Shown here: positions 1 to 64,000 of the stretch, piece after piece
Position numbering within the stretch: the first letter of the stretch is position 1
How the letters are laid out: each line of letters begins with the position of its first letter
Assembly (NCBI GenBank): GCA_964401135.1
Contig: CAYNXC010000002.1
Coordinates: forward strand, 16,457-80,456
Direction: 5' to 3'
From: an uncultured Candidatus Saccharibacteria bacterium
GTDB lineage: Bacteria; Patescibacteriota; Minisyncoccia; Phycocordibacterales; UBA9988
Length of the DNA: 64,000 nt
Notes under the pieces: generated by a model
Database searches by the model: none
What the model was told of the DNA's origin: nothing
What the model saw: only the letters and a program-made list of their open reading frames with translations
Made by a program: the position numbers and the translations under genes

Positions 1-3
1 CCT

Positions 4-651
4 GTGGTGAGCTATCTGATTCAGGGGGGGAAGTGTCGTGGCTGTGGCAGTAAGATATCCACACAATATCCACTGGTAGAATTAGGTACAGGTGTGCTCT
101 TTGCACTTACTCTCCAAGAGTTCTGTCCTCTGTTTACTATTGATGGAGCTTCTCTCTATATACCAGTTCTTACCGTCGTCTTTCATCTTGTTGTATGGAG
201 TATTTTGATGGCCATTACCGTGTATGACATTCGCCACAAGATCATCCCAGACGGTCTCGTGTACGCGTTTATTGGCCTCGCCTTTCTCTATGCTGCGCTT
301 ATGGAGGTAGATGCGCGGTGGGTGGGGGCGGCGACCCTTATGGCGGCGTTCTTTGCAGCACTCTGGTTCTTTTCTAGCGGCCGGTGGATGGGCTTTGGGG
401 ACGCCAAGCTCGCACTAGGGATAGGTCTCTTCTTGGGGCCGAGCAGGGGACTTGCGGCGCTCATCCTCGCTTTTTGGATTGGTGCGCTTTTTGGTATCTC
501 GCTACTTCTCTTCCGCGGACGCTATGCTACAATGAAGGTCGAGGTACCCTTTGCTCCCTTTCTGATCCTCGGCACAGTCCTCACCTTTTTCGCACACTTA
601 GATATGCAGGGGGTACTATCTCTCTTCTCATTCACTGATGTACTATACTGA
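4..651 (+). CDS. pilD: Prepilin peptidase (A24 family, PilD-like). The 5' end is cut by the window edge.
   Basis: Has the N-terminal zinc-binding CxxC pairs (GGKCRGCGSKIS), a polytopic membrane profile and the conserved GFGDAKL active-site Asp. It sits immediately upstream of the pilin genes. Confidence 0.8.
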   Translation: MVSYLIQGGKCRGCGSKISTQYPLVELGTGVLFALTLQEFCPLFTIDGASLYIPVLTVVFHLVVWSILMAITVYDIRHKIIPDGLVYAFIGLAFLYAALMEVDARWVGAATLMAAFFAALWFFSSGRWMGFGDAKLALGIGLFLGPSRGLAALILAFWIGALFGISLLLFRGRYATMKVEVPFAPFLILGTVLTFFAHLDMQGVLSLFSFTDVLY

Positions 652-1255
652 CACAAAAAAAAGAGGATTCACGCTGATAGAGATGTTGGTAGTACTTGCA
701 ATAATTGGTGTGATTTCAGCTATACTTATACGACGCGGATCTCTTAACCCGCCAGAGGTAAAGCTAGATCTAGCTGCACAAGACTTGGCCACTGCAATTA
801 GACAGGCGCAGATCTCAGGGTCTACAGGAAGTGGTTTACCTGGATCAGACGCATATGAGCCAATGACTAACAATGAAGATGCATCCTCTATCGCATATGG
901 AGTCTCTTTGCGAAAAGATCAAAAGTCTCTCGCTTTTTTTAGAGACAAAAACAATAGTCATCAATTCGACTATAATGATAGTCTTGTTTTTAGATACTAT
1001 TTTCCTTCTGGTGTGAAATTGACAGATGTGATACTTTCTGATCCTACTAAATGTGATATGGGTGACGCAGTGATATTTTTATTTAAAGTTCCATTTATAA
1101 CTCTTGAAGAACTTTATTGTAAACCTGCAAGTCATAATGGTCTTACAAATATCGATTCTGACTACATCGGTCTAACATTAGGGATAGATGGGAGTACAAA
1201 AAAAAGACAAGTAAAAATAAACCAAGCTGGGTTCATTCAGATCATCAGCATCTAA
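638..1255 (+). CDS. Type IV pilin-like protein with a prepilin leader (G|FTLIEML).
   Basis: N-terminus KKRGFTLIEMLVVLAIIGV matches the class III signal peptide and N-methylation motif with Glu at +5. Confidence 0.7.
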   Translation: MYYTDTKKRGFTLIEMLVVLAIIGVISAILIRRGSLNPPEVKLDLAAQDLATAIRQAQISGSTGSGLPGSDAYEPMTNNEDASSIAYGVSLRKDQKSLAFFRDKNNSHQFDYNDSLVFRYYFPSGVKLTDVILSDPTKCDMGDAVIFLFKVPFITLEELYCKPASHNGLTNIDSDYIGLTLGIDGSTKKRQVKINQAGFIQIISI

Positions 1256-2082
1256 TGATTATGAGAAGAATAAAAAGAGATCAATTCCTATCAGGTGAGA
1301 TGCATAGCGGCTTTACTCTCGTGGAGCTTATTGTTGCAATCGGAATATTTATCGTTGTCGCATTGATAGTGACTGGGATGATTGTGTCTCTCATGCGCCT
1401 CAACCGATCAAATAGGCAATCTCGTCTATTGCTCACAAGCATGAATACTGTAATGGATGCCATCACTCTTCCAGCTCGCGAGCGCGCTCCTGGTACCGTC
1501 TTCTTCTGTAGATCAGGATCTGAGGACAAAATCGGCGAAGCAATATATTATCCAAAGTGGCGTTATTCCGGAGATATAGCAAGAGAGAGAGAAGTCTCCA
1601 TCAGCGGCATTGTGACCGACTCAAATAATGAATTGCTTTGTATAAAGTGCCCAATTGCGGGTGCCTGCAGCGGGACAAATCAAGTTCCTAGTCTCTATGG
1701 TAGCTCTATCTCATTCCTTTCTCAGGTTAAAGTAGAAGATGAACTTGTATATGAGGAACTGTCGTTCTATCGTAGTGATAGAATACCAGGGAAGGGGGCG
1801 ATTTATATGAGTAAGTGTCACCTTGATAAATCAGATAAAGATGACGCGGACCCACCTTCCACCTCCCGCTGTACAGTATTTAAACAACAGGTCACTCCAG
1901 ATGATGTAAATGTCACGCAGTTTAATATAGTGCCCTTTACTAGTCCTGTGAGCGATGCTTATGCCCCAACATATGGAGGTATAAATCAGCAAGGGGTCCA
2001 AATAATCATTGAAGCAAAGACTATGTCTTCACCTGCCAAAACTATCCATTTACAGACGGCCATTGCCGCAAGGCAATTATAG
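1255..2082 (+). CDS. Type IV pilin-like / minor pilin.
   Basis: Has the GFTLVELIVAIGIFIV prepilin motif after a short basic leader. Confidence 0.65.
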   Translation: MIMRRIKRDQFLSGEMHSGFTLVELIVAIGIFIVVALIVTGMIVSLMRLNRSNRQSRLLLTSMNTVMDAITLPARERAPGTVFFCRSGSEDKIGEAIYYPKWRYSGDIAREREVSISGIVTDSNNELLCIKCPIAGACSGTNQVPSLYGSSISFLSQVKVEDELVYEELSFYRSDRIPGKGAIYMSKCHLDKSDKDDADPPSTSRCTVFKQQVTPDDVNVTQFNIVPFTSPVSDAYAPTYGGINQQGVQIIIEAKTMSSPAKTIHLQTAIAARQL

Positions 2083-2091
2083 GTAGTATAT

Positions 2092-2881
2092 ATGCATACA
2101 ATCCTACGACAATTTCTTCCCTACCGAAAAGGATTCACGCTCGTGGAGACGATTGTGGCTGTTGGAATTATTGTATTAATGATTACTGTACCAATATCGG
2201 TATATATCCGATCTAGCCGGATGATCAGAGAAGAGATGAATGATCTGACTGCATTGTATTTACAACAAGAGGCGATAGAGATTATGAAGATGACTATCAG
2301 GTCTGATAAGCAATATAAAGATGAGGATGCGCTCTCCACATATAAAGAGGATAATATAGATAAAGGGTATTTCTTTGCTCGATGTAATGGGACTTGTGAC
2401 GCTACAGAGAAACTCAACGATATAAGAATCGGGAGTAATAGACCTGTAGGCGATTATCACCTATATAATTGTGGACGGTGGGGAGGTGTACAGAATTACT
2501 GCAATGCAGCACCGAAAAGCATAACTTCTTTTTTTGCTGATAGTTTCTTAAATGCGGGGACGAGGGTAGCAGATGTAAATAATGGAGGATATACCTATAC
2601 ATTAATAGAATGCGGCAGTCCTTATTACGCATATAAAGAAGGATGTAGTCCAAGTTATAAGCGTACCATCTTTAGTCGGAATGTGTCGATAGAGTTGCAA
2701 TATACTGGAATCCCCTATTTCTGTTACAAGGATTTTGAGACAGCGACTGTGAATCCACCTTATAAAGATAAGTTAGATAATCAATTTTATGACTCCGTCA
2801 GACTTACCTCCAGTGCGACATGGAAGGGCAGGAAGGAAAAATTGCCGGAATTATCAACTGTTATGTATAGGCCATTCTTAG

Positions 2882-2895
<14 letters not shown>
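2092..2895 (+). CDS. Type IV pilin-like / minor pilin.
   Basis: Has the KGFTLVETIVAVGIIVL prepilin motif. Confidence 0.65.
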
Positions 2896-5463
<2,568 letters not shown>

Positions 5464-5475
5464 TAGGATTCGCGT

Positions 5476-5772
5476 ATGCAGAACAGTGTCATAACGCGTG
5501 ACGATGTGGAACGGCTTGCAGAGCTTGCTCGTCTTGAGTTGACGGGAGAAGAAAGAGAAGTGCTCACAAAGGACCTCACATCCATCCTCTCATATGTCTC
5601 TGAACTCAATTCAGTAGATGCGGTAATTGAAATGGGGCGAGAGGCAACTCACAATACAATGCGAGAGGACAGTAATCCACACGAGCCGGGAATCCACACT
5701 GACGATCTGTTATCTGCCGCGCCGAAGGTGGAGAACGGATACCTTTCAGTTAAACAAATTCTTTCAAAATAG
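5476..5772 (+). CDS. gatC: Glu/Asp-tRNA amidotransferase subunit C.
   Basis: About 98 aa, begins ITRDDVERLAELARLEL, and lies directly upstream of gatA. Confidence 0.85.
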   Translation: MQNSVITRDDVERLAELARLELTGEEREVLTKDLTSILSYVSELNSVDAVIEMGREATHNTMREDSNPHEPGIHTDDLLSAAPKVENGYLSVKQILSK

Positions 5773-5773
5773 T

Positions 5774-7186
5774 ATGGCAGTCTCTCTTAGTGCACTTACC
5801 ATACAGAGTGCGAGTACTCAACTCTCCGAGGGCTCACTGAGTGCTCAAGAATTGACCGAAGCGTACCTTGCGCGCATTGGCATAGAAGATAGTGAGGTAC
5901 ACGCATACCTTGAAGTGTTTAGTGACGCGCTCGCGCAAGCAGAAGCTCTTGATGAACGGAGAAAGAGAGGGGAGCGCCTTGGCGCTCTTGCAGGCATCCC
6001 ACTTGCGGTGAAGGACAATATCTTGATCAAAGGAAGGAAGGTGAGTTCTGCGTCAAAGATTCTTGAAGGCTACACCGCCTCCTATGATGCGACGGTAATA
6101 CAAAAGTTACGAGAGGCTGGCGCTATCTTTCTTGGCCGAACCAATATGGATGAGTTTGCAATGGGCGGATCAACAGAGAACTCTGCCTTTGGTCCCACAA
6201 AGAATCCACGAGATACCAGTAAGGTGCCCGGTGGATCTTCGGGAGGCTCTGCGGCGGCCGTCTCTGCAGATATGGCTCTGGCGGCACTGGGGTCTGATAC
6301 GGGAGGGTCAATCCGTCAGCCGGCAGCCTTTTGTGGTGTGGTGGGCTTAAAGCCTTCTTATGGGCGAGTCTCGCGCTCCGGGCTTATAGCGATGGCGTCC
6401 TCTCTTGATCAGATTGGGCCATTTACAAAGACAGTTGCTGACGCAGAACTCCTGTTTAATGCGATTATAGGTATTGATCCAATGGACTCTACGACCGTTG
6501 ACCCTTCACAGGTATTGGTGAAGGCGGGAGGGAAGAAGATTGGCGTCCCAAGGCATTTTTTGGAGAAGGGAGTTGATCCAGATATACTCGCGCGTTTTGA
6601 AGAAACGCTCACAGAGCTCCGTGCAAAGGGCTATGAAGTATGTGACATCAGTCTCCCCGCAATTACTCACTCGCTCGCCGTCTATTACATCCTGATGCCG
6701 GCAGAAGTCTCTACCAACCTTGCGCGCTTTGACAGTGTGCGCTTCGGTCTGCATGTAGATGGTAAGGATCTCCTTGATGATTATATGAAGACGCGCGGAG
6801 CTGGATTTGGCAGGGAGGCAAAGCGCCGTATTATTCTCGGTACCTATGTGCTCTCTGCGGGCTACTATGATGCCTACTACGCACGGGCCAGTGCGATGCG
6901 CTCGGTGATACGGCGAGATTTTGAGACAGCCTTTACCTCGGTTGACGCGATTGCCATCCCCACGACTCCTTCGCCCGCATTTGCGCTGGGTGAAAAGGCA
7001 GCTGACCCGCTCCAGATGTATCTAGAAGATATTTTCACCGTGCCAGCAAATATTGCCGAGCTCCCTGCCATCTCTATCCCCTCGGGGATGACGAAAAAGG
7101 GATTACCGGTCGGATTCCAACTGATTGCGCCGTACTTTGGCGAGTCCACACTCTTTAGCATAGGTAAAGACATCAATGTGGGTTGA
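5774..7186 (+). CDS. gatA: Glu/Asp-tRNA amidotransferase subunit A (amidase).
   Basis: Amidase signature GGSSGGSAAAV and catalytic Ser/Lys context. The ATG at 5774 is in-frame with the longer track ORF that starts at 5627. Confidence 0.9.
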   Translation: MAVSLSALTIQSASTQLSEGSLSAQELTEAYLARIGIEDSEVHAYLEVFSDALAQAEALDERRKRGERLGALAGIPLAVKDNILIKGRKVSSASKILEGYTASYDATVIQKLREAGAIFLGRTNMDEFAMGGSTENSAFGPTKNPRDTSKVPGGSSGGSAAAVSADMALAALGSDTGGSIRQPAAFCGVVGLKPSYGRVSRSGLIAMASSLDQIGPFTKTVADAELLFNAIIGIDPMDSTTVDPSQVLVKAGGKKIGVPRHFLEKGVDPDILARFEETLTELRAKGYEVCDISLPAITHSLAVYYILMPAEVSTNLARFDSVRFGLHVDGKDLLDDYMKTRGAGFGREAKRRIILGTYVLSAGYYDAYYARASAMRSVIRRDFETAFTSVDAIAIPTTPSPAFALGEKAADPLQMYLEDIFTVPANIAELPAISIPSGMTKKGLPVGFQLIAPYFGESTLFSIGKDINVG

Positions 7187-7760
7187 CGCACTATTTTACT
7201 ATTTCTACCAACTCCTCCGCTTTGTGCGCGGGCTTGCCTTGGCGACATGGGATGGAGATATTCTCCTTGTCCCTGCAGTTGCAAATGCATTTTTTTGGTA
7301 CAAACTAATCGTGGTTATTTTTTCTGTCACTGCTGCGTCGTTGATTGCGTGGTATGTGTACAAAATTATTTTGATGGATATTGAGAAAGAGAGAGGAGAG
7401 CGCGCTGAAGCAGAAAAAGTTACTATAGAAAAAACACGCACAAAAAATGAGATACGCTGGAACTTCATTCAAGAAAAACTTAATTCTGATAATGAGTCAG
7501 ATTGGCGGATTGCCATTATTGAAGCGGATACTATCCTTGATGAGATTGTTGGCACCATGAACTTAAATGGAGGGAGTCTTGGTGAGAAGATGAAGGTTAT
7601 AGAGAAGAGCGACTTCAACACATTGGACGATGCGTGGGAGGCGCACAAGGCTCGCAATAGGGTGGCACATGACGGGAATGCGGTCCCGCTCTCGTCACGA
7701 GAAGCGAGGCGCATCATCGGTCTGTACGAGAATGTGTTCCGTGAGTTTGGATATGTCTAA
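7176..7760 (+). CDS. Hypothetical membrane-anchored protein with a C-terminal HEPN-like Rx4H motif.
   Basis: Two N-terminal TM helices, a charged coiled region, then HKARNRVAHDG (R-x4-H). Confidence 0.4.
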   Translation: MWVDALFYYFYQLLRFVRGLALATWDGDILLVPAVANAFFWYKLIVVIFSVTAASLIAWYVYKIILMDIEKERGERAEAEKVTIEKTRTKNEIRWNFIQEKLNSDNESDWRIAIIEADTILDEIVGTMNLNGGSLGEKMKVIEKSDFNTLDDAWEAHKARNRVAHDGNAVPLSSREARRIIGLYENVFREFGYV

Positions 7761-7784
7761 TTGTATGCTATAGTCATCTCGTAT

Positions 7785-7859
<75 letters not shown>

Positions 7860-7944
7860 CGATGAAAAACGCCAATACTACATTGGCGTTTTTCTGTTTT
7901 TATGGCACTATGGGAGTCGTCAGGAGAGAGATAGAAAATGTCTT

Positions 7945-8018
7945 GCCGGGGTAGCTCAGTCGGTTAGAGCGTGGGACTCATAAACCCAAGGTCGTGAGTT
8001 CGATTCTCACCCCCGGCA
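7945..8018 (+). tRNA. tRNA-Met or tRNA-Ile2 (anticodon CAT, elongator type).
   Basis: Acceptor stem GCCGGGG/CCCCGGC and anticodon loop ACTCATAAA. The G1-C72 pair rules out an initiator. Confidence 0.75.
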
Positions 8019-8065
8019 CGAGGTTCCTGTATATTCTTTGAGCTTTTTGCTAGGATGATGTCGTT

Positions 8066-8142
8066 GCAGATGTAGCTCAACTGGTTAGAGCACCCGCCTG
8101 TCACGCGGGAGGTTGCGGGTTCAAGTCCCGTCGTCTGCGCCA
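8066..8142 (+). tRNA. tRNA-Asp (GTC).
   Basis: Near-identical to canonical bacterial tRNA-Asp. Anticodon loop CCTGTCACG, CCA encoded. Confidence 0.85.
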
Positions 8143-8223
8143 GTTCTTAATGTTTAAGGACAGCCCTAAAACATTCACCAGAGGCGAATGTTCGGGCGGA
8201 CAATTTCCATAGGAAACTGTTTT

Positions 8224-8296
8224 GCCGTTGTAGCTCAGTTGGTAGAGCAACTCCATGGTAAGGAGTAGGTCGTCGGTTCAATTCCGACCAACGGCT
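8224..8296 (+). tRNA. tRNA-Thr (GGT).
   Basis: Acceptor GCCGTTG/CAACGGC, anticodon stem ACTCC/GGAGT and loop ATGGTAA. Confidence 0.8.
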
Positions 8297-8308
8297 CATA
8301 ACAATAAG

Positions 8309-8381
8309 GCCACCTTAGCTCAGTTGGCAGAGCGGCGCATTCGTAACGCGCAGGTCCCCAGTCCGATTCTGGGAGGTGGCT
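8309..8381 (+). tRNA. tRNA-Thr (CGT).
   Basis: Anticodon arm GCGCATTCGTAACGCGC resembles E. coli thrW. T-arm is CCCAG/CTGGG. Confidence 0.75.
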
Positions 8382-8431
8382 CAACATAAGTCTTATTCCA
8401 CCGTTTTGCGGATATATCCTGCTCGTATATA

Positions 8432-9331
8432 ATGTGGTTGATGGCAGAGACAGGTGCCCGGGAGGCGCTTACAGAAAAGATTTCCGCTGTGGAAGCACGG
8501 ATGGCCGACCCGCACTTTTGGGAGGACAAGGATCGTGCACAAGACTTGCTGAAGGAGTACAGTCAACTCAAACAAGAACTACGCGATCTGAATCCATACG
8601 ATAAGGGGAATGCGGTCTTAACCATCTTTGCCGGAGCCGGCGGAGATGATGCAGAAGATTTTGCCGCTCTGCTCTTTAACATGTACAGTCGCTTTGTCGC
8701 TCGTAAGGAGTGGAGTATCCGTACGCTCCATGAGAATGAAAATGACCACGGTGGCTACCGCAACATCACTGCAGAGATCAAAGGAGCGGGGGCCTACGGG
8801 ACACTTAAGCATGAGTCGGGAGTGCATCGGCTGGTGCGCATTTCGCCTTTCAACGCCAAAAAGCTCCGCCACACCTCATTTGTGATGGTTGAGGTGGTCC
8901 CGGAGTTCACTCGTGTGGAGGATGTAGAGATTCCAGAGAGCGATCTCACGATAGAGTATGCAAAGTCATCGGGGCCTGGCGGACAGAATGTGAATAAACG
9001 CGAGACTGCGGTGCGCATTGTCCACAACGCGACAGGACTCTCGGCTCACTGTGAGAGCGAACGCTCGCAGGCACAGAACAGAGAGAAGGCACTCGCCATC
9101 CTTCGTGGTAAACTCTATCGGAGGTTGGAAGATGAGCGAGTCGCCAAGGTGGAGAGTATGTACATCAGTAAGACGACGGATGCCGAGTGGGGCAATCAAA
9201 TCCGCTCGTATGTGCTCCATCCATACAAAATGGTGAAAGACCATCGGACTGAAGTGGAGACGCACAATGTGGATGCAGTACTTAGAGAAGGGGAGCTTGA
9301 TGAATTTATTGCCGCAGAACAAACACTATGA
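8432..9331 (+). CDS. prfB: Peptide chain release factor 2. N-terminally short, with no programmed frameshift.
   Basis: RF2-specific SPF motif (RISPFNAKK) and the GGQ motif (SSGPGGQNVNK). Confidence 0.9.
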   Translation: MWLMAETGAREALTEKISAVEARMADPHFWEDKDRAQDLLKEYSQLKQELRDLNPYDKGNAVLTIFAGAGGDDAEDFAALLFNMYSRFVARKEWSIRTLHENENDHGGYRNITAEIKGAGAYGTLKHESGVHRLVRISPFNAKKLRHTSFVMVEVVPEFTRVEDVEIPESDLTIEYAKSSGPGGQNVNKRETAVRIVHNATGLSAHCESERSQAQNREKALAILRGKLYRRLEDERVAKVESMYISKTTDAEWGNQIRSYVLHPYKMVKDHRTEVETHNVDAVLREGELDEFIAAEQTL

Positions 9332-10008
9332 TTGTCTTTGATAAAGTAAGTAAGATATATTCAGACAATTCAAAGGCGCTTGATTGCGTCAGTTTTGAGA
9401 TTGAGTCAGGTGACTTTCTCTCTATTGTGGGGCAGTCTGGGGCAGGGAAGTCCACCCTCCTCAAACTTATTTTGGTAGAAGACGAGCCTAGCGATGGAAC
9501 TGTCTTTTTTGATAAAATTGATGTGCATAGGCTGACTCGCCGAGAACTCCCACACTTACGCAGACGCATAGGGTCAATCTTCCAAGACTTCCGACTTTTA
9601 CCAGACAAGACAGCCTATGAGAACATTGCCTTTGCCATGGAGGCGGCAGGGAGGAGTGATGAGGAAATCGAGTCTGATGTTCCGCATGCGCTTGATCTGG
9701 TGGGATTAAAGCAAAAAATTTGGAGCTTCCCCCGCGAGATGTCTGGAGGAGAGAAGCAGCGCGTAGCCATTGCTCGCGCTATCGTCAATCAACCTGATCT
9801 CATTATTGCAGATGAGCCGACAGGGAACTTAGATCCGCTTAACACCTTTGAAATTGTGCAGATCTTGAAAAAAATCAATGACCTCGGGACTACGGTCATT
9901 TTGACCACTCACAATAAAGGGGTCATTGATTCATTAAAAAAGCGCGTCATCACGCTTGAGAATGGTCGCATAGCGCGCGATGACTCACACGGTAAGTATG
10001 TACTATAA
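9328..10008 (+). CDS. ftsE: Cell-division ABC ATPase FtsE.
   Basis: Walker A GQSGAGKST, ABC signature LSGGEKQR and Walker B IIADEPTGNLD. Confidence 0.9.
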   Translation: MIVFDKVSKIYSDNSKALDCVSFEIESGDFLSIVGQSGAGKSTLLKLILVEDEPSDGTVFFDKIDVHRLTRRELPHLRRRIGSIFQDFRLLPDKTAYENIAFAMEAAGRSDEEIESDVPHALDLVGLKQKIWSFPREMSGGEKQRVAIARAIVNQPDLIIADEPTGNLDPLNTFEIVQILKKINDLGTTVILTTHNKGVIDSLKKRVITLENGRIARDDSHGKYVL

Positions 10009-10013
10009 GTAAT

Positions 10014-10940
10014 ATGTTCTGGGTATATATTCGTCGCACAATCAAATCGGGATTCATCAGTTTTTGGCGTAACAGTACTATCTCGCTTGCTGCCATTCTC
10101 GCTATGATTATTACCCTCACGGTGGTGGGGTCTCTGATGATTGGTAATGTGTTTCTCTCCGCATTTCTAGATACCGTGAAAGAGAAGGTGGATGTAACGG
10201 TCTACTTTACTATTGACGCGACAGAGACCGATATTCTTGCCTTGAAAAAATCTCTAGAAGCGCTCTCTGAAGTACGGCGTGTAGAGTATGTCACACGCGA
10301 GCAGGCACTCTTAGCATTTAAAGAACGCCACAAGGACGACGCAGTGATGCTTGCCGCTCTTGATGAGGTAGGAGGTAATCCTCTGCGTGCCAGTCTCAAC
10401 ATTAAAGCGAAGGAGCTCTCACAGTACGAGGGTGTGAGCAAGTTCCTGGAAGGAGATTCCGCGCTTGCTCCTGGTGGAGGAGATATTATTGAGAAGGTAA
10501 ACTATCGGCAAAACAAAGTGGTGATAGAGCGGATGAACACCATTCTTGCCTATACAAGAAAGGTGGGTGCTGGTATCTCTATTGTACTCGCCATTATGTC
10601 TATTATGGTGACAGTCAATACTATCTCGCTCGCACTCTACTCATCTCGAGACGAGATCTCGGTGATGAAGTTGGTGGGTGCGGCAAACAACTTTGTGCGC
10701 GGTCCTTTTATGATGCAGGGAGCGATGTATGGTGCCGTTTCTGCCATCCTTGCCACTGCACTCCTTTACCCAGCAACATTTTGGCTAGGGCGGAGTACGG
10801 AGGACGCTTTTGGGGGGTTGAATATCTTCCGTTACTATATTGCTGATTTTGGACAGCTCTTTCTTACTCTACTTGGAGTGGGGATATTCCTCGGGATGAT
10901 ATCTAGCCTCTTTGCTCTCTCCCGCTATCTGAAGGTCTAA
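10014..10940 (+). CDS. ftsX: Cell-division permease-like protein FtsX.
   Basis: 4-TM FtsX topology with a large periplasmic loop, immediately after ftsE. Confidence 0.85.
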   Translation: MFWVYIRRTIKSGFISFWRNSTISLAAILAMIITLTVVGSLMIGNVFLSAFLDTVKEKVDVTVYFTIDATETDILALKKSLEALSEVRRVEYVTREQALLAFKERHKDDAVMLAALDEVGGNPLRASLNIKAKELSQYEGVSKFLEGDSALAPGGGDIIEKVNYRQNKVVIERMNTILAYTRKVGAGISIVLAIMSIMVTVNTISLALYSSRDEISVMKLVGAANNFVRGPFMMQGAMYGAVSAILATALLYPATFWLGRSTEDAFGGLNIFRYYIADFGQLFLTLLGVGIFLGMISSLFALSRYLKV

Positions 10941-10941
10941 T

Positions 10942-12618
10942 ATGCCAAAGCGCCATAAATACATCTTTATCCTCGGCGGTGTCATGTCAGGAGTAGGGAA
11001 AGGTGTAACGACTTCCTCCATTGCAAAAATTCTTAAAGCACGGGGCTACAAAGTCAACCCAGTTAAAATTGATCCATACCTGAATGTGGATGCCGGCACC
11101 ATGAACCCTATTGAGCATGGAGAAGTGTTTGTATTGGACTCTGGGCTCGAGTGTGATCAGGATATGGGCAACTATGAGCGCTTCTTAGATCTCACCCTAC
11201 CTCCAGAGAACTATATGACGAGCGGTATGGTCTACAAGCACATTATTGATAAAGAGCGTGCTCTTGGTTATGGTGGGAAGTGTGTGGACCCGGTACCTTA
11301 TATCTGTGAAGAGATTCATCGTCGCCTCAAGCGCTCGGAAGAGAAGACGGTAGCAGACATTACGCTTGTTGAGATAGGAGGGACCGTGGGTGAATACCAG
11401 AATACAATGTTTATTGAAGCGGCGCGCATTCTTAAGCTCAAGCATCCAGACGATGTGCTCTTTGTGTTAGTGAGCTACCTCCCCGTGCCTGGTAAGATCG
11501 GGGAGATGAAGACAAAACCAACACAGTACGCGGTGCGCACTATGAATAGCTACGGAGTGCATCCAGACATCATCATTGCGCGGAGCGACCGACCTTTGGA
11601 TAAAAAACGCAAAGAGAAGATTGCCGTCTCAAGTAATATCGCGGTGGAAGATATTATCTCTGCACCAGACACAGAGAGTATCTATGAGATCCCACTCAAT
11701 TTTGAAAAGGATGAACTCTCAAGCCGTCTCCTTGGACGATTGAAGCTCCGTCCAAAGCAGACTGATTTGAGTGACTGGCGAGCCATGTCTGCCCGTACAC
11801 AAAGAGCAAAAGAGGAAGTGTCAATCGCGATCGTGGGGAAGTACTTTAAGACGGGCGACTTTGTACTCTCTGATGTCTACATTTCAGTGATTGAATCGTT
11901 AAAGCACGCGGGCTCTGCGCTCAATAAGAAGGTTGTCATTAGCTGGCTGGATTCAACAGAATATGAGCCTGCCTCGCCGGAAGGTATGAAGGACGCAGAG
12001 AAGCCGAAAGGTCTATCGCAGTATGCAGGCATCTTGGTTCCTGGCGGTTTTGGCGAGCGTGGGGTGGAGGGCAAGATTAAGGTTATAGAGTACGCGCGTA
12101 CGCATCGGGTGCCCTACTTTGGCATCTGTTACGGCATGCAGTTGGCGGTCATTGAGTATGCACGGCATATACTTAGACTTCCCGGAGCGCATACGACAGA
12201 AATTGATCCGGAGACTAAACACCCCGTCATAGATATTATGCCAGAGCAGAAAGGACATATGCGTGATGCAAAGTATGGTGCAACGATGCGCCTAGGTGCA
12301 TTCCCAGCAGAGCTTACTTCTGGCACCATTGCCGCGCTCGCGTATAGGCAGAGTTCCATCAGTGAACGCCACCGACATCGCTATGAGGTGAACTCTGACT
12401 ATGTAAAACAGATAGAGGATGGAGGTGGGGTCTTTTCAGGGAAGTCGCCCAATGGAGTGCTGATGGAAATTTTTGAACTCCCTACAAGAGTACATCCATT
12501 CTTTGTGGGGACGCAGTTCCACCCCGAGTTTAAATCATCGCCACTCAATCCGCATCCACTCTTTGTCGCTTTTATCAAAGCGGCGGCACGATCTAAAGTC
12601 TCTCGACGAAGAAAGTGA
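10942..12618 (+). CDS. pyrG: CTP synthase.
   Basis: N-terminal synthetase domain GGVMSGVGKG and C-terminal glutamine amidotransferase domain (GICYGMQ). 558 aa. Confidence 0.95.
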   Translation: MPKRHKYIFILGGVMSGVGKGVTTSSIAKILKARGYKVNPVKIDPYLNVDAGTMNPIEHGEVFVLDSGLECDQDMGNYERFLDLTLPPENYMTSGMVYKHIIDKERALGYGGKCVDPVPYICEEIHRRLKRSEEKTVADITLVEIGGTVGEYQNTMFIEAARILKLKHPDDVLFVLVSYLPVPGKIGEMKTKPTQYAVRTMNSYGVHPDIIIARSDRPLDKKRKEKIAVSSNIAVEDIISAPDTESIYEIPLNFEKDELSSRLLGRLKLRPKQTDLSDWRAMSARTQRAKEEVSIAIVGKYFKTGDFVLSDVYISVIESLKHAGSALNKKVVISWLDSTEYEPASPEGMKDAEKPKGLSQYAGILVPGGFGERGVEGKIKVIEYARTHRVPYFGICYGMQLAVIEYARHILRLPGAHTTEIDPETKHPVIDIMPEQKGHMRDAKYGATMRLGAFPAELTSGTIAALAYRQSSISERHRHRYEVNSDYVKQIEDGGGVFSGKSPNGVLMEIFELPTRVHPFFVGTQFHPEFKSSPLNPHPLFVAFIKAAARSKVSRRRK

Positions 12619-12651
12619 TGCGATAGTCTTGCGAGAAGGAGATCTTTTCTC

Positions 12652-13155
12652 TTATCTACCGAGCGTAATCGGGATCTCCATAGCGTCATCGTTCTCTGGC
12701 AAGCCGGAGGCATTACTCTTTTGTAGGATGAGCGAGCCACGGCTGGAGTAGCGTTCCTCTTTTGTGTCAAAGGTGAGTGTGGCGGTGAAGGGGACATAGT
12801 CAGTGGTCATCCAATCACTCTGCGCGGTGGCTACTCCCTGTGCAATGATCCTCCCATCCCAGTCAACAAGCACGACGGGGAAGGTGGCTTCAAAGTACCA
12901 CTGTCCGCGCGCTTCTCCTTTTACCGTGAGTGGACTCGTGATGGAGTCTCCCGCCTTGGGGTAGCTTACGCGAATGAGTTCGCTTTGCATTGGCTCAGAC
13001 ACAGGCACCTCTCCTGTCCTAGAAACATAAAGAAGCCCAATACCTGCGATGAGTATAATCACCGAAATAGGTATGAGAGTGCGTGCGTAAGGGGAGTGGG
13101 ACATATTATCTTTTACGCCCCCATTGTAAGCGGGGCTTTTCTCCGTGCTCTCCAA
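12652..13155 (-). CDS. Secreted/membrane-anchored protein with an Ig-like (Gmad2-type) domain.
   Basis: N-terminal TM anchor, then a beta-rich domain (TVKGEARGQWYFEATFPVVLVDWDGRIIAQG). Confidence 0.45.
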   Translation of the reverse strand: MESTEKSPAYNGGVKDNMSHSPYARTLIPISVIILIAGIGLLYVSRTGEVPVSEPMQSELIRVSYPKAGDSITSPLTVKGEARGQWYFEATFPVVLVDWDGRIIAQGVATAQSDWMTTDYVPFTATLTFDTKEERYSSRGSLILQKSNASGLPENDDAMEIPITLGR

Positions 13156-13191
13156 TAATACTCATACGGTAAAGGAAGCACAAGTTCAATA

Positions 13192-13262
13192 CTGCCGGGC
13201 AGGGACTCGAACCCCAATACCATGCTCCAGAGGCATGTGTCCTACCATTAGACGACCCGGCA
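13192..13262 (-). tRNA. tRNA-Gln (CTG).
   Basis: Reverse complement folds as a cloverleaf with a U1-A72 acceptor pair and anticodon loop CTCTGGA. Confidence 0.8.
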
Positions 13263-13502
13263 ATAGCGTTCATACTCTACCACTTATATGATGCCTTTTC
13301 CATAGCCTTTCACCGCTCGTCTTAGGATAAGAAGAGAGTATAGTGAGTACAGAGCACATTTCTTTGAGATATATTAGACTAGAATAGTACCCAGTTATAC
13401 TCACATATCTTTCTCAAGTAGTACCATTCGCAGAAGTACGCATAAAAGATAATCCATCTGCGCTGGCGCGAGAGGGTACAGTGAACAAGAAAAGAATTAC
13501 TT

Positions 13503-14201
13503 ATGCTATCGCGCACTAGACGAGCAAAAATAGTCTCGCAAGAGTTAAAAAGACTTTTCCCGGGTGAATTAAAAACTCCACTCCACTACCGCACACCTTG
13601 GCAATTGCTAGTCGCGGTTATTCTCTCTGCGCAGTGTACTGACGAGCGAGTGAATGAGGTAACAAAAAAACTTTTTAGGAAGTATAAGAGTATCCACGCC
13701 TTTGCTTTAATTAAGCAAAGCGAGCTGGAGCAGGATATCTATTCAACAGGCTTTTACCGCAACAAGGCACAGAGCATCATCGGTGCAATGCGTGTGCTTG
13801 AGCATCGCTTTCACAGTACCTTACCAAAAACAATCCCAGAGATGCTCGTCATCCCCGGTGTAGGGAGGAAGACGGCCAGTGTGGTGCTTGGGCATATCTA
13901 CGGAGTGGTTGATGGAATTGCGGTAGATACGCATGTGCGTCGACTCGCGCGGAAGTTTGGGTTATCAGAGGAGTATGATCCTGGGAAGATAGAACGGGAC
14001 CTTATGGTACTGATCCCTAAAAAAGAGTGGTGGGATGTCGCCTGTCGACTCAAAGCATATGGGCGCATCTATAGTCCTGCTCGGCAAGGAGATGATGACC
14101 CTATATCTATCTGCCTTCAGCGAGGCAAGAAAAAGCCCCAACGCGCGAGTGCGGTTGGGGCTACAGAAAAAAGATCAAACAAAGATACTAGGCTACATTA
14201 A
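13503..14201 (+). CDS. nth: Endonuclease III family DNA glycosylase/AP lyase.
   Basis: HhH-GPD motif (LVIPGVGRKTASVV), catalytic Lys/Asp context and a C-terminal Cys-containing tail. Confidence 0.85.
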   Translation: MLSRTRRAKIVSQELKRLFPGELKTPLHYRTPWQLLVAVILSAQCTDERVNEVTKKLFRKYKSIHAFALIKQSELEQDIYSTGFYRNKAQSIIGAMRVLEHRFHSTLPKTIPEMLVIPGVGRKTASVVLGHIYGVVDGIAVDTHVRRLARKFGLSEEYDPGKIERDLMVLIPKKEWWDVACRLKAYGRIYSPARQGDDDPISICLQRGKKKPQRASAVGATEKRSNKDTRLH

Positions 14202-16661
14202 CTAATAGACGATCAGCTTTCTTCCGTACATATGCGGGAAGAAGTAGACACTGGGCCATGTGGCTCCGATTTCACCGGGACTCTTACGAGCCCCTCCGAA
14301 GGTGAAGATCCCACCCCACTTATCCAGTGTGTAAAAACCTTGAGGGCAGGATGGCGAGAAATCAAACTCTGTGAAGATTGATTCAGCATCAATCCCGTAG
14401 AGTCCCTCGTCTCCCTCATCTTGAGGTGTGGATGGGTCGTCAAACCCGTTCACGACATAAGGCATGCCGACGATGGTAATGAGCGACCCTGGATGAGCTG
14501 GATCGTCATTCCTGGTGAAGTAGACAGGGTTAGTGACCTTGTCTACGGGTACAGGATGTATTCCCCCCCATCCATCAAAGATAACGAGTCCTCTTTGACT
14601 TGGATGGAGCTCAATATCGCGAGCAATATCAAGTCCGGGAAAGAATGGCCACACATACGATTCTCCATCTAGGAGCTTGAGCGGATCGTCATTGGGACGA
14701 TCCGAGTATGTTCCTGGGAGCACTTCGGTGCCGTTCGCGTCAAGAAGGAATCTGCCCCCCTGACTATCTAGGATAATATACCCCTCGGCTGAATCATCCT
14801 TGTTGGGATTGATGACTGCAAAGGCGACAGCCCGGATGGATGCTCCTCCTGGATTTGGAAACCCAGCATGGCGCATCTGACCGAAAGGGATGTCGTAGCC
14901 GATAGGGAGCTGGTCGGTGTGCGGCACCAAGGCTCCTTGCCCTGGCACCTTCGCCGTCCCAGCTCGGTAGATACCACCAAAGTCGGTAAGTACCCAGAAG
15001 CCGTCTCCGCTCGGCGCGACTGTGAGATCTACTGCGCGCCCCATAGAGAATTGACCTCCCACTTGAAAGAAGAAGTCTTGCGTCGGTGTACTCACCGGAT
15101 TATTGATGAAAGTGGCAACGCCACTCCCATCAATGATTGCAAGATCTTCATCCTCTCGCACTCGTTCAGCATCAATTGCAACTCCCTGAGAGGACGCATA
15201 GCCCCCATTCATCACTGGCGGATTACCCGCCTTGTGTAGACTACCGAAGTTGTCTAGTACATAGAAGCCTCGGTCGCAGAAACTTTGGGTTTCTGTAGGG
15301 GTTGCAGACGGCGTGTTGGTTGGCGGGATAGTTGTACTTGTTGGCGTAGCAGTCGGTACAGAAGTCTTTGTCTGTGTTGCGGTCGGAGTCGGGGAGTGAG
15401 TATGTGTTGGTGTATTTTCCGGGCAACATCCTTTAGCGAGAAAACGACTGGCACGATTGTCCGATTCATTTTCTTCATCAATGAGATTGTCCGGGTCTAC
15501 TTCAACAGTAGCTCCATAACCACCGCTGCATACGGGATGGAATGGATCGTTTTTGATGACCCATACCTTCTCTGTATTTGGAGCGATCTCTCCATCCACG
15601 ACATCTTCGTAGTCTTTACCAAACAAATTGGCGAAGACACGAATATCTTCTACCGCCACAGACCCAGTGTTCATAATGTGAACGCGCAGAGCGTACACTG
15701 TCCAGTCTGCAATACATCCTCCTTCGGGAAATGCTTCCAGATCACTAGAGAGCAGTTCAAACCATGCCGAGAGGTTAGATTTTCCTGCTTGTGTCCCTGT
15801 TGCAGTTGCCGTCGCTGTGCTCGTAGGAGTAAATGTCTTCGTCGTTGTCGGTACAGAAGTCTTTGTCTGTGTTGCGGTCGGTACCCCAGTCTCTGTCTTG
15901 GTCGGTGTTGAAGTCTTTGTTGAAGTTGCCGTCCTCGTGTTGGTCTCTGTCTTTGTTGTAGTGACCGTCTTAGATGCCGTAGGCGTCCTCGTATTGGTCA
16001 CAGTCGGAACTCCTGTGTAGGTCTTGGTCTTACTCGCCGTCTTGGTAGGCGACGATGTAGGCCACAATGTGGCCGTCTTTGTTACCGTCGGCTCCCTCGT
16101 CTCTGTTTGTGTGGATGTGAGGGTTGCCTCCGCTTCTGATGCTGTTTTGGTAGCTGTACTCGTAGGAGTTTGCGTACTGGTGTGTGAGGCCGTGGGGGTG
16201 GGAGTTCTCGTTGCTGTATCACTCGCCACACTTGTTGGAGTGCTGGAAGGCGCCGCGCCTGGGCAATCACACGGGAAGTATGAGAGCCCGTTCTTGGCAT
16301 TATCCGCTCCCTCTGACACTTCCACCACACTATTATCCACATCAACAATGATACGGATGCCGTAGCGTTGGCATGGTGCATCTGTTGGGAGCACCCGATC
16401 AACCTCTAGGGTCTTTGTTTCCCCTGGAGCGAGCGAAGCTATCTCAAAGAATGTTTCTTCACCGTACATGGTGATGAGAACCCGGAAGTCTCTAGCTTCA
16501 GCGTCTCCGACATTTTTGATGACTCCGCTACCGTGATACGATTGTCCCCTCACGAGGCACCCAGTAGCGAAGTGATTCGCTACTGTAACCTGCAAGTCGG
16601 GGAGTGCGTATGCGGCAGAAGTCACACACAATACAACAAGCATCTCAACTATTTTCTTCAT
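14202..16661 (-). CDS. Large secreted cell-surface protein with CARDB-like domains and a long Thr/Pro-rich low-complexity linker.
   Basis: Signal peptide MKKIVEMLVVLCVTSAAYA, CARDB-like VIKNVGDAEARDF segments and TPTPT/TKT repeat tracts. 819 aa. Confidence 0.7.
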   Translation of the reverse strand: MKKIVEMLVVLCVTSAAYALPDLQVTVANHFATGCLVRGQSYHGSGVIKNVGDAEARDFRVLITMYGEETFFEIASLAPGETKTLEVDRVLPTDAPCQRYGIRIIVDVDNSVVEVSEGADNAKNGLSYFPCDCPGAAPSSTPTSVASDTATRTPTPTASHTSTQTPTSTATKTASEAEATLTSTQTETREPTVTKTATLWPTSSPTKTASKTKTYTGVPTVTNTRTPTASKTVTTTKTETNTRTATSTKTSTPTKTETGVPTATQTKTSVPTTTKTFTPTSTATATATGTQAGKSNLSAWFELLSSDLEAFPEGGCIADWTVYALRVHIMNTGSVAVEDIRVFANLFGKDYEDVVDGEIAPNTEKVWVIKNDPFHPVCSGGYGATVEVDPDNLIDEENESDNRASRFLAKGCCPENTPTHTHSPTPTATQTKTSVPTATPTSTTIPPTNTPSATPTETQSFCDRGFYVLDNFGSLHKAGNPPVMNGGYASSQGVAIDAERVREDEDLAIIDGSGVATFINNPVSTPTQDFFFQVGGQFSMGRAVDLTVAPSGDGFWVLTDFGGIYRAGTAKVPGQGALVPHTDQLPIGYDIPFGQMRHAGFPNPGGASIRAVAFAVINPNKDDSAEGYIILDSQGGRFLLDANGTEVLPGTYSDRPNDDPLKLLDGESYVWPFFPGLDIARDIELHPSQRGLVIFDGWGGIHPVPVDKVTNPVYFTRNDDPAHPGSLITIVGMPYVVNGFDDPSTPQDEGDEGLYGIDAESIFTEFDFSPSCPQGFYTLDKWGGIFTFGGARKSPGEIGATWPSVYFFPHMYGRKLIVY

Positions 16662-16919
16662 TTTACCATCCTCCTCTTTCGTCTCCGTCGGTTTTTATTT
16701 GTAGTTGCCTAGCAACTCTGTGTCAAAGACCTGTCTATGCCGCTCTTGCAGCATCCTCCTATTATAGCATAAGCAAATTAGTTTGGCAAGTGGTTAGCCA
16801 GCAGAGAATTGACATCATATTGGAAATATGCTATAGTTGGAAAACCCTGAAAAGGATTGACATTTTGGGGATTTACTAGTAGGGTCGTCGTGTTAGACAT
16901 GATAAAGCTAAAAATTACT

Positions 16920-18158
16920 ATGTATAAGCAAATATTCGCAAGTTCTCTTGTCGCTATCGCGCTCATCGCGCTTAGTGCAGCTCTCATACCAGCTTCACCA
17001 GTTCATGTTGCGCTTGCTGAAGAGGGGTTTTGTGGTGATCAGGTCGTTAATCAGTCATCGGAGGAGTGTGACGGCGGTGCTGGATGTACCAGTGGCTGTG
17101 TCTATGCCTTCTGCGGTGACGGAGTAGTGAATCAGGCGGCAGAGCAATGCGATGGTACTTCTGGAGTAACATCTGGTTTTAAATGCACCAGCGGCTGTAT
17201 TCTTACACCCGTGTCTGAAGCTCCATTTTGTGGAGATGGTATCGTGAACCAGCCTGACGAGAAATGTGACGGCGGTGCAAACTGTACCAGTGGCTGTCTT
17301 CTCAAAGAGGAAGGTGGTAATGGTGGTGGCGGTGGTGGGGGAGGTGGAGGTGGAGGTTCAAGTGGCGGCTCCTCATATCCTCGTCTCTCTGTTGCACAGA
17401 ACGGCGCTGTTCCCCAGGTTCGCGCTAATTCCAATACCGTCGGTTCTCTCTCTATCCGTAACTACGGCAGAGTGACTGCTCAGAATGTTGAGATATCCAT
17501 TGCTTCTCTCCCTGTAGGATTCTCTTACAACGGAAAAACTGCGGTTATCTCCACTTCTACTGTGTGGGTCATTACTAGCAATGATTTTACTAGCTCCACA
17601 GGGAGTGGATGGTTGTATCCTCGCCTCTGGCGCATCGGCAACCGACCGAATGGCGATATAGCGATCATGAACATTCCTCTTACTGTTGGTCCGAGCGTAA
17701 AGCCGGGGACCTACGAGATTAGAGTGAATGCTCACATCAGTAACGCAATGGTGATCGACAGAAATGTTCCTGCAACATTTAAGATTACTGTCGTTGCTGG
17801 GGCAACCCCTGTGGTAAAAGTTCCTGCTAAGACAGTCGTGAAGGCTCCCGCTAAGAAGCAGGTCGCGGCAGTTACCAAGCCCGCTGTGAAGCCTAAGGCG
17901 ACTTCAACCATCTGTATCCCGACAGACGAGTATGCTGCACTTATGGCGGCATCAACAACTAGTGTTGTCACCGAGCCTACGAATGCACTTGCCGCCCTCG
18001 GTCTTCTCTTTGACCTTGGGACGGGGAGTCCGTGCTTCGGCCTCCTCGTGCTCCTTCTGATTATTCTCGCGGTAATTATTGCCATCCGGCTCATCTTCCA
18101 CTATATGGATGCTGGGACTGATGGAGCTCCGCACAATCAGATGCCACTCATCAAGTAA
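16920..18158 (+). CDS. Surface-anchored protein with four Cys-rich repeats (CGDGVVNQ..E.CDGG, Myxococcus-type), a poly-Gly linker, a CARDB-like domain, a Lys/Ala/Pro-rich stalk and a C-terminal TM anchor.
   Basis: Four CGD(Q/G)VVNQ..E(E/Q)CDG repeats, a G14 run, and a C-terminal LLVLLLIILAVIIAIRLIF anchor. Start assigned to MYKQ (signal peptide) inside the longer track ORF. Confidence 0.65.
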   Translation: MYKQIFASSLVAIALIALSAALIPASPVHVALAEEGFCGDQVVNQSSEECDGGAGCTSGCVYAFCGDGVVNQAAEQCDGTSGVTSGFKCTSGCILTPVSEAPFCGDGIVNQPDEKCDGGANCTSGCLLKEEGGNGGGGGGGGGGGGSSGGSSYPRLSVAQNGAVPQVRANSNTVGSLSIRNYGRVTAQNVEISIASLPVGFSYNGKTAVISTSTVWVITSNDFTSSTGSGWLYPRLWRIGNRPNGDIAIMNIPLTVGPSVKPGTYEIRVNAHISNAMVIDRNVPATFKITVVAGATPVVKVPAKTVVKAPAKKQVAAVTKPAVKPKATSTICIPTDEYAALMAASTTSVVTEPTNALAALGLLFDLGTGSPCFGLLVLLLIILAVIIAIRLIFHYMDAGTDGAPHNQMPLIK

Positions 18159-18215
18159 AGTAACTCCAACAAACATAAAGACCCGCTTCAAGAGCGGGCT
18201 TTTATGTTGCGCGGC

Positions 18216-18665
18216 TTAAAACAGCGACTCTACAATTTTTTTAACTTCTGTCCCATCCGCATTTCCACCGAGCTCTTTCATGACCGCGCCAACGAGGATC
18301 CCGACTTTACCCGTGTCACTCATCCCCAGTTCCGCCTTTTTCGCTTCTGCAATGCGGCGGATATCATCCTCTCCCGCATTCTTGGGGAGTAAGGGTTCAA
18401 TATAAGTAAGCTCCTTTTCCTCTTGTGCTACCAGGTCGGCACGGCCACCTGCCGAGAATTGCGCAATGGAATCTTTATGTTGCTTGACTGCCCGTCTAAT
18501 GACGCGTAGTGCCAGCTCATCTGGCACGGGACTGTCGGGCGCTTTTTTTTCCGCAACCAGCTCGTTGGTGAAGGCGGCAAGGAGTGACCTCAAGGTATTG
18601 ACCTTAGTTGTATCCTTCTGTCTCATTGCCTCCTTCATATCATTTTTGACGCTTTCTTGTATCAT
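18216..18665 (-). CDS. GatB/YqeY domain protein.
   Basis: 149 aa with a YqeY-like helical profile (MKEAMRQKD...GKVGILVGAVMKELGGNADG). Confidence 0.75.
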   Translation of the reverse strand: MIQESVKNDMKEAMRQKDTTKVNTLRSLLAAFTNELVAEKKAPDSPVPDELALRVIRRAVKQHKDSIAQFSAGGRADLVAQEEKELTYIEPLLPKNAGEDDIRRIAEAKKAELGMSDTGKVGILVGAVMKELGGNADGTEVKKIVESLF

Positions 18666-18686
18666 AGGTAATCATTCTAGCATCCT

Positions 18687-21656
18687 ATGCGTACACAGAA
18701 AAGCACCTTCTCTAAACTTTACACGGCGCTCAATTCACGCCAGCGCGAGGCCGTGGACGCGATAGAGGGTCCAGTAATTGTGATAGCGGGGCCTGGGACG
18801 GGGAAGACGCAGGTATTGACGCTGCGCATTGCAAATATATTGAAAGAGACCGATGTGGGGCCGGAGGCAATCCTTGCTCTTACCTTTACCCAGTCAGCGG
18901 TTGCCACGATGCGTGCTCGTCTTGCCGAGATTGTAGGGAGCGCCGCCTACCGTGTACACATGTACACCTTCCACGGCTTTGCCAACTCCATCATTAAGCG
19001 TTACCCCGAGTACTTCCCGCGGATTATCGGATCGCGTACCGCAGATCGCATAGACTCGCTCCGTATTGTGGAGCAGGCGGTACTCACTCGCAGGCTTAAG
19101 GCAATTAAACCTTTCGGTAACCCGCTCTACTATGTGAGCTCCATTGTCCGAGCCATTGAAACATTAAAACGAGAAAATATCTCTCCTTCCGTATTTGCCG
19201 CACTTCTGCGTGCGGAGGAGCGAACACTTAAGCAAGGTGTGCCAAAAGGAATCCGCGCATCAGCGTGGGCTTCTCGTCTCAAACGCCATGAACGGAATCG
19301 CGAACTCATACTGGTGTACCGTGCCTACGAGGAGACGCTCAAGCGCGAACGACTCTACGATTACGGTGATATGATCATGGAAGTGGTGCGCGTACTCTCT
19401 GAAGAGAAGGATCTCCTCCTCTCTCTACAAGAAGAGTACATCTATATTCTTGCTGACGAGCACCAAGACGCAAATCAAGCGCAAAATAAAATATTGGAAT
19501 TACTCGGTAGCTTTCACGAGAATCCAAATCTCTTTATCGTGGGAGATGAGAAGCAGGCAATCTACCAATTCCAGGGTGCCTCGCTGGACAACTTTCTCTA
19601 CTTTACCAAACGCTTCCCAACAGCAAAGATTATTGAGCTCTCTGATAATTACCGCTCTACGCAAACCATCCTTGATGCGGCGCACTCACTTGCTAATGCC
19701 GCACCGCCGGACAGCCGCTTAAGTACAGCGCGACTTACCGCAAAGAAGATGAAGGGGGAGGATCCTATCTCCCTTCTCTCTATCCCGCGGGGTGATGAGG
19801 AGCCTAAGTACATTGCTGGAAAGATCAAGGCACTCATCACTCATGGCGTCCCAGCAGAAGAGATTGCGGTGCTCTACCGAGATAACGGTGATATGGCGCC
19901 TTTTGCATCAGCACTTGCCACAGAGGGAATAGAGACGCTAATCAGTTCAGACACAGATGTACTGGACGACCCTGCACTCAAGGAGCTCCTCATCCTTTTG
20001 TATGGCGCAGAGTATATGGATGAAGATAAGCGCCTTGCAGAACTCCTCTGCCTCCCGCTCACACAGGTGCCTGCGCATATACGCTATGCACTCTACGCGT
20101 ATGCGGCTGACGCAAAGATGCCTCTCTACCGAGTTCTTGCCCACGCGGATCAGGTAACTACTCTGCGTGAAGAGGAGGTGAAAGAGGCGCTACATTTTTC
20201 TCGGAAATTGTCACAGATGAATGCCATCGCACACACCTATGCGCTCCCTGCAAGTGTGGATTGGCTTATTAATAAGAGCGGTTACCGAGAAGCAGTCCTT
20301 ACCTCCACGACTGACGCAAGCGCGACATTGGAAAGACTTTCTAGCTTCTTTGCGGAACTGAAGCACTATGCAGAGCGCTACCCTAACCACAAACTAAAAG
20401 AATTTCTTGAGTATATCACCGCGATACAGAATCACGGTCTCTCTATACCCGAGCGCACGGTAGGGAAGCGCGGTGTCCGTCTCATGACGATGCACCGATC
20501 AAAAGGGCTTGAGTTTGATGTCGTGTTTATTGTCCGAGCCTTCCACGGACATGTGGGTGGGCGCGCCTCGCGTGAGCGTTTTGACTTACCGTTGCGTGGG
20601 AGTGCCTTAGGAGAGAGGATAGGAGTAGACGACGAGCGGAGACTCTTTTATGTGGCACTTACGCGGGCGCGTAAGCAAGCACTCCTCTCCTACAGCAGTA
20701 GTGCAGAGGATGGAACCGCACTTTTGCCAACCCAGTTTGTCTCGGAGTTGGATCAGCTTTACCTAGCTTCTTCTCAAGTTATATTAAAAAAAGAAAAAAA
20801 TAAGACCTTGGCTCCTCTCTCATACACTATACGGCCGGCTCATACTGTGCCGGATAGGGAATACCTACGGACACTCTTTTTGGAACGAGGATTCTCGGTC
20901 ACACATCTCAATAATTACCGGAGCTGTCCGTGGAAATACTTTTTTGTGAATCTCTTACGCATCCCAGAGGCAAAGAGTAAACACCTTATTTACGGGAGTG
21001 CAATCCATGCCGCGCTCAAAGAGCTGTACGGTAGTGTGGGGAGGGGAGGAAAGATCTCTCTCACTCGCGTCGTCCATGTGTTTGAAGAGCTTGTAGCACA
21101 AGCCCCTATCTTGCCCATAGAGCGTGAGGAACTCCTCGCTAAAGGGCGTGCGGCGCTCCGCGGTTATGTACAGACTCATCAAGGCGCGCTACCGAAAGAG
21201 GTGCGCACTGAGTACGCAGTACGAGGGATACCTTTCCCTATTGATGGAAAAGATGTAGTGCGTTTAAACGGTGTGCTGGACAGGATCACACTGCTACCGG
21301 ATGGGACGGTACTGGTGAGCGATTACAAGACTGGACACTATAAAACACATAATGAACTCCTTGGTAAAACAAAAAATGCGGACGGGAACTACTGGCGTCA
21401 ATTAGTGTTTTATAAACTACTCTTGGATACGCAAGGCGTCTTTACAATGAAAGATGGGGAGATTGTCTTTGTGGAGCCGGATGAAAAGGGCCGCTATCGT
21501 AGTGAGCGTTTTACCATTACACTGGAGGATGTGGAGATACTGAAAACAGAATTAACGACAGTACTCAATGATATTGCTACGCTCGCATTCTGGGATCGTA
21601 GTTGCTCCGACCCTGACTGTGAGTACTGCACACTCGCGCAGTTGATGAAAAAATAA
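18687..21656 (+). CDS. UvrD/PcrA-family SF1 helicase fused to a C-terminal PD-(D/E)XK (RecB/Cas4-like) nuclease with a Cys cluster.
   Basis: Walker A GPGTGKTQV, helicase motifs through DEHQD. C-terminal domain has Cys residues before and after the nuclease core (RSCPWKYF ... CSDPDCEYC). Confidence 0.85.
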   Translation: MRTQKSTFSKLYTALNSRQREAVDAIEGPVIVIAGPGTGKTQVLTLRIANILKETDVGPEAILALTFTQSAVATMRARLAEIVGSAAYRVHMYTFHGFANSIIKRYPEYFPRIIGSRTADRIDSLRIVEQAVLTRRLKAIKPFGNPLYYVSSIVRAIETLKRENISPSVFAALLRAEERTLKQGVPKGIRASAWASRLKRHERNRELILVYRAYEETLKRERLYDYGDMIMEVVRVLSEEKDLLLSLQEEYIYILADEHQDANQAQNKILELLGSFHENPNLFIVGDEKQAIYQFQGASLDNFLYFTKRFPTAKIIELSDNYRSTQTILDAAHSLANAAPPDSRLSTARLTAKKMKGEDPISLLSIPRGDEEPKYIAGKIKALITHGVPAEEIAVLYRDNGDMAPFASALATEGIETLISSDTDVLDDPALKELLILLYGAEYMDEDKRLAELLCLPLTQVPAHIRYALYAYAADAKMPLYRVLAHADQVTTLREEEVKEALHFSRKLSQMNAIAHTYALPASVDWLINKSGYREAVLTSTTDASATLERLSSFFAELKHYAERYPNHKLKEFLEYITAIQNHGLSIPERTVGKRGVRLMTMHRSKGLEFDVVFIVRAFHGHVGGRASRERFDLPLRGSALGERIGVDDERRLFYVALTRARKQALLSYSSSAEDGTALLPTQFVSELDQLYLASSQVILKKEKNKTLAPLSYTIRPAHTVPDREYLRTLFLERGFSVTHLNNYRSCPWKYFFVNLLRIPEAKSKHLIYGSAIHAALKELYGSVGRGGKISLTRVVHVFEELVAQAPILPIEREELLAKGRAALRGYVQTHQGALPKEVRTEYAVRGIPFPIDGKDVVRLNGVLDRITLLPDGTVLVSDYKTGHYKTHNELLGKTKNADGNYWRQLVFYKLLLDTQGVFTMKDGEIVFVEPDEKGRYRSERFTITLEDVEILKTELTTVLNDIATLAFWDRSCSDPDCEYCTLAQLMKK

Positions 21657-21667
21657 ATTATTTATCG

Positions 21668-21748
21668 TCAGAATACTGTTCATTTTTCTCGCGCTTTACC
21701 CACTTCTGTGGGCTCCGACGCGCCTCAAAAAATGAACAGTATTCTTTT
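21668..21748. terminator. Long bidirectional hairpin between the convergent helicase and MFS genes.
   Basis: An 18-bp perfect inverted repeat AGAATACTGTTCATTTTT / AAAAATGAACAGTATTCT encloses a GC-rich inner hairpin and is followed by a T-run. Confidence 0.5.
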
Positions 21749-21749
21749 T

Positions 21750-22916
21750 TTATCGCGTGTCAGTAAGTGATAGAGCGAAGCGGATACTTACAAGGAGTAC
21801 TACGCCGAGTATAAAAAAGAGTGAGGGGATGAGCGTAACGGTAAGTACAAGCGCGGCAAGGAGCGGTGCAATGACATACGAGAGCGGCATCATATTCCGT
21901 GAGAGAGCAATGATTGCGGTATCGTGTCCATCAACATGCTTAAAGAGGTAACTCTCCTTCATCACCTCTAAGAAGCTTGCCCCAACGCGCGAAAGAAAGA
22001 GTATCCCCATCCACACGAGCACACTGCTTGAGTCGGTAGACCACACAAGAAAGCTTGCAAAAGACATCATCAAGAGTCCCGCAACCATAAACTCTTGTTC
22101 ACCAGTGTAGCGGTCTGCCAAGCTCCCCAATACATACTGAAAGAGGACAAAGGGAGTGAGCATCACTGTGAAGATGAGTCCGAGTTGTTCCCACGAGAGG
22201 CCGAGCGAGCGCAGGTAGAGAGGAATGTAGATAACCATAATGGCGTAGAACACATTGAGCATGAGATCCAAGAGGAGCGCGTTGTAAACATTTCGCGTGT
22301 GGCCAGTACGGCCTCGGATGATGCGCATAAACGCTCGCGCGAGAGAAGGGGTGTGGATCGGGGCACCTTCTTTTCCGTCTCGCGTGGTACTCCACAAAGC
22401 AATGAGCGTGGCGATGAGTGCCATACTTGCGGCTGTAAGGTACACGAGCGAGATCGTCTGTGTTGCAAGCACTCCTGCGAGAAAAGGGGAGAGAAGCCAC
22501 GCTGTATTGACGACGGTGAGGTAAAGCCCGCGTATCCTACCCGTCTTAGTATCTACCGAGAGTTGTTCAAGCCGTAGATCTAACGAGAACATCGTGATTA
22601 TGCCAAGCGCATAGAAGACGATGAAGGCAAGGGTTGAGAAAAGAGGAGAAGTAGAGCCGTAGAGTACCAGGAGCGCCGCTGCCGTCGCTACCATCAAGAG
22701 CGTTGCTAAGTGTTGGACGCCAAGTTTGGTAAGGATGTGCGGGAGCGCGCTCATAGAGACGATAGTGATGAGCGCGGCGATCGTGTACACATAGCCGACT
22801 ACAGTCTCACCAACAAGCGGAGAGAGGTATGAGGAGCCAACATAAGCAGAGAGTGCCATGGTGGCCGCAAAGAAAAAACCAGTCACATGGAGCAGGGAAA
22901 TATTTTTTGAACGCAT
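21750..22916 (-). CDS. MFS transporter.
   Basis: 12-TM profile, 388 aa. Confidence 0.7.
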   Translation of the reverse strand: MRSKNISLLHVTGFFFAATMALSAYVGSSYLSPLVGETVVGYVYTIAALITIVSMSALPHILTKLGVQHLATLLMVATAAALLVLYGSTSPLFSTLAFIVFYALGIITMFSLDLRLEQLSVDTKTGRIRGLYLTVVNTAWLLSPFLAGVLATQTISLVYLTAASMALIATLIALWSTTRDGKEGAPIHTPSLARAFMRIIRGRTGHTRNVYNALLLDLMLNVFYAIMVIYIPLYLRSLGLSWEQLGLIFTVMLTPFVLFQYVLGSLADRYTGEQEFMVAGLLMMSFASFLVWSTDSSSVLVWMGILFLSRVGASFLEVMKESYLFKHVDGHDTAIIALSRNMMPLSYVIAPLLAALVLTVTLIPSLFFILGVVLLVSIRFALSLTDTR

Positions 22917-22924
22917 CTCCCTTA

Positions 22925-24760
22925 TTATACTTCAATCAGGACCGGTAGGATGATAGGCCGCTTGTGAGTTTCTTGGAAGAGGAGTCTGCCAACACTCTCG
23001 CGTACCTCGTTACGCACATAATCAAAGTTGATTGGATGCTGTCGTTCTGTAGCAGATTCAATAGTCTTTTTTACCAGGAAGCGCACCTTACGCAAGAGGT
23101 CTTGTGACTCTTTGAGGTACACAAAGCCGCGAGAAATAATGTCAGGAGACTTGCGCACTTTACCCGTCTTCAAGTTGATAATGGCGACAATCATAAAGAT
23201 GCCTTCTTCAGAAAGCATCTGCCGGTCGCGGATCACGACATCCTTTACATCTCCGGTGCCGAGGCTGTCTAACATCACAATTCCTGCGGAGGCGTTCTCT
23301 TTGCGTTTGATAATGCGCTTACCCCCATCGGTAATTTCAATCACACTACCGTTGTCTGGCACGATGATGTTTTTATCGGGCATGCCGAGCCTCTCCGCCA
23401 TATCTGCATGCACACGGAGCATGTGGTGATGTCCGTGCACGGGGATAAAGAAGCGCGCCTGTACCATGGAGTGTACCCACTCCAGCTCACCGCCGTAGGA
23501 GTGGCCCGATGAGTGCACATCAGCAATGTTATTGTGAATGATTTTTGCCCCCTGTCGAGCGAGGTTGTCCTTCAACTTCTGTACAGCCTTCTCATTTCCA
23601 GGGATTACCGAGGAGGAAAGAAGGATCACATCACCGCGCTTTAACTTGACCGTCTTGTGCTGACGGTTAGCAATGCGCATGAGCGCCGCATACTCGTCGC
23701 CCTGCGCGCCCGTCGCCAGTACAATAATTTTATTGTCCGGATAGTTCTGCATCTCCTCTGCTGGAATGATGGTGCCGCGCCGGATTGAGAGGAGTCCGAG
23801 CTCTTTTGCAATCTCTACATTTGTTTTCATAGAACGACCTTCCACAACAATCTTCTTTCCCATCTCTTCTGCGTCTTTGATGATGAAGATGATGCGCTCT
23901 AAGAGTGAGGCGAAGGTACCCACAATGAGCCGTCCCGTTGCCTCAGAGAGTATTTTGTGAAGGTTGATGTGCACATCACGCTCGGAATAGGAGAAGCCTG
24001 GCTTCTCAACATTAGTTGAGTCGGCGATGAGGAGAAGATTTTTTTCTTTTCCAATCTTCCCATAAGTCTCTACTTCGTTGGGCTCCGGTGTGCCGTTTTT
24101 GTGATCTATTTTAATGTCACCAGTTATGACGATGTCCCCGTAGGGGGTATGCATAATGACGCCGATAGTGTCGGGGATGGTGTGTGTGGTACCGAAGAAT
24201 GAGAGAGAAAAGCTCTTTCCAATACGCAGTGATTCTCCTGCGGCAACTACCTCTATGGCGAGCTTAGGGAGGTGAGGGAACTCCTCTTGCCGCTTCTTAA
24301 TCATCACTGCGGTGAGGAGTGTGGTATAGATAGGAGGGTTACCAATCTTCCCGATAACAAAAGGGATGCCACCGATGTGATCCAGATGCCCATGGGTGAT
24401 GACAACCCCCTTTACCATAGACTTACGCTCTTCAAGGTAGGAGGTGCCGGGTACAATGTAGTCAACCCCCGGCGTCTGCTCGTCGGGGAATTGCACACCA
24501 ATATCTACCACAATAATCTCATCGCCAAACTCAATGGCGGTCATATTTTTGCCAATCTCTTCTACACCTCCTAATGGAATGATACGGATGTCTCCGTGGG
24601 CAAGCTTAGGTATTGGGGCTTTCTTACGCTCCTTAGGCCCCCTCTCTTCATCATTGTTGACACTGTAATCGGATGGGTTGCTCCCGTGAGCGGCAGTCTT
24701 TCGCATTATATGCGGAGAGGAGCGCCGCATGCGCCGTTCTTTCTGTTGTTCTTTTTCCAT
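22925..24760 (-). CDS. rnj: Ribonuclease J (metallo-beta-lactamase/beta-CASP).
   Basis: HGHLDHIGG motif and beta-CASP region, with a basic N-terminal extension. 611 aa. Confidence 0.9.
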   Translation of the reverse strand: MEKEQQKERRMRRSSPHIMRKTAAHGSNPSDYSVNNDEERGPKERKKAPIPKLAHGDIRIIPLGGVEEIGKNMTAIEFGDEIIVVDIGVQFPDEQTPGVDYIVPGTSYLEERKSMVKGVVITHGHLDHIGGIPFVIGKIGNPPIYTTLLTAVMIKKRQEEFPHLPKLAIEVVAAGESLRIGKSFSLSFFGTTHTIPDTIGVIMHTPYGDIVITGDIKIDHKNGTPEPNEVETYGKIGKEKNLLLIADSTNVEKPGFSYSERDVHINLHKILSEATGRLIVGTFASLLERIIFIIKDAEEMGKKIVVEGRSMKTNVEIAKELGLLSIRRGTIIPAEEMQNYPDNKIIVLATGAQGDEYAALMRIANRQHKTVKLKRGDVILLSSSVIPGNEKAVQKLKDNLARQGAKIIHNNIADVHSSGHSYGGELEWVHSMVQARFFIPVHGHHHMLRVHADMAERLGMPDKNIIVPDNGSVIEITDGGKRIIKRKENASAGIVMLDSLGTGDVKDVVIRDRQMLSEEGIFMIVAIINLKTGKVRKSPDIISRGFVYLKESQDLLRKVRFLVKKTIESATERQHPINFDYVRNEVRESVGRLLFQETHKRPIILPVLIEV

Positions 24761-24766
24761 ATCTAC

Positions 24767-26464
24767 TTAATTGTAATAGTTTGCAAATATCTTCCAGACG
24801 CGATCGCTTGCGTAGTGCCACTCACTGACGCGAGAGAAGCGATCTGAAGGTGTGGTGATGGGCGGCAGGGCGACTCCTTTGAGAGAGTCAGGTATGATAT
24901 AAATAAATTGTGGAGCGTAGAGGAAGATAGCTGGTGTCTCTTCGCGAATGATTGCCTGAAACTCCTCTATTTTTTTGCTCCGCTCGATATTATCAGAGAT
25001 GCCGCGAGCTTTTTCTAATAATGTATCAGTGGAGGCGTTCGTGTAGAGGGCGATATTTAACCCTGGATCTAGGCGCTGAGATGAATGCCAGAAAGAGAAT
25101 GGGTCTGGATTTCTCCCCACGACCTCACCAAAAAGGAGCGCATCGTACTTGCGTGGGCGGATGACGAGATTTTTCAGATCACTCTCCTCATAGTATTGCG
25201 TACGCACTGAGACGCCGATACTTTCCCACGCCTCTTTCAAAAGCTCCGCACTTGCTTTGAGTTCAGGTATGTTTGAAGTGTCTAAAGTAAACTCTAATGT
25301 CTCTGTCCCACTCTTGCTTGTCTTTGCGCGGACGCCGTTTGCGTTAAGGACCCATCCATTTTTTTCTAGGAGCTCCTCCGCTTCTCTTACTTGCACAGAA
25401 TCCACAGTACTTGAGCTTGTATATCCGAGCGACCCTGGTGGGATAGGTCCATCAATCTCCACTCCATAGCCGTAGAGTACCTCGTTCACGATGCGTGTGC
25501 GTGGTGCTACGAGGGAGAGCGCTTCGCGGACTTCTGTATGGGTAAAGATTGGTGCCTCGCTCTGATTAACAAAGACGCCAAAAATACGAGGGAGCGGTGC
25601 CGTGCGCACTGAGATACCACGCTTCGCAATCGCTCGTGCTATGTCAGGGGAGACTGCCCCCATACTCTCAATATCTCCTTTCTCGTAGGCGGCGATTATG
25701 TCCTCACTCTTCCCATAAAAGCGGATCGTGATAGCAATCTTCGCATCGTCATGCACAGTCCGCTGTGCAGGTACAAGCTCGTAACTGGTAGGGATACCAT
25801 TATTATCTCTGGTGACAGAGGCTACTTTGTATGGCCCAGAACCTATAGGGACGACATTGTGCTCACTGAATTGGAATTGTTCCGCATCTACTCCTGCCCA
25901 CTTATGTTTTGGGAGTATGCCCATCGTCGTATTTTCTAAAAAGCTGGCGTACGGTTGGCGTAAGGTGAACTCAACCGTGTGAACATCTATCTTAGCAACG
26001 GTCACTCCTTCCCAACTTGCGCGCTTGGGGCTCTTAATACTTGAATCTAATGCTTTTTGTACTGTAAATACAACATCGTCGGCAGTAACTGGCTCGCCAT
26101 CATGCCACTTCTCGCCTTTTTTTAAGGTGAAGATGTAACTGGTGCCGTTGGGGCCTATTGTCACCTTTTCTGCGAGATCGGGTTCTAGGCTCCCGTCCTC
26201 GCGTACACGCATCAGTCCTGAGTATACAAGAGCGGTAAGATCACGGTCTGCATCAGATGCGGCAAGCACGGGGTTGATAAAGTGTGGGATGCCGATGACT
26301 CCCTCAATGAGGACCCCGTCTGTGATTGGTACTTCAATAAGTGCGTATTGATTCAGCTTCCACAAGAATCCGAGCAAGCTTACGACCGCGAGTGTTGCGA
26401 GTGAGAAAAGGCCAACCCGACCGTAAAGGCCGAATGATTGATTAACTGTGTGTATCTCAGCCAT
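24767..26464 (-). CDS. ABC transporter substrate-binding protein, family 5 (peptide/nickel type).
   Basis: Signal anchor then an SBP_bac_5-like fold. Start set at MAEIH (26464), which removes the overlap with secG. The track ORF extends to 26590. Confidence 0.75.
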   Translation of the reverse strand: MAEIHTVNQSFGLYGRVGLFSLATLAVVSLLGFLWKLNQYALIEVPITDGVLIEGVIGIPHFINPVLAASDADRDLTALVYSGLMRVREDGSLEPDLAEKVTIGPNGTSYIFTLKKGEKWHDGEPVTADDVVFTVQKALDSSIKSPKRASWEGVTVAKIDVHTVEFTLRQPYASFLENTTMGILPKHKWAGVDAEQFQFSEHNVVPIGSGPYKVASVTRDNNGIPTSYELVPAQRTVHDDAKIAITIRFYGKSEDIIAAYEKGDIESMGAVSPDIARAIAKRGISVRTAPLPRIFGVFVNQSEAPIFTHTEVREALSLVAPRTRIVNEVLYGYGVEIDGPIPPGSLGYTSSSTVDSVQVREAEELLEKNGWVLNANGVRAKTSKSGTETLEFTLDTSNIPELKASAELLKEAWESIGVSVRTQYYEESDLKNLVIRPRKYDALLFGEVVGRNPDPFSFWHSSQRLDPGLNIALYTNASTDTLLEKARGISDNIERSKKIEEFQAIIREETPAIFLYAPQFIYIIPDSLKGVALPPITTPSDRFSRVSEWHYASDRVWKIFANYYN

Positions 26465-26528
26465 CGTCGGCAGTAGACGCCGAGGGGCTTCTTTCTCTAT
26501 AGTGTTCACAAGTAGAAAAACGGTGCGT

Positions 26529-26774
26529 CTAGCGAGCCAGATAGTTGATGAGCTCCGGCGCGAGCGCAGAGAGGGCAAACAAAACTGCAATTACTATTGT
26601 AGCAATAAACATAACTTTCTCAATACCGCGTTTGCGAAAGTTGGGACCGCTTGAATCTCCACCGCCAAATGCCGATCCAAGCCCCGCCTCGTTTTGCTGA
26701 AGCAGAATAGCTCCGATCATTAAAACCGAGAGTGCAACCTGAATCCACGGGAGTAGCGGGATGAGACTAGACAT
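26529..26774 (-). CDS. secG: Preprotein translocase subunit SecG.
   Basis: 81 aa, two TM helices with a Gly-rich loop (LLQQNEAGLGSAFGGGDSSG). Confidence 0.7.
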   Translation of the reverse strand: MSSLIPLLPWIQVALSVLMIGAILLQQNEAGLGSAFGGGDSSGPNFRKRGIEKVMFIATIVIAVLFALSALAPELINYLAR

Positions 26775-26872
26775 GTTGGGTGTACATTAGCAGAGAGAAA
26801 GTTGACAGTCAACCATTGCTCATTATAATACGAGTGCTTACGAGGTAATTACTAGTATAATATAAGCACACT

Positions 26873-27187
26873 ATGGCACAAAAAATACATATCAAACCAC
26901 TCGGAGACCGCGTTCTTGTTGAGCCGCTTAAGGAGGACGATAAGGGAGGTAAGACCAAGGGGGGGATCATTATCCCAGAGACTGTGAGTAAGGAGCGTCC
27001 AGAAGAAGGGCGCATCGTTGCGTGCGGTGAAGGGAAGCGCGGAGATGACGGAGTATTGGTCCCGCTTTCCGTACGGAATGGGGATAGAATTATTTTTTCA
27101 AAGTATGGACCGGATGAAATAAAGGTTGACGGGAAGGAATACTTGATCGTGAGCGAGTCGAATATTTTAGCAATCATTGGAGAGTAA
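26873..27187 (+). CDS. groES: Co-chaperonin GroES.
   Basis: IKPLGDRVLV...GGIIIP mobile-loop signature. 104 aa. Confidence 0.95.
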   Translation: MAQKIHIKPLGDRVLVEPLKEDDKGGKTKGGIIIPETVSKERPEEGRIVACGEGKRGDDGVLVPLSVRNGDRIIFSKYGPDEIKVDGKEYLIVSESNILAIIGE

Positions 27188-27209
27188 GATAGACGCAGAT
27201 CAAAAATTT

Positions 27210-28871
27210 ATGGCGAAACAAATACTATTCAATAATAATGCTCGCAAATCCCTTAAGAAGGGGATAGATACACTTGCTGAGGCAGTCAAGATGACCCTCG
27301 GCCCCCGTGGTCGTGCGGTGGTCATTGATAAGGGTTACGGTGCACCACAGGTCACCTTGGATGGAGTAACGGTTGCAAAGGCGATAGAACTTGAAGATAA
27401 GTTTGAGAATGTAGGCGCCGATCTCATCAAGCAAGCGGCAGACAAGACAAACGATAAAGTTGGTGACGGGACGACCACCTCGGTGGTACTTGCTCAGGCC
27501 ATTATTGAGGGTGGAGAGAAGGCGGTTGCCGAGAAAGGATTTAATGTGATCCACCTCGCTGACGAACTGATGCGAGAGAGTGAGTCAGTGATTGCCGCAC
27601 TAGAGGATCAGAGCGAGTCAATTGATGACACGAAGAAAATTGAGGAAGTAGCCACACTCTCGTCAAAAGATTCTGACATCGGCAAGCTTATTGCTGATGT
27701 GATCAAGAAGGTTGGTAAGGACGGCGTGGTGACAATTGAGGACTCTAACACGGGGCTCAACTCATCTGAGCTGGTGGAGGGTATGCAGTTTGATAAGGGT
27801 TATGCCTCTCCATATATGATTACTAATCCTGACCGAATGGATGCGGAGTACGAGGATCCATATATTCTTATCACAGATAAAAAGATCTCTGCTATTAAAG
27901 AGATACTTCCACTCCTTGAGTCGCTCGCTCAGAAGGGGAAAAAGGATTTGGTGATTATTGCTGATGATGTGGATGGCGAAGCTTTGACCACACTCATTGT
28001 GAACAAACTTCGTGGCACCTTTAACGCACTTGCGGTGAAGGCGCCTGCCTTTGGTGATCGCAAAAAGGAGATGCTAGCAGACATCGCAGTACTCACGGGT
28101 GGGAAGGTTGTCTCTGAGGACATAGGTTTGAAATTGGAGAACATTGATATGTCGGTACTCGGTCGCGCACACCGGGTAATCTCTACCAAGGACTCCACAA
28201 CCATCGTGGGCGGTAAGGGGAAGAAGAGTGATGTTGAGGAGCGTTCTCTTGCCATCAAAAAGCAGATAGAGAATACAGAGTCAACCTACGACAAGGAGAA
28301 GTTGCAAGAGCGCCTCGGCAAACTCTCGGGTGGTGTTGCGGTGATTAAAGTGGGTGCGCCAACAGAGTCGGCACAAAAGGAGCTCAAACAGCGCGTGGAG
28401 GATGCCGTTGCGGCAACTAAGGCGGCTATGGAGGAGGGAATTATCCCCGGAGGTGGTATTGCACTCTTTAATGTGGTACTCGGCCTCACAGAAGAAAAGA
28501 CTCCAGACACGATTAACGCCTATGCGCGGATGATACTACGCCGAGCGGCCGAGTCACCTATCATCGCTATTTTTGAAAATAGTGGTGAGGATCCAAAGAA
28601 GTGGATGAAGGAGCTCGCAGAGCGGAAGTCTACGATGAAGGGGAAGGCGGAGCGCTCATGGATCGGATTTAACGCCAAGAGTAACACGGTAGAAGATCTG
28701 AAAAAGGCGGGAATCATTGACCCTCTTAAGGTCACGAAGACTGCCTTTAGAAATGCGGTCTCGGTGGCATCTAACTATCTCACCATCGGCGCGGCCGTTA
28801 CCGACATCCCTAAAAAAGAAGAGCCATCGCACGGCCATGGCGGTGGTATGGGTGGCGGGATGGATTACTAG
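27210..28871 (+). CDS. groEL: Chaperonin GroEL.
   Basis: [13 protein letters not shown] start, the GDGTTT ATP-binding motif and a C-terminal [10 protein letters not shown] tail. Confidence 0.95.
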
Positions 28872-28902
28872 CCCGAATATCAAACACTCGGTGTTTGATA
28901 GA

Positions 28903-28935
28903 AAAAGCTCCTGTTGAACAGGAGCTTTTTTGGTA
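28903..28935 (+). terminator. Rho-independent terminator after groEL.
   Basis: Perfect hairpin AAAAGCTCCTGTTGAACAGGAGCTTTTTT, preceded by a second hairpin CAAACACTCGGTGTTTG. Confidence 0.8.
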
Positions 28936-29071
28936 TGATATGGTATAATACAGGCATTAGTAGCAGAGTGGCTCTTGTGACTGTCTCTGATTTTGCGTCT
29001 CCCAATCAACAGCGGACGCTTGTCGGATCAGACCTTGGTACAGTCCGATTTATTAAATAATTAGCATAGTC

Positions 29072-29629
29072 ATGTCACCCACATATATCATTCTCGGGCT
29101 ACTTGCGGTCATTATCATCGCGATCGCTATTGTATACAACAGCCTAGTGCGGCTCGCAACGCGCACCAAGGAGGCCTGGGCCGACATTGAGGTCCAACTA
29201 AAACGACGCTACGACCTCATCCCTAATCTTGTCAGCACCGTGAAGGGCTACGCCTCACACGAGTCAGCCACTTTTGAGAAGGTGACGGAAGCGCGCACCA
29301 AGGCCATGAGCGCGCAGACGCCGGCCGAGCACGGCGCAGCAGAGAATATGCTCTCTGGCGCCCTTAAGAGCATATTTGCTCTCTCGGAGGCCTACCCCGA
29401 CTTGAAGGCGAACCAGAACTTCCTAGAGCTCCAACGCGAGCTTGCCGACACGGAGAACAAGGTCCAGGCGGCGCGCCGCTTCTATAATGGCAATGTGCGT
29501 GACCTCAACATCAAGATCGATTCTTTCCCTAGTAATCTGATTGCGGGGAGCTTTGGTTTTACCAAGCAGGAATTCTTTGATATTCCCGACAACGACGCGG
29601 CTCAACAGCCGGTGGAGGTAAAATTTTAA
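29072..29629 (+). CDS. lemA: LemA family protein.
   Basis: N-terminal TM plus the LemA signature NSLVRL...AWADIEVQLKRRYDLIPNLV. Confidence 0.85.
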   Translation: MSPTYIILGLLAVIIIAIAIVYNSLVRLATRTKEAWADIEVQLKRRYDLIPNLVSTVKGYASHESATFEKVTEARTKAMSAQTPAEHGAAENMLSGALKSIFALSEAYPDLKANQNFLELQRELADTENKVQAARRFYNGNVRDLNIKIDSFPSNLIAGSFGFTKQEFFDIPDNDAAQQPVEVKF

Positions 29630-29631
29630 GT

Positions 29632-31539
29632 ATGGATGCGCGTAACACTCTTGTTACGCTTGCCGTCTCGGCTCTATCTCTGTGCGCATTTACTGTTTCT
29701 GCACAGGAGAACCGGCAGTACTGGTATAACGCAATAGATACGCGTATTGAAGTGAATGCCGACTCTACACTCTCGGTTGAAGAGCGGCAGAACTATCGCT
29801 ACGAAGGTGAGTACCATAAGGGCTGGCGCTCCATTGCTCTCAAAGACATTAGTTATATCTCTGAAGTTGAAGTCTATGACGGAGCGACAGGAAAAAAATT
29901 ACAATGGAGCTCATCAAGACTTGATAAGACGAATCCAAACAGCTGGGGGCATTACACCACATACAAAGGGAATGGCGCACAGGTAATTGAGTGGTACTAC
30001 AATCTACGCGACACTTCTCACATCTGGGTACTGCGCTACACTGTGCATGGAGCAATCACATTTGGAACGCAGTTTGACCGCCTCTACTACAACCTTTTTA
30101 CCGACTACGATGTGCCAGTACACACTGCGTCGGCAAGCATCATACTTCCGCAAGGACTCTCAAGCAGAGATGCACTCTACGCATACCGTGATGGAGTAAA
30201 TAAGTCTCTGATAAACAAATCTGTAGAGCAGACGGGCGCTTCCGATGTGTATGTCGTCAATGGAGCACTCTTTGATCCAGGAGCAGACTTTACCATTGAT
30301 CTCTCGTGGCAGAAGGGTTATGTGCTGCGGTCAGCGTTTTGGAAGGATTGGTTTGCCCACAATTATGGGTATGTACTCGGGAGTCTTATTGTGCTTTTCT
30401 CTATTCTCTACTGGATTGTCTACTTTGTGCGTAAGGAAGTGTTACCAAAGGGCCGCGGTACCATCATCCCACAGTATGAGCCACCGCGTGGCTTGCGTCC
30501 TGCGCTTGCCGAGCTTTTGATAAAAGAGGGGGTATCACGGCGAACTTGGCCAGCGACCATCGTTGATCTTGCTGTGCGGGGTTATGTGGAAATCAAAGAG
30601 GAAAAGGGGCGGACAATAGTAAAAAATATTTCTTTACTCATTATAGTGATAGCTCTAGCGGTGCTTGCTATCGCTAGTTTTAATCCCTTTTACTTTGTGA
30701 TGTTTGTAGTTGTTGCAATCTATTTTTTCAAAACAGGACTTAAATATAGCTCGCAGTACGAAGTTAAAGGCATAAAACCATATGAGACCGATATGCAATT
30801 AGAGTCGTATGAGCAATCATTTCTTAAAACACTTTTTTCTTTGAATGACGAAAATGTTTTTCGCACCAAAGATCTCACGAGTATGCACTTCAACACGGCT
30901 AAGTATGTGCAGTTTGGAGAAGATATGCAGAAACTCCCCCAAGTATTGAAAGACAGAGCAGGCCAAGAAGCATGGTTTGCCGTGGACTTTAAAAAAGAAG
31001 GGAAGGGTCAGGGGATTGGCTGGTTTCTTGTTTCTGCCGCCATTGTACTCACTATCTATTTTTGGAATTCCGATTTTGTGCAGATAGCGGAAATTGTCTC
31101 ATCCGTATTAATTCTTTGTGCGGCAATATTTTTCCTCGCCCCCTCCGAGGCACGGCTCTCGCAGGAGGGGAGGGAACTGCGTGAGGAGTGGCTTGGCTTT
31201 AAACTCTACTTGGAGACTGCCGAGCGCTATCGTCTGCAAAATCTTACTCCCGACTTGTTTGAAAAATTCTTGCCCTACGCTATTGTTTTTGGAATTGAGA
31301 AGAAGTGGGCCAAGGCCTTTGAGGGGATGCAGGTCCCACCACCCTCGTGGTACCATGGAGCCCTGGTTGCGGGGAGTATGGGGGATGGCGTATCTGGTGC
31401 GGGCTTCTCGGCAAGCGCGTTTAGCTCCAGCTTCTCGTCATCATTTGCAAGCGCCTTCTCATCCTCCGCGGGGAGTGGCGCCTCGGGAGGGGGCGGAGCT
31501 GGTGGTGGTGGGGGAGGTGGGGGTGGCGGCGCAAGTTAA
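29632..31539 (+). CDS. DUF2207 family membrane protein (LemA partner) with a Gly-rich C-terminus.
   Basis: Signal peptide, a large extracytoplasmic domain, several TM segments and a C-terminal GGGGAGGGGGGGGGGAS tail. The adjacency to lemA is the usual arrangement. Confidence 0.75.
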   Translation: MDARNTLVTLAVSALSLCAFTVSAQENRQYWYNAIDTRIEVNADSTLSVEERQNYRYEGEYHKGWRSIALKDISYISEVEVYDGATGKKLQWSSSRLDKTNPNSWGHYTTYKGNGAQVIEWYYNLRDTSHIWVLRYTVHGAITFGTQFDRLYYNLFTDYDVPVHTASASIILPQGLSSRDALYAYRDGVNKSLINKSVEQTGASDVYVVNGALFDPGADFTIDLSWQKGYVLRSAFWKDWFAHNYGYVLGSLIVLFSILYWIVYFVRKEVLPKGRGTIIPQYEPPRGLRPALAELLIKEGVSRRTWPATIVDLAVRGYVEIKEEKGRTIVKNISLLIIVIALAVLAIASFNPFYFVMFVVVAIYFFKTGLKYSSQYEVKGIKPYETDMQLESYEQSFLKTLFSLNDENVFRTKDLTSMHFNTAKYVQFGEDMQKLPQVLKDRAGQEAWFAVDFKKEGKGQGIGWFLVSAAIVLTIYFWNSDFVQIAEIVSSVLILCAAIFFLAPSEARLSQEGRELREEWLGFKLYLETAERYRLQNLTPDLFEKFLPYAIVFGIEKKWAKAFEGMQVPPPSWYHGALVAGSMGDGVSGAGFSASAFSSSFSSSFASAFSSSAGSGASGGGGAGGGGGGGGGGAS

Positions 31540-31544
31540 AACAT

Positions 31545-32429
31545 ATGTACAAATCATACGATAGCAATGTGCGGATGACCTGGCTCTTAATGACAGTATT
31601 CTTGCTCGTGGTGATAGGGATTGGCTTCTCTTTTGCACAAGTCTACGGTGATCCGGCAATCCTCTACGGCGCAGTACTCTTTGCGCTCATAATGAACTTT
31701 TTCTCATACTGGTACTCGGACAAAATTGTGCTCTCTATCTCTGGTGCGCGCCCCGCAGATAAAGAGACCTACTGGGATCTCTACACGGTGACAGAGAATC
31801 TTGCCATCACTGCCGGCATCCCAATGCCAAAGCTCTATGTGATCCCCGATGCGGCACCGAATGCCTTTGCAACAGGGCGTAATAAGGAGCACGCGGCGGT
31901 TGCGGTGACGGAGGGGCTCCTGGGGATACTCAATCGGAGCGAGTTGGAAGGTGTGATTGCCCACGAGCTCTCGCATATAAAAAATCGCGACATTCTCCTC
32001 TCCACGATTGTAGTGGTGCTTGTTGGCTTTGTCTCCATTCTCTCCGATATGTTTTTGCGTGGTGCGGTCTGGGGTGGGGGAGATAGAGAGAATCGCGCTG
32101 GTGGCATCTTGGTACTTGCTGGCTTGATACTTGCAATACTTTCTCCCATTGCAGTGACACTCATCCAACTTGCTGTCTCGCGTAAACGAGAGTTCCTCGC
32201 CGATGCCTCTGGTGCGCTCCTCACGCGCTACCCTGAAGGGCTCGCGAGTGCGCTTAAAAAAATATCCAGTTACCCTGGCGAGCTCAAGAGTGCGCGGCAG
32301 GCAACAGCACACCTCTACATCAGCAATCCTTTTAGGGGAAAGCATGTCGCAAAACTTTTTATGACCCATCCGCCGGTAGAAGAGCGTATCCGTGCACTCA
32401 TGGGACTTAAAACCGAGGCCGAAGTTTAG
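31545..32429 (+). CDS. htpX: M48 zinc metalloprotease HtpX.
   Basis: HELSHIKNRD HExxH motif and a 4-TM topology. Confidence 0.85.
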   Translation: MYKSYDSNVRMTWLLMTVFLLVVIGIGFSFAQVYGDPAILYGAVLFALIMNFFSYWYSDKIVLSISGARPADKETYWDLYTVTENLAITAGIPMPKLYVIPDAAPNAFATGRNKEHAAVAVTEGLLGILNRSELEGVIAHELSHIKNRDILLSTIVVVLVGFVSILSDMFLRGAVWGGGDRENRAGGILVLAGLILAILSPIAVTLIQLAVSRKREFLADASGALLTRYPEGLASALKKISSYPGELKSARQATAHLYISNPFRGKHVAKLFMTHPPVEERIRALMGLKTEAEV

Positions 32430-32503
32430 CTTTGGGATGGTTGCGAGAGCATCAGATAAAAAGGTATAAAGGGGGAGAGGCGTTCAAACGCTTAATAAGC
32501 AAT

Positions 32504-32588
32504 GGAGGGGTCGCATAGAGGCCTAGTGCGCGCGCTTGGAAAGCGCGTAAGGGTTACACCTTCGAGGGTTCGAATCCCTCCCTCTCCG
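32504..32588 (+). tRNA. tRNA-Ser (GGA), class II with a long variable arm.
   Basis: Acceptor GGAGGGG/CCTCTCC, anticodon stem CGCGC/GCGCG, loop TTGGAAA, variable hairpin AAGG-GTTACA-CCTT and T-arm GAGGG/CCCTC. Confidence 0.8.
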
Positions 32589-32666
32589 CACTAAGAACCT
32601 GGTAGTTTTGTGACCCAAGTACCTAAGGTTGTAGGGCGACCCAGGTACCTAGTAATTACCTGGAAA

Positions 32667-33911
32667 ATGCCCGACGAATATCGCAATCATCATTACGTAC
32701 CACAGTGGTACCAAAAGAAGTTCATGCTACCGAACGAGCATGAGTTATTTCACTTGGATTTAAAACCCGAGACGTTCACCGATCCTCGCGGCGTGGTTCA
32801 TACCAAGAAGCCATTACGGCGACAAGGTAGTAAAAAGTGTTTCGTCCAAGAGGATCTTTATACGACGAAGATTCAAGGTATCGAAACAAAGGATATAGAG
32901 AAATATTTCTTCGGCGATATTGATACCAAAGGTCGTCCTGCTGTCGAATATTTCGAGGGGTTTGATTATCCCCTTAAACCCTGGGGTGAATCACTTCAGG
33001 ACATCATGCGTTACATGAGTACACAGAAGCTCAGGACTCCGAAAGGTCTATCATTTCTTAGCGAGAAAATTGGAAGTAAGGATAAGGACGCGATTCTACG
33101 CAATATGATCCGAGTGCGTAATGTTCATGCCGCTATTTGGATGGAATGCGTCTGGCTTATTGCAGACGCTTCACAGTCGGAGACTAAATTCATCATCTCA
33201 GACCATCCCGTTACTGTTTATAATCGTGAATGCGGTCCTCGATCCAGTTACTGTCGAGACTCAAATGACCCCGAGATATGGCTTCAAGGTACGCATACAA
33301 TTTTTCCACTTTCCATAGATAAGGTTCTCATTCTCACAAATTTATCCTGGGTGCGGAATCCATATCAATCCGCAACCAATCTACGACCGAATCCAAATCC
33401 ATACCGCAATGCGATATTCAAATTTACTGACGTTCAGGTTCGACGACAATTAAGTGAACAAGAGGTACGAGAAATCAATTTCATCATAAAAAGCCGAGCT
33501 TCCCGATATGTAGCCGCAGCCAAAGAAGAATGGCTTTACCCAGAAAGACATGTATCCAAATCAGATTGGAACAAATACGGTCATGGATATCTTTTGATGC
33601 CCGATCCTCGCGCTATTCATTGGGGAGGAACCATAATGTGGGGCGGTGGCCCAGGCGGTCCAGGTGCAATGGATGAATATGGAAGACTGCCCGGAGATCC
33701 TGATTTTGAAGCAGAGACAACCAAAGGTAAGGAGTACCAAACGCTCCCTTGGTTTCAGGGAGAATTTGCAAAGCTGTTCGGTCCTTATCGCCGAGGCCGT
33801 TGTATGCAACATATTGAAATTGAAAAGGAACGGGACGATGATGAATTTCACCAGTACCATCTCGGTCTTCAGAAAAAGAGCTATAAGGAACGACACGGCA
33901 AGAAGAAATAG
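32667..33911 (+). CDS. DUF4238 family protein (HHYVPQ and SDHPV motifs). Cargo of the tRNA-Ser-adjacent island.
   Basis: The N-terminal RNHHYVPQWYQKKF and the central KFIISDHPVTV match the two hallmark motifs of DUF4238. The track ORF starts at 32610, but 32667 (MPDEY) is more plausible. Confidence 0.55.
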   Translation: MPDEYRNHHYVPQWYQKKFMLPNEHELFHLDLKPETFTDPRGVVHTKKPLRRQGSKKCFVQEDLYTTKIQGIETKDIEKYFFGDIDTKGRPAVEYFEGFDYPLKPWGESLQDIMRYMSTQKLRTPKGLSFLSEKIGSKDKDAILRNMIRVRNVHAAIWMECVWLIADASQSETKFIISDHPVTVYNRECGPRSSYCRDSNDPEIWLQGTHTIFPLSIDKVLILTNLSWVRNPYQSATNLRPNPNPYRNAIFKFTDVQVRRQLSEQEVREINFIIKSRASRYVAAAKEEWLYPERHVSKSDWNKYGHGYLLMPDPRAIHWGGTIMWGGGPGGPGAMDEYGRLPGDPDFEAETTKGKEYQTLPWFQGEFAKLFGPYRRGRCMQHIEIEKERDDDEFHQYHLGLQKKSYKERHGKKK

Positions 33912-33914
33912 TTT

Positions 33915-35225
33915 TTAGTTGGAGTCCTCTGTAAGCAGAGTAATCTTCTTATCGTTCAGCACCAATCTGCTTCTTAGATGACCCATCAGTTCACGCTTCT
34001 CAAGCGGTGTACCCTCGCGGAGTACGTATTTTGCATATTCCTTTGTCGCAATATCGTCTTCATCGATCTGCATCTTGGGCTTGCCTTTGACCGCAAGTCT
34101 CTGCAATCTATTGAATCGCTTAATTTCTTCTTCGAGCTTCATCCGCATGCCAAGCTCGTTCATGGTGAGCTTGTCGATAATCTTGAATAGTTCCTCGACG
34201 AGTTCTTCCTCGCGGATATATTTGTTCTTGCAGTTCCTGTCTCTCGCTTTCGAGCAAGAGTAGTAGACGTACTTTGCATTCGTGCCATCTTTGAGCAGTT
34301 TGTATTTCTCCTGCGCCGTGATGCCCGATCCGCACATGCCACAGGTAAATAATTTGGTGAAGGCAAACTCTCTGTTCTCGCGCACAACTTTGTCGCGCTT
34401 CAATTGCTCCTGCACTTTCTTGAATAATTCCTCGCTGATTAGCGGCTCATGTGTTCCTTGATACCAGTTGCCGCTGTTCTTTGGATACTCGAATGGTCCG
34501 TAATAAATGGGCATCTGGAGCATGCGATATACACCAGAGAGTGTGAGTGGCTTGTTACCTCGCGTATAGAAGTTAAGCTCGAAACGGAGCCAGTTGTACA
34601 CTTTTCTACCGCTCCACAAATCGTATGCCACTTTTTCAAACATCTGCTTCACGATCGGTGCACGTTGCGGATCAATAACGATACGGCATTTCTTTTCTAT
34701 CAATTTCTGGTTGAGATATCCGAGCGGCGCCATGCCCGGCCACAACCCCATCTCCACTCTCGTTCTCAAACCTCGCTTCACGTTGATGCCCCGGTTGTCG
34801 TTCTCGAGCTTCGCCTGCGATCCAAGGATCATGAGGAGGAATTTTTCATTCGGATTATTAGTAAACTTTTGTCCGTAGGTGCGTATTTCCTTGAGCTTTC
34901 CAACGTCCATAAGATCGATCACTTTGCCGAGGTCGCCTGCGTTACGGCTGATGCGATCCGGCGCCCATGTGAGGATACCGTTGTATTTGTCATCCCTAAT
35001 TTCTTCGATGATCTCGTTAAATACAGGGCGCTGGCCAGTCTCCTTGGCGGAGTGAGATTCTCGCTTCATTGTCACAACTTCCAAATTTTCTCGCTCTGCT
35101 AGCTGGAGCATCTCCTTGATCTGGGAATCGATAGAAAGCGCCTGTCGTTCCTCCGCTTCGCTCGACTTGCGGGCATACAGGCAATATCTGATTGGTTTCT
35201 GTTCCTTTACGGTTGCGTTTTCCAT
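33915..35225 (-). CDS. Large serine recombinase (integrase).
   Basis: N-terminal resolvase catalytic domain (YARKSS catalytic Ser, DRISRN), a recombinase domain, and a Cys4 zinc ribbon (CGMCGS...CSKARDRNC) with a coiled-coil tail. 436 aa. Confidence 0.85.
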   Translation of the reverse strand: MENATVKEQKPIRYCLYARKSSEAEERQALSIDSQIKEMLQLAERENLEVVTMKRESHSAKETGQRPVFNEIIEEIRDDKYNGILTWAPDRISRNAGDLGKVIDLMDVGKLKEIRTYGQKFTNNPNEKFLLMILGSQAKLENDNRGINVKRGLRTRVEMGLWPGMAPLGYLNQKLIEKKCRIVIDPQRAPIVKQMFEKVAYDLWSGRKVYNWLRFELNFYTRGNKPLTLSGVYRMLQMPIYYGPFEYPKNSGNWYQGTHEPLISEELFKKVQEQLKRDKVVRENREFAFTKLFTCGMCGSGITAQEKYKLLKDGTNAKYVYYSCSKARDRNCKNKYIREEELVEELFKIIDKLTMNELGMRMKLEEEIKRFNRLQRLAVKGKPKMQIDEDDIATKEYAKYVLREGTPLEKRELMGHLRSRLVLNDKKITLLTEDSN

Positions 35226-35349
35226 GCATACACGAACATACCGGATACGGGTACGAAGTCTAGCCGCATACGAAACACAGAGCAGAAGCGGGAGGAAGTC
35301 AACTACACAAAAATCCCGAGGGAAGCTAAGGTCTTTTAGGGGGTGAGAA

Positions 35350-35562
35350 TTAAAAACTAATGAGATTGTTCACTTTAAGCCCTAGTGCTTTGGCGATCTT
35401 CTCCATGTTGGTGAGTGTAATGTTTTTCTCGGCACGTTCAATCATACCGATGTATGTCCTGTGGACTTTAGCCAACTGCCCTAAGCGCTCTTGAGAAATA
35501 TCGCGTTTCAGTCGTTCTTCTCGGACTCTTTTGCCAAATTGTATGAGAATAGTCTTGTTCAT
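35350..35562 (-). CDS. XRE-family HTH transcriptional regulator (cI/Cro-like repressor).
   Basis: 70 aa with the HTH_3 motif (SQERLGQLAKVHRTYIGMIERAEKNITLTNMEKIAKAL). Confidence 0.8.
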   Translation of the reverse strand: MNKTILIQFGKRVREERLKRDISQERLGQLAKVHRTYIGMIERAEKNITLTNMEKIAKALGLKVNNLISF

Positions 35563-35586
35563 CTACACCGTTAAGTGTAGGAATTT

Positions 35587-35651
35587 GCTAACTTTGGTTC
35601 TATATACTATAGTTAGCATATATTCTTGAGAATTTTCATTGCAAAATTCTC
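35587..35651. promoter_or_regulatory. Two palindromic candidate operators in the divergent region between the XRE gene and the surface-protein gene.
   Basis: GCTAACT-N17-AGTTAGC at 35587..35617 and GAGAATTTT-N6-AAAATTCTC at 35628..35651. Confidence 0.4.
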
Positions 35652-35661
35652 GGGGGGGGGG
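35652..35661 (+). repeat. G10 homopolymeric tract 20 nt upstream of the ATG of the surface-protein gene.
   Basis: cGGGGGGGGGGtaaaattgagaacaatattcATG. It abuts operator palindrome 2. Confidence 0.9.
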
Positions 35662-35681
35662 TAAAATTGAGAACAATATTC

Positions 35682-36521
35682 ATGAATAAAATCTTTAAAA
35701 GACTACTCGTATTTGCGGTACTATTTGCTCTTACTTCTTCGAATGTTTTTGCTGCAACTAAAACCTGGGACTTTTCCACTTCGTCGGACTACACTTTTGA
35801 TACTACTAAAATTGAAGTCATAGGAGGACAAGCACAATTGAAAGCTACAACAACTCCTGCTTGGTATGACACCAGTTGGAAATATAGAAAGAAAATATCA
35901 ATTGACCATACAAAAATATCGTCAGATTTAACAGATTTTCCTGTTCTCGTTAATCAAACTTCTGACTCAGACTTGGCAGCCAAAGCGTTAACGTCAGGTA
36001 ACGATATATTTTTCACTTCATCTGATGGAGTTACAAAACTAAGCCACGAAATAGAGACATATGCATCAACAACAGGAGCTTTAGCTGCATGGATTAAAGT
36101 TCCTACAGTATCCTCTTCTGTAGATACTGATGTTTATATGTATTATGGTAATGCTGCAGCTTCTGCTCAAGCGAATGCAAATGGAGTATGGGATAGTAAT
36201 TCAATTGTTGTTCAACATCTTAATGCTACTACTAGCCCAGCACTAGACTCAACATCTAATGCGAATAGTGGAGTTCAGTCTGGAGGAGTTACTTTCAGTG
36301 CAACAGGCAAGATAGGTAATGCTGTGAGCATGGACGGTGTTAATGACAAACTATCCTTAACAAGTAATAGTGGCTTAAACGCAACAGGCACCCTAAGTAT
36401 TAGTGCATGGGTAAATAGAACTGCATCGGGCAAGATGAGGGTAGTTGCAAAAACAGTTACTACTGGAACAACTGACAACCCATATGATTTTGGTATAAAT
36501 ACGGATAATACACTTTATTTA
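35682..36521 (+). pseudogene. 5' fragment (about 280 codons) of a large secreted DUF2341/LamG-like surface-protein gene, interrupted by IS insertion.
   Basis: Signal peptide MNKIFKRLLVFAVLFALTSSNVFAA, a DUF2341-like WKYRKKISIDHTKISSDLTDFPVLV, and a LamG-like region. The frame runs into the IS left inverted repeat and stops 9 codons later. Confidence 0.75.
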
Positions 36522-36551
36522 AGGGAACTATATACAATGTTACCCTAAAAA

Positions 36552-37085
36552 TTAATTAGATTTTGGTTTGTCTAAATCTTCCAAAGAAAAGCCCAGGTCA
36601 GGAAAAATAAGATTTCTTAGATAAATACTCCCTGCAAAAAGAACGGTATTAATATCAACTCCAGACTGGAAAGCCCCTTGTTTGAGTGATTCTACAACAT
36701 CAGGACAATGTATTGGTAACTCCATCATTATCTCGGATATTACTTTCTCTGCATCATAAGGATTAGTCGTATTTTTACTTTGAACTAATTTTAGAAGTTC
36801 GTCTTTTTTTGCGTCAATAATTTCTTTAATTCCGCTATCATCTAAGATAGCTTGCCCTCTTGAGTTTAATTGTCGTGGAGAATTAGCAGGTGCAATTTTG
36901 TCTTTCCATAGAATATCCAGTTTAGGGAACATATCTGCCACTTTGGGTTTAATGTCTTTAATATCTTCCAGCATAAAATTTGTTCTTTCATCAATCCTCG
37001 CAATCAATTCACGAGTATTACCCAACAGGATAGCAGAAATCCAGTTACCTGCTTTTTTGGCTAAATTAAGGGCTTGTTGTTCCAT
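36552..37085 (-). CDS. Hypothetical 177-aa passenger protein of the IS element, function unknown.
   Basis: Intact ORF between IRL and the transposase gene, on the opposite strand. No motif recognised. Confidence 0.5.
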   Translation of the reverse strand: MEQQALNLAKKAGNWISAILLGNTRELIARIDERTNFMLEDIKDIKPKVADMFPKLDILWKDKIAPANSPRQLNSRGQAILDDSGIKEIIDAKKDELLKLVQSKNTTNPYDAEKVISEIMMELPIHCPDVVESLKQGAFQSGVDINTVLFAGSIYLRNLIFPDLGFSLEDLDKPKSN

Positions 37086-37197
37086 AGGATTATTACATTA
37101 CTAGTATATCAAAACGGCTGTTGCAAGTTAATACTAGTCAAAAAGTTACCCCCAATTATTACTTGACAACCCTATTGTGATCGTATAAGCTATAGGT

Positions 37198-38115
37198 ATG
37201 GATAGCCGATACAAAACCTTGGTAGAGTTCCTCGCCCACTTTAAGGATGAGGAAACCTGTCAAAAATACTTTGAGCAAATCCGCTTCTCCCAAGGCGAGT
37301 ATTGCCCTCATTGTAACCACAGTAAAATCAACCGCTTTTCAGACGGCAAACGCTTTCGCTGTGCTAAGTGCAAAAAGGACTTCACTATTAAGACCAAGAC
37401 CGTCTTTGGCGAAAGCAAAATCTCAATGCAGAAATGGTTTGTCGCAATTTACCTTTTGTCCGTCAATAAGAAAGGCATTAGCTCTATTAACCTAGCCGAG
37501 CAAGTGGGCGTTACTCAAAAGACCGCGTGGTTTATGGATCATCGTATTCGTAAAGCCTTGAAACAAAATAGCGGTCAGTTGTTTGGCACAGTAGAAATAG
37601 ACGAAACCTATATCGGCGGCAAGGAAAAGAACAAGCACGCCCACAAGCGAACCAAGCGCACCCAAGGCCGAAACACTTTGACCAAAACCCCTGTAATGGG
37701 AATGATACAGCGAGGCGGTGCAATGAAAGCCAAAGTGATAGATAATGTAAAGATGCGAACCTTGGAAAGTCTGATTATTGAAAATGTAAAAATTGGGACA
37801 CAGCTCTACACAGACGAGTTTTTGTCTTACTCCAAAATCGGCAGTCTCTTTGCTCACGAGGCCGTGTCACACGGCAAAGGCCAGTATGTAAAAGGTGATA
37901 GCCACTCCAACACCGCCGAGAGTTTTTGGGCATTGTTTAAGCGTGGCTACTACGGCACTTACCACAACATGAGTAAGAAGCATTTGCAGAAGTATGTGGA
38001 CGAGTTCGTGTATCGCTTTAACAACCGAGCCGTGGAGCTAGCCGATGTATTCACTGATGTCGTGGCGAATGTAGCGGGTAGCGAGAAGCTGGCTTATAAG
38101 ACTCTTACCGCTTAA
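37198..38115 (+). CDS. IS1595-family DDE transposase.
   Basis: N-terminal zinc ribbon (CPHCNHSKI...FRCAKCKKDF), VEIDETYIGGKEKNKH, SNTAESFWALFKRGYYGTYH and YVDEFVYRFNNR blocks characteristic of IS1595/ISXO2-like transposases. Confidence 0.85.
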   Translation: MDSRYKTLVEFLAHFKDEETCQKYFEQIRFSQGEYCPHCNHSKINRFSDGKRFRCAKCKKDFTIKTKTVFGESKISMQKWFVAIYLLSVNKKGISSINLAEQVGVTQKTAWFMDHRIRKALKQNSGQLFGTVEIDETYIGGKEKNKHAHKRTKRTQGRNTLTKTPVMGMIQRGGAMKAKVIDNVKMRTLESLIIENVKIGTQLYTDEFLSYSKIGSLFAHEAVSHGKGQYVKGDSHSNTAESFWALFKRGYYGTYHNMSKKHLQKYVDEFVYRFNNRAVELADVFTDVVANVAGSEKLAYKTLTA

Positions 38116-38116
38116 T

Positions 38117-39025
38117 ATGTCCCCACGAGAACGCAAATATCACGAGGGGTTAGGGGTAGACTTTAATCAAGCTCTTGTCTCTATTGCTGGTGAGAACCGA
38201 ACCGAGCGGAGTATCGCCGCCCGACCATTTCTAAAGTGGGTCGGTGGCAAGCGGTCAATCCTGCCAGAGCTTCTAAAGCGGTTGCCGACCAAGTATGACG
38301 CTTACCATGAGCTGTTTCTAGGCGGTGGTGCGTTGTACTTCGCCGTCCAGCCAGAGGAGGCTTATCTGTCTGATGTAAACTTCCACCTCATCCTTACTTT
38401 CAAGGCGGTGCGAGATGATCTGGACAGCTTAATCCGTCAGTTAAAAATCCACGAACGATTACACAACAAGGAATACTATCTCAAAGCTCGCCAGAAGCTC
38501 TTTAAGGAAAAGGACACCACCAAACTGGCGGCTCTCTTTATCTACCTCAATAAAACTTGCTTCAATGGTCTTTACCGAGTAAACAAGGGGGGTGGCTTCA
38601 ATGTCCCGATGGGCGACTACAAAGACCCAAACATTTTAGACGAGGAAAATCTGCGTAATGCTTCAAAGGTTTTAGCGACCGCCGAGATTAAACAGCACGG
38701 CTTTGAGCATACCAAAATCTACAAAGGCGACTTCTACTATCTTGACCCGCCCTATCACGAAACCTATAGCGGTTATGATGGCTCTGGCTTTGGCGATGAA
38801 CACCACCGCAAGCTCGCCGAGTTCTGCAAACAGATAGACCAAAAGGGCAGTTACTTTATGCTCTCCAACAGCGACACGCCATTTGTCAGAGAGTTATATA
38901 AGGGCTATACTATTGAGCAAGTAGAGGCTTCACGAAATGTCTCTTGCAAAGCCCACCAGCGAGGCAAAGAAAATGAGCTTATCATCCGAAACTACACCAA
39001 TAACGGGGGGCGGACAAGCCAATAA
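38117..39025 (+). CDS. Dam-family N6-adenine DNA methyltransferase (alpha class).
   Basis: FLKWVGGKRSILPELL (SAM-binding motif I) and YYLDPPY (motif IV). About 300 aa. Confidence 0.85.
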   Translation: MSPRERKYHEGLGVDFNQALVSIAGENRTERSIAARPFLKWVGGKRSILPELLKRLPTKYDAYHELFLGGGALYFAVQPEEAYLSDVNFHLILTFKAVRDDLDSLIRQLKIHERLHNKEYYLKARQKLFKEKDTTKLAALFIYLNKTCFNGLYRVNKGGGFNVPMGDYKDPNILDEENLRNASKVLATAEIKQHGFEHTKIYKGDFYYLDPPYHETYSGYDGSGFGDEHHRKLAEFCKQIDQKGSYFMLSNSDTPFVRELYKGYTIEQVEASRNVSCKAHQRGKENELIIRNYTNNGGRTSQ

Positions 39026-39473
39026 AACGGGCAGTGTTTTAGAGCTATTTATCAAGCGACTTTTAGAGGACAACGGCTACACCGCCTTTCCTAACCACAA
39101 AGCCCAGCTATTCGCCAATCGTAAAACTGTCGGTGGTAAGCAATACTCTACCCAAGTTCCTTGTGGTACGAGTATCTACGAAACCCAGCGTAAATGCGAC
39201 TTCTTGATCATGAACCAAGACAAGTTCCCCGATGGACTGGTGATTGAGTGCAAGTGGCAACAGTCTACTGGCTCGGTAGACGAGAAGTACCCTTTTACCT
39301 TGTTTAACATCATCAAGATCGGCGTGCCAACCATCATTCTGCTGGACGGCAACGGCTACAAAAAGGCGGCGATGAAGTGGTTAAAAGACCAAGTGAACCC
39401 ACAGAGAGCCTTAATCGGCGTTTACAATATGGCCGAGTTTCAAGCTATGGTAAATAAGGGGTTTTTAGGTTAG
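38937..39473 (+). CDS. Short PD-(D/E)XK nuclease, the putative restriction endonuclease partner of the Dam methylase.
   Basis: CDFLIM...GLVIECKWQ gives a D...ExK core. It overlaps the 3' end of the methylase gene (possible true start M13 at 38973), and its stop is inside the IRR. Confidence 0.55.
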   Translation: MSLAKPTSEAKKMSLSSETTPITGGGQANKTGSVLELFIKRLLEDNGYTAFPNHKAQLFANRKTVGGKQYSTQVPCGTSIYETQRKCDFLIMNQDKFPDGLVIECKWQQSTGSVDEKYPFTLFNIIKIGVPTIILLDGNGYKKAAMKWLKDQVNPQRALIGVYNMAEFQAMVNKGFLG

Positions 39474-39490
39474 GGTAACTTTGTATATAA

Positions 39491-42190
39491 TTCCCTTATT
39501 TAAATCGTGCAGATTCAAGTGTTGTAAATTTTCTATCAAGTTCAACAACTGTACCGACAAATTCATGGACAAAAATTGAAGTAATTGATGACACTGTCGT
39601 TAAAAGTGCTTTCAACAGCGTCTCAAAATTAGTCACCCTAGCGACATCTACAAGAGCGTGGCAGGGGGTAGCAAGTGATGGGACTTATATCTATGCAATT
39701 GGACAAAATGCTATTTCGCAGTTTGATATGCAAGGTAATTTTATAAAAGAAAAGAATAATGTATACAGTGGTTTTACTGGTGGCAACATCCTAGGTAATG
39801 GAACAGTAATTAATGGAAAGTTATATGTCGGGGCATATAATGCGAATACTTTAGGAGCGTCAACAAATCCTAATTACACTCCGTTATCAGATCTTCAATC
39901 AAAAATTGCTGTCTTTAGCCTATCTGATTTTTCATTAATTGAAGATTTTAACCTTGGTACTCAAGTAAAAATTGCTGAGGGTGTTGATTATCACAATGGT
40001 TACTTTTGGGTAGTTGATGGATGGTTTGATACTTTCGTCGTAAAAAAATACGATACTAGTTTTAATTTAGTCTCTACGTATAGCTTGCCTGTAGCAAATG
40101 CTTTCGCTGGAGAATTAACATACCAAAATATTAATTGGTATGGGAATGACATTTTTGTTAATTGGCATGGCTCAAATTCTTTTGGACAAACCTATGCTTA
40201 TGGGTTGGATCATTATTCTTTTGACGGAACAAATTTTAATTTTGTAGAACGATTAAGACCAGTAACATATGGTGCAGGTCAAGGTATTGCAATTGTCGGA
40301 AATACGTTTTATTGGGCAGATAGACCTGGAAATGCGATCTACAAATCAACATATGTTGGAGCTGGAAATGGTGATGATGGTATTGATCCATCACATACAA
40401 AATTTTTCATAAATGGAGTTGGTGAGCTTGCTCATGTAAGTACTGGCTCTCTCACTGTGCTTTCACCTACAAGTAATACCAGTCCAACGGTTATTGGAAC
40501 TAGGGGCGATTCAAGTAGTTTTTATAAAGGTGTCATAGATGAAGTTCGAATTTCAAATGCGGCAAGATCAGATGCATGGGTCTCGGCAAGTTACGCCAAT
40601 GAAAACTCACCAAGTACATTCTATTCGATGGGTTCGGAACAAAAAAATTATGCAGCTACTAACCCGACTGTTAATCCCACATCATTAAATGCGCAAGCCT
40701 TCTCATCCCTGTCAGGCTTTTCAGCAGTTGAAGTAAGTAATGGAGGAAATATAAAGTATCAAGTTTCAAATGATGGAGGAACCACATGGTATTGGTACAA
40801 CTCTGGCTGGAATACAACAACTTCAGGATACTCTGAGACAAATGCATCTTCAACTATAAATACAAATATCGCTTCTTTACCTGTAGGAAGTGGATCATAC
40901 TTATTTAAAGCATATTTAAATTCTGATGGAACGCAGCAACCTCAGATAGACAGTGTGGTGCTCACATACTCTGCGCCACTTGATATTACAGCTCCTATTA
41001 TATCTGCGATAGCGTCTTCTACATCCCAAACTTCAGCAACTATTACCTGGACGACCGATGAATCAGCCACATCAACGGTAAATTATGGTCTTAACACTTC
41101 ATACGGTACAGCGTCATCCTCATCATCTCTCGTTACCTCTCATTCGATATCCTTGTCAGGATTAACCGCATCAACCGCATACCATTTCCAAGTAGCATCA
41201 GCTGACGCTTCTGGAAACGTTGCAACTTCTTCAGACTATACATTCACCACAACAGCAGTGCCTGACACAACGCCTCCGGTCATTTCATCAATTTCTTCCG
41301 GTTCACTTTCAACTTCAGGAACAACTATAACTTGGACCACTGATGAAGCTGCGGATTCCCAAGTTAACTACGGCACAAGTGCCTCATATGGATCACAGAC
41401 GACCCTTGATTCAACACTAGTGACGAGTCACTCCATTGTAATTTCAGGTCTTTCTGCAGGAACGACGTATCACTACCAAGTAGTGTCAAAAGATGCTTCT
41501 GGAAACACAGCTACATCTTCTGACCAAACCTTTACCACTTCAGCACAGCCTTCGAGCGGGGGTTCATCAAGCGGATCATATTCCGGAGGAGGCTCAATCC
41601 TTATCCAACCTTCTGTGCCGGGCTGTCCTACAGGATTCAATTGTGTAGTAAATCCAACCCCTACCATTTTACCAAATACTTTTACTCGTGATCTCACCAT
41701 AAAAAGTACTGGTAGTGATGTGAAGGTATTGCAGCAGTTCCTGATCGCTAAAGGCTTTCTTGCGAGCGGCAATGACACGGGATACTTTGGTCCTCTGACG
41801 CAAGCTGCTCTCGCGCAATACCAGCTTTCGATGGGTATTAAACCATCGGTTGGATATTTCGGCTCACTTACTCGTGCAGTCATTGCTGTCTCGCAGAACA
41901 TATCACCTACTACTCCATCAATATCAACAAATCCGACGGTACTTCCAAGCACGTTTACTCGAGATCTGTATTTCGGCATGAGTGGAGACGATGTAAAACT
42001 CTTGCAAAAGTTCCTTAATGACCATCAATTTATAGTCAGCCAAACTGGCGCAGGATCTCCAGGACTTGAATCAAATTATTTCGGCCCAGCCACCCGAGAC
42101 GCCCTTATTCGTTTTCAGACTTACAATCACATAGTCCCTGCAGTAGGGTATTTTGGTTCGCTTACACGCCAATTCGTAAATGGTCAGTAG
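39491..42190 (+). pseudogene. 3' portion (about 896 codons) of the IS-interrupted surface-protein gene, with two FN3-like domains and two peptidoglycan-binding (PG_binding_1-like) domains.
   Basis: The frame is open from 39491, immediately after the IRR. ITWTTDESATSTVNYG...AYHFQVASADASGN occurs twice (FN3/PAP-N-like), and GSDVKVLQQFL...YFGPLTQAAL occurs twice (PG-binding). The track ORF starts at an internal ATG, 39728. Confidence 0.75.
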
Positions 42191-42233
42191 GAGTGGATAA
42201 CCCGACTACACAAATCTAAAGAAGGAAGCTAAG

Positions 42234-42596
42234 TTACTTACGTTCGTCCTCAGGCCATGGCTTTGGGCCGAACATCTCGTCGATCTTCTTGATCTCGTCT
42301 TCTGTAAGTTCGCGCTTCGGAGGCCGTTCCGGTACTGGGTCTCCTTTGTACTTCGGCGGCTTTCCGTCCATATGCTCCCAGATGAGCTTGATCATCCGAT
42401 GATCGCCGTCCAGTGCCATCCTTATGATTTTCTCAACCAACGCATCTGCAATAGTCTTGTCTTTATCACTCACAATCCTTTTACTGAGTATCTCTTGGAA
42501 TTGGCTCGTTAGTGTTTTGCCCGGAGGCCTTCCGTTCAAGTTTCTTCTCGGGTCGAATCCGCTTTGGAATGGCTTGAGGTTATTGATGTTGCCCAT
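42234..42596 (-). CDS. Small basic protein with an N-terminal LKPFQSGFDPRRNLNGRP motif (DUF5681-like / AT-hook-like). Tandem paralogue 1.
   Basis: Start placed at MGNINNLKPF by alignment with the neighbouring paralogue. Confidence 0.5.
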   Translation of the reverse strand: MGNINNLKPFQSGFDPRRNLNGRPPGKTLTSQFQEILSKRIVSDKDKTIADALVEKIIRMALDGDHRMIKLIWEHMDGKPPKYKGDPVPERPPKRELTEDEIKKIDEMFGPKPWPEDERK

Positions 42597-42945
42597 GGTC
42601 GTTTCGTTTAAAATACTTCTCAAAATCCGCCTGTTCTTCGGGCGTGTACTCGACCTTTTCTTGCGGTACAAATGGGGTAGGTACCACAAACTCGTCAGGC
42701 ACCTTGCCGTCCACTTGGTCGATGACCATACTCATGGCTTTCAGGTTGCCCTTGGCCGCCTTCCACACAAGCTGCATTACGATAGCCTTATCCTTCCGTG
42801 CCATCTTGCCGTTGAAGTAGACTTTCTCCTTCAATATTTCCATAATCACGGTTCTCACATTCCGAGAACCCTTCGGTCTACCCTTGGTATTCCTTCTTGG
42901 ATCGTACCCTGATTGAAAGGGCTTCAATGTTTTTATATTTCCCAT
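42580..42945 (-). CDS. Small basic protein with an N-terminal LKPFQSGYDPRRNTKGRPKGSRN motif. Tandem paralogue 2.
   Basis: Start placed at MGNIKTLKPF. The shared N-terminal motif and the central helical block align with paralogue 1. Overlaps paralogue 1 by 17 bp. Confidence 0.5.
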   Translation of the reverse strand: MGNIKTLKPFQSGYDPRRNTKGRPKGSRNVRTVIMEILKEKVYFNGKMARKDKAIVMQLVWKAAKGNLKAMSMVIDQVDGKVPDEFVVPTPFVPQEKVEYTPEEQADFEKYFKRNDHGQHQ

Positions 42946-43252
42946 ATCTGGTATTTTACCGGCTTTTTTGTTTGTAAAGGGGTGCATTACTTTCTCGCAG
43001 TTATTTTCACAGATAAAAGGGTGAAAAACGGCTTCTTTTAAGCCTTCGATTTTTCCCGTAATTTCACAGTATTTACGGGTATTTTGACCCCGACCCACAA
43101 ACCTCCTTCGGCTTCCCGAAAAAGTGCTAGAATACCCTTACGACACCTAATCATATGGGTACCGTACCCATAGCCCCCGCAAATTGAAACTTCCTGTTCC
43201 GAAAGCCGAATTGACCGTTGCATGAATAGTATTATCGTCCTAATATATATAC

Positions 43253-43651
43253 ATGAAAGGATACACAGCAAATATTGAGAAGGATACGGTAGCAAACAGT
43301 AGCTTCCGTAAGGTGCTCTATACGGGCAAGCACAGCCAGTTGGTACTGATGAGCATCCCGCCCAAGGGAGAGATTGGTCTGGAGACGCATACAGACAACG
43401 ACCAGTTTTTCCGTTTTGAGAAAGGGGTGGGGAAGTGCCTCATTGATGGTAACGAGTACGCGGTAGGGGACGGTGTCGCGGTGGTGGTCCCTGCAGGAGC
43501 AGAGCACAATGTTATTAACACATCAGAGATCGATGATCTCAAGCTTTACACTATTTACTCGCCATCACATCATAAGGACGGGATCATCCGTGCGACGCGA
43601 GAGGAGGCAGAGGCCAATGAGGCAGAGTTTGACGGCGTGACGAGTGAGTAG
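43253..43651 (+). CDS. Cupin-domain protein.
   Basis: Conserved-barrel motifs G(X)5HxH-like (LETHTDNDQFF...) and PAGAEHNVIN. Confidence 0.65.
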   Translation: MKGYTANIEKDTVANSSFRKVLYTGKHSQLVLMSIPPKGEIGLETHTDNDQFFRFEKGVGKCLIDGNEYAVGDGVAVVVPAGAEHNVINTSEIDDLKLYTIYSPSHHKDGIIRATREEAEANEAEFDGVTSE

Positions 43652-43656
43652 TAGAG

Positions 43657-43845
43657 TTGAGAGATATGAAGATAGATACAACAACCAAGTGGCTTATCGG
43701 AGCCTTTATCGTCGCTGTCATCCTCGCGTATGGATGCTATGCTAAACGGCCCCTCACGGAGCAAATAGGGGATCCTGACGGCTATATAGCCCCCTCTGGT
43801 TCCCCAACAACCACCGCTCCTACCACCACGCCACCAGCATTCTAA
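43657..43845 (+). CDS. Small single-TM protein with a Thr/Pro-rich tail (hypothetical).
   Basis: 62 aa, one TM segment. The call rests on operon position alone. Confidence 0.3.
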   Translation: MRDMKIDTTTKWLIGAFIVAVILAYGCYAKRPLTEQIGDPDGYIAPSGSPTTTAPTTTPPAF

Positions 43846-43853
43846 GGGGAGTC

Positions 43854-44420
43854 TTACTCTTGCACTCGCTCTACATATTCACCCGTCTCTGTGTTGATAC
43901 GCAAAATATCACCCTCGTTTACAAAAAGTGGTGCATTAATTCCCGCTCCAGTCTCTAAGGTGACTAGTTTAGTCCCGCCCTGAGCCGTATTCCCTTTGAT
44001 CCCTGGAGGCGCTTCTTTGACTTTTAGTTCAACTTTTATGGGTAGTTTGACTCCGATATTCCGTTCTTGGAATGAGAGGAGCTCTACTAAGGAGTTGGGC
44101 TTCATGAACTTGCCTTGGACACCGATAAAGTCTTCAGAGAGTGAGAAGCGCTTGCTCGGATCATCTTTCTCACAGAACCAGTATTCTCCTCTATTGATAT
44201 AGATATACTTTACTTCACGAGATAGGATCTCTGCTTCCTCTGTCTTCTCACTTGCGTGGAAGGAATACTCCATCACTTTACCTGTCATCAAGTTTTTAAG
44301 TTTTGTGGCGTTGACCGGCTTGCGCATCTGCTTACGAAATACATGCGATGAAAGCACTTCGTACGGCTCCCCCTCCATCACCACATATTTTCTTGGCTTG
44401 ATTTCATTATAGTCCAACAT
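43854..44420 (-). CDS. efp: Elongation factor P.
   Basis: KGNTAQGGTKLVTLETGAGINAPLFVNEGDILRINTETGEYVERV matches the EF-P C-terminal OB domains. Start at MLDYNEIK inside the longer track ORF. Confidence 0.9.
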   Translation of the reverse strand: MLDYNEIKPRKYVVMEGEPYEVLSSHVFRKQMRKPVNATKLKNLMTGKVMEYSFHASEKTEEAEILSREVKYIYINRGEYWFCEKDDPSKRFSLSEDFIGVQGKFMKPNSLVELLSFQERNIGVKLPIKVELKVKEAPPGIKGNTAQGGTKLVTLETGAGINAPLFVNEGDILRINTETGEYVERVQE

Positions 44421-44507
44421 ACGAGAGCCACTGTACCCTAAGCGACCTTTGGGAGTCAAGGAGCGTTAGCGTATAATAAAGGTCGAATAGCTTTATCTCT
44501 ATACAAC

Positions 44508-45092
44508 ATGCGTATGCTCTCCGACGAAAAGTACCAAGCGCTTATGGCAGAACCGGATGAGGTGGTGCTTACCGCATCTCTCACCTCTCCGCGAGCATTT
44601 GAAATAATCGTCTCTCGCTACCAAGTGGCTTTTCGTCGGAAGGCACGGCGTATTCTTGGAGACCGGCCAGAAGTGGATGATGTTGTTGTAGATACCTTCG
44701 CAAAAATTTATTTTAGCGCACAGAGTTTCCATGCTACTTCGAGTAGCTCATTCCGCTCATGGGGCTATCGCATTCTTACCAACACCGTACTCTCATCGTA
44801 CCGCGCACTTAAACGGTCTGGGCGTCTCTCCGCACAGAGTGCTTTTGACGAGCGATGGTATGAAGAAGTCCCCGATCCTCGTGACGAGTATGCAGCTCAC
44901 GGCCTTACAGACTATGTAGCGTCAGTCTTGCGGCGCTTGCCGGGGCATTTCTCTCGGATTCTTTCTTATTATTTTATTGATGGTCGTCCCCAGCGTGAGA
45001 TCGCACGCATTGAGGGTATTTCCATCTCGGCGGTAAAGACGCGCCTCCTGCGTGCTCGGAGAGAGTTTCGTCGCGTTGCCGAGACTCTGTGA
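44508..45092 (+). CDS. Sigma-70 family (ECF-like) RNA polymerase sigma factor.
   Basis: Region 2 (VVVDTFAKIY) and a region 4 HTH (REIARIEGISISAVKTRLLRARREF). Confidence 0.7.
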   Translation: MRMLSDEKYQALMAEPDEVVLTASLTSPRAFEIIVSRYQVAFRRKARRILGDRPEVDDVVVDTFAKIYFSAQSFHATSSSSFRSWGYRILTNTVLSSYRALKRSGRLSAQSAFDERWYEEVPDPRDEYAAHGLTDYVASVLRRLPGHFSRILSYYFIDGRPQREIARIEGISISAVKTRLLRARREFRRVAETL

Positions 45093-45108
45093 TACAATTG
45101 TTATTAGT

Positions 45109-45453
45109 ATGACTACCGCAAATCCAATCATGTTGCGCACGATGCGTCGCGTCTACTTCTCGTGGATATGTCGCATCTTCACAAACCCTACCTTCGTTAA
45201 GCTAGGGCTCTTTCTCTATGCCTGCGGTCACCTCAGTCTCTATGTCTCGTACCGTTCAGTGCTCAATAATGTACCCAGCTTCTCCTTAGACAGAAGTGCC
45301 CCCTACCTGCGTGACGCTTTTCTCCATACAGAGATGTTTACGCAGACGCTCATCGCGCTTGCACTCATTGTCGGACCCTTTCTCGCTTATGACGCGGGTC
45401 GCAATCTTTCTCTCTATCTGCGCCGTCGTATGATCACAGGTTCTTTTCAGTAA
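45109..45453 (+). CDS. Hypothetical membrane protein downstream of the sigma factor gene. Possible anti-sigma-like protein.
   Basis: Two TM helices. Its position overlapping the sigma gene end suggests co-transcription. Confidence 0.3.
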
Positions 45454-46453
45454 AACTTGCTTTAATCTTCTTTACGAGCTCAGCTCGTACTTTTGGATTC
45501 TCTCTCAAAAAAGTGCGTGTTGCGTCGTAGCCCTTACCAAGTTTCGTATCTCCGGTAGAGTATGAGGCGCCACTTTTAGTGATGGCACCAATTTTTTCTG
45601 CAAGTGCAATGATCTCACCCTCCGGTGAAATCCCCTCGTTGTAGAGGATATCAAACTCTGCCTGTTTAAATGGCGCAGCGACCTTGTTCTTAACAACTTT
45701 GACACGGGTACGGTTGCCTACCACTTCTTCCCCTTTCTTAATCTGTGCGAGACGGCGCACATCTAAGCGCACTGACGAGTAAAACTTGAGCGCTTTTCCA
45801 CCCGGGGTCGTCTCTGGATTCCCAAACATAACCCCAATCTGCATTCGTATCTGGTTGATGAAGATAACCACCGTCTTAGAGCGTGCCACAATTGCTGTCA
45901 TCTTGCGGAGAGCCTGTGACATCAGCCTAGCTTGTTTGCCCACATGTTGGGCGCCGACATCACCTTCAATCTCATCTTTTGGGGTGAGTGCCGCCACTGA
46001 GTCTACGACTACCACATCGACAGAACCAGAGCGGATAAGCGTCTCTGCAATCTCGAGTGCCTGTTCCCCGTAATCGGGTTGTGAGATGAGGAGTTGGTCG
46101 GTCTTTACCCCAATCTTTCTCGCATAATCAGGATCCAAGGCGTGCTCCGCATCAATATAGGCACAGACGCCGCCTTTCTTCTGTGACTCCGCAACGATGT
46201 GGAGTGCGAGTGTAGTTTTCCCCGATGACTCGGGCCCAAAGATTTCAATGATGCGTCCGCGGGGCACTCCGCCAATCCCCAAAGCATCATCCAAAGATAG
46301 GGATCCGGTAGGGATGGCATCGATACCTACCTTAGGCCGCTCGCCCAGCATGAGGATGGCGCCGTCGCCATATTTACTCTGTATTGCTTTGATGGTGTTC
46401 TCTATCGTACCGACGCCTGATTTCTCTACCTTTTCTTTTTTGCTGAATGCCAT
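45434..46453 (-). CDS. recA: Recombinase RecA.
   Basis: Walker [10 protein letters not shown] and L1/L2 loops (full-length RecA, 339 aa). Confidence 0.95.
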
Positions 46454-46454
46454 A

Positions 46455-46802
46455 TTATTTCAGAATTACATGTAATATCTCTTTTGTCTCTCGATTAAAA
46501 CGGTCTTGAGCTACGACGGTAATCACATTATACCCCGGTAATAGCAAAAGTGAGTCACGAAAGAGACCTTGCTCATCAGTAAAAATTCTCCTACCGTTTA
46601 CGGTGAGACTGGCTATATTTTTCGCATATCCTCTGAGGATGACGACAGGTTTCTCTAAGGTCTCACCATCCGTGGGAGTGTCTACAGTGAGTACGGGTCC
46701 TGCAATAAATGCGGCACTCCGATTGACTGCATATCCAACAATAATGAGAGCTATGAGCGCCCCTAATCCCCACGAGAGCCAGAGTGAGCGGTTCTGTATC
46801 AT
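46455..46802 (-). CDS. Hypothetical membrane-anchored protein with an Ig-like extracytoplasmic domain.
   Basis: N-terminal TM, then a beta-rich domain. Translationally coupled between recA and ftsK. Confidence 0.4.
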
Positions 46803-48985
46803 AGTACTTCAGCCTCTACTTCTCCGCCTTGTCTCCCGTACACTTCTCGCGGCTTTGCTCCATCAGCGGGGCCGATAACCCCTCGTTCTTCCAGCATATC
46901 AAGGAGCCGTGCGGCACGAGCATAGCCTACCTTAAGACGGCGCTGGAGGTATGAGGCAGAGGCCTTTCCCGCTTCCATAATAATTTCTCGCGCTTCTTCG
47001 TAGAGCTCATCATCATCCCCACTATCCATCTCATTATCATTCCAAGCTCCCGCACTGGTTCCGCTTCCTGCGTCAGCCCCAACAGAGATATCTTGGGGGA
47101 TTTCATCACGGTAGTGATCACGGAGCCATGAGACAACATGCTTCACTTCTCTCTCAGATATGAAGGCAGATTGAAGTCGTATTGGCTTACTCATATCTCC
47201 CGAGAGATAGAGCATGTCACCAGAGCCAAGTAATTTTTCTGCTCCCGCCATATCAAGAATGGTCCGTGAGTCAATCTGCGAAGCAACTTGGAGGGCAATG
47301 CGTGAAGGGATATTTGCTTTAATCAAACCGGTGATAATTTCTACACTTGGTCGCTGCGTAGATAGGAGAAGGTGTATACCAACCGCGCGAGACATTTGTG
47401 CGAGACGCACGATCCCTGCTTCCATCTCGCGTGGGTAGGTGGTCATAATATCGGCGAGCTCATCAATCACGATGACGATGTACGGCATCCGGTCAGGGAG
47501 ATCAGTCTCATCTCCTCCTTTCTCGTAGGCTGGCTCAACCACATTTTTATGGTAAGACTCAATGTCACGCACTGCCTCTTTCTCAAGAATGTCGTAGCGC
47601 CGATCCATTTCTTTAGCCGCCCACTTGAGTGACATAATAGCTTTTTTTGCGTCAGTTATGACGGGGGTAAGGAGGTGTGGAATATTGTTGTATACCGTGA
47701 GCTCAACTCGCTTTGGGTCTACCATAATGAAGCGGAGTTTATCTGGTGCGTTACGGTACAGGAGGGATGTAATAATGGCGTGAATGGTGACTGACTTTCC
47801 TGATCCGGTTGCACCTGCGACGAGGAGGTGAGGAGCCCTTGCGAAGTTTGCAAAGTGTGCGGTGCCAGCAATCGCTCGGCCAAGAGAGATGAGGAGCGGG
47901 TGATGTGACTCGGCAAACTCTTTTGCGCCAATGAGCGAAGCCATACCCACTTTAATCTTTGAAGTATTTGGTATTTCAATGCCGACGAGAGATTTACCTG
48001 GGATGGGCGCTTCGATGCGGATAGGGTGAGCGGCAAGAGCAAGTGAGAGATCATTCTGGAGTCCTACAATGCGGGCAAGTTTTACTCCCTCTGCAGGTTT
48101 GAGTGCGTAGCGGGTAATAGATGGGCCGATGGAGATCTCATCCATCTCTACAATGATGCCAAAGTTTGCGAGTGTGCGTTTGATGATGTTCGCATTCGCT
48201 TTAATGTCTCCCACACCCGGTTTACCCGAGTCTCCCTCTAAGAGGTCTAATGGGGGTGGTATGAAGCCTTCTGTATTTGCCTTTCCCTTAAACCCAACGA
48301 GGCGGCTGAAGGCGCCCAAGTCTTGTGTGCCGCCGGAGCCGTCATTGATTTTGATTGGGCGTTCCTCTTGCCCCTTACTACCGCTTGTCTCGGTGACTAT
48401 GTTTTTATCTCCACCCAGTACAGTAAGAGGAGTGGTATTGTTTACATCCTCTTCTGAACCATCCTCATCATCTCCTCGGCGGAGCACCTTTCCAAATAGT
48501 TTCCAATCAAGAGTGAGATTAGTCTCAAACATAATAAAGATTGCAATAAGCAGTACAGCAGAGAGAATTGCGAATGCCACATATTGCTCAAATAGATTAA
48601 CTAGTGGACGAGCAATGAGTCCTCCCACCATCCCCCCCGCCGGCTCCCCTGCTGTGAGGTAGAGAAGTCCGAGACTTGAAGCAAAAATAAAGATACTGCT
48701 GATGGTTCTCCATGAAGAGACCGAAGGGTCAGAGAGACGGAAGAAGGATGCGGCTAAGAGAAGGCAGAGTGCCGGTAGTATTAAAAAGCCTCCACCAAGG
48801 ATATGAGAAAGAGATCTGTAGGTGAGTACTCCGGCTGGACCAGCTTTCTCAAAGAAGGCGAGCACAAAGAATATTGCGGCTACAATCGCAAGTACACCAA
48901 GGATGCCGTGCCGAGTTTCTTCCTTCATCTTACGCACTGGCTGTTTTAGCTCCCTTGGCTCGTGTTTTTTTGATCTGCGCGCCAT
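46799..48985 (-). CDS. ftsK: DNA translocase FtsK/SpoIIIE.
   Basis: N-terminal TM domain, a Pro/Gly linker, the motor domain (Walker A GATGSGKSV) and a C-terminal gamma winged-helix (YLQRRLKVGYARAARLLDMLEERGVI). Start set at MARRSKK. The track ORF extends to 49066. Confidence 0.9.
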   Translation of the reverse strand: MARRSKKHEPRELKQPVRKMKEETRHGILGVLAIVAAIFFVLAFFEKAGPAGVLTYRSLSHILGGGFLILPALCLLLAASFFRLSDPSVSSWRTISSIFIFASSLGLLYLTAGEPAGGMVGGLIARPLVNLFEQYVAFAILSAVLLIAIFIMFETNLTLDWKLFGKVLRRGDDEDGSEEDVNNTTPLTVLGGDKNIVTETSGSKGQEERPIKINDGSGGTQDLGAFSRLVGFKGKANTEGFIPPPLDLLEGDSGKPGVGDIKANANIIKRTLANFGIIVEMDEISIGPSITRYALKPAEGVKLARIVGLQNDLSLALAAHPIRIEAPIPGKSLVGIEIPNTSKIKVGMASLIGAKEFAESHHPLLISLGRAIAGTAHFANFARAPHLLVAGATGSGKSVTIHAIITSLLYRNAPDKLRFIMVDPKRVELTVYNNIPHLLTPVITDAKKAIMSLKWAAKEMDRRYDILEKEAVRDIESYHKNVVEPAYEKGGDETDLPDRMPYIVIVIDELADIMTTYPREMEAGIVRLAQMSRAVGIHLLLSTQRPSVEIITGLIKANIPSRIALQVASQIDSRTILDMAGAEKLLGSGDMLYLSGDMSKPIRLQSAFISEREVKHVVSWLRDHYRDEIPQDISVGADAGSGTSAGAWNDNEMDSGDDDELYEEAREIIMEAGKASASYLQRRLKVGYARAARLLDMLEERGVIGPADGAKPREVYGRQGGEVEAEVL

Positions 48986-49103
48986 AACGGTGGATCCATT
49001 GTAGCACAGCCACCGCGGTGAGATATGCACACGCGTTGACTTCAGCCATGTCCGATATATAATCATGGTTAAAGACAGTCATACAGATGATGTCCCAGAA
49101 ATT

Positions 49104-49757
49104 ATGCTCAAGGACAATGCTAGGGACAATAAAAGACTAAACGATATTCTCTCTTTTGTTCGTGTAAAGATAGAGAGGTTAACCGTTGCTACATACCGAG
49201 TCAGTGATTTTTTGAACGATGCTGAACCGCTCAAGAGACGGCTACGAGAGTATGCACTCAAGACACTCACAGAATCTGGAAGAGAAGATGCTCTCTCTGT
49301 CCTCTCTCCTACCCTTCGTACGATGACTCTCTTATGTGACACTGCGTCTGTAACACGGGTTGGATCGACTATGAACTTTAGTATCCTCTCTGACGAGTAT
49401 TCTTCTCTTATCACACTCATCAGTGATGAATTACTCATCCCTTCTCTCTCTGGGGTGAAGGAGGTTTATCTCTCGTCGTTTACTGTCCCCGTACCACAGA
49501 TTCAAGCAGTACCTTATAAAGGACACCAAAAGGACATAAAGGACAAAGAGATAAAAAATGGCAGTGCAGATCGTTCGGATCGGATTATTGCCTATATCAA
49601 GGACCATCCAGGATCGGGGATAAAAGTTATATCCAAACTTTTTCCCGGGGTAAGTGAGAAGACGGTCCAGCGTGAGTTATTAACCCTCGTCTCTCGTGGG
49701 ATTTTGCAAAAAGAAGGTGAGCGTCGCTGGAGCCGTTATAGCTTAAAAACAGGTTGA
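49104..49757 (+). CDS. Hypothetical protein with a C-terminal winged-helix DNA-binding domain.
   Basis: C-terminal IIAYIKDHPGSGIKVISKLFPGVSEKTVQRELLTLVSRGIL is DeoR/wHTH-like. Confidence 0.35.
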   Translation: MLKDNARDNKRLNDILSFVRVKIERLTVATYRVSDFLNDAEPLKRRLREYALKTLTESGREDALSVLSPTLRTMTLLCDTASVTRVGSTMNFSILSDEYSSLITLISDELLIPSLSGVKEVYLSSFTVPVPQIQAVPYKGHQKDIKDKEIKNGSADRSDRIIAYIKDHPGSGIKVISKLFPGVSEKTVQRELLTLVSRGILQKEGERRWSRYSLKTG

Positions 49758-50067
49758 CTTTTGGGGCTCAGTGCGGTACCCTTGAGTCTGACAGTACTGA
49801 GCCGTGCGGTTATCCACACGCTCTCTCTTTGCGGAGAGTGTGACCCGCACTATAATTGACTGTATACAGTAATGGTTCGTACTCGGCGTGTCTTGAACAT
49901 TGACAAGTAAATAGTGAAATTCATTTCCAATTGTTATTAACCCGTTGGCGCAATGGTGTGCCGGCGTGTTGGTAAGTAGGTGAATCGCGAATGCGAGTCG
50001 AAGCGCGCGATGATCCGGTATTAAAAAAGGCTTATTAGAATTATTAGGTTATCAGTATTATTAAAAC

Positions 50068-52104
50068 ATGAAAAAAATTGCATTGCTTACCGTTGCAGTG
50101 CTTGCACTTGGTGCTGTCGTAGTGCCCGCTTCAGCGAGCGCGTTGACCGCAAATGAAATCTTGCAAGCGTTGTCAGCGGATCCAGCCCTGCTCTCGCAAC
50201 TACAGGCACTCCTCGGTGGTACAGCCACAACTGGCGGTACATCATCAGCAGGAAGCCTTGCTGCAGTTCAGGCACTTACTAAAGATTTGACTATCGGTTC
50301 AAAGGGTGCGGATGTAACCGCTCTCCAGACCTGGCTCGTAGAGGAAGGATACATGGTAATGCCGGTAGGCGTTCCTATGGGATACTTTGGGACTTTGACA
50401 CAGAAGGCCCTCGCACAGTGGCAAGCAGAGAATGCAGTCACTCCTGCAGCAGGATACTTTGGTCCTAAGACCCGAGGCGTTATCGCTACACTCTCAAGCA
50501 CAGTCACTCCTGGCGGCACCTTGCCAGCAGGTTGTACTTCAACAGCTGGTTACAGTTCCACAACTGGTGCAAAGTGTGATGGTTCCACAACTGGTTCAAC
50601 CACTGGTGGAACAATCTCAACACCCGGTGTTGAAGGTACGCTTTCTGCAACACAGTCAACATCCGGAATCAGTTCAACTATCTATGAAGGTGATGATCAG
50701 GTAGCTATCCTCGGTGTTAAACTTGAGGCAGACAGCTCTGACATCATGGTTCAGAGAGTGAAGATTGACCTTGGTACAACCACGAAGATCTACAACAAGA
50801 TCTACTCAAAGTTGTATGTCACTGAAGGAGGTAACCTCCTTGCAGAGGCAGCACTCAACTCATCCACAGTGGTGAAAGAGAGCGGCCGCTACTACATTAC
50901 GATCTCAGGCTTCAACCTCCTTGTTCCTAAGGATGGTTCCAAGACGGTCGTAATCAAGGCGGATGTGTACTCAAGCATTGATTCAACAGATCGTAGCGCT
51001 GGTGACATTACCCTCTCATGGGGTGTTCGCCTAGCTTCAAATGGTTTCCGTGGTGTTGATGGTGCTGGTATTGACCAGTACGCAGGTACAACTTCAATCG
51101 GTAAGTCGATTACTATATCGGCAAGCCTCGTTGAATCAGCAACACTTGACCTCGCAGATAACTCAAGCTCTCCTTCAGCAGCCGATGTAGTTGCTGCAGA
51201 TGGTTCAGCAAACAATGAACTTGATAAGTTGACCCTCCTCACTTTCAACCTTACTGCAAAGAAGGATGATGTGACAGTGACCGACCTTGCAATTGATATT
51301 GACAAGGGAGGCACCGGTGGAGCAACAGCTTCAACAACAGTGTACCTCTATGAGGGTGACACTGAGCTCGAAAACGCAACTGTTGATAGCAGTGCTGCAA
51401 ACGGCAGCTATGTAGTCTTCTCAAGCGACGAGCTCTTCACAGTTTCAAAGGATGCGACCAAGACCTTGACTGTTAAGGTTGATGTCCGAAACGCTAATGG
51501 AACAGTGTCGACGCTGTCAGCGACTGCTTCTTCATCTGGTATCACTGCTGAGAACTCACAAGGCGACACAGTGTCAGTCAGTGGTTCAGCAACTGGCGAG
51601 TCACAGTATGTACGTAATGTTGGTCCAGTGTTCACATTGGTATCAAAGAGTGTAGAGCGCTCAGTTTCAACTGACAATCAAATCTCTACAACCACATCAC
51701 AAGCAACCTTCACCGTTAAGGTAAAGGCAGTAGGTGGCAGTATCACCTTTGGTTCTGTTGCTTCTACCGCTCCGATGTTTGGTAGCTCAACTCCGTACTT
51801 CGTGACCTATGTCAACGGTGCAGCGCAGACGCTCCTGGTCGCTTCATCCACAGACTTCTCAATCCCTTCATCGGGAGTGACCACGTCTGGATTGGATAAC
51901 AGCTTCACCTTGGCAGAAAACAATGAAGTAACCATCCCAGTATCATTCACCTTTGTCAGTAAGACTGCGGCTGGCGCAAATGCGTTTACAGGTTCAAACT
52001 CTGTCGCGACTGCGCTTGAGCGCATCCGCTGGGCAGGTGCACAGACCACGACCTTTATGGCTGGCGACACTGATTGGAGAGCTTCAAGCGTAACAATGCC
52101 GTAA
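50068..52104 (+). CDS. Large secreted protein with N-terminal peptidoglycan-binding repeats and Ig-like/Big-type beta domains.
   Basis: Signal peptide MKKIALLTVAVLALGAVVVPASASA and two PG-binding-like segments (GADVTALQTWLVEEGY...YFGTLTQKALAQWQ, YFGPKTRGVIA). Confidence 0.65.
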   Translation: MKKIALLTVAVLALGAVVVPASASALTANEILQALSADPALLSQLQALLGGTATTGGTSSAGSLAAVQALTKDLTIGSKGADVTALQTWLVEEGYMVMPVGVPMGYFGTLTQKALAQWQAENAVTPAAGYFGPKTRGVIATLSSTVTPGGTLPAGCTSTAGYSSTTGAKCDGSTTGSTTGGTISTPGVEGTLSATQSTSGISSTIYEGDDQVAILGVKLEADSSDIMVQRVKIDLGTTTKIYNKIYSKLYVTEGGNLLAEAALNSSTVVKESGRYYITISGFNLLVPKDGSKTVVIKADVYSSIDSTDRSAGDITLSWGVRLASNGFRGVDGAGIDQYAGTTSIGKSITISASLVESATLDLADNSSSPSAADVVAADGSANNELDKLTLLTFNLTAKKDDVTVTDLAIDIDKGGTGGATASTTVYLYEGDTELENATVDSSAANGSYVVFSSDELFTVSKDATKTLTVKVDVRNANGTVSTLSATASSSGITAENSQGDTVSVSGSATGESQYVRNVGPVFTLVSKSVERSVSTDNQISTTTSQATFTVKVKAVGGSITFGSVASTAPMFGSSTPYFVTYVNGAAQTLLVASSTDFSIPSSGVTTSGLDNSFTLAENNEVTIPVSFTFVSKTAAGANAFTGSNSVATALERIRWAGAQTTTFMAGDTDWRASSVTMP

Positions 52105-52199
52105 ACAGCTACTTGTGATAGCTTCAAAAACACCCCTTCGGGGGTGTTTTTGTTTTGTATTTTTTTGTGTAGTAATGGAGGATGTATTAAAATGAATAT

Positions 52200-53189
52200 A
52201 TGGCAGATGCTCCCCCTCCGAGTCCGCAAAATATGGACGGGTTTTGGCTCATTGCAATTCTCTCTCTCGTCTTTTTTGTGTGGGTGTCACAAGGTGGACC
52301 AACGCAATTTGAAGCAGGGAAGAACGCGACCAGCACTTGGCGTAGAGCAACGACAAATACTTCTTCACGCACAACAAAAACACCATCAAATACGAGTAGC
52401 ACAAAAGGCAGTACTACGAGTATAAAAAATTCCCCATACGCAGGGAAAGTAAGGATTACGAGTAAGGGGAGCGCCGCATCAGCAATTCAAGTCAACCAAG
52501 AGTATATTACCCTTCAAAATACAACACGAGACGAGTATATTGCTATCTCGGGATGGAAGCTCGTTAACGGTCGTGACTCACGCTACTACTCGACCAGTAG
52601 CTCTACACAACTTATCTATTACAAACCAGACTCGGTGGTGATCCCCTCTGGTACGCGCTATTTGACAGGGAAGACAAAAAACACCCTCTCCCTCATTGTG
52701 CTTGCACCAAAAGATCGCGCCCATATTGTTACGGGGAAGATGCCCAACCAATCCCCCTACGCAATCCCCTCAAGTTTTAAGTTGAACAAATGTGTCGGGT
52801 ACATTGAGGCGCTCTCTCTGTATAAATTCACTCCAGCAGTGAGTCTGCAGTGCCCTGCCCCTTCAAAAGAGACAGATATCAATAATCTAGAACAATCGTG
52901 TTACGACTATGTCCGGAGACTCTCACGCTGTCACACTCCAGAATTCAGGGTGGTGGAGGGGATTGATTATGTTGACTCAACCACAGGCCTGTCAGAATAT
53001 TGCAAGCGCTATGTGAGGGAGCGATTTTCGTACGATGGCTGTCTGACGCGATATGCAAGTGATGAAGATTTCTTGAGCCCGATATGGTATGTGTACCTTA
53101 ACTATTCACACCAACTCTGGGATGTGAATCGCGATCGGATTTTGCTCTATGATGCACAGGGTAAGCTGATTGATGAGTTAAAGTACTAA
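52200..53189 (+). CDS. Membrane-anchored protein with a lamin-tail-like (LTD) domain.
   Basis: TM anchor, Ser/Thr-rich linker and EYITLQNTTRDEYIAISGWKLVNGRD (LTD-like). Confidence 0.45.
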   Translation: MADAPPPSPQNMDGFWLIAILSLVFFVWVSQGGPTQFEAGKNATSTWRRATTNTSSRTTKTPSNTSSTKGSTTSIKNSPYAGKVRITSKGSAASAIQVNQEYITLQNTTRDEYIAISGWKLVNGRDSRYYSTSSSTQLIYYKPDSVVIPSGTRYLTGKTKNTLSLIVLAPKDRAHIVTGKMPNQSPYAIPSSFKLNKCVGYIEALSLYKFTPAVSLQCPAPSKETDINNLEQSCYDYVRRLSRCHTPEFRVVEGIDYVDSTTGLSEYCKRYVRERFSYDGCLTRYASDEDFLSPIWYVYLNYSHQLWDVNRDRILLYDAQGKLIDELKY

Positions 53190-53193
53190 GGCT

Positions 53194-54489
53194 ATGAAAT
53201 ATATCTCGCTCATACTCTCCGGACTGGCACTTACAAGCGGTACAGCGGTCTTTGCAGCGACAAGTGCGATTACAACAATTGAGGTAACATCAGACGCGCA
53301 AACAGTTGCACCGAATGCTGTATCAGGAAAGATCACCGTCTCTCTCAAGAATGCAAGCGGGGAGTCAGAAAAGATAGATGAGTCATCAAATAAACTTTCT
53401 CTCATCAGCAGTTCAGCTACTGGTGAATTTTCTTCCAATGCGGATAATTGGGAAAAAATAAACGAGCTTACGGTGAATAAAAATACCGCAAGTCGCGGTT
53501 TTTATTATAAAGATGGTACTGAAGGACTTCATATACTTTCCTTTGTGCTTACTAGTGGAGAGACGGGAAAGAACTGGTCTACTACGCATAAGATTACTAT
53601 TGGGAGCGGGGGAACGGCGAGCTCAACAGGGGATGCGAGCACGACAACAGCAACTACTGCCAGTACCACCGCTACTAACAATGTAAACTCTTCTTCTGCT
53701 GGTGGATCTAGTCTCTCCTCCCACGAGAGTTCAGCAAGAGTTACAAATATACTCCTCGCGCCTCCCTTCTCCATATCAGCTGGTCGTGAGCGTTTGGGAA
53801 ATACCGGTGCACCACTCCTCTTTCATGCAGTGAGTAACATTAAAGAAATTGGAGGAGTGAACTACCGTTGGTCCTTTGGAGATGGGAGTGGTGGCACTGG
53901 AGCACTGATTTCTCATCAGTATCAATTACCCGGTCTCTATACAGTCGTGCTCATGGGTACGCGCGGTACTGAAGAAGCAGTATCTCGGACCCGTGTTCGG
54001 ATTATTACTCCTGATCTACATATCATACGCACCATGCGATCGGCTGATGGCGCACTCTCTCTTGTGGTAAAGAATCGTAGTGACTATGAGTGCAACATTG
54101 GACGATTTGCCGTACGGGCAGGATCTAGTACTGAGACATTTGCTCCCGACACCATTATCCCGGCACAGAGCGAAGTCTCTCTTGTTACGGGCGTTCCTTA
54201 CCAGAGCGGAGTACCGGTATCTCTCGTTGCACCGAATAGAGCCATACTCACGACGGAGACCAGAACAGACTCATCGTTACAGAGACTCGCAATAGCACTG
54301 AGGAGTCTCCCCCGTCAAAACATCTCTCCTCACAATCCCTCTCTCCCTCCTCAGATTCTTGTTGGCAGTACTACTTCTGTTTTTCTTCGTGCATCAGGAG
54401 AGAGTCAGCGGGCCGGGCTTATAGTGGTGCCAAAGAGTAAAGAGCGTGGATTCTTAGAGAAGTTCTGGAAACGATTGTGGGATAGGTGA
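53194..54489 (+). CDS. Secreted PKD-domain protein.
   Basis: Signal peptide MKYISLILSGLALTSGTAVFA and a PKD-like VNYRWSFGDGSGGTGALISHQYQLPGLYTVVL. Confidence 0.55.
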   Translation: MKYISLILSGLALTSGTAVFAATSAITTIEVTSDAQTVAPNAVSGKITVSLKNASGESEKIDESSNKLSLISSSATGEFSSNADNWEKINELTVNKNTASRGFYYKDGTEGLHILSFVLTSGETGKNWSTTHKITIGSGGTASSTGDASTTTATTASTTATNNVNSSSAGGSSLSSHESSARVTNILLAPPFSISAGRERLGNTGAPLLFHAVSNIKEIGGVNYRWSFGDGSGGTGALISHQYQLPGLYTVVLMGTRGTEEAVSRTRVRIITPDLHIIRTMRSADGALSLVVKNRSDYECNIGRFAVRAGSSTETFAPDTIIPAQSEVSLVTGVPYQSGVPVSLVAPNRAILTTETRTDSSLQRLAIALRSLPRQNISPHNPSLPPQILVGSTTSVFLRASGESQRAGLIVVPKSKERGFLEKFWKRLWDR

Positions 54490-54735
54490 TATACTACAGG
54501 CACTATGCGTTATTTTAATGGGACTTTCTGGAAAATGTTTGCCGGATTTCTCTGTATTATTCTTCTCGGTGTTGTGGGGGTACTACTCTTGGGCTCTGCA
54601 TCCAAGGACGCCCCGCAAGAGGGCTTTACAACGAGTATTGGATAGGATATATTCTTTAGGAACCGGAGACAGTAGGCATTCAAGTCCTACCGAGGGGTCG
54701 AACGGTTTTTAGTAGCCGTTTTTTTGTTCAATAGT

Positions 54736-55230
54736 ATGGCAATTAGTAGAGAGAAAAAGAAAGAAATTCTTGGAAGATTACAACGAGTGATACGCGATTC
54801 AGCCTCTCTCGTCTTTGTGAACTTCCATGGCTTACACTCAAAAGACACAGCACTGTTACGGAAAGGACTCCGAGAGAAAGGTGTGTCGTATACAGTTGCG
54901 AAAAAGACACTGATAAAAAAAGCACTTGAAGATACTCGGGAAGCAGGTGCTCTCCCTGAACTCGGCGGTGAGGTAGGTATCGCCTACGGGGATGATGCTC
55001 TTGCACCTGCTCGAGAGATATGGCAGTTCTCAAAGACGCGCAAGGATGCACTCCGTATTCTTGGCGGCCTCTTCGAGGGTTCTTTTCGAGATGCGGGTAG
55101 TATGATAGAGATTGCGAGTATCCCTGGTAAGGAGATTCTGTACGGGAAGCTTGCCTTCTTAATCCAGTCGCCACTGACAAGATTAGTGGTAGCTCTTGAT
55201 CAGATTGCACAGAAAAAAGATAATAATTAA
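54736..55230 (+). CDS. rplJ: 50S ribosomal protein L10.
   Basis: [33 protein letters not shown] matches the L10 N-terminus and is followed by rplL. Confidence 0.9.
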
Positions 55231-55235
55231 TCACT

Positions 55236-55613
55236 ATGGCAGACGAAAAATTCAAGGATATCATTGAAAAGATAGAGTCACTCTCCGTACTTGACCTGCA
55301 TGAATTGGTCAAGGCGTTGGAGGAGAAGTTTGGTGTGTCAGCAGCTGCTGTCGCGGTAGCCGCACCAGGAGCAGGAGCCGCAGGAGCTGAGGCTGAGGCA
55401 AAGGACTCGTTCACTGTTGAGCTGACTTCAGCGGGTGATAACAAGATTGGGGTGATCAAGGCATTAAAAGAGGCTCTTGGTCTAGGACTGAAAGAGGCAA
55501 AGGATCTTGCAGAAGGTGCCCCTGCCGTCTTAAAGGAGGGAGTGAAGAAGGAGGATGCCGATGCGCTCAAGAAAGCTCTTGAAGATGCCGGCGGAAAGGT
55601 AACACTGAAATAG
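55236..55613 (+). CDS. rplL: 50S ribosomal protein L7/L12.
   Basis: N-terminal dimerisation helix, an Ala/Gly/Glu hinge and a C-terminal domain ([22 protein letters not shown]). Confidence 0.95.
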
Positions 55614-55630
55614 CCCATATACTATAATTT

Positions 55631-55675
55631 CCGAAGTCGGACTTCCGCCTCCGGGAGGTGGTCCGACTTTGTTCG
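55631..55675 (+). terminator. Rho-independent terminator after rplL.
   Basis: GAAGTCGGAC...GTCCGACTT stem with an inner CCGCCTCC/GGAGGTGG helix, followed by a T-rich run. Confidence 0.7.
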
Positions 55676-55708
55676 TATTCTTTGATTTTTTACTACCTCG
55701 GGTGTAGG

Positions 55709-56326
55709 ATGGCTCTAATGGAAATACTGCCAAAGCTCTTCGGCCCTGTCCGGCTTAAGGTGCTCCGATTCTTTCTCCAGCATCAAGATGGCCTCTATGA
55801 GGATAAAGATATTGCCAAGCGCCTCAAGGTCTCTGTTCCTGCTCTTCGAAAAGAGTTGAAGTTGCTTGAGAGTGTCGGTCTTATTAAGCACAAGTTAGCC
55901 CATGCCCCCGTCACTTCTACCCGTGGAGGGCGGCGCACTTTTAATGGATGGTTCCTCCAGCGCATTTCTGTTATCGGGCCACTGAAAAAATTCATATTCA
56001 ATTCCGTCCCGTTTAAGAATGATGAAGTGGTAAAGCGCCTACGAGGGGTTGGCAAGATTAAATTGTTAATCGTATCAGGCGTCTTTATTCAAGCAGACAT
56101 GACACCTGCTGATATTCTGATTGTGGGAGATAATTTACGACGGGGAGTAGCAGACGGCGCCCTTCGTACAATGGAAGCAGAAATTGGTCGGGAGCTCAAT
56201 TACGCATTATTTGAAACACACGATTTTCTCTACCGTCTTGAGGCCTACGATAAATTCATTCGAGAAATATTTGAAGGACCGCATATAAAGATCATTGATC
56301 GCCTGGGATTGAAAGAGCAAGAATAA
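55709..56326 (+). CDS. Hypothetical protein with an N-terminal winged-helix (ArsR/MarR-like) domain.
   Basis: LRFFLQHQDGLYEDKDIAKRLKVSVPALRKELKLLESVGLI is HTH-like. Start set at MALMEIL. Confidence 0.4.
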   Translation: MALMEILPKLFGPVRLKVLRFFLQHQDGLYEDKDIAKRLKVSVPALRKELKLLESVGLIKHKLAHAPVTSTRGGRRTFNGWFLQRISVIGPLKKFIFNSVPFKNDEVVKRLRGVGKIKLLIVSGVFIQADMTPADILIVGDNLRRGVADGALRTMEAEIGRELNYALFETHDFLYRLEAYDKFIREIFEGPHIKIIDRLGLKEQE

Positions 56327-56440
56327 GTAAACGGTTATCCACAACTATAGATACTAGGGAAGCACAACATCCGCGCTGGAGTGTTATCATAGAGGTTGGT
56401 CATCAAAAGCATTTTATCAGTAGTATAATTCTTTGTATCT

Positions 56441-57199
56441 ATGTACGATTCTATCACGGCAGCTGTCGCAACAACGGCACCTCAAGTGGTGGGTACGACC
56501 GGAGCTTTTTCAATTCTCTCTGACTCCGGGGCGGCACTCACCTCATCGTTTGAGAAAATCGCGGCTGGTATTTATATCTTCGCACCTCGTATCATTATCG
56601 CAATCCTTATCCTTGTTCTTGGATGGGTCATTGGTGCATTCTTGGAGCGAGCAGTGAGGGAAGTGCTACGCTCACTCAAGATGGATCGCGCTCTCGCTAA
56701 TGTGGGGGTTGACGAGCTCGTCTCTCACACCGGAATGCAGCTCAATAGCGGCTCTTTCATCGGTGGGCTCATCAAGTGGTTTATCATCGCGGTCTTTCTC
56801 GTTGCTGCGGTTAATGTGCTTGGCTTGGTTGATCTCAATGTCTTTTTGAATGTCATTGTGCTCTCCTTCCTTCCAAACATCATTGTCTCCGCGCTCGTCT
56901 TAATGGTTGCCGCGATACTCTCTGATGCAGTGCAGCGCCTTGTATACTTTTCTGCAAAGGGGACGGGAGTAAAGTCAGCACACCTCTTAGGGCTCATCGC
57001 AAAGTGGTCAATCTGGATCTTTGCTCTCTTGGTAGTGATGAATCAACTCAATATCGGAGCAGAGTTTGCTCAAATCCTCTTCACTGGGATCATCTTTATG
57101 GTAGCGCTCGCAGGAGGTCTTGCCTTTGGTCTTGGAGGACGGGATTGGGCAGCAGGCATCTTGGAGCGGGTTACTGATGATTTGGGTGGCAAAAAGTAG
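56441..57199 (+). CDS. Polytopic membrane protein with repeated conserved-TM-helix units (MscS-N-terminal-like).
   Basis: Six predicted TM helices in a repeating pattern. Confidence 0.5.
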   Translation: MYDSITAAVATTAPQVVGTTGAFSILSDSGAALTSSFEKIAAGIYIFAPRIIIAILILVLGWVIGAFLERAVREVLRSLKMDRALANVGVDELVSHTGMQLNSGSFIGGLIKWFIIAVFLVAAVNVLGLVDLNVFLNVIVLSFLPNIIVSALVLMVAAILSDAVQRLVYFSAKGTGVKSAHLLGLIAKWSIWIFALLVVMNQLNIGAEFAQILFTGIIFMVALAGGLAFGLGGRDWAAGILERVTDDLGGKK

Positions 57200-57206
57200 T
57201 ATTCTC

Positions 57207-57262
57207 TAGATGTAAGAATGGTGTCAATGAAGCCCTTTTTGGGCAGGTTGACACCATTTTTT
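57207..57262 (+). terminator. Rho-independent terminator.
   Basis: AATGGTGTCAA...TTGACACCATT stem followed by TTTTTTGTT. Confidence 0.7.
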
Positions 57263-57486
57263 GTTAGTATATAATGGCCTCAATGTCTATAGGGTATCAA
57301 CTAATGTTCAAACGGCGATGAGCTAGAGGGATATGTCTGGTGCTCGAGAGCCGCTTGAACGAAGCGGATTTTTTTACCCCAGCGACAGAAGACTTTCTTT
57401 GAAAACTGAATAGCAGGTAACATCTGTAAAGAGAATTAGAATTGTAAGAGAAAGATGATGTAAAGATTTCCTAATAGGAAATGGCG

Positions 57487-60468
<2,982 letters not shown>

Positions 60469-60530
60469 TCCTATTAGGAAACCTCTACATCATTTATCGT
60501 TCTCTTCACTCTGATCTTCTGTATTTTGTT

Positions 60531-60628
60531 CTGGTGGTTTGGTGGAGGGGTCACACCCGGCTCCATTCCGAACCCGGCAGTTAAGCCCTCTAGCGCCGAT
60601 GATACTCGTAAGGGGAAAGTAGGTGACC
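60531..60628 (+). rRNA. rrf: 5S ribosomal RNA.
   Basis: Helix I CTGGTGG/CCGCCAG, and CCATTCCGAACCCGGCAGTTAAGCCC conserved loop C/helix III sequence. Confidence 0.85.
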
Positions 60629-60668
60629 GCCAGAACAAAGTTCAGAAGATCTGCTATACTTATATAAT

Positions 60669-61436
60669 ATGGATCCATGGGCACGCAGGCGACAGACCAT
60701 AGTCCTAGGTATAGTTACATTTGTTGCACTCGGTATTGCCGTTGGTGCGTATTTTTTGTACCGCCCAGCTCCCTCGTGTAGTGATGGCATACAGAATCAG
60801 GGTGAGCTTGGCAGAGACTGTGGTGGTCCCTGTGCTCCTGTGTGCCAAGGAGAGGCGCGCCCTTTGGTTGTTGAATGGGTGAGAGTTTTCCCCGTAAGCA
60901 GTGGTCTCTATGATATAGTTGCACGGGTGAGTAATCCAAACGAGGCGATTGGCACACCTACATTCTCATACACATTTGAGCTATTTGATAGTGAAAATCT
61001 TTCTATTACCAGAAAAATGGGTACGACATTCGTCAATCCAAACGAGTCGTTCTATATCTTTGAGAGTCTTATCTCTGCGGGGGCTCGCATCCCCGCGCGG
61101 GCAGTGCTCACCATCGATACTACACACGCATGGTCTCGCTATACCGATACCGTCCCCAAGCTCTCTATTGTAAATAAGCAGTATGTAGATGTTCCTGCGC
61201 CACTTGCATCCGCAACGCTCATCAATAATACGCTCAAGACATTGACCAATATCCGCGCGCTAGTAGTCCTATTTAACGAGGATGGGATTGCCTACGGTGC
61301 CAGTGCTACGATGGTGAAGACTTTAGCAAAAGATGCACAAGAACCTCTCTCGTTCACCTGGCCATCCTCTTTCGGCATCGATCCTGCACGAGTAGATATG
61401 CAGTCTCGTGTTTCTGTCTGGGGTGATCTGCTGTAG
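60669..61436 (+). CDS. Hypothetical membrane-anchored extracytoplasmic protein, translationally coupled to the SEDS gene.
   Basis: N-terminal TM (IVLGIVTFVALGIAVGAYFL) and a Cys-rich segment. The stop lies 3 nt before the ftsW/rodA start. Confidence 0.45.
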   Translation: MDPWARRRQTIVLGIVTFVALGIAVGAYFLYRPAPSCSDGIQNQGELGRDCGGPCAPVCQGEARPLVVEWVRVFPVSSGLYDIVARVSNPNEAIGTPTFSYTFELFDSENLSITRKMGTTFVNPNESFYIFESLISAGARIPARAVLTIDTTHAWSRYTDTVPKLSIVNKQYVDVPAPLASATLINNTLKTLTNIRALVVLFNEDGIAYGASATMVKTLAKDAQEPLSFTWPSSFGIDPARVDMQSRVSVWGDLL

Positions 61437-61438
61437 TT

Positions 61439-62575
61439 GTGACGACTCTGACACAATTTTTTGGGCGCGTACGCATTGATTGGGTCCTCTTCTGCGCCGT
61501 GCTCCCGCTCCTTGCCGCTGGGCTGGTAACAATGGAGTCGTTTGAGAGTGGAGCGGATTACTTTTTTGTGCGGCAATTAGTGTGGGTACTCATTTCAGTC
61601 GCAACATTCCTTTTCGTGAGTGCGGTAGACTGGCGTTTTTTGAAGCGCAGCGGCGTGTTGACAGGACTATTTATTGCGATGGCGCTTGTGCTCCTTGCCC
61701 TTTTTGGCCTGGCGCACACGGTGCGTGGCGTGCAGAGTTGGCTCATCTTTGGCGGGGTCTCTTTTCAACCGGCTGATTTTGCGAAGCTTATCTTAATTAT
61801 CCTTCTCGCAAAATATTTTTCTCGTCGACATATTGAGATCGCCAATGTCCGCCATATCCTAGTCTCTGGTGTGTACGCATTTATCTTTTTTATACTCGTC
61901 TTTCTTCAGCCAGATTTTGGCTCTGCGATGATTATTTTTGCCATCTGGTTGGGTATGGTACTGGTGTCGGGGATTAGTAAACGGCACTTACTTATTGTGT
62001 TTCTGATTGGAGTGGCGACATTTCTCTTCGCGTGGACGAGCGTTTTGGAGGATTATCAAAAGGCGCGTATAGAAACTTTCTTAGACCCACTCTCCGATAT
62101 CCGCGGCTCCGGCTACAATGTGTACCAGAGTATGATTGCCGTTGGGTCGGGTCAGCTGGTGGGAAAGGGAGTTGGACTGGGAACACAATCTCGACTCAAG
62201 TTCTTGCCAGAGTACCAGACTGATTTTATTTTTGCAGCCTTTGCCGAGGAGTGGGGCTTTGTAGGGGTAATTATCCTTTTCTTACTCTACGGTATTGCCT
62301 TCTGGAGAATTATTGTGACTGCGCGACAGGGAGCGACTAATTTTGAGTCGTTCTATGGACTGGGTATCGCCATAATGTTTTTGAGTCACTTTGTGATCCA
62401 TGTGGGGATGAACATAGGACTCCTGCCTGTCACGGGCTTGCCGCTCCCCTTTATGAGCTACGGCGGGTCACACCTTCTGATGGAGTTTGTTGCTCTTGGT
62501 ATCCTTATGAGTCAGCGCCGCTACACGCGTGCCTTTCACCGCGACGACATGCAGAATGAGTTTGTGGGGGTATAA
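61439..62575 (+). CDS. ftsW: SEDS-family peptidoglycan glycosyltransferase (FtsW/RodA).
   Basis: 10-TM profile with the conserved C-terminal block NIGLLPVTGLPLPFMSYGGSHLLMEF. Confidence 0.9.
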   Translation: MTTLTQFFGRVRIDWVLFCAVLPLLAAGLVTMESFESGADYFFVRQLVWVLISVATFLFVSAVDWRFLKRSGVLTGLFIAMALVLLALFGLAHTVRGVQSWLIFGGVSFQPADFAKLILIILLAKYFSRRHIEIANVRHILVSGVYAFIFFILVFLQPDFGSAMIIFAIWLGMVLVSGISKRHLLIVFLIGVATFLFAWTSVLEDYQKARIETFLDPLSDIRGSGYNVYQSMIAVGSGQLVGKGVGLGTQSRLKFLPEYQTDFIFAAFAEEWGFVGVIILFLLYGIAFWRIIVTARQGATNFESFYGLGIAIMFLSHFVIHVGMNIGLLPVTGLPLPFMSYGGSHLLMEFVALGILMSQRRYTRAFHRDDMQNEFVGV

Positions 62576-62594
62576 ATAAAATATGGCTTAACTA

Positions 62595-63298
62595 TGGAGG
62601 TGAGACTTCCATCAATCAATGGATAACTCGTTATGACTCGAGTCTTCGCGTTCTTGTGCAAGCCAATCGAGAGTCTCTTGATAAAATCGTTCAGGCGTCT
62701 CAAACCATTGAGAAAGAAAGGATGTATCAACAACTTTTATACGACCATTATCATATGCACCGTCCTTCTTAGATAAATAATCTTGGAAACTTGACCAAGG
62801 GTAGGTGATAATGGAAGTCTCACTTCCATCAAAAGGATTACTATGAATGTAATGAGGGAGCCAATTAAAGTGCTCGTCAGAGATCACTGGCTTAGACTTG
62901 AACCTCCCTTGGAAAAGTGCACCGACTCGACTGTATCTCAAGTTAAAATAATTAGTATAACCAGTGCCAAGTTTTCTCATAAACTTAGTAAGCCCATATT
63001 CAACTCGTTGCCGTATCATAAGGTGGTAATGATTTGGCATTAAGCAATAAGCCATCAGCTCAACTAGTTGCCCATCCAATTCATGGCTAAGTGATGGAAG
63101 TCTCACTTCCATCAGACGGTGTGCGTTTGGATCAGTTGCTTCGGTAGAGTTAAAAAGTATTAAGGATGCAATAAAACGAGATCGATCGGCATCATCTAAA
63201 AATATGTCTCTTTTTTCAACCCCTCTATTATAGATATGAAAAATTGTGTCTGTATCATCCATGCGTCTCTATTATTGATGGAAGTCTCACTTCCATCA
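62595..63298. repeat. Cluster of four REP-like 23-nt palindromes (TGATGGAAGT-CTC-ACTTCCATCA) around and inside the RAYT gene.
   Basis: Copies lie at 62595..62614 (inverted orientation, one G·U mismatch), 62809..62831, 63092..63114 and 63276..63298. Confidence 0.85.
62612..63262 (-). CDS. REP-associated tyrosine transposase (RAYT; IS200/IS605-like Y1 HuH), with two in-frame REP palindrome insertions.
   Basis: IFHIYNRG (beta1), LMPNHYHLMI (HuH), GTGYTNYFN (Tyr region) and ALFQGRFKSK (RAYT-specific) motifs. At 216 aa it is longer than typical RAYTs (150-170 aa). Confidence 0.8.
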   Translation of the reverse strand: MDDTDTIFHIYNRGVEKRDIFLDDADRSRFIASLILFNSTEATDPNAHRLMEVRLPSLSHELDGQLVELMAYCLMPNHYHLMIRQRVEYGLTKFMRKLGTGYTNYFNLRYSRVGALFQGRFKSKPVISDEHFNWLPHYIHSNPFDGSETSIITYPWSSFQDYLSKKDGAYDNGRIKVVDTSFLSQWFETPERFYQETLDWLAQEREDSSHNELSID

Positions 63299-63388
63299 GA
63301 GTGAGGTGAATAGGATAGATGATGCTGCCACACGCGGGCCTTCCACCGCGACGACATGCAGAATGAGTTTGTAGGGGTGTGATCAGGA

Positions 63389-63982
63389 TTACTTGCAGGG
63401 CATACCCCAGGTGACTGTTCTATCCTTAGCATTTGTGGATGAGTTATCTTCTGGATTATAATCATACTTCTTACCATCACAGAGAATCACCCCATCAGAC
63501 CCTTCAGACGGGTTTATCATCTTTTCTAGTTTAAATACAATCATATAACATGCGCCGTTTGGACAATAGTTACCCGATGAGTATTGTGAATAATATGCGT
63601 AGATAAAATTATTACCCGTATCATTAGTAGGAGGATTCTTACTAGAGACAGCTGTATTTATTGGATCAGTAGGAAGTTTCGGAAGATATTTTGACAAATT
63701 ACTCTGCAATGAGTCCCATTCTGCAGGCACATTGCTTTTCAGCCAGCCGCTGCTGATGGTAACATGTGGATAATGCCCATTATCAGCACGATATAATTCT
63801 AACGCATTCATTATCTGTCTCACCTCCTGAAGTCTTTTTGTATCCCTCGCCTTCTTTCTCGCATCATCCACACTCACCAATACAATAGACGAAAGTACCC
63901 CAATGATGCCAATCACGACCAAGAGTTCTATGAGGGTAAAACCCGTCTTACGGGACGGGCCCCATACATTTACATGCGCCAT
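63389..63982 (-). CDS. Type II secretion/type IV pilus major pseudopilin-like protein (GspG/PulG-type).
   Basis: RKTGFTLIELLVVIGIIGVLSSIVLVSVDDARKKARDTKRLQEVRQIMNALELYRADNGHYP matches the prepilin leader plus the conserved GspG alpha-helix. Confidence 0.75.
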   Translation of the reverse strand: MAHVNVWGPSRKTGFTLIELLVVIGIIGVLSSIVLVSVDDARKKARDTKRLQEVRQIMNALELYRADNGHYPHVTISSGWLKSNVPAEWDSLQSNLSKYLPKLPTDPINTAVSSKNPPTNDTGNNFIYAYYSQYSSGNYCPNGACYMIVFKLEKMINPSEGSDGVILCDGKKYDYNPEDNSSTNAKDRTVTWGMPCK

Positions 63983-64000
63983 ATGATGATGATAGAGAGA

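What the first reader, a model, noticed from the sequence alone, without database searches (positions are those of the whole stretch)
38117..39473. The Dam-family methylase gene overlaps an unusually small PD-(D/E)XK nuclease gene, suggesting a compact mobile R-M module or a non-canonical partner
The methylase has clear SAM-binding and DPPY motifs. The downstream ORF overlaps it by 50-90 bp and has a canonical D...ExK core (CDFLIM...VIECKWQ). At only about 166-178 aa it is far smaller than the GATC endonucleases I know (MboI/DpnII about 280 aa, Sau3AI about 490 aa). It could be a minimal Type II REase with a different specificity, or a methyl-directed or nicking enzyme.
Basis: partly seen in the sequence, partly recalled or inferred. 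Interest (0 to 1): 0.55.

Follow-up and report, generated by a model that had tools for sequence, protein, structure and literature searches.

The report
Transposon carrying a miniature GATC restriction-modification system
The methylase and the small nuclease are the cargo of a 3-kb jumping gene that has recently landed inside a host gene, so what looked like an odd gene pair is most likely a self-mobile restriction-modification system found in many bacterial phyla.

Summary
Window 38117-39025 encodes a Dam-family adenine methylase. An overlapping ORF, most likely 38973-39473 (166 aa), encodes a PD-(D/E)XK nuclease of the uncharacterised Pfam family PF20472. The nuclease is homologous only to the C-terminal catalytic half of DpnII/LlaDCHI, the classical GATC enzymes. 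In 85 of 87 related loci from many phyla it sits next to a Dam-family methylase, in two different gene orders. This supports a cognate, probably GATC-specific, Type II restriction-modification pair. No cleavage or methylation was tested.

The larger finding lies outside the given coordinates. Both genes, the IS1595-family transposase directly upstream and a 177-aa passenger ORF lie inside one 2973-bp element (36523-39495). It has 26-bp terminal inverted repeats (24/26) and a perfect 8-bp target duplication (TTATTTAA). Removing it in silico restores an uninterrupted 1180-codon host ORF.

The same transposase-methylase-nuclease unit, with the same ends, occurs at about 25 independent sites, about 18 with their own perfect 8-bp duplications. 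A GATC sits at a fixed position in the operon promoter in 20 of the 20 elements where a -35 hexamer was found, which suggests control by the element's own methylase.

Verdict: a new variant of known kinds (transporter IS plus minimal DpnII-like system). Moderately interesting.

The parts
36515..36522 (.). Left copy of the 8-bp target-site duplication, TTATTTAA
   Evidence: Identical to 39496-39503. An 8-bp duplication is also seen at about 18 other insertions of the same element.
36523..36548 (+). Left terminal inverted repeat (IRL), GGGAACTATATACAATGTTACCCTAA
   Evidence: Matches the reverse complement of 39470-39495 at 24 of 26 positions. These are the only two matches in the window, against 0 expected in shuffles. 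The same consensus ends about 25 related elements.
36552..37085 (-). Passenger ORF of 177 aa in the variable cargo slot between IRL and the transposase promoter; function unknown
   Evidence: No Pfam family. It has 138 homologues in Patescibacteria. In the four contexts shown for one homologue it lies between yebC and ruvC, and another homologue sits in an unrelated chromosomal context. None is present in the other copies of the element. A promoter-like site lies at 37131-37103 on the minus strand.
37163..37191 (+). Putative operon promoter: -35 TTGACA (37163-37168), 17-nt spacer holding GATC (37179-37182), weak -10 TAAGCT (37186-37191). The ATG follows 6 nt later, so the mRNA is probably leaderless.
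   Evidence: TTGACAACCC-N5-TGATC is conserved. GATC lies at a fixed offset in all 20 distinct elements in which a -35 hexamer was found. The consensus scan did not flag this promoter because the -10 matches only 3 of 6.
37198..38115 (+). IS1595-family DDE transposase, 305 aa, with N-terminal zinc ribbon
   Evidence: PF12762 E 9e-44 (profile positions 1-153 of 153), PF12760 E 6e-11, and NF033547 at 199.6 bits against a cut-off of 75.
38117..39025 (+). Dam-family (D12 class, DpnM-like) N6-adenine DNA methylase, 302 aa; starts 1 nt after the transposase stop codon
   Evidence: The closest solved structure is DpnM, 2DPM, at E 3e-57. In the same call's alignment to E. coli Dam, the query has K, N, L, R and P at the positions I recall (from memory) as GATC contacts K9, N120, L122, R124 and P134.
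38973..39473 (+). Small PD-(D/E)XK nuclease, 166 aa (an alternative ATG at 38937 gives 178 aa); putative restriction endonuclease. Its stop codon TAG (39471-39473) lies inside IRR.
   Evidence: PF20472 E 3e-38; invariant D76, E92, K94; REase-like fold; homology to the C-terminal half of DpnII/LlaDCHI.
39470..39495 (-). Right terminal inverted repeat (IRR); its reverse complement reads GGGAATTATATACAAAGTTACCCTAA
39496..39503 (.). Right copy of the target-site duplication, TTATTTAA
35667..36522 (+). 5' part of the host gene that the insertion interrupted (DUF2341 domain)
   Evidence: Joining 35667-36522 to 39504-42190 gives one ORF of 1180 codons with no internal stop. Pfam result.
39504..42190 (+). 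3' part of the interrupted host gene (Laminin_G_3, fn3 and PG_binding_1 domains)

Best explanation
Window 36523-39495 is a 2973-bp transporter insertion sequence (tIS) of the IS1595 family. Besides its DDE transposase it carries a compact Type II restriction-modification system related to DpnII/LlaDCHI and most likely specific for GATC.

The three genes (transposase, methylase, nuclease) form one tightly packed operon. There is a 1-nt gap between the transposase and methylase genes, and the nuclease start codon lies inside the 3' end of the methylase gene. The operon is read from a promoter just inside the left part of the element.

Proposed roles (inferred):
- The methylase protects host GATC sites.
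- The 166-aa nuclease is the catalytic core of a DpnII-type enzyme without the N-terminal half. It cuts unmethylated GATC, presumably as a homodimer.
- The transposase moves the whole unit and makes 8-bp target duplications.
- The restriction-modification cargo would help the element persist, through phage defence and/or post-segregational killing.
- The invariant GATC in the promoter spacer would let the element's own methylase feed back on expression of the transposase and the restriction-modification genes.

Shown here: the element's anatomy, its recent insertion, recurrent independent insertions, the methylase-nuclease linkage, and the homologies.

Inferred, not shown: GATC specificity, cleavage of unmethylated DNA, dimerisation, translational coupling, and methylation control of the promoter.
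For: Element anatomy
- Inverted repeats match at 24 of 26 positions and occur only twice in the window, with 0 expected.
- A perfect 8-bp duplication flanks the element. Excising it in silico restores a 1180-codon ORF.

Recurrence
- The window shares 37158-39500 and the IRL segment with loci that lie in unrelated contexts.
- About 25 elements have the same inverted-repeat consensus, and about 18 have their own perfect 8-bp duplications.
- Transposase identity falls to 39% across CPR bacteria, Verrucomicrobiota, Acidobacteriota, Planctomycetota, Proteobacteria and Deinococcota.

Methylase
-.

Nuclease
- PF20472 with invariant D...ExK.
- REase-like fold.
- 19 of 27 members hit the DpnII model over positions 142-265 of 278.
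- hhalign against LlaDCHI gives E 9e-4, with four collinear motif blocks.

Linkage
- A Dam-family methylase is adjacent in 85 of 87 loci. The genes are co-directional and overlapping in most, and convergent in Nostocales.
- A natural methylase-nuclease fusion exists, P0155.

Packing
- Gene junctions are conserved.

Promoter
- GATC is present at a fixed offset in 20 of 20 elements.

Literature
- tIS are described as known only in the IS1595 and IS66 families.
Against: - No biochemical or methylome data exist. No member of PF20472 that I could find has been characterised, and RefSeq names a homologue only 'PD-(D/E)XK nuclease superfamily protein'.
- The match to the DpnII model is below Pfam's gathering score (20 against 23 bits) and covers only half of that family.
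- GATC is only mildly under-represented in the window (0.77) and is not an outlier among 4-bp palindromes. This is expected for a recent arrival, but it gives no positive support.
- The window's own -10 hexamer is weak, and the consensus scan did not flag the promoter.
- It is unexplained how a folded domain of about 150 aa both recognises GATC and dimerises.
Confidence: 0.72

Rival explanations
1. The nuclease has no DNA-recognition ability of its own. It works as a subunit bound to the Dam methylase, which supplies GATC recognition. This would be a split Type IIC/IIG-like or Type III-like arrangement rather than two independent Type IIP enzymes.
For: - The protein lacks the whole N-terminal half of DpnII-type enzymes.
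- A natural in-frame methylase-nuclease fusion exists, P0155, 432 aa.
- The genes overlap, so the two products would be made together.
- The methylases in these elements carry a conserved N-terminal extension of about 35 aa that has no counterpart in E. coli Dam.
Against: - Only 1 fusion appears among 150 cluster representatives, and a single-base indel in the overlap would produce it.
- In Nostocales the two genes are convergent and separated.
- Small stand-alone PD-(D/E)XK Type IIP enzymes exist, for example PvuII at 157 aa (my own knowledge).
- The motifs shared with DpnII include the N-terminal helix block ANKTGxxLE, which could contact DNA.
Confidence: 0.12
2. The pair is not a restriction system. 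It is an orphan-like Dam methylase plus a strand-nicking or repair nuclease, analogous to MutH or Vsr, that uses methylation state for strand discrimination.
For: - MutH is a small PD-(D/E)XK enzyme that acts at hemimethylated GATC together with Dam (established knowledge).
- PADLOC scores the methylase about equally well as 'Type II MTase' and as 'orphan MTase'.
- GATC is not strongly avoided in the host DNA.
Against: - There is no sequence match to MutH, Sau3AI or Vsr families. The only family matches are PF20472 and DpnII.
- A repair nickase has no obvious reason to travel inside an IS across phyla without MutS or MutL.
- The closest solved methylase is DpnM, which belongs to a restriction system.
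Confidence: 0.08
3. The small nuclease is a transposition accessory like TnsA of Tn7. It would cut the second strand at the element ends, and the methylase would only regulate transposition.
For: - The nuclease is encoded in the transposase operon, and its stop codon lies inside IRR.
- TnsA is a restriction-enzyme-like PD-(D/E)XK protein and appears among weak fold matches (ranks 29, 47 and 50).
- A GATC is conserved in the transposase promoter.
Against: - More than 50 loci have the nuclease and methylase with no transposase, including all the Nostocales loci.
- Linkage to the methylase (85 of 87) is far tighter than linkage to the transposase (about 32 of 87).
- IS1595-family elements generally transpose without such a partner (established knowledge).
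- The inverted repeats contain no GATC.
Confidence: 0.04

Closest known systems
DpnII / LlaDCHI / MboI restriction-modification systems (GATC; REase family PF04556, methylase DpnM)
   Same: - The methylase is closest to DpnM among solved structures.
- The nuclease shares four collinear motif blocks with residues 151-288 of R.LlaDCHI, including the D...E-x-(K/N)...GS catalytic region.
- The methylase gene precedes the nuclease gene and overlaps it, as in pSRQ700 and pSt08.
   Different: - The nuclease is 166 aa against about 288-304 aa. The whole N-terminal half is missing.
- Its score is below the family's gathering threshold, and Pfam files it separately as PF20472.
- There is no second (DpnA-type) methylase.
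- The system is carried inside an IS.
Transporter IS (tIS) of the IS1595 family, e.g. MTnSag1 and tISCpe8 (lincomycin resistance)
   Same: IS1595-type DDE transposase with a zinc ribbon, terminal inverted repeats of about 25 bp, a target duplication, and passenger genes inside the inverted repeats.
   Different: - The cargo here is a restriction-modification system co-transcribed with the transposase, not a resistance or mobilisation gene.
- There is a second, variable cargo slot upstream of the transposase.
- The hosts are mostly uncultured phyla.
Transposon-like R-M units of Furuta, Abe and Kobayashi 2010 (PMC2853133): X. oryzae Type II unit, and N. gonorrhoeae Type IIG unit with 26-bp inverted repeats, 8-bp duplication and a degenerate COG3677 transposase-like gene
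   Same: Restriction-modification genes bounded by imperfect inverted repeats and inserted with an 8-bp target duplication.
   Different: - Those units had no transposase, or a likely inactive one, and in the Neisseria case a truncated R-M gene. The authors could not say what moved them.
- Here an intact transposase is part of the operon, and about 18 independent insertions are seen.
Dam-regulated insertion sequences IS10, IS50 and IS903
   Same: A GATC lies in the transposase promoter region. In IS10 and IS50 such sites make transposase expression sensitive to Dam methylation (established knowledge: Roberts et al. 1985; Yin et al. 1988, cited from memory).
   Different: - Those IS rely on the host's Dam. 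This element brings its own.
- The GATC lies in the spacer just upstream of the -10 rather than inside it.
- No GATC is present in the inverted repeats.
- The effect of methylation is untested.

Membership tests
Pfam PF20472 (PDDEXK_11) | Score at or above the family gathering threshold over the whole domain | tested here: met
   131 bits against 23.7, profile positions 1-145 of 145. All 27 aligned homologues match.
PD-(D/E)XK nuclease superfamily | Conserved D...(D/E)xK catalytic residues on the alpha/beta core fold | tested here: met
DpnII restriction endonuclease family (PF04556) | Score at or above the gathering threshold | tested here: not met
   19.9-20.2 bits against a cut-off of 23. 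19 of 27 homologues match at E<=0.01, best 2.7e-6.
DpnII restriction endonuclease family (PF04556) | Full-length architecture of about 280 aa, including the N-terminal half | tested here: not met
   Only profile positions 142-265 of 278, or LlaDCHI residues 151-288 of 304, are covered. Real DpnII-type enzymes match positions 2-277.
Type II restriction-modification system | Conserved genomic pairing of a DNA methylase with a nuclease | tested here: met
   85 of 87 loci, in two gene orders. Overlapping genes.
Type II restriction-modification system | The nuclease cleaves the unmodified recognition site and is blocked by the cognate methylation | not testable with these tools
   Needs purified protein or methylome data.
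Dam / DpnM GATC-specific methylases | Motif I (FxGxG), motif IV (DPPY) and the GATC-contacting residues of E. coli Dam | tested here: met
   TIGR00571 scores 286 bits against 115. FLGGGA and DPPY are present. In the alignment to 2G1P/4RTJ the query has K, N, L, R and P at the positions I recall as contacts K9, N120, L122, R124 and P134. The contact assignments are from my recollection of Horton et al. 2006. The actual specificity was not tested.
IS1595-family insertion sequence / tIS | DDE_Tnp_IS1595 transposase with an N-terminal zinc ribbon | tested here: met
   PF12762 E 9e-44, PF12760 E 6e-11, and NF033547 at 199.6 bits against 75.
IS1595-family insertion sequence / tIS | Terminal inverted repeats and an 8-bp target-site duplication | tested here: met
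   Inverted repeats match at 24 of 26; duplication TTATTTAA; empty site reconstructed. About 18 further insertions have a perfect 8-bp duplication.
IS1595-family insertion sequence / tIS | Passenger genes between the inverted repeats | tested here: met
   The methylase, the nuclease and ORF177 all lie within 36523-39495.
Dam-regulated IS (IS10/IS50 type) | GATC in the transposase promoter whose methylation changes promoter activity | tested here: inconclusive
   GATC is conserved at a fixed offset in 20 of 20 promoters. The effect of methylation cannot be tested here.
MutH / Sau3AI family | Sequence membership | tested here: not met
   No such family appears among the Pfam, NCBIfam or PDB sequence hits.

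The most novel reading that the evidence does not exclude
The element is a self-contained 'epigenetic transposon'. Its own Dam methylase methylates the invariant GATC in the spacer of the single promoter that drives transposase, methylase and nuclease. Expression and transposition would then burst when the element enters an unmethylated cell or just after replication, and shut down once methylation is established. This would couple horizontal spread, establishment of the restriction-modification system and transposition in one 2.4-3 kb unit that also captures host genes in a second cargo slot.
Probability: 0.3. Interest if true: 0.72.

Novelty: new variant of a known kind. Interest (0 to 1): 0.55.

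Why it matters
Restriction-modification systems are thought to behave as selfish mobile units, but clear cases where one sits inside an autonomous, demonstrably active transposon are scarce. The best published examples lacked a working transposase, and a 2025 review of restriction-modification biology holds no mention of transposases or insertion sequences in a term search.

Here an intact transposase, a methylase and a nuclease form one operon between inverted repeats. There are many independent insertions across distant phyla, including genome-reduced CPR bacteria, and the element also sits in a phage-like contig. This gives a concrete vehicle for the spread of GATC methylation and restriction.

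It also points to a roughly 150-residue DpnII-type catalytic core as a candidate for one of the smallest GATC restriction enzymes. That is directly testable and potentially useful.

The conserved promoter GATC offers a simple test of self-imposed epigenetic control of transposition.

Tried and rejected
- Inverted-repeat search limited to 36900-39800 found no terminal repeats. The left end lies further left. It was found only by comparing loci and reading the ends.
- phmmer of the nuclease against PDB sequences gave only chance hits.
- For the nuclease, PADLOC gave only a marginal REase_II hit (E 0.007) and PHROGs gave nothing.
- hhalign of the shallow alignment A1 against the single LlaDCHI sequence was weak (E 0.18). 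A more diverse profile gave E 9e-4.
- GATC avoidance as evidence for restriction was uninformative: ratio 0.77 in the window and 0.81 in the pooled loci, within the range of other palindromes.
- The weak DpnI (PF06044) hit of the transposase (E 0.002) covers only its zinc ribbon, and I dismissed it.
- Look-up of the 100%-identical ORF177 protein P0271, to locate the source contig, failed.
- Literature searches found no paper on PF20472 or on an IS1595 element carrying a restriction-modification system. Siguier et al. 2009 could not be read. Furuta et al. cite it for M genes associated with IS, so a precedent there cannot be excluded.
- The consensus promoter scan did not list the proposed operon promoter in the window.
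- Pfam gave nothing for the cargo-slot proteins.
Full report
**1. The observation**

ORF listing and the raw sequence confirm a 302-aa ORF at 38117-39025 (+) and an overlapping ORF in another frame ending at 39473. The second ORF has possible starts at 38937 (178 aa) and 38973 (166 aa).

The first ORF is a Dam-family methylase:
- PF02086, E 6e-60.
- TIGR00571 'dam', 286 bits against a cut-off of 115.
- FLGGGA and DPPY are visible in the translation.

The second ORF matches PF20472 (PDDEXK_11) end to end, E 3e-38. It also matches the DpnII model weakly (E 5e-4, 19.9 bits, below the 23-bit cut-off), and only over profile positions 142-265 of 278.

Homologues are numerous and mostly short:
- 332 at 90% clustering, with modal lengths of 164-166 aa.
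- 731 clusters at 50% identity. Nearly all of the 150 listed are 150-190 aa.

In related loci the ATG corresponding to 38973 is conserved. It is embedded in the codons for the methylase's conserved NELIIxNY motif. I therefore take 38973 as the start, which gives a 53-nt overlap.

**2. What surrounds it**

The ORF directly upstream (37198-38115) is an IS1595-family transposase (PF12762 E 9e-44, PF12760, NF033547). It ends 1 nt before the methylase ATG.

Looking up close homologues of the nuclease showed the same transposase-methylase-nuclease triad in unrelated neighbourhoods. One locus has the methylase and nuclease without a transposase.

A blastn comparison showed that similarity between the window and these loci runs from about 37158 to about 39500. 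There is also a detached block of about 30 nt at 36515-36551. Reading the ends and a script gave:
- IRL at 36523-36548, GGGAACTATATACAATGTTACCCTAA.
- IRR at 39470-39495, matching at 24 of 26 positions in inverted orientation.
- Identical 8-bp direct repeats, TTATTTAA, immediately outside both ends.

The inverted-repeat sequence occurs only at these two places in the window, with 0 expected. Deleting the element and one repeat copy fuses ORF 35667-36548 with ORF 39728-42190 into a single 1180-codon ORF with no internal stop. That ORF encodes a surface-type protein with DUF2341, Laminin_G_3, fn3 and PG_binding_1 domains.

The element is therefore a 2973-bp insertion that is recent enough for both halves of its target gene to be intact. 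The nuclease stop codon lies inside IRR.

The window itself is chromosomal. It carries 23S and 5S rRNA genes and tRNAs.

**3. Recurrence and mobility**

A scan of one genome per species found 204 relatives of the nuclease. The best 80 were fetched. They come from Paceibacterota, Saccharibacteria and other CPR groups, Verrucomicrobiota, Acidobacteriota, Planctomycetota, Myxococcota, Desulfobacterota, Alpha- and Gammaproteobacteria, Deinococcota, Spirochaetes and many Nostocales.

A tblastn survey of the 87 loci showed:
- A Dam-family methylase is adjacent in 85 of them. It is upstream, co-directional and overlapping in most. In the Nostocales it is downstream and convergent.
- An IS1595 transposase lies directly upstream of the methylase in about 32 loci.

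For the transposase-bearing loci, a search for inverted repeats found the same terminal consensus, GGGAACTATATACAAAGTTACCCTAA, in about 25 elements. About 18 have their own perfect, AT-rich 8-bp duplications, for example TTCGATTA, TTTTTTTG, ATAATTTT and TAAAATTG.

Transposase identity to the window copy ranges from 86% to 39%. The association of transposase and restriction-modification genes is therefore old, and the unit has moved many times.

Gene junctions are conserved:
- Transposase to methylase: a 1-nt gap in 12 loci, or a 4-nt ATGA overlap in 12.
- Methylase to nuclease: an overlap of usually 26-56 nt.

One version sits in a 43-kb phage-like contig beside a terminase gene. Only 7 relatives were found in IMG/VR, one on a plasmid and none in GenBank phages.

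**4. Relation to DpnII**

The closest solved relative of the methylase is DpnM of the DpnII system (E 3e-57). E. coli Dam scores 1.6e-28. In the alignment to E. coli Dam, the query has K, N, L, R and P at the positions I recall as making the GATC contacts: K9, N120, L122, R124 and P134. The contact assignment comes from my memory of Horton et al. 2006.

For the nuclease:
- 19 of 27 family members hit the DpnII model at E<=0.01 (best 2.7e-6), always over its C-terminal half.
- I fetched the DpnII homologue R.LlaDCHI from pSRQ700, a GATC enzyme as I recall from Moineau et al. 1995. It is 304 aa and matches PF04556 over its full length.
- A profile of about 100 diverse PF20472 sequences aligns to it with E 9e-4. 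Nuclease residues 10-153 correspond to LlaDCHI residues 151-288.
- Four motif blocks are collinear: ANKTGxxLE with NRSGTTME, RKCDF with RRFDA, LIIECKWQQSxGS with WLIETNYYGGGGS, and LLDGxGY with VTDGQGW.

The small protein is thus a homologue of the catalytic half of DpnII-type enzymes and lacks their N-terminal roughly 150 residues. It fails membership of PF04556 on score and on architecture, and it is properly a member of PF20472.

**5. Mechanism (shown and inferred)**

Shown: the element's anatomy, its insertion, its recurrence, the linkage and the homologies.

Inferred:
- The methylase modifies GATC.
- The nuclease cuts unmodified GATC, probably as a homodimer.
- The three genes are co-transcribed and translationally coupled.
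- The cargo benefits the element by defence and/or addiction.

The strict methylase linkage in two gene orders and the kinship to DpnM and DpnII make a cognate restriction-modification pair the most economical reading. I put it at about 0.7.

Rivals:
- A methylase-dependent nuclease subunit. This is supported by the missing N-terminal half and by one natural fusion, P0155.
- A MutH-like nickase. No sequence support.
- A TnsA-like transposition helper. This is contradicted by more than 50 transposase-free loci.

**6. Promoter GATC**

Upstream of the transposase gene all elements share TTGACAACCC-N5-TGATC-N3-TAnnnT. In 18 of 18 distinct main-group elements the GATC starts 16 nt after the start of the -35 hexamer, while the flanking spacer bases vary. 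In the two most divergent elements (transposase 39-40% identical, spacer otherwise unrelated) a GATC is again present, 3 nt further on.

In the window the features are: -35 at 37163-37168, GATC at 37179-37182, -10 TAAGCT at 37186-37191, and the ATG at 37198. This implies a leaderless mRNA.

The -10 is weak, and the generic scan did not flag the site. By analogy with IS10 and IS50, the conserved GATC suggests that the element's own methylase modulates the operon. This is untested.

**7. Cargo slot**

Between IRL and the promoter, the elements have either about 100 nt or 0.3-1 kb of varied, mostly minus-strand genes.
- In the window the slot holds a 177-aa ORF with its own promoter-like site and no Pfam family.
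- It has 138 homologues in Patescibacteria. In the contexts shown for one of them it lies between yebC and ruvC, and another sits in an unrelated chromosomal context.
- The ORF therefore looks like a captured host gene.

**8. Novelty**

Transporter IS are known in the IS1595 family. Transposon-like restriction-modification units with inverted repeats and 8-bp duplications were described by Furuta et al., but without a working transposase.

I found no description of PF20472, or of an IS1595 element carrying a restriction-modification system. ISfinder, REBASE and Siguier et al. 2009 could not be consulted.

I rate this a new variant of known kinds, of moderate interest. Interest would be higher if the self-methylation control or the minimal GATC enzyme were confirmed.

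Noticed in passing
window, whole (excluding 36523-39503): The tetranucleotide ACGT is strongly avoided: 25 observed against 142 expected from a Markov model, ratio 0.18. TCGA (0.51) and CATG (0.56) are also low. This suggests that other restriction systems with these sites act, or acted, on this genome.
   Followed up: no
window 36552-37085 (-); loci L089-L093 at about 4001-4528: The 177-aa passenger ORF belongs to a family of 138 Patescibacteria proteins with no Pfam domain. In the contexts shown for one homologue it lies between yebC and ruvC, so it looks like a host gene captured by the element. Its function is unknown.
   Followed up: partly
cargo slots of L017, L018, L024, L025, L033, L035 (between IRL and the transposase gene, minus strand): In non-CPR copies the slot holds small proteins (56-139 aa) with one or two repeats of the motif SQAGxxRHKCxxCAYxxG and no Pfam family. 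The CPR copies L004, L009 and L019 instead hold a pair: a 70-87-aa protein and a 101-114-aa protein with an apparently hydrophobic C-terminal tail that may span the membrane.
   Followed up: partly
L097-L100 (JGI contigs of about 43 kb): The same transposase-methylase-nuclease element sits in a phage-like contig, a few genes upstream of a large terminase gene. This is a possible vehicle for its spread. No clean target duplication is present there.
   Followed up: partly
window 38883-38911 (+): A good sigma-70-like site (TTGTCA, 17 nt, TATACT; 10 of 12) lies inside the methylase gene, about 60 nt upstream of the nuclease ATG. It could be an internal promoter for the nuclease or a chance match.
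   Followed up: no
window 32504-35562: A tRNA gene (32504-32588) is followed by an ORF, a large serine recombinase (33915-35225, minus strand) and a small HTH protein (35350-35562, minus strand), just upstream of the interrupted gene. This may be the edge of another integrated element.
   Followed up: no
window 57477-60635: 23S and 5S rRNA genes are present, but Rfam reported no 16S rRNA anywhere in the window; an ORF (56441-57199) lies just upstream of the 23S gene. I recall unlinked rRNA genes as common in CPR bacteria, which would fit the Paceibacterota affinity of the closest element copy, L008.
   Followed up: no
proteins P0155 (432 aa) and P0203 (317 aa): Two rare fusions of the PF20472 domain were found: one to the C-terminus of a D12 methylase, and one to an N-terminal region that Pfam does not recognise but that looks ParB-like to me by eye (DGHNR motif).
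   Followed up: partly
L048-L086 (Nostoc, Calothrix, Tolypothrix and other Nostocales): Cultured cyanobacteria carry the nuclease convergent with a Dam-family methylase and without the transposase. These are accessible strains in which methylation and restriction could be tested.
   Followed up: no

Follow-up and report, generated by a model that had tools for sequence, protein, structure and literature searches.

A tandem pair of DUF5681-family genes at the end of a serine-integrase element, a possible minimal phage satellite of CPR bacteria

A gene pair at the end of an integrative element

Our analysis concerns a 64-kb stretch of DNA (hereafter the window) in which two adjacent genes lie on the minus strand in the same orientation, with an overlap of 17 bp (42580-42596). 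Gene A (42580-42945, ATG at 42945, stop at 42580) encodes a DUF5681-family protein of 121 aa, and gene B (42234-42596, ATG at 42596, stop at 42234) encodes a paralogue of 120 aa. Because of the overlap, the two are probably translationally coupled. Both products are basic (pI 9.7 for A and 9.2 for B). Their first 30 residues are especially so (pI 11.6-11.7), and their tail is acidic. The two share the N-terminus MGNI(K/N)(T/N)LKPFQSG(Y/F)DPRRN(TK/LN)GRP(K/P)G. BLASTP aligns them over 112 aa with 36% identity (E=2e-19), far above chance. These results bear out the preliminary description, which had reported overlapping minus-strand paralogues for small basic proteins with a common N-terminus, lying between an IS-disrupted surface-protein gene and a cupin gene.

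Each copy has its own orthologues, and the pair is an ancient tandem duplicate of a DUF5681-family protein. Comparison with the orthologues gave dN/dS values of 0.15-0.22 for A and 0.06-0.11 for B, at dS 0.5-1.2 (a set that leaves out the comparison of A with locus L005, where the frame was wrong). With such low ratios, both are real genes under purifying selection. The first methionine of gene A is invariant across 34 homologues, which shows the 121-aa start to be the real one, and we rejected the 135-aa upstream start chosen by some gene callers. Pseudogenisation might be read from the 61-, 74- and 61-aa gene calls in L006-L008, but the DNA of these loci is 100% identical to the window and the calls are thus gene-caller artefacts.

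The pair is the last, attR-terminal module of an element of 10,591 bp (32591-43181), inserted at the 3' end of a tRNA-Ser(GGA) gene (32504-32589, plus strand, identified with ARAGORN and Rfam) that served as its integration target. The 5-bp core CCGCA is found as attL at the 3' end of the tRNA gene (32586-32590) and as attR at the right-hand boundary (43177-43181, plus strand), beyond which lies the cupin gene (43253-43651). The junctions were defined against three empty-site contigs from other samples (L009, L010 and L012), which read ...CCCTCTCCGCA|AATTGAAAC and in which the tRNA-Ser 3' end is joined straight to the sequence following 43181. A 99.8%-identical copy with the same element end and another flank is found in L001, beside tRNA-Ser(TGA). 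Given the integrase domains, the precise junctions with a short core and the empty site, this is a polymorphic site-specific integrative element with a large serine integrase. The gene pair had been placed downstream of a tRNA-Ser island, when it actually lies inside the island, at its far end. Likewise, its assignment to a low-GC stretch holds for the element (GC 0.433) and fails for the pair itself (0.483, against 0.477 in the window).

The gene content of the element is modest. A gene for a DUF4238 protein of 433 aa (32610-33911, plus strand; Pfam PF14022, E=5e-17) starts 20 bp inside attL, is directed into the element, and occupies what we call cargo slot 2. The large serine integrase (33915-35225, minus strand, 436 aa; Pfam Resolvase, Recombinase and Zn_ribbon_recom) comes next, and upstream of it, on the same strand, an ORF encodes an XRE-type HTH protein of 70 aa (35350-35562, minus strand). 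An identical copy of the latter is called HTH_31/HTH_3 in L001, L006 and L008, and the gene is not conserved throughout the element family. Cargo slot 1 holds the surface-protein gene (35667-42190, plus strand; DUF2341/LamG/Fn3/PG-binding domains by Pfam), which encodes 1175 aa when intact, according to the gene tables of L001, L006 and L008. Here the gene is interrupted by an insertion of 2,964 bp (36523-39486), which we delimited by BLASTN comparison with the undisrupted L006. The inserted DNA has a 177-aa ORF together with genes for an IS1595 transposase, a Dam methylase and a PD-(D/E)XK (DpnII-like) nuclease. Prior to this insertion of IS1595 and restriction-modification genes, the element measured about 7.6 kb.

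We detected no capsid-morphogenesis, structural or lysis genes in the element, and neither its proteins nor 36 cargo proteins of its sister elements have a Pfam match to a primase, replication-initiator or replicative-helicase domain. A large terminase was found neither in the element nor, with the seeds used, elsewhere in the window, and no such gene lies directly downstream of A and B. The predicted attP junction reads ...CCCATAGCCCCCGCA|CTAAGAACCTGG...; an exact search of JGI metagenome contigs for it (CCATAGCCCCCGCACTAAGAACCTGG) found no match and no excised form, and the conserved 22-mer described below had none in IMG/VR, both negatives being uninformative. Reconstructed attP and attB show no dyad symmetry at 11 or more of 22 matches.

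Relatives in CPR elements and in phages

At least 11 related elements occur in bacteria of the Candidate Phyla Radiation (CPR), and the only genes common to them are the integrase and DUF5681. An all-against-all comparison of 9 elements gave the same picture, with these two as the sole shared families. Integrase orthologues of about 57% identity are present in every sister element with enough flanking sequence, while DUF5681 identity among elements is 30-40%, and distant members (L088, L091) have the same layout. The sister elements adjoin tRNA-Gln or tRNA-Lys genes, where the core at the 3' end of the tRNA is 4 nt long. The homologues of A and B are found in mobile elements at varying sites and are not the syntenic core genes that the preliminary description had named as evidence against its own reading.

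The cargo of these elements is variable and rich in defence genes. Slot 2 of the sisters is occupied by Shedu SduA, Hypoth_Ymh, reverse transcriptases or other genes, and sister cargo taken together includes Shedu (3 elements), type II and type III restriction-modification systems, reverse transcriptases and PHP+AAA_21; TIR proteins are also among the defence genes carried. No primase, replication initiator or relaxase was detected in sister cargo, no large terminase in any element locus, and no capsid, replication or conjugation genes in the element or its CPR relatives. Several sister integrases are frameshifted or truncated, indicating that part of the element family is decaying.

The Pfam family DUF5681 (PF18932) has a gathering cutoff of 27.5 bits, which gene A exceeds with 37.4 bits (E=3.8e-9). 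Gene B falls just short of it at 25.8 bits, yet by its sequence it is clearly homologous to A, and most of its orthologues have a precomputed PF18932 match. The likeness to DUF5681, suggested with some doubt in the preliminary description, is hence confirmed by the HMM search. Our profile search (A1) retrieved 6,819 cluster representatives, with lengths of 63-208 aa among the 150 matches listed. Searches of PHROGs and NCBIfam returned solely families of unknown function or noise, all PHROGs families matching DUF5681 are annotated as of unknown function, and a sequence-profile search against solved structures had no match at E<=10. A tblastn search of 50,697 GenBank phages with gene A and with a phage-type member gave one weak match each, showing that isolated, annotated relatives are rare. 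In the literature searched, DUF5681/PF18932 was found in a single paper, as a virion-associated protein of Salmonella phage STGO-35-1 without a stated function.

Tailed-phage contigs have the order [ParB/methylase]-DUF5681-TerL-portal, and relatives were found directly upstream of large-terminase genes in 53 viral contigs, in support of the phage-derived origin first proposed for A and B. At loci with room downstream, the viral DUF5681 gene is nearly always followed, after 0-500 nt and on the same strand, by an ORF of 380-750 aa (the exception being a small group followed by a 341-aa ORF). Pfam recognized a large terminase in 9 of 10 such ORFs, and in a set of 37 it matched Terminase_3 in 18 and Terminase_6N in 17. 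The isolated Bacteroides phage Versailles fits this arrangement, since its relative overlaps terL as annotated and the portal gene comes right after terL. Genes upstream of phage DUF5681 encode methylases, ParB or HNH proteins, and a known small-terminase family was never seen there; in other CPR phages the same slot is filled by a small HTH-type protein. Gene position therefore suggests that DUF5681 proteins are small-terminase-like.

Solved small terminases have an N-terminal DNA-binding domain, a helical oligomerisation core and a C-terminal barrel. The AF2 model of gene A (pLDDT 75) has a confident helical core, preceded by residues 1-29 at pLDDT 59-67 and without regular secondary structure. 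Foldseek searches of viral models returned DUF5681 phage proteins, the best structural matches to the window proteins, and one entry named 'Terminase small subunit'. A and B share with the family the basic N-terminal motif (..F.xG.xxNP/DPRRNxxGRPKG) and the helical core. They differ in belonging to a CPR subgroup and in being linked to a serine integrase, not to a large terminase. In their C-terminal third, element-borne proteins lack the phage-type 'GGxxLxIxxV' strand and acidic tail, and have instead a Pro-rich linker and an amphipathic helix (..EExxRLxxLF..). In small terminases, contact with the large terminase or closure of the ring usually falls to this region.

The N-terminal motif had also been likened to an AT-hook. 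As in HMGA proteins, A and B have a G-R-P core within a basic, disordered stretch, and A/T tracts are found beside the boxes described below; the GRPKGSRN of gene A resembles GRPKGSKN of the second HMGA1 hook. But the surrounding residues are non-canonical (TKGRPKG in A and LNGRPPG in B, not R-G-R-P), the Pfam AT_hook profile has no match in either protein at E<=10, and the G-R-P belongs here to the longer invariant peptide LKPFxxGxDPRRNxxGRP.

Tandem boxes upstream of DUF5681 genes

Two tandem boxes with a 12-bp period, CTGTGA-AAATAA-CTGCGA, lie 55-67 nt upstream of gene A (42995-43012, minus strand). The CTG(T/C)GA tandem occurs a single time in the 64-kb window, against 0.11 occurrences expected. 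The same tandem boxes sit right upstream of DUF5681 genes in phage contigs, with a spacing of 11-12 bp. Of 32 non-redundant phage loci, 21 have one or more exact boxes no further than 60 nt from the start, with a chance expectation of 0.011 per locus (binomial P ~1e-33), and boxes were found in every element locus examined. This association makes the CTG(T/C)GA boxes a candidate packaging-recognition site.

A third CTGTGA box (43064-43069) is contained in the 31-mer AAAATACCCGTAAATACTGTGAAATTACGGG (43055-43085, minus strand), where it falls within three phased repeats of about 10 bp, TACCCGTAAA, TACTGTGAAA and TTACGGGAAA. The full 31-mer is unchanged in three of four aligned sequences, with 2 nt differing in L003, and its 22-nt core ATACCCGTAAATACTGTGAAAT recurs without change in L001-L008, in L067 and L068, and in 7 further metagenome contigs. 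Another conserved non-coding block, GTAAGGGTATTCTAGCA (43125-43141, minus strand; alignments A2 and A3), is located on the attR side of the boxes. These upstream blocks are more conserved than the synonymous sites of A and B, at the dS given above. We considered the hairpin CCCGTAA-N11-TTACGGG within the 31-mer as an RNA element, and dropped this reading because distant elements do not keep the hairpin, whereas they keep the direct CTGTGA repeats. An Rfam search of the upstream region at E<=1 found nothing relevant, and a scan for the sigma-70 consensus found no promoter upstream of A on the gene strand. On the opposite strand, a hairpin with a T-run (42948-42972, plus strand) resembles an outward-facing intrinsic terminator, antisense to A and B, and ends 3 nt from the start codon of gene A. 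Hairpins of other sequence occupy the same position in L004, L005, L072 and L091, each with an A-run before it on the gene strand.

A possible phage satellite and its alternatives

We favour the reading that, by binding the boxes, A and B tag the element so that a helper phage packages it, a form of satellite piracy to which we give a probability of about 0.45. In this mechanism, A and B would act together as sequence-specific DNA-recognition proteins, as their probable translational coupling suggests. Recognition of the phased CTGTGA boxes and of the flanking A/T tracts would fall to the invariant, strongly basic and disordered N-terminal arm (LKPFxxGxDPRRNxxGRP), and oligomerisation to the helical core. 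Like the small terminases of SaPI and PICI, the complex would then mark the DNA of the element to be packaged by the large terminase of a helper, into the helper's capsids. Since the boxes are located at the very end of the element and are directed inward, packaging begun there would take in the entire element first. Thus, the element may be a minimalist phage satellite of CPR bacteria. Several observations weigh against this reading. The DUF5681 proteins of the elements differ from the TerL-linked members in the C-terminal third, the element has no replication module to make concatemers, and no helper phage was identified, the CPR prophages of the same integrase clade carrying a different type of small terminase.

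Large serine integrases need a recombination directionality factor for attL x attR recombination, and A and/or B could be this factor, switching the integrase from integration to excision. They would do so by binding the phased boxes, which lie 110-190 bp away from the crossover at attR, or by contacting the integrase through the C-terminal helix, which is specific to the elements and could be an integrase-binding module. DUF5681 is the one conserved candidate, as all elements have it in common with the integrase and with nothing else, and both the genes and the direct-repeat boxes adjoin the att site. The Xis of phiRv1 is a DNA-binding directionality factor that serves a serine integrase. In the PLE satellite, this factor is supplied by the helper phage. 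Such factors are not known to have a defining sequence signature. Yet, phages with TerL next door have the same boxes before DUF5681, and no serine integrase was found within 6 kb of their box-DUF5681-TerL loci, which implies that the pairing of protein and boxes is not tied to an att site. Besides, most known directionality factors of serine integrases act by protein contacts, without DNA sites, and DUF5681 is intact in four loci (L068, L081, L082 and L086) where the integrase is frameshifted or lost. We regard this role as unlikely.

Somewhat less likely still is that A and B retain from a small terminase just its DNA-recognition half and serve as regulators or packaging decoys. As regulators, they would repress their own promoter by binding the CTGTGA boxes, which coincide in part with the likely promoter and 5' part of the operon. 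As decoys, they would sit on the packaging site of DUF5681-type phages during infection and prevent packaging, acting in defence. The loss of the phage-type C-terminal strand and tail fits this reading, as does the dominance of defence genes in the cargo, and satellites are known to encode proteins that interfere with packaging (SaPI Ppi, PICI Rpp). But autoregulation alone explains neither why DUF5681 is the sole conserved partner of the integrase in very divergent elements nor how an element that lacks transfer genes moves horizontally.

It is very improbable that the element is an inert prophage remnant left by internal deletion, with DUF5681 as leftover small-terminase genes of no present role: although CPR prophages of the same clade share the right-end layout TerS-TerL-[cargo]-Int-[cargo]-tRNA, some sister integrases are damaged and the surface-protein gene is IS-disrupted here, the minimal layout recurs in elements so diverged in integrase and DUF5681 that they must have long persisted as small elements, purifying selection is strong with orthologues for each copy, the upstream blocks are more conserved than synonymous sites, and both att junctions are exact, an empty site being known as well as a nearly identical copy at a second insertion site.

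The satellite reading can be further evaluated by comparison with known families. Five core components define PICIs (PMC10085698). The integrase is present here as a large serine recombinase, not the usual tyrosine type. The regulation module (alpA, merR, stl) may have a counterpart in the XRE HTH gene beside the integrase, which is not family-wide. The primase-replicase module and the capsid-morphogenesis gene were not detected, the latter being likewise without a profiled representative in SaPI-type variants (PMC10085698). The small terminase would be represented by the two DUF5681 genes, on the basis of the position of their phage relatives and not of the profiles of PMC10085698, and they are unaccompanied by tail, holin, portal or large-terminase genes. 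Like SaPI, PICI and the terS-bearing tycheposons of Prochlorococcus (10.1101/2020.12.28.424599), the elements described here are small (6-11 kb), often lie at a tRNA gene, and carry an integrase, often an HTH regulator, accessory or defence cargo, and a gene of small-terminase type accompanied by a candidate recognition site, without large terminase, tail or lysis genes. In contrast to SaPI and PICI, the terminase-like gene is here duplicated and comes from an uncharacterised family, and the hosts are CPR/Patescibacteria, with neither a known helper nor known induction.

The PLEs of Vibrio cholerae (PMC9410903) also use a large serine recombinase and depend on a helper for packaging, but they span about 18 kb, have their own replication initiator and many anti-ICP1 genes, lack DUF5681, and have no sequence relationship with the element. 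The PICMIs of Vibrionaceae (PMC10803314) resemble it in their very small size, reduced gene content, defence cargo and lack of capsid-remodelling genes. They have a core of three excision and replication proteins, including the regulator AlpA, integrate next to fis and have no terminase-like gene, whereas the core here is a serine integrase and a small-terminase-like protein, and integration is in tRNA genes. More tentatively than the role of A and B, we propose that these elements could form a new satellite family of CPR/Patescibacteria, with a core of one prophage-type large serine integrase and one or two DUF5681 genes, terminal CTGTGA packaging boxes, two exchangeable slots for anti-phage cargo, and transfer by helper piracy.

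CPR bacteria have tiny genomes, and their gene exchange is poorly understood. Our literature search joining 'Candidate Phyla Radiation' and 'phage satellite' found only work on haloarchaea and nanosized symbionts. If the satellite reading is true, the elements would be the first family of phage satellites to be described from the Candidate Phyla Radiation, and the minimal needs of a satellite would be an integrase, a DNA-recognition subunit and its site. DUF5681 would then be a widespread small-terminase family with a recognition site that can be read from sequence. Whatever the mechanism, this large family gains a testable assignment to the small-terminase slot in many uncultured phages, together with a family-wide cis element, the tandem CTGTGA boxes, as a possible packaging or operator site. 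The elements themselves are compact, precisely bounded, tRNA-targeting carriers of Shedu, restriction-modification systems, reverse transcriptases and TIR proteins.

The DUF5681 gene pair

The two adjacent minus-strand ORFs of the preliminary description lie exactly where it placed them: gene A runs from an ATG at 42945 to a stop at 42580 (121 aa), gene B from an ATG at 42596 to a stop at 42234 (120 aa), and they overlap by 17 bp. They are paralogues, as had been proposed, with 36% identity over 112 aligned residues (BLASTP, E=2e-19) and a common N-terminus, MGNI..LKPFQSG(Y/F)DPRRN..GRP. Both proteins are basic (pI 9.7 for A, 9.2 for B), with a strongly basic stretch in the first 30 residues (pI ~11.6) and an acidic tail. 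The proposed likeness to DUF5681 was borne out by Pfam PF18932, which matches A at 37.4 bits (cutoff 27.5) and B at 25.8 bits. The low GC content ascribed to their setting does not apply to the pair itself (0.483, against 0.477 for the window), although the whole element is lower (0.433).

Both genes are under selective constraint. Their dN/dS relative to orthologues is low, 0.15-0.22 for A and 0.06-0.11 for B (dS 0.5-1.2), as expected of real, constrained genes. An alignment of 34 homologues shows no variation at the initial methionine or through most of the N-terminal motif, which sets the start of gene A at the 121-aa form and rules out the 135-aa start picked by some gene callers. Contigs encoding an identical cupin protein are present in other samples, and three (L006-L008) match the window at 100% identity over the pair. 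Public gene calls in these three contigs break the pair into pieces of 61, 74 and 61 aa despite identical DNA (42191-43700), and annotations of the DUF5681 family in assemblies are unreliable; the 74-aa database protein P0018 is the C-terminal part of gene A only. A 162-aa antisense ORF (42424-42912, plus strand), also open in the related loci L004, L005 and L067, most likely just mirrors the constrained genes on the sense strand.

Metagenomes are the source of the close homologues (62 for A, 16 for B), and the named sources, Paceibacterota, 'Saccharibacteria' and Staskawiczbacteria, are all CPR/Patescibacteria. At E<=1e-3, a subfamily profile retrieved 6,819 cluster representatives, with lengths of 63-208 aa among the 150 listed. 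PHROGs and NCBIfam searches gave nothing beyond 'unknown function', and we found no functional literature on DUF5681. Some relatives (P0080, P0081, P0083, P0085, P0088 and P0096, the last on a 554-bp contig) have a CxxC directly after the helical core, for example CPRC, CPNC or CPGC, and may be a zinc-binding variant.

A mobile element and its relatives

The pair lies at the attR end of a mobile element inserted in tRNA-Ser(GGA). Other contigs from the set with the identical cupin protein (L009, L010 and L012) have the empty site: they begin with the tRNA-Ser 3' end fused to the region upstream of the cupin gene (...GGTTCGAATCCCTCCCTCTCCGCA joined to AATTGAAACTTCC), and comparison with them places the end of attL at 32590 (core copy 32586-32590) and that of attR at 43181 (core copy 43177-43181), with a 5-bp common core, CCGCA, and an element length of 10,591 bp. 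In contig L001 a copy with 99.8% identity abuts tRNA-Ser(TGA) and another flank, and thus reveals a second insertion site. Insertions at the tRNA-Ser(GGA)/cupin junction vary, making it a polymorphic hotspot (L009-L013, L001); in L011 and L013 two further unrelated sequences are fused to the same ...CCGCA/AATTG junction and may therefore be other elements in this site. Direct repeats of 12-20 bp flank the reconstructed attP on both sides in L005 and L067 (ACCCGTCTAGGTC), the version in L004 being CTGACGGCTxTxAGTC..GATACT, and the window has a weaker one, T(T)GGGTC, at ~43090-43110 and ~32600-32625. In the attP and attB of the window, the dyad symmetry usual for att sites of serine integrases was not detected.

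The element's genes, in order from attL, encode a DUF4238 protein, a large serine integrase with Resolvase, Recombinase and zinc-ribbon domains, an XRE HTH protein, a surface protein, B and then A; ~235 bp of non-coding DNA separates gene A from attR. The surface-protein gene (1175 aa) is split by a 2,964-bp insertion (36523-39486) with a 177-aa ORF, an IS1595-family transposase, a Dam-type methylase and an overlapping PD-(D/E)XK (DpnII-like) nuclease, which looks like a restriction-modification system travelling with an IS; a stretch of ~18 bp in L006 aligns to either flank of the insertion and may be a target duplication. The DUF4238 gene (32610-33911) starts only 20 bp past the tRNA-Ser/attL junction, which leaves no space for its own promoter, and may be transcribed by read-through from the tRNA when integrated; circularisation would bring it to face the conserved sequence upstream of gene A.

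Every related CPR locus with enough flanking sequence (L004, L005, L067, L068, L070-L072, L081 and L082, and the more distant L088 and L091) has the same layout: one or two DUF5681 genes, opposite-strand cargo, a serine integrase, opposite-strand cargo and a tRNA. The exception is L069, where the integrase lies upstream of DUF5681 and the tRNA was not found. These elements measure ~5.7-10.6 kb, target tRNA-Gln, -Ser or -Lys with a crossover core formed by the first 4-5 nt of the tRNA 3' end, and encode orthologous integrases (~57% identity). An all-against-all comparison of nine elements yielded DUF5681 and the integrase as the only common gene families, the HTH gene being present in some elements. 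Among the cargo are Shedu SduA (three elements), type II and type III restriction-modification, Hypoth_Ymh, reverse transcriptases, PHP+AAA_21, proteases and PabAB-like enzymes; searches of these loci and their cargo gave no primase, replication initiator, relaxase, large terminase or capsid gene. The integrase is frameshifted or truncated in L068, L070, L081 and L082 and missing in L086, so part of the family is decaying.

The same integrase clade is present in 65 IMG/VR contigs (L092-L156; 44-85% identity), a widespread group of probable CPR (pro)phages. A large terminase (TerL) occurs in 46 of them, often directly upstream of the integrase, and the order is ParB/methylase, HTH-type small protein, TerL, defence cargo, integrase and tRNA. 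Their right ends resemble the small elements: (TerS-TerL), opposite-strand defence cargo, integrase, cargo and tRNA. In L092, whose integrase is 85% identical to that of the window, the TerL-integrase interval contains a type I restriction-modification system and two ThsB-TIR genes; this contig also has a second, split serine recombinase. None of the 65 contigs encodes DUF5681, the slot behind ParB/methylase being taken by another HTH-type small protein (..ACEKxGISRATYYRW..), and no serine integrase lies within 6 kb of DUF5681 in contigs where this gene adjoins TerL. The small elements thus join a DUF5681 recognition module to an integrase/cargo backbone of the CPR-prophage type, without the terminase motor.

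Terminase neighbourhood and upstream boxes

DUF5681 relatives are encoded on 53 IMG/VR viral contigs. In contigs with room, nearly every such gene is followed, 0-500 nt downstream on the same strand, by an ORF of 380-750 aa, except in a small group with a 341-aa ORF. Of ten such downstream ORFs, Pfam identifies nine as large terminases; in a set of 37, Terminase_3 matches 18 and Terminase_6N 17, and the C-terminal nuclease domains match 9 and 7. The isolated Bacteroides phage Versailles encodes a relative, annotated 'hypothetical protein', whose gene overlaps the one annotated as terminase large subunit, and the portal gene is next. The genes upstream encode DNA methylases (6), ParB_N proteins (4), HNH endonucleases (2) and others, with no known small-terminase family among them. 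One TerL gene beside DUF5681 (L016, 1375-3546) carries an intein (Intein_splicing and Hint domains). The context of the homologues, which the preliminary description had proposed to inspect, places phage relatives directly before TerL and CPR relatives in elements with a serine integrase. Its observation is real, and its reading of the pair as likely phage-derived DNA-binding modules is supported.

Conservation is higher in the non-coding DNA from gene A to attR than in the proteins. Upstream of gene A, three of four aligned sequences share an invariant 31-mer, AAAATACCCGTAAATACTGTGAAATTACGGG (minus strand, 43085-43055), from which L003 differs by 2 nt, and its 22-nt core, ATACCCGTAAATACTGTGAAAT, is identical in L001-L008, L067, L068 and seven more metagenome contigs. 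The most distant elements retain same-strand CTG(T/C)GA boxes spaced by 10-12 bp. In the window they lie on the minus strand at 43069-43064, 43012-43007 and 43000-42995, and the 64 kb contain a single copy of the tandem form (0.11 expected). The same tandem boxes are found 3-20 nt upstream of the DUF5681 start codon in many unrelated phage contigs (e.g., AAACTGTGAGGAAACTGCGAGAAATG and ATAGCTGTGAAGGAGCTGTGAGAAAATTATG): among non-redundant phage loci, 21 of 32 carry one or more exact boxes within 60 nt (background expectation 0.011 per locus; binomial P ~1e-33), and most of the others show near-matches. An invariant peptide and an invariant DNA motif thus travel together in phages whose hosts evidently differ, and recognition of the boxes by the N-terminal arm of DUF5681 is the simplest inference.

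A hairpin with a T-run (42948-42972, plus strand), is antisense to the pair and faces out of the element, with its end 3 nt from the start codon of gene A. It is found at the same position in L004, L005, L067, L072 and L091, where sequences differ and structure is kept, with a compensatory change between L072 and L091. Gene B and the surface-protein gene converge with no terminator between them, so cargo transcripts may run antisense through B and A and stop at the hairpin.

A possible role in packaging, and its rivals

The analysis establishes the paralogy of A and B, their constraint and family membership, the boundaries and mobility of the element, its core genes, the synteny of DUF5681 with TerL and the association with the boxes; the mechanism is a proposal. 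We give a probability of about 0.45 to the idea that A and B bind the boxes and present the element to the TerL of a helper phage, as a satellite would. They would probably act as a hetero-oligomer, because their translation is probably coupled; the basic arm would bind the phased boxes, and the bound proteins would hand the DNA to the helper terminase, as small terminases of SaPI and PICI do. Since the boxes face inward from the extreme end of the element, packaging begun there would take the whole element first. Defence-rich cargo and the lack of autonomous transfer or replication genes also fit a satellite. Several points count against it: there is no known helper phage; the C-terminal third of element-borne proteins (a Pro-rich linker and an ..EExxRLxxLF.. 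helix) differs from that of TerL-linked relatives (a GGxxLxIxxV strand and an acidic tail); an exact search of JGI metagenome contigs gave no predicted attP junction; and the conserved 22-mer gave no virome copy in IMG/VR.

That DUF5681 is the integrase's sole conserved partner and adjoins attR might instead indicate an excision factor for the serine integrase, but the boxes also occur in integrase-free phage contexts and we regard this role as unlikely. A function as autoregulator or packaging decoy seems slightly less probable still. An inert prophage relic is very improbable, given the long-term conservation of the minimal layout, the purifying selection on both genes and the intact att junctions.

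The closest functional analogues of the satellite reading are the terS modules of SaPI/PICI satellites and PICI-like tycheposons, and PLE is an analogue through its large serine integrase. Two of the five PICI core components are present outright, the integrase (of another class here) and a small-terminase-like gene; the XRE HTH gene of the window's element might stand for the regulator, but relatives do not all have it. The element has neither a primase-replicase nor a capsid-morphogenesis component and, failing on these two, should not be filed as a PICI. PICMI is set apart by its three core proteins for excision and replication and by the lack of a described terminase-like gene. In the literature searched, 'Candidate Phyla Radiation' and 'phage satellite' co-occur in a single paper, on haloarchaea and their nanosized symbionts. 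The interest of the A/B element would rise if its packaging were shown.

Follow-up and report, generated by a model that had tools for sequence, protein, structure and literature searches.

A Y1 transposase cassette bracketed by two copies of the rodA 3′ end in Patescibacteria, and its probable movement between lineages as a block

In the window, that is, the whole stretch of 64,000 nucleotides analyzed here, rodA is still complete with a transposase cassette inside its last 60 bases, because two slightly different copies of its terminus bracket the cassette. We refer to the translated terminus as copy A and to the untranslated, displaced terminus as copy B. On balance, the comparison of sequences between relatives makes it probable that the arrangement A-cassette-B enters a genome by recombination in the rodA 3′ end, whereby the incoming DNA would supply a replacement terminus and displace the old one, with later conversion between the copies. 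The duplication appears to be neither a target duplication made by the transposase nor the relic of a paralogue, and the arrangement may be viewed as a variant of the known icd/e14/icdC type, here without an integrase.

The duplicated rodA terminus and the cassette

The intact rodA gene (61,439–62,575, forward strand), assigned from the list of open reading frames, Pfam and NCBIfam, encodes a SEDS peptidoglycan polymerase of 378 aa. Its product matches FTSW_RODA_SPOVE of Pfam (E = 3.9e-91) and scores 352 bits against the NCBIfam model TIGR02210 rodA_shape (cut-off 337), with the FtsW model under its cut-off; by these profile matches, the protein is RodA and not FtsW. Copy A comprises the last 19 codons and the TAA of rodA (62,517–62,575, forward strand; 51-nt core 62,525–62,575), and copy B lies on the same strand at 63,324–63,382 (core 63,332–63,382, stop TGA). 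The original prediction had described a duplicate of about 51 bp at these core positions with five differences, all silent. Its coordinates and sequences are correct, and the length is right for the core, but the flanking direct repeat as a whole is slightly longer, totaling 59–60 nt with its 3′ limit exactly at the stop codon.

The five differences, at repeat positions 6, 12, 42, 48 and 50 of the core, are CGT/CGG, TTT/TTC, GTG/GTA, GTA/GTG and TAA/TGA, and both cores read as TRAFHRDDMQNEFVGV-stop. A repeat search aligned 62,517–62,571 with 63,324–63,378 (55 nt, 91%), and a stretch of 29 nt is identical in A and B (62,537–62,565 = 63,344–63,372). Just 5′ of the core, the rodA-frame codons are CGC CGC TAC in A and TGC TGC CAC in B, which adds three more differences, all non-synonymous. 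BLAST comparison of the left and right cassette flanks yielded E = 8e-18, with 0 matches expected from shuffled sequences, and by this measure a chance origin of the A/B match is excluded. The probability that five of five differences are silent under random mutation is 2e-4 to 8e-4. Purifying selection on both copies at some time, as had been proposed, is the right type of explanation: both would derive from a real gene end under such selection, which would account for A and B differing only synonymously in the core.

An in-frame TGA (63,320–63,322) lies directly 5′ of copy B. Translation of copy B was considered and rejected on account of this upstream stop and of the sole in-frame start, which would give an 8-residue peptide. 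Searching the window by tblastn, we found no SEDS similarity except in the last 17 residues. The native right-hand neighbor of rodA is a convergent gene for a type IV pilin-like protein (63,389–63,982, reverse strand, 197 aa; Pfam N_methyl and T2SSG), which adjoins the rodA end in all relatives too. RNA folds revealed a local stem, GGGGTGTG/CATACCCC, that links copy B, at its end, with the pilin gene's 3′ end and spans the two stop codons (63,374–63,408).

The cassette between the copies, confirmed here as bracketed by duplicate rodA ends, is AT-rich, ~750 bp long, and contains one Y1 transposase gene and four copies of a palindrome. The gene (62,612–63,262, reverse strand, 216 aa) encodes a Y1/HUH transposase, IS200-like and RAYT-like, with 32.6 bits against Pfam PF01797 (Y1_Tnp; cut-off 23) and 35 bits against the NCBIfam model REP_Tyr_transpos (NF047646), under the RayT equivalog cut-off of 80. 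Among 14 homologues (alignment A1), no variation occurs in the HUH motif (H78-Y-H80) or at Y138 (YIHxNP). Searched by sequence, the PDB returned no match to the transposase, and a search of viral contigs with the transposase alignment found nothing. Between A and B there is no tyrosine or serine integrase, the Y1 transposase being the only domain-bearing ORF.

The 21-nt palindrome GATGGAAGTCTCACTTCCATC occurs at 62,593, 62,810, 63,093 and 63,277, with 0 copies outside the cassette within the 64-kb window. REP1 (62,583–62,613, forward strand), composed of a 5′ flank, ATGGCTTAAC, and the palindrome TATGGAGGTGAGACTTCCATC with a GAG loop, overlaps the transposase stop codon; the same unit also stands 3′ of the rodA stop in L022, L024, L025 and L092. 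The repeat search placed two palindromes within the transposase gene (62,810–62,830 and 63,093–63,113, both forward strand), whose minus strands encode DGSETSI and MEVRLPS, respectively, and REP2 (63,277–63,297, forward strand) 5′ of the transposase start. The loops of the flanking palindromes at 62,593 and 63,277 have opposite orientation. Sequence comparison delimits a purine-rich, fast-evolving spacer from REP2 to copy B (63,298–63,323), which holds the in-frame TGA.

Relatives and signs of transfer

The A-cassette-B block is present in three lineages, and their closest relatives are without it. Besides the lineage of the window (W), these are lineage X (L022 and L147/L152), whose RodA is 88% identical to that of the window, and lineage V, Candidatus Vogelbacteria (L024, L025, L092 and L148–L151), with a RodA 80–81% identical. 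In lineage V, A and B are accompanied by a third remnant, C, with part of an additional REP; the flanking REP units there both have the same orientation, and the well-conserved copy B of this lineage does not adjoin the pilin gene. A metagenome scan with the tail pattern returned seven stretches, all from the known lineages, plus the rearranged L146. The cassette-free relatives L021, L160, L159 and L158 each have, at the orthologous locus, a single SEDS gene, with the rodA stop 0–6 nt from the convergent pilin stop. The 3′ end of copy B and its 32-nt flank are collinear with the native rodA end and flank of L159 (85% over 89 nt), and copy B occupies the position of the native rodA end, abutting the convergent pilin gene.

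We compared W and X at four-fold sites and found a divergence of 0.24 (CI 0.14–0.34) for the transposase vs 0.64 for the rodA body, 0.52 for GT4 and 0.63 for Bac_transf; the corresponding Nei-Gojobori dS is 0.59 for the transposase vs 1.4 to >2 for host genes. The contrast between 0.24 and 0.52–0.64 indicates that descent was not purely vertical, and pure vertical inheritance with losses was disfavored for this reason. Cassette GC3 is 0.33–0.40 irrespective of host GC3 (0.43–0.73), and the GC profile dips across the cassette. W–X identity rises from 0.70–0.80 in the rodA body to 0.93–0.95 in the A tail, with alignment lost right after B; in the spacer from REP2 to B it is ~0.6–0.7, and this spacer is barely alignable with lineage V. 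Between X and the cassette-free L159, nucleotide identity is 94% over the rodA body and collapses over the last ~85 nt, and the imported segment in X also takes in pilin genes. The left limit of block-type sequence falls inside the tail in V, at about −85 in X, and at −69 or beyond (at least −69) in W.

The two kinds of tail also carry different markers. Cassette-linked tails (all B and most A copies) have CAR (Gln) and CGT/CGG, in place of which CAC (His) and CGC stand in each of the five native tails; copy A of lineage V retains CGC. Copy A of the window bears CGT and CAG (Gln), which are absent from native tails, and W and X have AGT CAG and GGT in common upstream of the repeat. The prediction that a His tail marks an empty site was borne out twice. 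Together, the low transposase divergence and the block-specific markers in both copies suggest that the block probably moves between lineages, via recombination in the conserved rodA end; this reading of transfer draws on three lineages and one locus.

Polarized with ten other tail copies, one of the five A/B differences arose in the translated copy A and two are specific to copy B. The GTA/GTG and TAA/TGA variants also occur as native rodA ends in cassette-free relatives, and the W-specific GAC and CAG are found in A and B alike. As a separate observation, the presence of the Gln marker in both A and B is explained at least as simply by the duplication of one tail as by two alleles. Among near-identical V strains, four of eight SNPs over 2 kb lie in the 51-nt A tail, and two match B. 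The B copies of X and V differ at 1 of 48 nt and their A copies at 9 of 48; 54% of four-fold sites differ between the X and V transposase genes. On these comparisons, neither conversion from A nor neutral decay would explain the similarity of the X and V copies, which may reflect selection acting directly on B or an additional exchange of tails. In native tails, the 17-codon segment ranks third of 368 for low synonymous divergence, with a third-position identity of 0.71 vs a mean of 0.49, so that the similarity stems in part from the locus and not from the cassette.

Homologues of the transposase in L153, L156, L113 and L064 are flanked by cognate, co-varying palindromes. L153–L155 contain a 56%-identical cassette within pilD, together with a relic pilD 5′ fragment; the flanking repeat there has mostly synonymous differences over 72–94 nt and, with a length of 72–125 nt, reaches the start-codon region. 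In L153, an unduplicated leader of 171 nt lies between the intact pilD copy and the cassette. L156 has a 66%-related cassette in an intergenic position beside pilD, with no duplication. L113 (a 33% homologue) was considered as a third example and rejected because its 124-nt flanking direct repeat consists of REP doublets and not of host coding DNA.

Origin of the duplication

In the reading that we favor, the cassette and the surrounding rodA-end sequences would act as one block, A-cassette-B, derived from a donor with the cassette directly 3′ of its rodA stop codon. Entry would take place by recombination inside the highly conserved rodA 3′ end, with no integrase; the incoming terminus, contiguous with the cassette, would complete rodA, and one copy of the terminus would remain downstream. 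The first event most likely combined one homologous crossover in rodA with one illegitimate, microhomology-type joint, which we would place about 60 nt 5′ of the stop. Later, A and B would be kept similar by gene conversion over short tracts and by recombination across lineages, and unequal A × B recombination could delete or duplicate the cassette. Insertion directly 3′ of a stop codon is plausible given solo REPs in L023, directly 3′ of the rodA TAA, and in L029, another contig of the Vogelbacteria genome, 3′ of a different gene's stop. The donor state itself (an intact transposase cassette directly 3′ of the rodA stop, with no B) was seen in none of the genomes. At the B junction, six of eight positions match (GCTGCCAC vs GCCGCTAC), for which a decayed duplication could stand in place of microhomology.

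We consider it unlikely that a single ancient insertion duplicated a target of ~60 nt (by long target-site, replication or template-switch duplication) and was followed by vertical descent, concerted evolution and A × B losses. The position of the cassette exactly at the junction of A and B fits such an event, as do the Gln and CGT markers common to both copies, expected from one tail, and the demonstrable A/B conversion; W, X and V have homologous sequence in the spacer from REP2 to B and at B's left edge, which points to one origin. A staggered cut, however, leaves unexplained why the limit of the repeat coincides exactly with the stop codon in rodA and with the start-codon region in pilD, and Y1/HUH elements (IS200/IS605, RAYT) make no target duplication; we know of no transposase that produces duplications of 60–125 nt. 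The independent pilD cassette also has a long flanking repeat, but the 171 nt of unduplicated leader in L153 separate the intact copy from the cassette, and vertical descent is at odds with the W–X divergence of the transposase (0.24 vs 0.52–0.64). The long target duplication named in the original prediction is therefore unlikely in the transposase sense, given a repeat of 59–60 nt with its limit exactly at the stop codon, a left limit of the shared segment that varies among lineages, and the whole A side in lineage X, which is foreign when set against a cassette-free relative of 94% identity.

A further proposal, which concerns maintenance only and fits any origin, is that B is kept because its DNA itself has a role where the convergent rodA and pilin genes meet, with the duplication separating two overlapping functions. 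Candidates would be a 3′ stem-loop or terminator of the pilin transcript, a promoter or leader of the transposase, or a partner in antisense to the end of the rodA mRNA. In its favor are the 1/48 nt difference between the X and V copies despite large neutral divergence, and the native tails, where synonymous divergence is lower than anywhere else in the gene; in lineage V, however, the conserved B does not adjoin the pilin gene. The stem between the rodA and pilin ends recurs in the window, L021 and L159, but involves no more of B than its final 8 nt. For both strands of the B/pilin junction, RNA folding gave z-scores that were not significant (−0.6 to +1.3), so a structured RNA in B is not supported, and a scan of copy B for promoter- or terminator-like sites was empty. 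We regard such a function as quite improbable.

Slightly less probable still is a site-specific module, in which the cassette carries an att-like rodA end and the Y1 transposase or a host recombinase integrates and excises it at an identical core, as for e14. The 29-nt identical core in A and B would suit this, but a fixed crossover core common to all integrations was not found, the block limits differing in V, X and W. The architecture recalls icd/icdC in that the intact gene reads into the element, at whose far end a C-terminal fragment lies; against this, the region between A and B encodes no tyrosine or serine integrase, and HUH enzymes use hairpin-proximal ssDNA sites, not duplex cores of 50 nt. 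Close relatives have empty sites and the cassette is younger than its hosts, but the left limit of the import varies, lying upstream of the repeat in X, where the import includes pilin genes. Excision polymorphism is absent from the 13 assemblies of the window strain, and no presence/absence polymorphism was seen within its strain cluster.

The original prediction had also entertained copy B as the leftover terminus of a second SEDS paralogue (tandem ftsW and rodA) whose remainder was replaced by the cassette. Its sole support is that B retains the reading frame and stop codon. The position of B at the native rodA end next to the pilin stop rules out such a lost paralogue, to which we leave next to no probability: the one SEDS gene abuts the pilin gene in four cassette-free relatives, B is collinear with the native end of that sole rodA, no SEDS similarity exists 5′ of B (the last 17 residues being all that tblastn detects), and lineage-specific substitutions are common to A and B. 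Least credible of all is an assembly artefact of the repeated end, a worry for which no supporting evidence was found and which is dispelled by the 13 independent metagenome assemblies that have the structure in common, the A-to-B spacing of 807 nt and the five differences being identical in contigs from 13 sequencing runs (SRR25608323 and SRR27197497 among them), and by homologous structures of other lineages in JGI, ENA and NCBI assemblies.

Comparison with known systems and wider meaning

The closest architectural likeness is to icd of E. coli, where insertion of prophage e14 (and of phage 21) leaves the C-terminal fragment icdC; the differences of icd from icdC are mostly synonymous or conservative, and when the two recombine the element is lost and a chimeric gene results (PMC13626634; Hill et al. 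1989 as cited there). In both cases the element sits in the 3′ end of a conserved gene, the element side supplies the last codons, and a C-terminal fragment is displaced. Prophage e14 measures 15 kb and has both a site-specific integrase and a defined att core, whereas the cassette here, of ~750 bp, offers no more than hairpins and a Y1/HUH transposase. The repeat at the rodA locus is 60 nt, and the limits of import vary by lineage, pointing to homologous or illegitimate recombination.

IS200/IS605 elements insert 3′ of a 4–5-nt target without duplicating it and occur in several copies. The cassette resembles them in its Y1 HUH transposase, its hairpin-containing ends and its small size, but is present as a single copy in the window, flanked by a 59–60-nt direct repeat of host coding DNA. 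Target-site duplications made by transposases (2–14 bp, from a staggered cut, unrelated to gene ends) are likewise unlike this repeat ending at a stop. In the homology-facilitated illegitimate recombination of natural transformation, one homologous anchor is combined with one microhomology joint, and the proposed entry shares this pairing of one homologous with one arbitrary junction. Known cases, however, usually delete recipient DNA and do not duplicate it, and the process is invoked here by extension; to our knowledge, Patescibacteria offer no experimental system for it.

REP/RAYT systems (PMC2817692, PMC3116915 and PMC5581495) consist of one Y1/HUH transposase gene flanked by short palindromes, classically inverted relative to each other, with solo copies elsewhere, and are mostly inherited with the host. 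The window cassette is likewise a Y1/HUH gene flanked by cognate palindromes, with one solo copy each in L023 and L029. It departs from them in a transposase under the RayT equivalog cut-off (35 vs 80 bits), in a palindrome that is very sparse, with none else in 64 kb, in a transposase gene that itself contains, in frame, one or two cognate palindromes, and in the duplicated host coding sequence that brackets it. We know of no described RAYT bracketed in this way.

If correct, the favored reading implies that, in a reduced CPR genome, a minimal cassette free of an integrase can sit harmlessly in the terminus of an essential cell-wall gene, and that such a block can cross lineages by recombination in a conserved gene end beside a hypervariable pilin locus. 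For annotation, short in-frame fragments of gene ends near Y1 transposase genes would be displaced termini, not remains of paralogues. A bolder proposal, which we hold only tentatively and think unlikely, is that this Y1/REP family of Patescibacteria is a mobile module carrying a host gene terminus (the rodA 3′ end, or the pilD 5′ end in L153) as homology arm or attachment sequence for entry without inactivation, with B conserved by selection on spread or on precise exit. Such a gene-end-carrying module would amount to a homing-like strategy, not described for HUH/RAYT elements; a gene end serving spread would represent a new mode of target choice for elements of this type and open a route to studying how uncultivated Patescibacteria take up and recombine DNA.

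Palindromes related to that of the cassette are common across Patescibacteria. A contig scan with the pattern ATGGAAGTNNNACTTCCAT was too loose, giving 120 matches that were mostly chance palindromes in unrelated phyla; the useful ones were L092, L029 and several REP-like sites in Patescibacteria.

The duplicated rodA terminus and its locus in relatives

The SEDS ORF at 61439-62575 (378 aa; Pfam PF01098, E = 3.9e-91) encodes RodA, scoring above the NCBI RodA cut-off and under that for FtsW. Its last 17 codons with the stop, 51 nt at 62525-62575, are repeated at 63332-63382; the five differences between the two are all silent, and both the coordinates and the sequences of this duplicated SEDS gene end are as the original prediction described them. 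The repeat reaches three codons further upstream (from 62517 and 63324; 55 nt at 91% in a repeat search), where the translated copy, A, reads CGC CGC TAC and the downstream copy, B, TGC TGC CAC, adding three differences that are all non-synonymous. An in-frame TGA (63320-63322) stands directly upstream of B, which is therefore not readable from upstream. A chance match was excluded (BLAST E = 8e-18; 0 matches expected from shuffles), and five of five silent differences would have a probability of 2e-4 to 8e-4 under unconstrained mutation.

Cassette-free relatives carry a single rodA (L021 and L160, with RodA 94% identical; L159, 88%; L158, 73%), whose stop lies 0-6 nt from that of a convergent pilin gene, and L023 (RodA 91%) has a solo palindrome only, directly after the rodA TAA. 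The cassette and both copies are present in two further lineages, X (L022, L147/L152; RodA 88%, transposase 87%) and V (L024, L025, L092, L148-L151; RodA 80-81%, transposase about 71%). The window comes from a member of the Patescibacteria/Paceibacteria; among named genomes, Candidatus Vogelbacteria RIFOXYD1_FULL_51_18 is the nearest that shares the locus. Beyond copy B, lineage V has part of a third REP (REP3) and then, adjoining the pilin gene, a 20-nt remnant (C) of a third tail, the expected product of unequal A/B exchange followed by decay.

Window copy B, taken with 32 nt to its right, aligns collinearly with the native end of rodA in L159 and the flank beyond it (85% over 89 nt), so B occupies the place of a real gene end. 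Furthermore, tblastn detected no SEDS similarity in the 64-kb window besides rodA and its repeated end, and no relative examined, cassette-bearing or cassette-free, has a second SEDS gene at the rodA locus. These results rule out that B is the relic of a second, deleted SEDS paralogue, as had been proposed; of the two arrangements sought in relatives, the single rodA without a cassette was found and tandem paralogues were not. An assembly artefact was likewise ruled out by contigs from 13 different sequencing runs, which encode the exact RodA and transposase side by side and in every case carry A and B 807 nt apart, with the five differences unchanged.

Several further features of the neighborhood were recorded. 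On the V-like contig L146 (5480-5760, minus strand), a HicB-like small gene replaces the transposase body, copy A and rodA; still present are the opening codons of the transposase gene, REP2, copy B, partial REP3, remnant C and the pilin gene. A pilin gene (63389-63982) lies beside the window's cassette, and cassettes of this family repeatedly adjoin type IV pilin or prepilin-peptidase genes (L153, L156, L157); the pilin genes that follow rodA are hypervariable among close relatives, with 46% aa identity shared by X and the window's lineage, W, and with differing numbers of genes. The 23S-5S rRNA genes (57477-60635) lie just upstream of a 255-aa gene and rodA, and the 23S gene (57477-60473) matches its model end to end, without large insertions; the corresponding region of the V contig L024, upstream of the rodA neighborhood, contains LAGLIDADG homing-endonuclease ORFs (457-972 and 1221-1712). 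The 64-kb window holds no 16S rRNA gene, and five tRNA genes cluster within 600 nt (7785-8381).

The Y1 cassette and known systems

The cassette between A and B encodes a 216-aa Y1/HUH transposase (62612-63262, minus strand). The protein passes the Pfam threshold for PF01797, and among NCBIfam models it fits RayT best, though its 35 bits fall well short of the 80 required. With a GC of 0.38-0.43, vs 0.47-0.52 in rodA, the cassette is AT-rich, and it includes four copies of the 21-nt palindrome GATGGAAGTCTCACTTCCATC, of which two flank the transposase gene (REP1 after A, REP2 before B) and two lie inside it, in frame; the rest of the 64-kb window has no copy.

Intragenic palindromes like those at 62810-62830 and 63093-63113 recur in the transposase genes of L022, L151, L153, L113 and L101, one or two per gene, in frame and matching the flanking palindrome. 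Their positions are conserved, about +145-170 and +425-450 nt, and the two sites use different reading frames (MEVRLPS and DGSETSI). An 'EV[RGS]L' motif is kept at the first position in 46-48% homologues, and in a 56% homologue all four copies have changed together to TGACTGGAGTTCGACTTCAGTCA. The 3-nt loop is inverted between lineages (CTC vs GAG; 63093-63113 vs L022 6653-6671 and L151), switching the encoded residue between Arg and Ser while the stem stays, and it thus appears that the hairpin, not the peptide, is what is conserved. Many Patescibacteria genomes contain extended palindromes built on ATGGAAGT-NNN-ACTTCCAT (L026-L102, various Patescibacteria/Saccharibacteria contigs), with lineage-specific outer stems and loops; in some cases several contigs of the same MAG carry them. 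This suggests a REP-like family widespread in CPR.

A canonical IS200/IS605 insertion leaves no duplication and is a misfit for a cassette flanked by a duplicated rodA end. The cassette resembles a REP/RAYT unit: its transposase has the HUH and Tyr motifs, cognate palindromes flank the gene, and solo copies occur, if rarely. It differs in that the transposase scores under the RayT equivalog cut-off and in the sparseness of the palindrome. In the icd/e14/icdC arrangement of E. coli, the gene runs on into the prophage element, whose far end is bordered by a C-terminal fragment; icd and icdC differ conservatively, and e14 is lost when the two copies recombine (PMC13626634). The rodA locus is similar in that the gene runs into the insert side, with a displaced C-terminal fragment beyond and conservative differences, but it has no integrase and no fixed core. 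The feature is a gene-end-restoring insertion tied to a Y1/REP cassette in Patescibacteria, kin of a known arrangement in a new form.

Silent differences and probable movement of the block

We polarized the five A/B differences with the other tail copies. TTT is a change in the translated copy, A, and both states of GTA/GTG and TAA/TGA exist in native rodA ends (GTA TAG/TAA in L021 and L023; GTG TGA in L159). That leaves CGG and GTA as the changes found in the window's B alone (two silent out of two, probability about 0.05). The silent-only pattern thus mostly records B's history as a real gene end together with constraint on A, and does not reflect selection on B in the window strain; the suggestion that purifying selection had acted on both copies at some time is an explanation of the right kind. 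Concerted evolution of the copies can also be seen, as in the W-specific GAC and CAG present in both. Two V strains differ at eight positions in a 2-kb region, four of them inside the 51-nt A tail and two of these matching B. A third V strain, L025, lacks 24 nt (8 residues, in frame) of the RodA tail (about 5085-5095); the deletion lies between short direct repeats (CATCC..CA), in sequence otherwise identical to its relatives over 2.5 kb.

We consider it somewhat probable that B represents a displaced rodA terminus that is not translated, with A, the cassette and B behaving as one recombining block; the displaced terminus is the best-supported part of this reading, and transfer of the block between lineages is moderately supported. 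That the block is merely old and vertically inherited is contradicted by four-fold degenerate sites, at which W and X differ by 0.24 (95% CI 0.14-0.34) in the transposase gene vs 0.64 in the rodA body, 0.52 in the neighboring glycosyltransferase and 0.63 in Bac_transf (Nei-Gojobori dS 0.59 vs 1.4 to >2 for host genes). GC3 is steady in the transposase gene (0.33-0.40) and ranges from 0.43 to 0.73 in host rodA. Along the alignment, W and X are 0.70-0.80 identical over the rodA body; identity rises sharply to 0.93-0.95 at the A tail and REP1, runs at 0.85-0.97 across the cassette and 0.86 in B, and is lost directly after B. X and the cassette-free L159 share 94% nt identity in the rodA body, which collapses in the last ~85 nt of X's rodA, and homology returns only 1.9 kb on, in the conserved N-terminal region of a pilin gene.

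An alignment of 12 tail copies, five of them native (A2), provided markers of the block. Every cassette-linked tail, A and B alike, has CAR (Gln), and all five native tails have CAC (His); the prediction that the His-tailed P0006 and P0002 mark empty sites was borne out on look-up (2/2). CGT or CGG occurs in all B copies and in A of W and X, vs CGC in native tails and in A of V. Upstream of the repeat, W and X share AGT CAG and GGT, the native alleles being AGC CAA and GGC. The left edge of block-type sequence varies: in V it falls within the tail, in X at about -85. This argues for homologous recombination over site-specific crossover.

A parallel case in pilD and anomalies of tail DNA

In L153-L155, a cassette with transposase P0128 (56% identical) and a different palindrome of its own sits within the 5' region of pilD, the prepilin peptidase gene. 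The original pilD start survives upstream as a relic of about 40 codons that stops at this cassette; the pilD gene downstream is intact, and its duplicated N-terminal stretch (94 nt at 79%, or 72 nt at 86%) has four synonymous changes and one Val/Ile change in the well-aligned part. The relic (MEFWLFLLSFLLGTVVGSFLNVLVLRYNTGR...) adjoins an amine-oxidase gene, and the direct repeat spans L153 3706-3799 and 4679-4772, recurring in L154 and L155. A 66%-related cassette is intergenic beside pilD, without duplication (L156/L157), so the family shows both 'donor-like' and 'gene-end duplicated' states. Tentatively, a donor may have carried the cassette just outside a conserved gene, and entry would then have required one homologous crossover within that gene and one illegitimate joint. 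The two pilD states, the rodA repeat ending exactly at the stop codon, and solo REPs directly after stop codons (L023, L029) favor such an origin.

The B copies of X and V differ at 1/48 nt, vs 9/48 for their A copies, and conversion from A cannot produce this near-identity; the transposase genes of X and V differ at 54% of four-fold sites, and the spacer next to B is barely alignable. Native tails have a third-position conservation of 0.71 over the last ~30 codons, vs a gene mean of 0.49, and the lowest synonymous divergence in rodA. Either rodA-end DNA serves an additional function where the two genes converge, or exchange between lineages affects tails more often than anything else. The rodA 3' end of the cassette-free L021, L023, L159 and L158 has markedly reduced third-position divergence (L021 vs L159: last 96 nt 0.92-0.98 identical, vs about 0.77 elsewhere), which suggests recombination or a second constraint at the rodA/pilin junction. 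RNA folds and a promoter/terminator scan revealed no significant RNA structure, promoter or terminator in copy B. A local stem pairs the last 8 nt of the rodA end with the pilin end in the window, L021 and L159.

Follow-up and report, generated by a model that had tools for sequence, protein, structure and literature searches.

In-frame copies of the flanking hairpin are a conserved feature of a family of RAYT-like Y1 HUH genes

Results

Hairpins within the coding sequence are the normal, conserved layout of a large family of genes encoding Y1 HUH enzymes. We describe them starting from one locus in the window, i.e., the whole 64-kb stretch of DNA that was analysed, where two of the four copies of a palindrome lie in frame within such a gene. 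We regard this locus, with moderate confidence, as a REPtron-like unit whose in-frame cognate hairpins are tolerated residents, kept similar to the flanking ones by DNA-level copying and subject to an open-frame filter.

The gene and its four hairpins

The gene, its motifs and the hairpin copies are located as follows:

62612..63262, minus strand: gene for a Y1 HUH (RAYT/TnpA-REP-like) enzyme of 216 aa (ORF, PF01797, invariant residues, AlphaFold model, dN/dS)
within 62612..63262, minus strand: HUH motif H78-Y-H80 and catalytic motif Y138-IHS-N142-P143
62592-62614, no strand: copy A, the downstream hairpin; three mismatches, loop inverted relative to copies B-D, decayed, overlaps the stop codon
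62583..62592, minus strand: tail of copy A, GTTAAGCCAT on the gene strand, the same tail as that of copy C
62809-62831, no strand: copy B, at site 2; one mismatch, 8-bp stem, in the coding sequence, reads FDGSETSII
63092-63114, no strand: copy C, at site 1; exact, perfect hairpin, in the coding sequence, reads LMEVRLPS; stem covariation
63083..63091, minus strand: tail of copy C, CTTAGCCAT on the gene strand, read L-S-H; matches the tail of the dispersed element
63276-63298, no strand: copy D, the upstream hairpin; exact, perfect 10-bp stem, 13 nt 5' of the start codon

As originally proposed, the gene encodes an enzyme of the RAYT/TnpA-REP-like Y1 HUH type (class-2 TnpA-Y1). The protein matched the Pfam profile Y1_Tnp (PF01797) with 32.6 bits (cut-off 23, E 1e-7), and the NCBIfam profile NF047646 (REP_Tyr_transpos) with 35 bits, which is under the equivalog cut-off of 80. 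The latter profile gave weak matches throughout in 24 family members (best E-value 1.8e-10). A profile search of PDB sequences returned no match at E up to 0.01, and a fold search was therefore needed. Using the AlphaFold model of the protein (pLDDT 83.9), Foldseek gave 4ER8_A as the top PDB match (E 4e-6), i.e., the E. coli TnpA-REP in complex with a REP hairpin. The residues N77-H78-Y-H80 and Y138-IHS-N142-P143 are invariant across the sequences listed (at least 120), and the family consensus motifs are NHYH, FQG, YIHLNP and WSS. With at least 5,900 protein clusters, the family is a large clade of class-2 Y1 HUH enzymes, mainly from Patescibacteria.

RAYTs are a textbook case of domesticated transposases. 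The gene in the window is domesticated-transposase-like, and its host is a tiny, uncultured member of the Patescibacteria. It was found at a single locus in ten independent Logan assemblies from different runs, always in the context pilin-RAYT-rodA (10/10), and there is no tnpB in its neighbourhood. The divergence of the RAYT in relatives follows that of RodA (87 vs 88% identity in one case, 71 vs about 80% in another), but a relative with a RodA 94% identical has an empty site (see below). A scan for promoters and terminators around the unit revealed nothing informative. Nine of the ten assemblies are identical over 901 nt (62500-63400) and the tenth differs by one base; moreover, the same layout was found in dozens of unrelated MAGs. 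The chance that the layout arises from repeats collapsed or made chimeric by the assembly, a concern raised at the outset, is thus practically negligible.

The gene is under purifying selection. Its dN/dS is 0.10-0.11, so it is not inactivated, contrary to one suggestion of the original prediction. That prediction also considered 216 aa to be unusually long, taking 150-170 aa as the canonical length. This range fits some subclasses of RAYTs but not others, the medians spanning 151-325 aa as far as the subclass data of PMC6006769 go. Among the matches listed, at least 120 relatives have 183-275 aa, mostly 207-250, and the length is therefore not inflated.

The 23-nt palindrome, TGATGGAAGT-NNN-ACTTCCATCA, has four copies, all within 62592-63298. 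Searching the 64-kb window bore out this count and the presence of two copies in frame in the 216-aa ORF; we only moved the start of copy A from 62595 to 62592. There was no further match with up to three mismatches elsewhere in the window, and shuffles expect 0. Copies B and C are in frame, each in a different phase, and correspond respectively to F144-DGSETSII-152 and L50-MEVRLPS-57 in the protein. When folded as single-stranded DNA, copies D (-8.9 kcal/mol, z -5.8), C (-8.8 kcal/mol, z -5.0) and B (-6.4 kcal/mol, z -4.6) are followed by the decayed copy A (-2.3 kcal/mol, z -0.5). The label "REP" suits them only in part: a GT[AG]G foot is lacking, and the remaining 63 kb of the window contain no dispersed copy.

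Copies B and C truly replicate the flanking hairpin, and copy C extends into the asymmetric tail of the element, CTTAGCCAT. The clade made of the window locus and its kin (WIN clade) has an asymmetric tail, TTA(A)GCCAT, beside the hairpin, and the tail of the element is borne by 12 of 72 solitary copies in metagenomes. Across the family, the sharing of 10-nt tails within loci is a weak signal that is clear in the WIN clade only. In permutations, it exceeded the background solely for the pairs upstream-downstream (21/5000) and site 1-downstream (111/5000).

Internal sites in the protein

The original prediction placed the internal copies between the conserved blocks, in loops, and the structural model agrees with it. 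Site 1 is in the loop between the helix 24-36 (alphaA) and the strand 67-74, before the HUH motif, and is the stretch of lowest confidence in the catalytic core of the model (pLDDT 59-71). Site 2 immediately follows the helix of the catalytic tyrosine. The length of the site 1 loop is unchanged in relatives without the hairpin, and at site 2 the version with the hairpin is shorter than the hairpin-free one. Both internal sites appear to be structurally permissive loops.

Conservation of the layout in the family

We analysed 74 related loci, which were found by protein similarity and in which hairpins were called using thresholds. The upstream hairpin is present in 65 of the 74 loci, and the downstream one in 69, where it overlaps the end of the coding sequence in 16 cases. 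Site 1 carries a hairpin in 53 loci (72%), in the same phase in 50 of them. Site 2 carries one in 26 loci, in the same phase in 21 and with the core of the flanking copy in 20. In 63 loci (85%), reaching down to 36% protein identity, one internal site or both carry a hairpin, for a background of 0.7 hairpins per kb elsewhere in the loci. Relatives without internal copies, which the original prediction had suggested looking for, do exist: L093 and seven U--D loci lost both internal hairpins and kept perfect flanks and an intact gene. The two sites showed no significant complementarity, i.e., no tendency to always keep one internal copy (Fisher test, p 0.18). Some related loci, e.g., L015 and L062, have additional hairpin copies within 3 kb on either side.

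Ancestral states were taken from a rough NJ tree (169 columns). On this tree the hairpin at site 1 is probably ancestral, and at site 2 there were repeated gains or losses, always at one spot. These results bear on the initial interpretation of the locus, in which a shorter canonical RAYT was recently colonised by its own hairpins, leaving an inflated and possibly inactive protein of 216 aa. The internal copies are genuine, including the tail of the flanking element, and site 2 was apparently gained more than once in the family, as such a colonisation would have it. However, the length of the protein is normal for the family, with no gain at either site, and its dN/dS is about 0.1. The four-copy layout is shared with relatives at 87%, 71% and 62% identity, hairpins particular to each locus occupy one or both of these sites in 63 of the 74 loci, and site 1 seems to be ancestral. 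We thus consider a one-off or recent colonisation very unlikely.

Concerted evolution of internal and flanking hairpins

Within a locus, the hairpins inside the gene and those on its flanks show concerted evolution: they remain perfect palindromes at the DNA level while undergoing compensatory changes and loop flips. At the variable positions of the arm, internal copies match the flank of their own locus at 4.5 of 6 positions and those of other loci at 2.2 of 6 (0/10000 permutations). Double changes occurred at all 14 stem pairs (14/14), with 155 double-change cells for 58 +/- 5 in shuffles. Stem pairing amounts to 82%, and falls to 31-45% when the register is slid. Stems of up to 17-18 bp stay perfect within the coding sequence, and G-U pairs are rare in them, as predicted for a DNA palindrome. 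For example, the WIN and L091 hairpins differ at site 1 by one compensatory pair and a loop flip.

The reading frame leaves its mark on the internal copies, from which variants creating a stop are excluded. The loops at site 2 are TCA in 11 cases and never TGA (0 cases), whereas the flanks use both TCA and TGA. In L095 a TGG variant, which avoids TGA, is identical at both internal sites. In L047, L062 and L072 the hairpin lies in alternative reading phases, and the encoded peptides are unrelated.

One might suppose that conservation acts on a protein motif (EVxLP, GSxTS) and that all palindromes, even those of the flanks, are side effects of the coding sequence or derive from it. V53 and L55 are indeed conserved in at least 90% of the family, and in an ALDH gene the palindrome lies at a native EAGLP-type motif. 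Yet the outer stem varies freely with compensation and so dictates different peptides at each locus, hairpins in other phases encode unrelated peptides, and the confidence of the model at site 1 is low. Hairpins lie also in flanks without coding sequence, and solitary copies occur between genes. A protein motif is therefore a highly improbable origin of the palindromes. In related metagenome contigs we found the same hairpin in frame in genes encoding DegT, KsgA, Fmt and ELP3-like proteins; in-frame REPs in host genes have been reported for REPs generally (PMC3733652). Many solitary metagenome matches of the 21-nt pattern were discarded as chance or unrelated, e.g., those in gut contigs and in a marine IDGSxTSIN protein family.

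The hairpins upstream (65) and downstream (69) of the gene have a symmetric consensus (tat-N-GAAGT-NNN-ACTTC-N-ata) that lacks the canonical REP foot GT[AG]G; we searched the sequence beside the hairpins throughout the family and found no asymmetric foot or guide that is conserved. Odd palindromes that are perfect, symmetric in consensus and, family-wide, devoid of an asymmetric foot are what one expects of double-stranded operators for a dimeric DNA-binding protein, rather than of HUH hairpins. Even so, this interpretation is hardly credible. Stems reach 17-20 bp with a locus-specific outer sequence that an operator does not need, hairpin binding is known for relatives of the Y1 HUH enzyme encoded by the sole associated gene, and the WIN clade has an asymmetric tail.

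Maintenance of the internal copies

The favoured reading, that of a REPtron-like unit with tolerated in-frame hairpins, would account for these observations in the following way. The unit, of roughly 750 bp, is organised as hairpin, gene, hairpin, the cognate hairpin being also present in frame at two fixed permissive places of the gene. The four copies, all within about 700 bp, would be kept alike by DNA-level copying, i.e., by gene conversion or template switching between neighbouring palindromes. Local gene conversion is seen also in the rodA-end repeats that flank the unit. The enzyme, whose recognition of these hairpins is putative, might plausibly stimulate this copying by nicking, with a cis preference, its cognate hairpins close to the gene that encodes it. 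Selection would require only that the frame stay open and that the loop peptide be tolerable, and the internal copies would be tolerated residents that the protein does not need. If they are tolerated, then the "colonised transposase" represents a stable condition of long standing that has arisen repeatedly, rather than a recent event. Conversion and recurrent re-insertion fit the present data equally well. Long perfect palindromes are usually prone to deletion. The 72% occupancy of site 1, in lineages with saturated synonymous sites, is high for a mere passenger, and there may be selection for the hairpin itself.

Selection of this kind is central to a second, more tentative explanation, which we regard as possible: the internal hairpins would be cis-acting elements by which the enzyme (on single-stranded DNA) or the structure of the mRNA regulates or acts on its own gene. 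Examples would be the negative autoregulation of a potentially harmful nuclease or a programmed local recombination. In favour of such elements are the deeply conserved position and phase (85% of the loci hold at least one internal copy), the perfect stems of up to 17-18 bp inside the coding sequence, the retention of the hairpin where the encoded peptide differs completely, and the fact that internal copies follow the specificity of the flanks. However, conversion alone could yield the same pattern, and L093 and the seven U--D loci dispense with both internal hairpins. The near absence of G-U pairs argues against a structure formed by RNA only. The terms that we searched for internal REPs or autoregulation were absent from PMC8266576.

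The duplicated rodA end and empty sites

The unit is bracketed by a duplication of about 57 nt of the rodA 3' end:

62517..62575, plus strand: rodA 3' end, functional copy including the TAA stop (direct-repeat copy 1)
63324..63382, plus strand: extra rodA 3' end, terminated by TGA and 91% identical (direct-repeat copy 2)

The corresponding direct repeat of 55 nt (62517-62571 and 63324-63378) was absent from the original prediction. A gap of 6 nt separates copy 2 from the stop codon of the pilin gene, which is convergent; in the empty site, the real end of rodA occupies this place. The unit is missing from the same site in a relative with a RodA 94% identical, and the empty sites are those of L219 and L222. 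Repeats of 55-72 nt bracket the unit at several independent sites.

We rejected the hypothesis that the rodA-end repeat is a target-site duplication decaying neutrally, because its differences are concentrated at third codon positions (9/11, p 0.0014) and because the extra copies are orthologous across genomes, with central variants that are genome-specific. An origin of the L219 empty site by pop-out through recombination between the repeats is unsupported, as the rodA end of L219 is of the "true copy" type.

The bracketing repeats, the coding-like substitutions within them (tested at the rodA and prepilin-peptidase sites), the gene conversion visible in the rodA-end repeats, and the alternating presence and absence of the unit between close relatives prompted us to consider a bolder scheme. 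The in-frame hairpins would be selected cis sites for the HUH enzyme at its own locus (autoregulation or local recombination), and the unit of ~750 bp would be a minimal integrative cassette residing in gene ends and carrying or regenerating about 60 nt of the target gene. We think that this scheme is unlikely. To our knowledge, no Y1 HUH element behaves as such a cassette.

Comparison with known systems

That tnpAREP genes can harbour REPs in frame is known from subclass 2.4 (Quentin et al. 2018, PMC6006769); the present family is of a different subclass, and its insertion sites and type of hairpin are different as well. According to the descriptions of subclass 2.4 (Bertels group 4) in PMC6006769, both have a class-2 Y1 HUH gene, cognate flanks and in-frame copies in a peripheral loop. 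In subclass 2.4 these copies are inserted between the HuH and the Y, whereas here they are before the HuH and after the Y. The motifs given in Table 1 of that article are NH[IFV]H, WQ and YIxNNP, against NHYH, FQ (L-F-Q-G) and YIHSNP here. The REPs of subclass 2.4 have a GT[AG]G foot or a "double foot", unlike the symmetric palindromes with a GAAGT or GAGGT core of this family, and its hosts are Cyanobacteria and Bacteroidetes instead of Patescibacteria. In the subclass descriptions of PMC6006769 we found no report of fixed sites, constant phase or covariation with the flanks.

The E. coli REPtron (TnpA-REP, RAYT, YafM; REP/BIME) is the best structural match (PDB 4ER8), and shares with the present unit the HUH and Y---NP motifs and the flanking hairpins, some of them inverted (PMC3333891, PMC3479197); its gene is single-copy, and ours was found at one locus. 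It differs in having a TnpA-REP of 165 aa and hundreds of dispersed REPs with a GTAG foot and bulged stems; the similarity to its family is here below the NCBIfam equivalog cut-off (35 vs 80 bits). We found no report of internal REPs in the E. coli REPtron.

Compared by published table only, the motifs match those of subclass 2.1/TIRYT (Bertels group 1; Di Nocera 2013, PMC3733652), i.e., NH[YF]H, FQ, Y[IV]HLNP and a serine motif after the tyrosine (WSS). These proteins also have about 230 aa and a C-terminal extension. However, subclass 2.1 reportedly has no REPs, and has GGGGWSAS terminal inverted repeats and an HTH/DnaA_C-like tail (PMC3733652). Within 2 kb around our gene there is no GGGGWSAS (the nearest match is about 2 kb off), and 24 family members gave no Pfam match to a C-terminal HTH (Bac_DnaA_C, HTH_23 or HTH_28) at E up to 1.

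Protein loops likewise tolerate in-frame palindromes in the case of intragenic REPs and of the Rickettsia palindromic elements, RPE (PMC3733652). Those palindromes are scattered among host genes, whereas here the gene that carries them encodes the enzyme of the element itself, and their sites are conserved throughout the family. The TnpA of IS200/IS605 shares the Y1 HUH fold and the recognition of hairpins, but it is a class-1 (Y---Q) protein of about 150 aa, multicopy, often with tnpB and with subterminal hairpins only, none of which applies here.

The distinctive trait of this family is a putative recognition hairpin that occupies fixed positions in the reading frame of the enzyme itself and co-evolves with the flanks. 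The family is a natural data set in which constraints of DNA structure and of protein act on the same bases, and it gives a handle on the co-evolution of enzyme and hairpin in a subclass earlier described without REPs. It also leads to the testable idea that these enzymes act in cis at their own locus. The hairpins are open in two reading frames; hence, gene callers read through them and extend the neighbouring ORFs.

Palindromes within an intact transposase-like gene

The palindrome TGATGGAAGT-NNN-ACTTCCATCA was found four times by a pattern search of the 64-kb window allowing up to three mismatches, in and around a single open reading frame. The same search returned no further match elsewhere in the window, where none is expected by chance.

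62592-62614: copy A, three mismatches and an inverted loop, overlapping the stop codon of the ORF
62612..63262, minus strand: Y1 HUH ORF, 216 aa
62809-62831: copy B, one mismatch, inside the ORF, read as FDGSETSII (residues 144-152)
63092-63114: copy C, inside the ORF, read as LMEVRLPS (residues 50-57)
63276-63298: copy D, 13 nt 5' of the start codon

Copies B and C are read in two different phases and leave the ORF open; the palindromes do lie in frame inside the transposase gene, as first proposed. Folded as single-stranded DNA, C and D reach about -8.8 to -8.9 kcal/mol, B -6.4 and A -2.3; copy A is a decayed hairpin. An assembly artefact was ruled out: ten independent assemblies, built from different sequencing runs, agree over 901 nt except for a single base in one of them, and in all ten the unit (hairpin, gene and hairpin) lies between a pilin gene and rodA.

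The protein matches the Pfam profile Y1_Tnp over residues 67-141 only (E 1e-7), and scores 35 bits with the NCBIfam model for REP-associated tyrosine transposases (cut-off 80). Its AlphaFold model, computed from an alignment of 120 relatives (pLDDT 83.9, pTM 0.83), has the order beta-alpha-beta-beta(HUH)-alpha-beta-alpha(Tyr). The best PDB match of this model is 4ER8, the Escherichia coli TnpA-REP with a bound REP hairpin (E 4e-6), followed by the IS608 and ISDra2 transposases. The alignment of the 120 relatives shows no variation at H78, H80, Y138 and N142, and at least 90% conservation of P143. Because of these profile matches, structural similarities and conserved residues, we class the protein as a class-2 Y1 HUH enzyme of the Y---NP type. 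Its gene is under purifying selection (dN/dS 0.11, at dS 0.59, for a relative with 87% identity, and 0.10 for one with 71%). What is shown here is an intact, selected gene together with four cognate palindromes that lie within 700 bp.

The original prediction described a transposase colonised by its own REP, lengthened to 216 aa and possibly inactivated. The observation was confirmed, but the interpretation holds only in part. The protein is not inflated by the hairpins. The database contains 5,948 relatives at E ≤ 1e-3; the 120 listed span 183-275 aa, with most at 207-250, and wherever a source is named it is given as Patescibacteria or candidate-phyla bacteria. A length of 216 aa is the norm of the family. 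The peptide of copy C aligns to the family motif EVxLP, in which V53 and L55 are at least 90% conserved, with no gain in length. At the position of copy B, about eight residues (x-G-S-x-T-S-x) replace a stretch of 12-15 residues (xPEWRxxxxxN), and hairpin-bearing members are shorter than hairpin-free ones.

Two fixed sites across the family

The comparison drew 80 related loci from species-representative genomes, plus another four from metagenomes; hairpin layout was counted in the 74 loci with complete gene and flanks. Typically, one hairpin lies 20-60 nt 5' of the gene and another 0-30 nt past the stop codon or overlapping it. Internal hairpins occur at about +142 to +190 nt (site 1, the position of copy C, before the HUH motif) and/or at about +425 to +465 nt (site 2, the position of copy B, after the catalytic-Tyr helix). 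Occupancy was 65 loci upstream, 53 at site 1, 26 at site 2 and 69 downstream; 63 of the 74 loci (85%) have at least one internal copy, and the background density of such hairpins elsewhere in the 74 loci is 0.7 per kb. At the EVxLP position a perfect palindrome is present in most genes; its loop is 3 nt long, its stem measures 5-19 bp, and the stem sequence varies between loci, e.g., gcccccttgattgaagtTCAacttcaatcaagggggc in L002 and ttttgaaatcttcggaggtTGAacctccgaagatttcaaaa in L077. At site 1 the loop centre keeps one reading phase in 50 of 53 loci; at site 2 it keeps another in 21 of 26. The internal hairpins are a family-wide feature of the DNA.

On a rough neighbour-joining tree, Fitch parsimony reconstructed site 1 as present at the root (about 15 changes) and site 2 as absent (about 14 changes versus 21.5 with shuffled labels), which for site 2 indicates repeated gain or loss at one same place.

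Concerted evolution and filtering of the reading frame

Hairpins at these family-wide fixed sites evolve in concert with their flanks, under a filter that preserves the frame. Outside the conserved 5-bp core, at positions 6-11 of the arms, an internal copy agrees with the flanks of its own locus at 4.0-4.6 of six positions, versus 2.2-2.6 for those of other loci; none of 10000 permutations reached this in any comparison. The 5-bp core at site 1 is that of a flanking copy in 50 of 51 loci.

When 49 site-1 hairpins were aligned without gaps, each of the 14 stem pairs had changes on both sides, with 155 double-change cells versus 58 ± 5 after shuffling (0 of 500 shuffles). Pairing was 82% in register and 31-45% with the register slid. 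G-U pairs are rare, which is a better fit to a DNA palindrome than to a structure of RNA only. Going from the window to its 87% relative, site 1 shows a single compensatory pair (TGATGG..CCATCA to TAATGG..CCATTA) and a loop flip (GAG to CTC). Three loci (L047, L062 and L072) use a different reading phase and retain the hairpin with an unrelated peptide. Covariation, the compensatory pair and these loci together show that the conserved entity is the DNA and not the peptide. Internal hairpins can be lost, however: L093 has perfect flanks (12-16 bp), but its two internal copies have decayed in place.

Selection for an open frame is superimposed on hairpin conservation. At site 2 the loop reads TCA in 11 cases and TGA, there a stop codon, in none, whereas the flanks carry both (upstream, 21 TGA versus 5 TCA; downstream, 8 TGA versus 17 TCA). 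In L095 a perfect arm would give GAC-TGA, but both internal copies share an identical G variant (TGG). Site 1 has no need of this variant, and its presence there is a sign that sequence was copied from one internal site to the other.

On balance we lean towards the internal copies being tolerated residents maintained by copying. Like its structural relatives, the enzyme would bind the hairpins in single-stranded DNA. Gene conversion or template switching, which nicks made in cis might promote, would keep nearby copies alike. Both loops would be places that tolerate hairpin-encoded peptide; site 1 is the least confident stretch of the catalytic core of the model (pLDDT 59-71), and site 2 lies directly after the Tyr helix. 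The internal copies may instead be selected cis-elements, a less likely reading that agrees with the same data.

A probable REP-like dispersed element

The family hairpins lack the GT[AG]G foot. Their consensus, tat-N-GAAGT-NNN-ACTTC-N-ata, is symmetric, and GAGGT is the second common core. In the clade of the window there is an asymmetric repeat tail, (G/C)TTA(A)GCCAT, which adjoins copy A and also copy C; next to copy C it is part of the gene and encodes L-S-H. Scanning JGI metagenomes with the 21-nt core gave at least 120 stretches. Among the 80 analysed, eight are homologous units (four with all four copies exact) and 72 are solitary copies, many of which are chance or unrelated matches; 12 of the 72 carry the tail (background 5e-4). 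Some of the solitary copies lie upstream of miaA, and others in frame within host genes. Given the tail on solitary copies and on copies A and C, the hairpin seems to behave as a REP-like dispersed element in related genomes, of which copy C is a full copy.

Other hairpins were also observed. An orphan imperfect hairpin, CCGAAGTCGGACTTCCG, lies in the window at 55631-55668, intergenic and past the ORF 55236..55613; it has no adjoining Y1 gene, its core (GAAGT-CGG-ACTTC) is of the commonest type in the family and differs from that of the Y1 locus of the window, and a partial copy follows about 15 nt downstream. Just upstream of miaA, on the 86-kb contig of the 87% relative and about 30 kb from its Y1 gene, two adjoining hairpins of opposite loop orientation form a REPIN-like doublet (L099, 2795-2845). 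On metagenome contigs L109, L170, L141, L122 and L147 the 21-nt palindrome is in frame in host genes (DegT-type aminotransferase, KsgA, Fmt, aldehyde dehydrogenase and ELP3-like radical-SAM protein); in the aldehyde dehydrogenase it coincides with a native EAGLP-type motif. Marine contigs (L123 from TARA, L101, L108, L117 and about 20 more) encode a family of proteins of ~500-570 aa with the palindrome cattgatggaagtNNNacttccatcaatg (13-bp stem, variable loop), which encodes IDGSxTSIN. Its complementarity extends beyond what the search pattern demanded, and it is probably unrelated to the element of Patescibacteria. At 3789-3998 of L095, the prepilin-peptidase ORF was called about 60 residues too long at the N-terminus, by read-through of three upstream hairpins (MTGVRLQS, MSEVGLRK and EIGSPTSG): hairpins open in two frames mislead gene callers.

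In-frame cognate hairpins in such genes are known in kind. REPs inside host genes have been described (Di Nocera et al. 2013, PMC3733652), and Quentin et al. (2018, PMC6006769) read in-frame REPs in tnpAREP genes of subclass 2.4 as a tolerated peripheral extension. By the motif table of the latter our family does not fit subclass 2.4 and fits the subclass 2.1 set (NH[YF]H, FQ, Y[IV]HLNP and SS), in which the same authors did not find REP-like sequences. Subclass 2.1 has an HTH tail, which our family lacks, and a GGGGWSAS repeat, whose nearest motif here is about 2 kb from the gene. No publication on hairpins of this kind in the candidate phyla radiation was found. As far as we could see, novelty lies in the subclass, in the pair of sites and in the type of hairpin, as well as in the evidence that the sites are fixed and that the copies evolve in concert.

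Insertion at the end of rodA

The unit of the window is bracketed by direct repeats, and related loci provide empty sites.

62517-62575 and 63324-63382: direct repeats, 91% identical, last ~57 nt of rodA with a stop codon
L219, 5073-5141, and L222, 2270-2285: empty sites, rodA-pilin gap of 0-1 nt

A relative with a 94%-identical RodA (672-kb contig) lacks the unit, rodA being followed by 1 nt and the convergent pilin stop; the site is also empty in a relative at 73% and occupied in those at 88%, 81% and 80%. In the window the extra rodA end is the one adjoining the pilin stop, which places the unit and the duplicated gene end about 57 nt inside the original end of rodA. The extra copies are orthologous across genomes, and the central ~35 nt of each carries the synonymous variants of its own genome, indicating an old duplication with ongoing conversion. 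Loci L001, L091, L220, L221, L095 and L070 also entered the comparison of repeats and sites. Differences between true and extra copies fall on third codon positions in 9 of 11 cases (p 0.0014; rodA and the prepilin-peptidase 5' end of L095). Repeats of 55-72 nt bracket the unit at other sites (L070, L095, L027 and L062), and in L048 (1284-2990) the unit and the neighbouring gene end are tandemly duplicated with a period of 925 nt. The flanking repeats may have arisen by a long duplication of the target, by unequal crossing-over between palindromes or by integration of a circle carrying homology.

Genes for type IV pilin or prepilin peptidase are recurrent neighbours of Y1 units, and the insertion sites involved number two or three (window 63389-63982; L091, L221, L093 and L095). 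In the 81% relative, two LAGLIDADG homing-endonuclease ORFs lie upstream of rodA (L220, 457-972 and 1221-1712).
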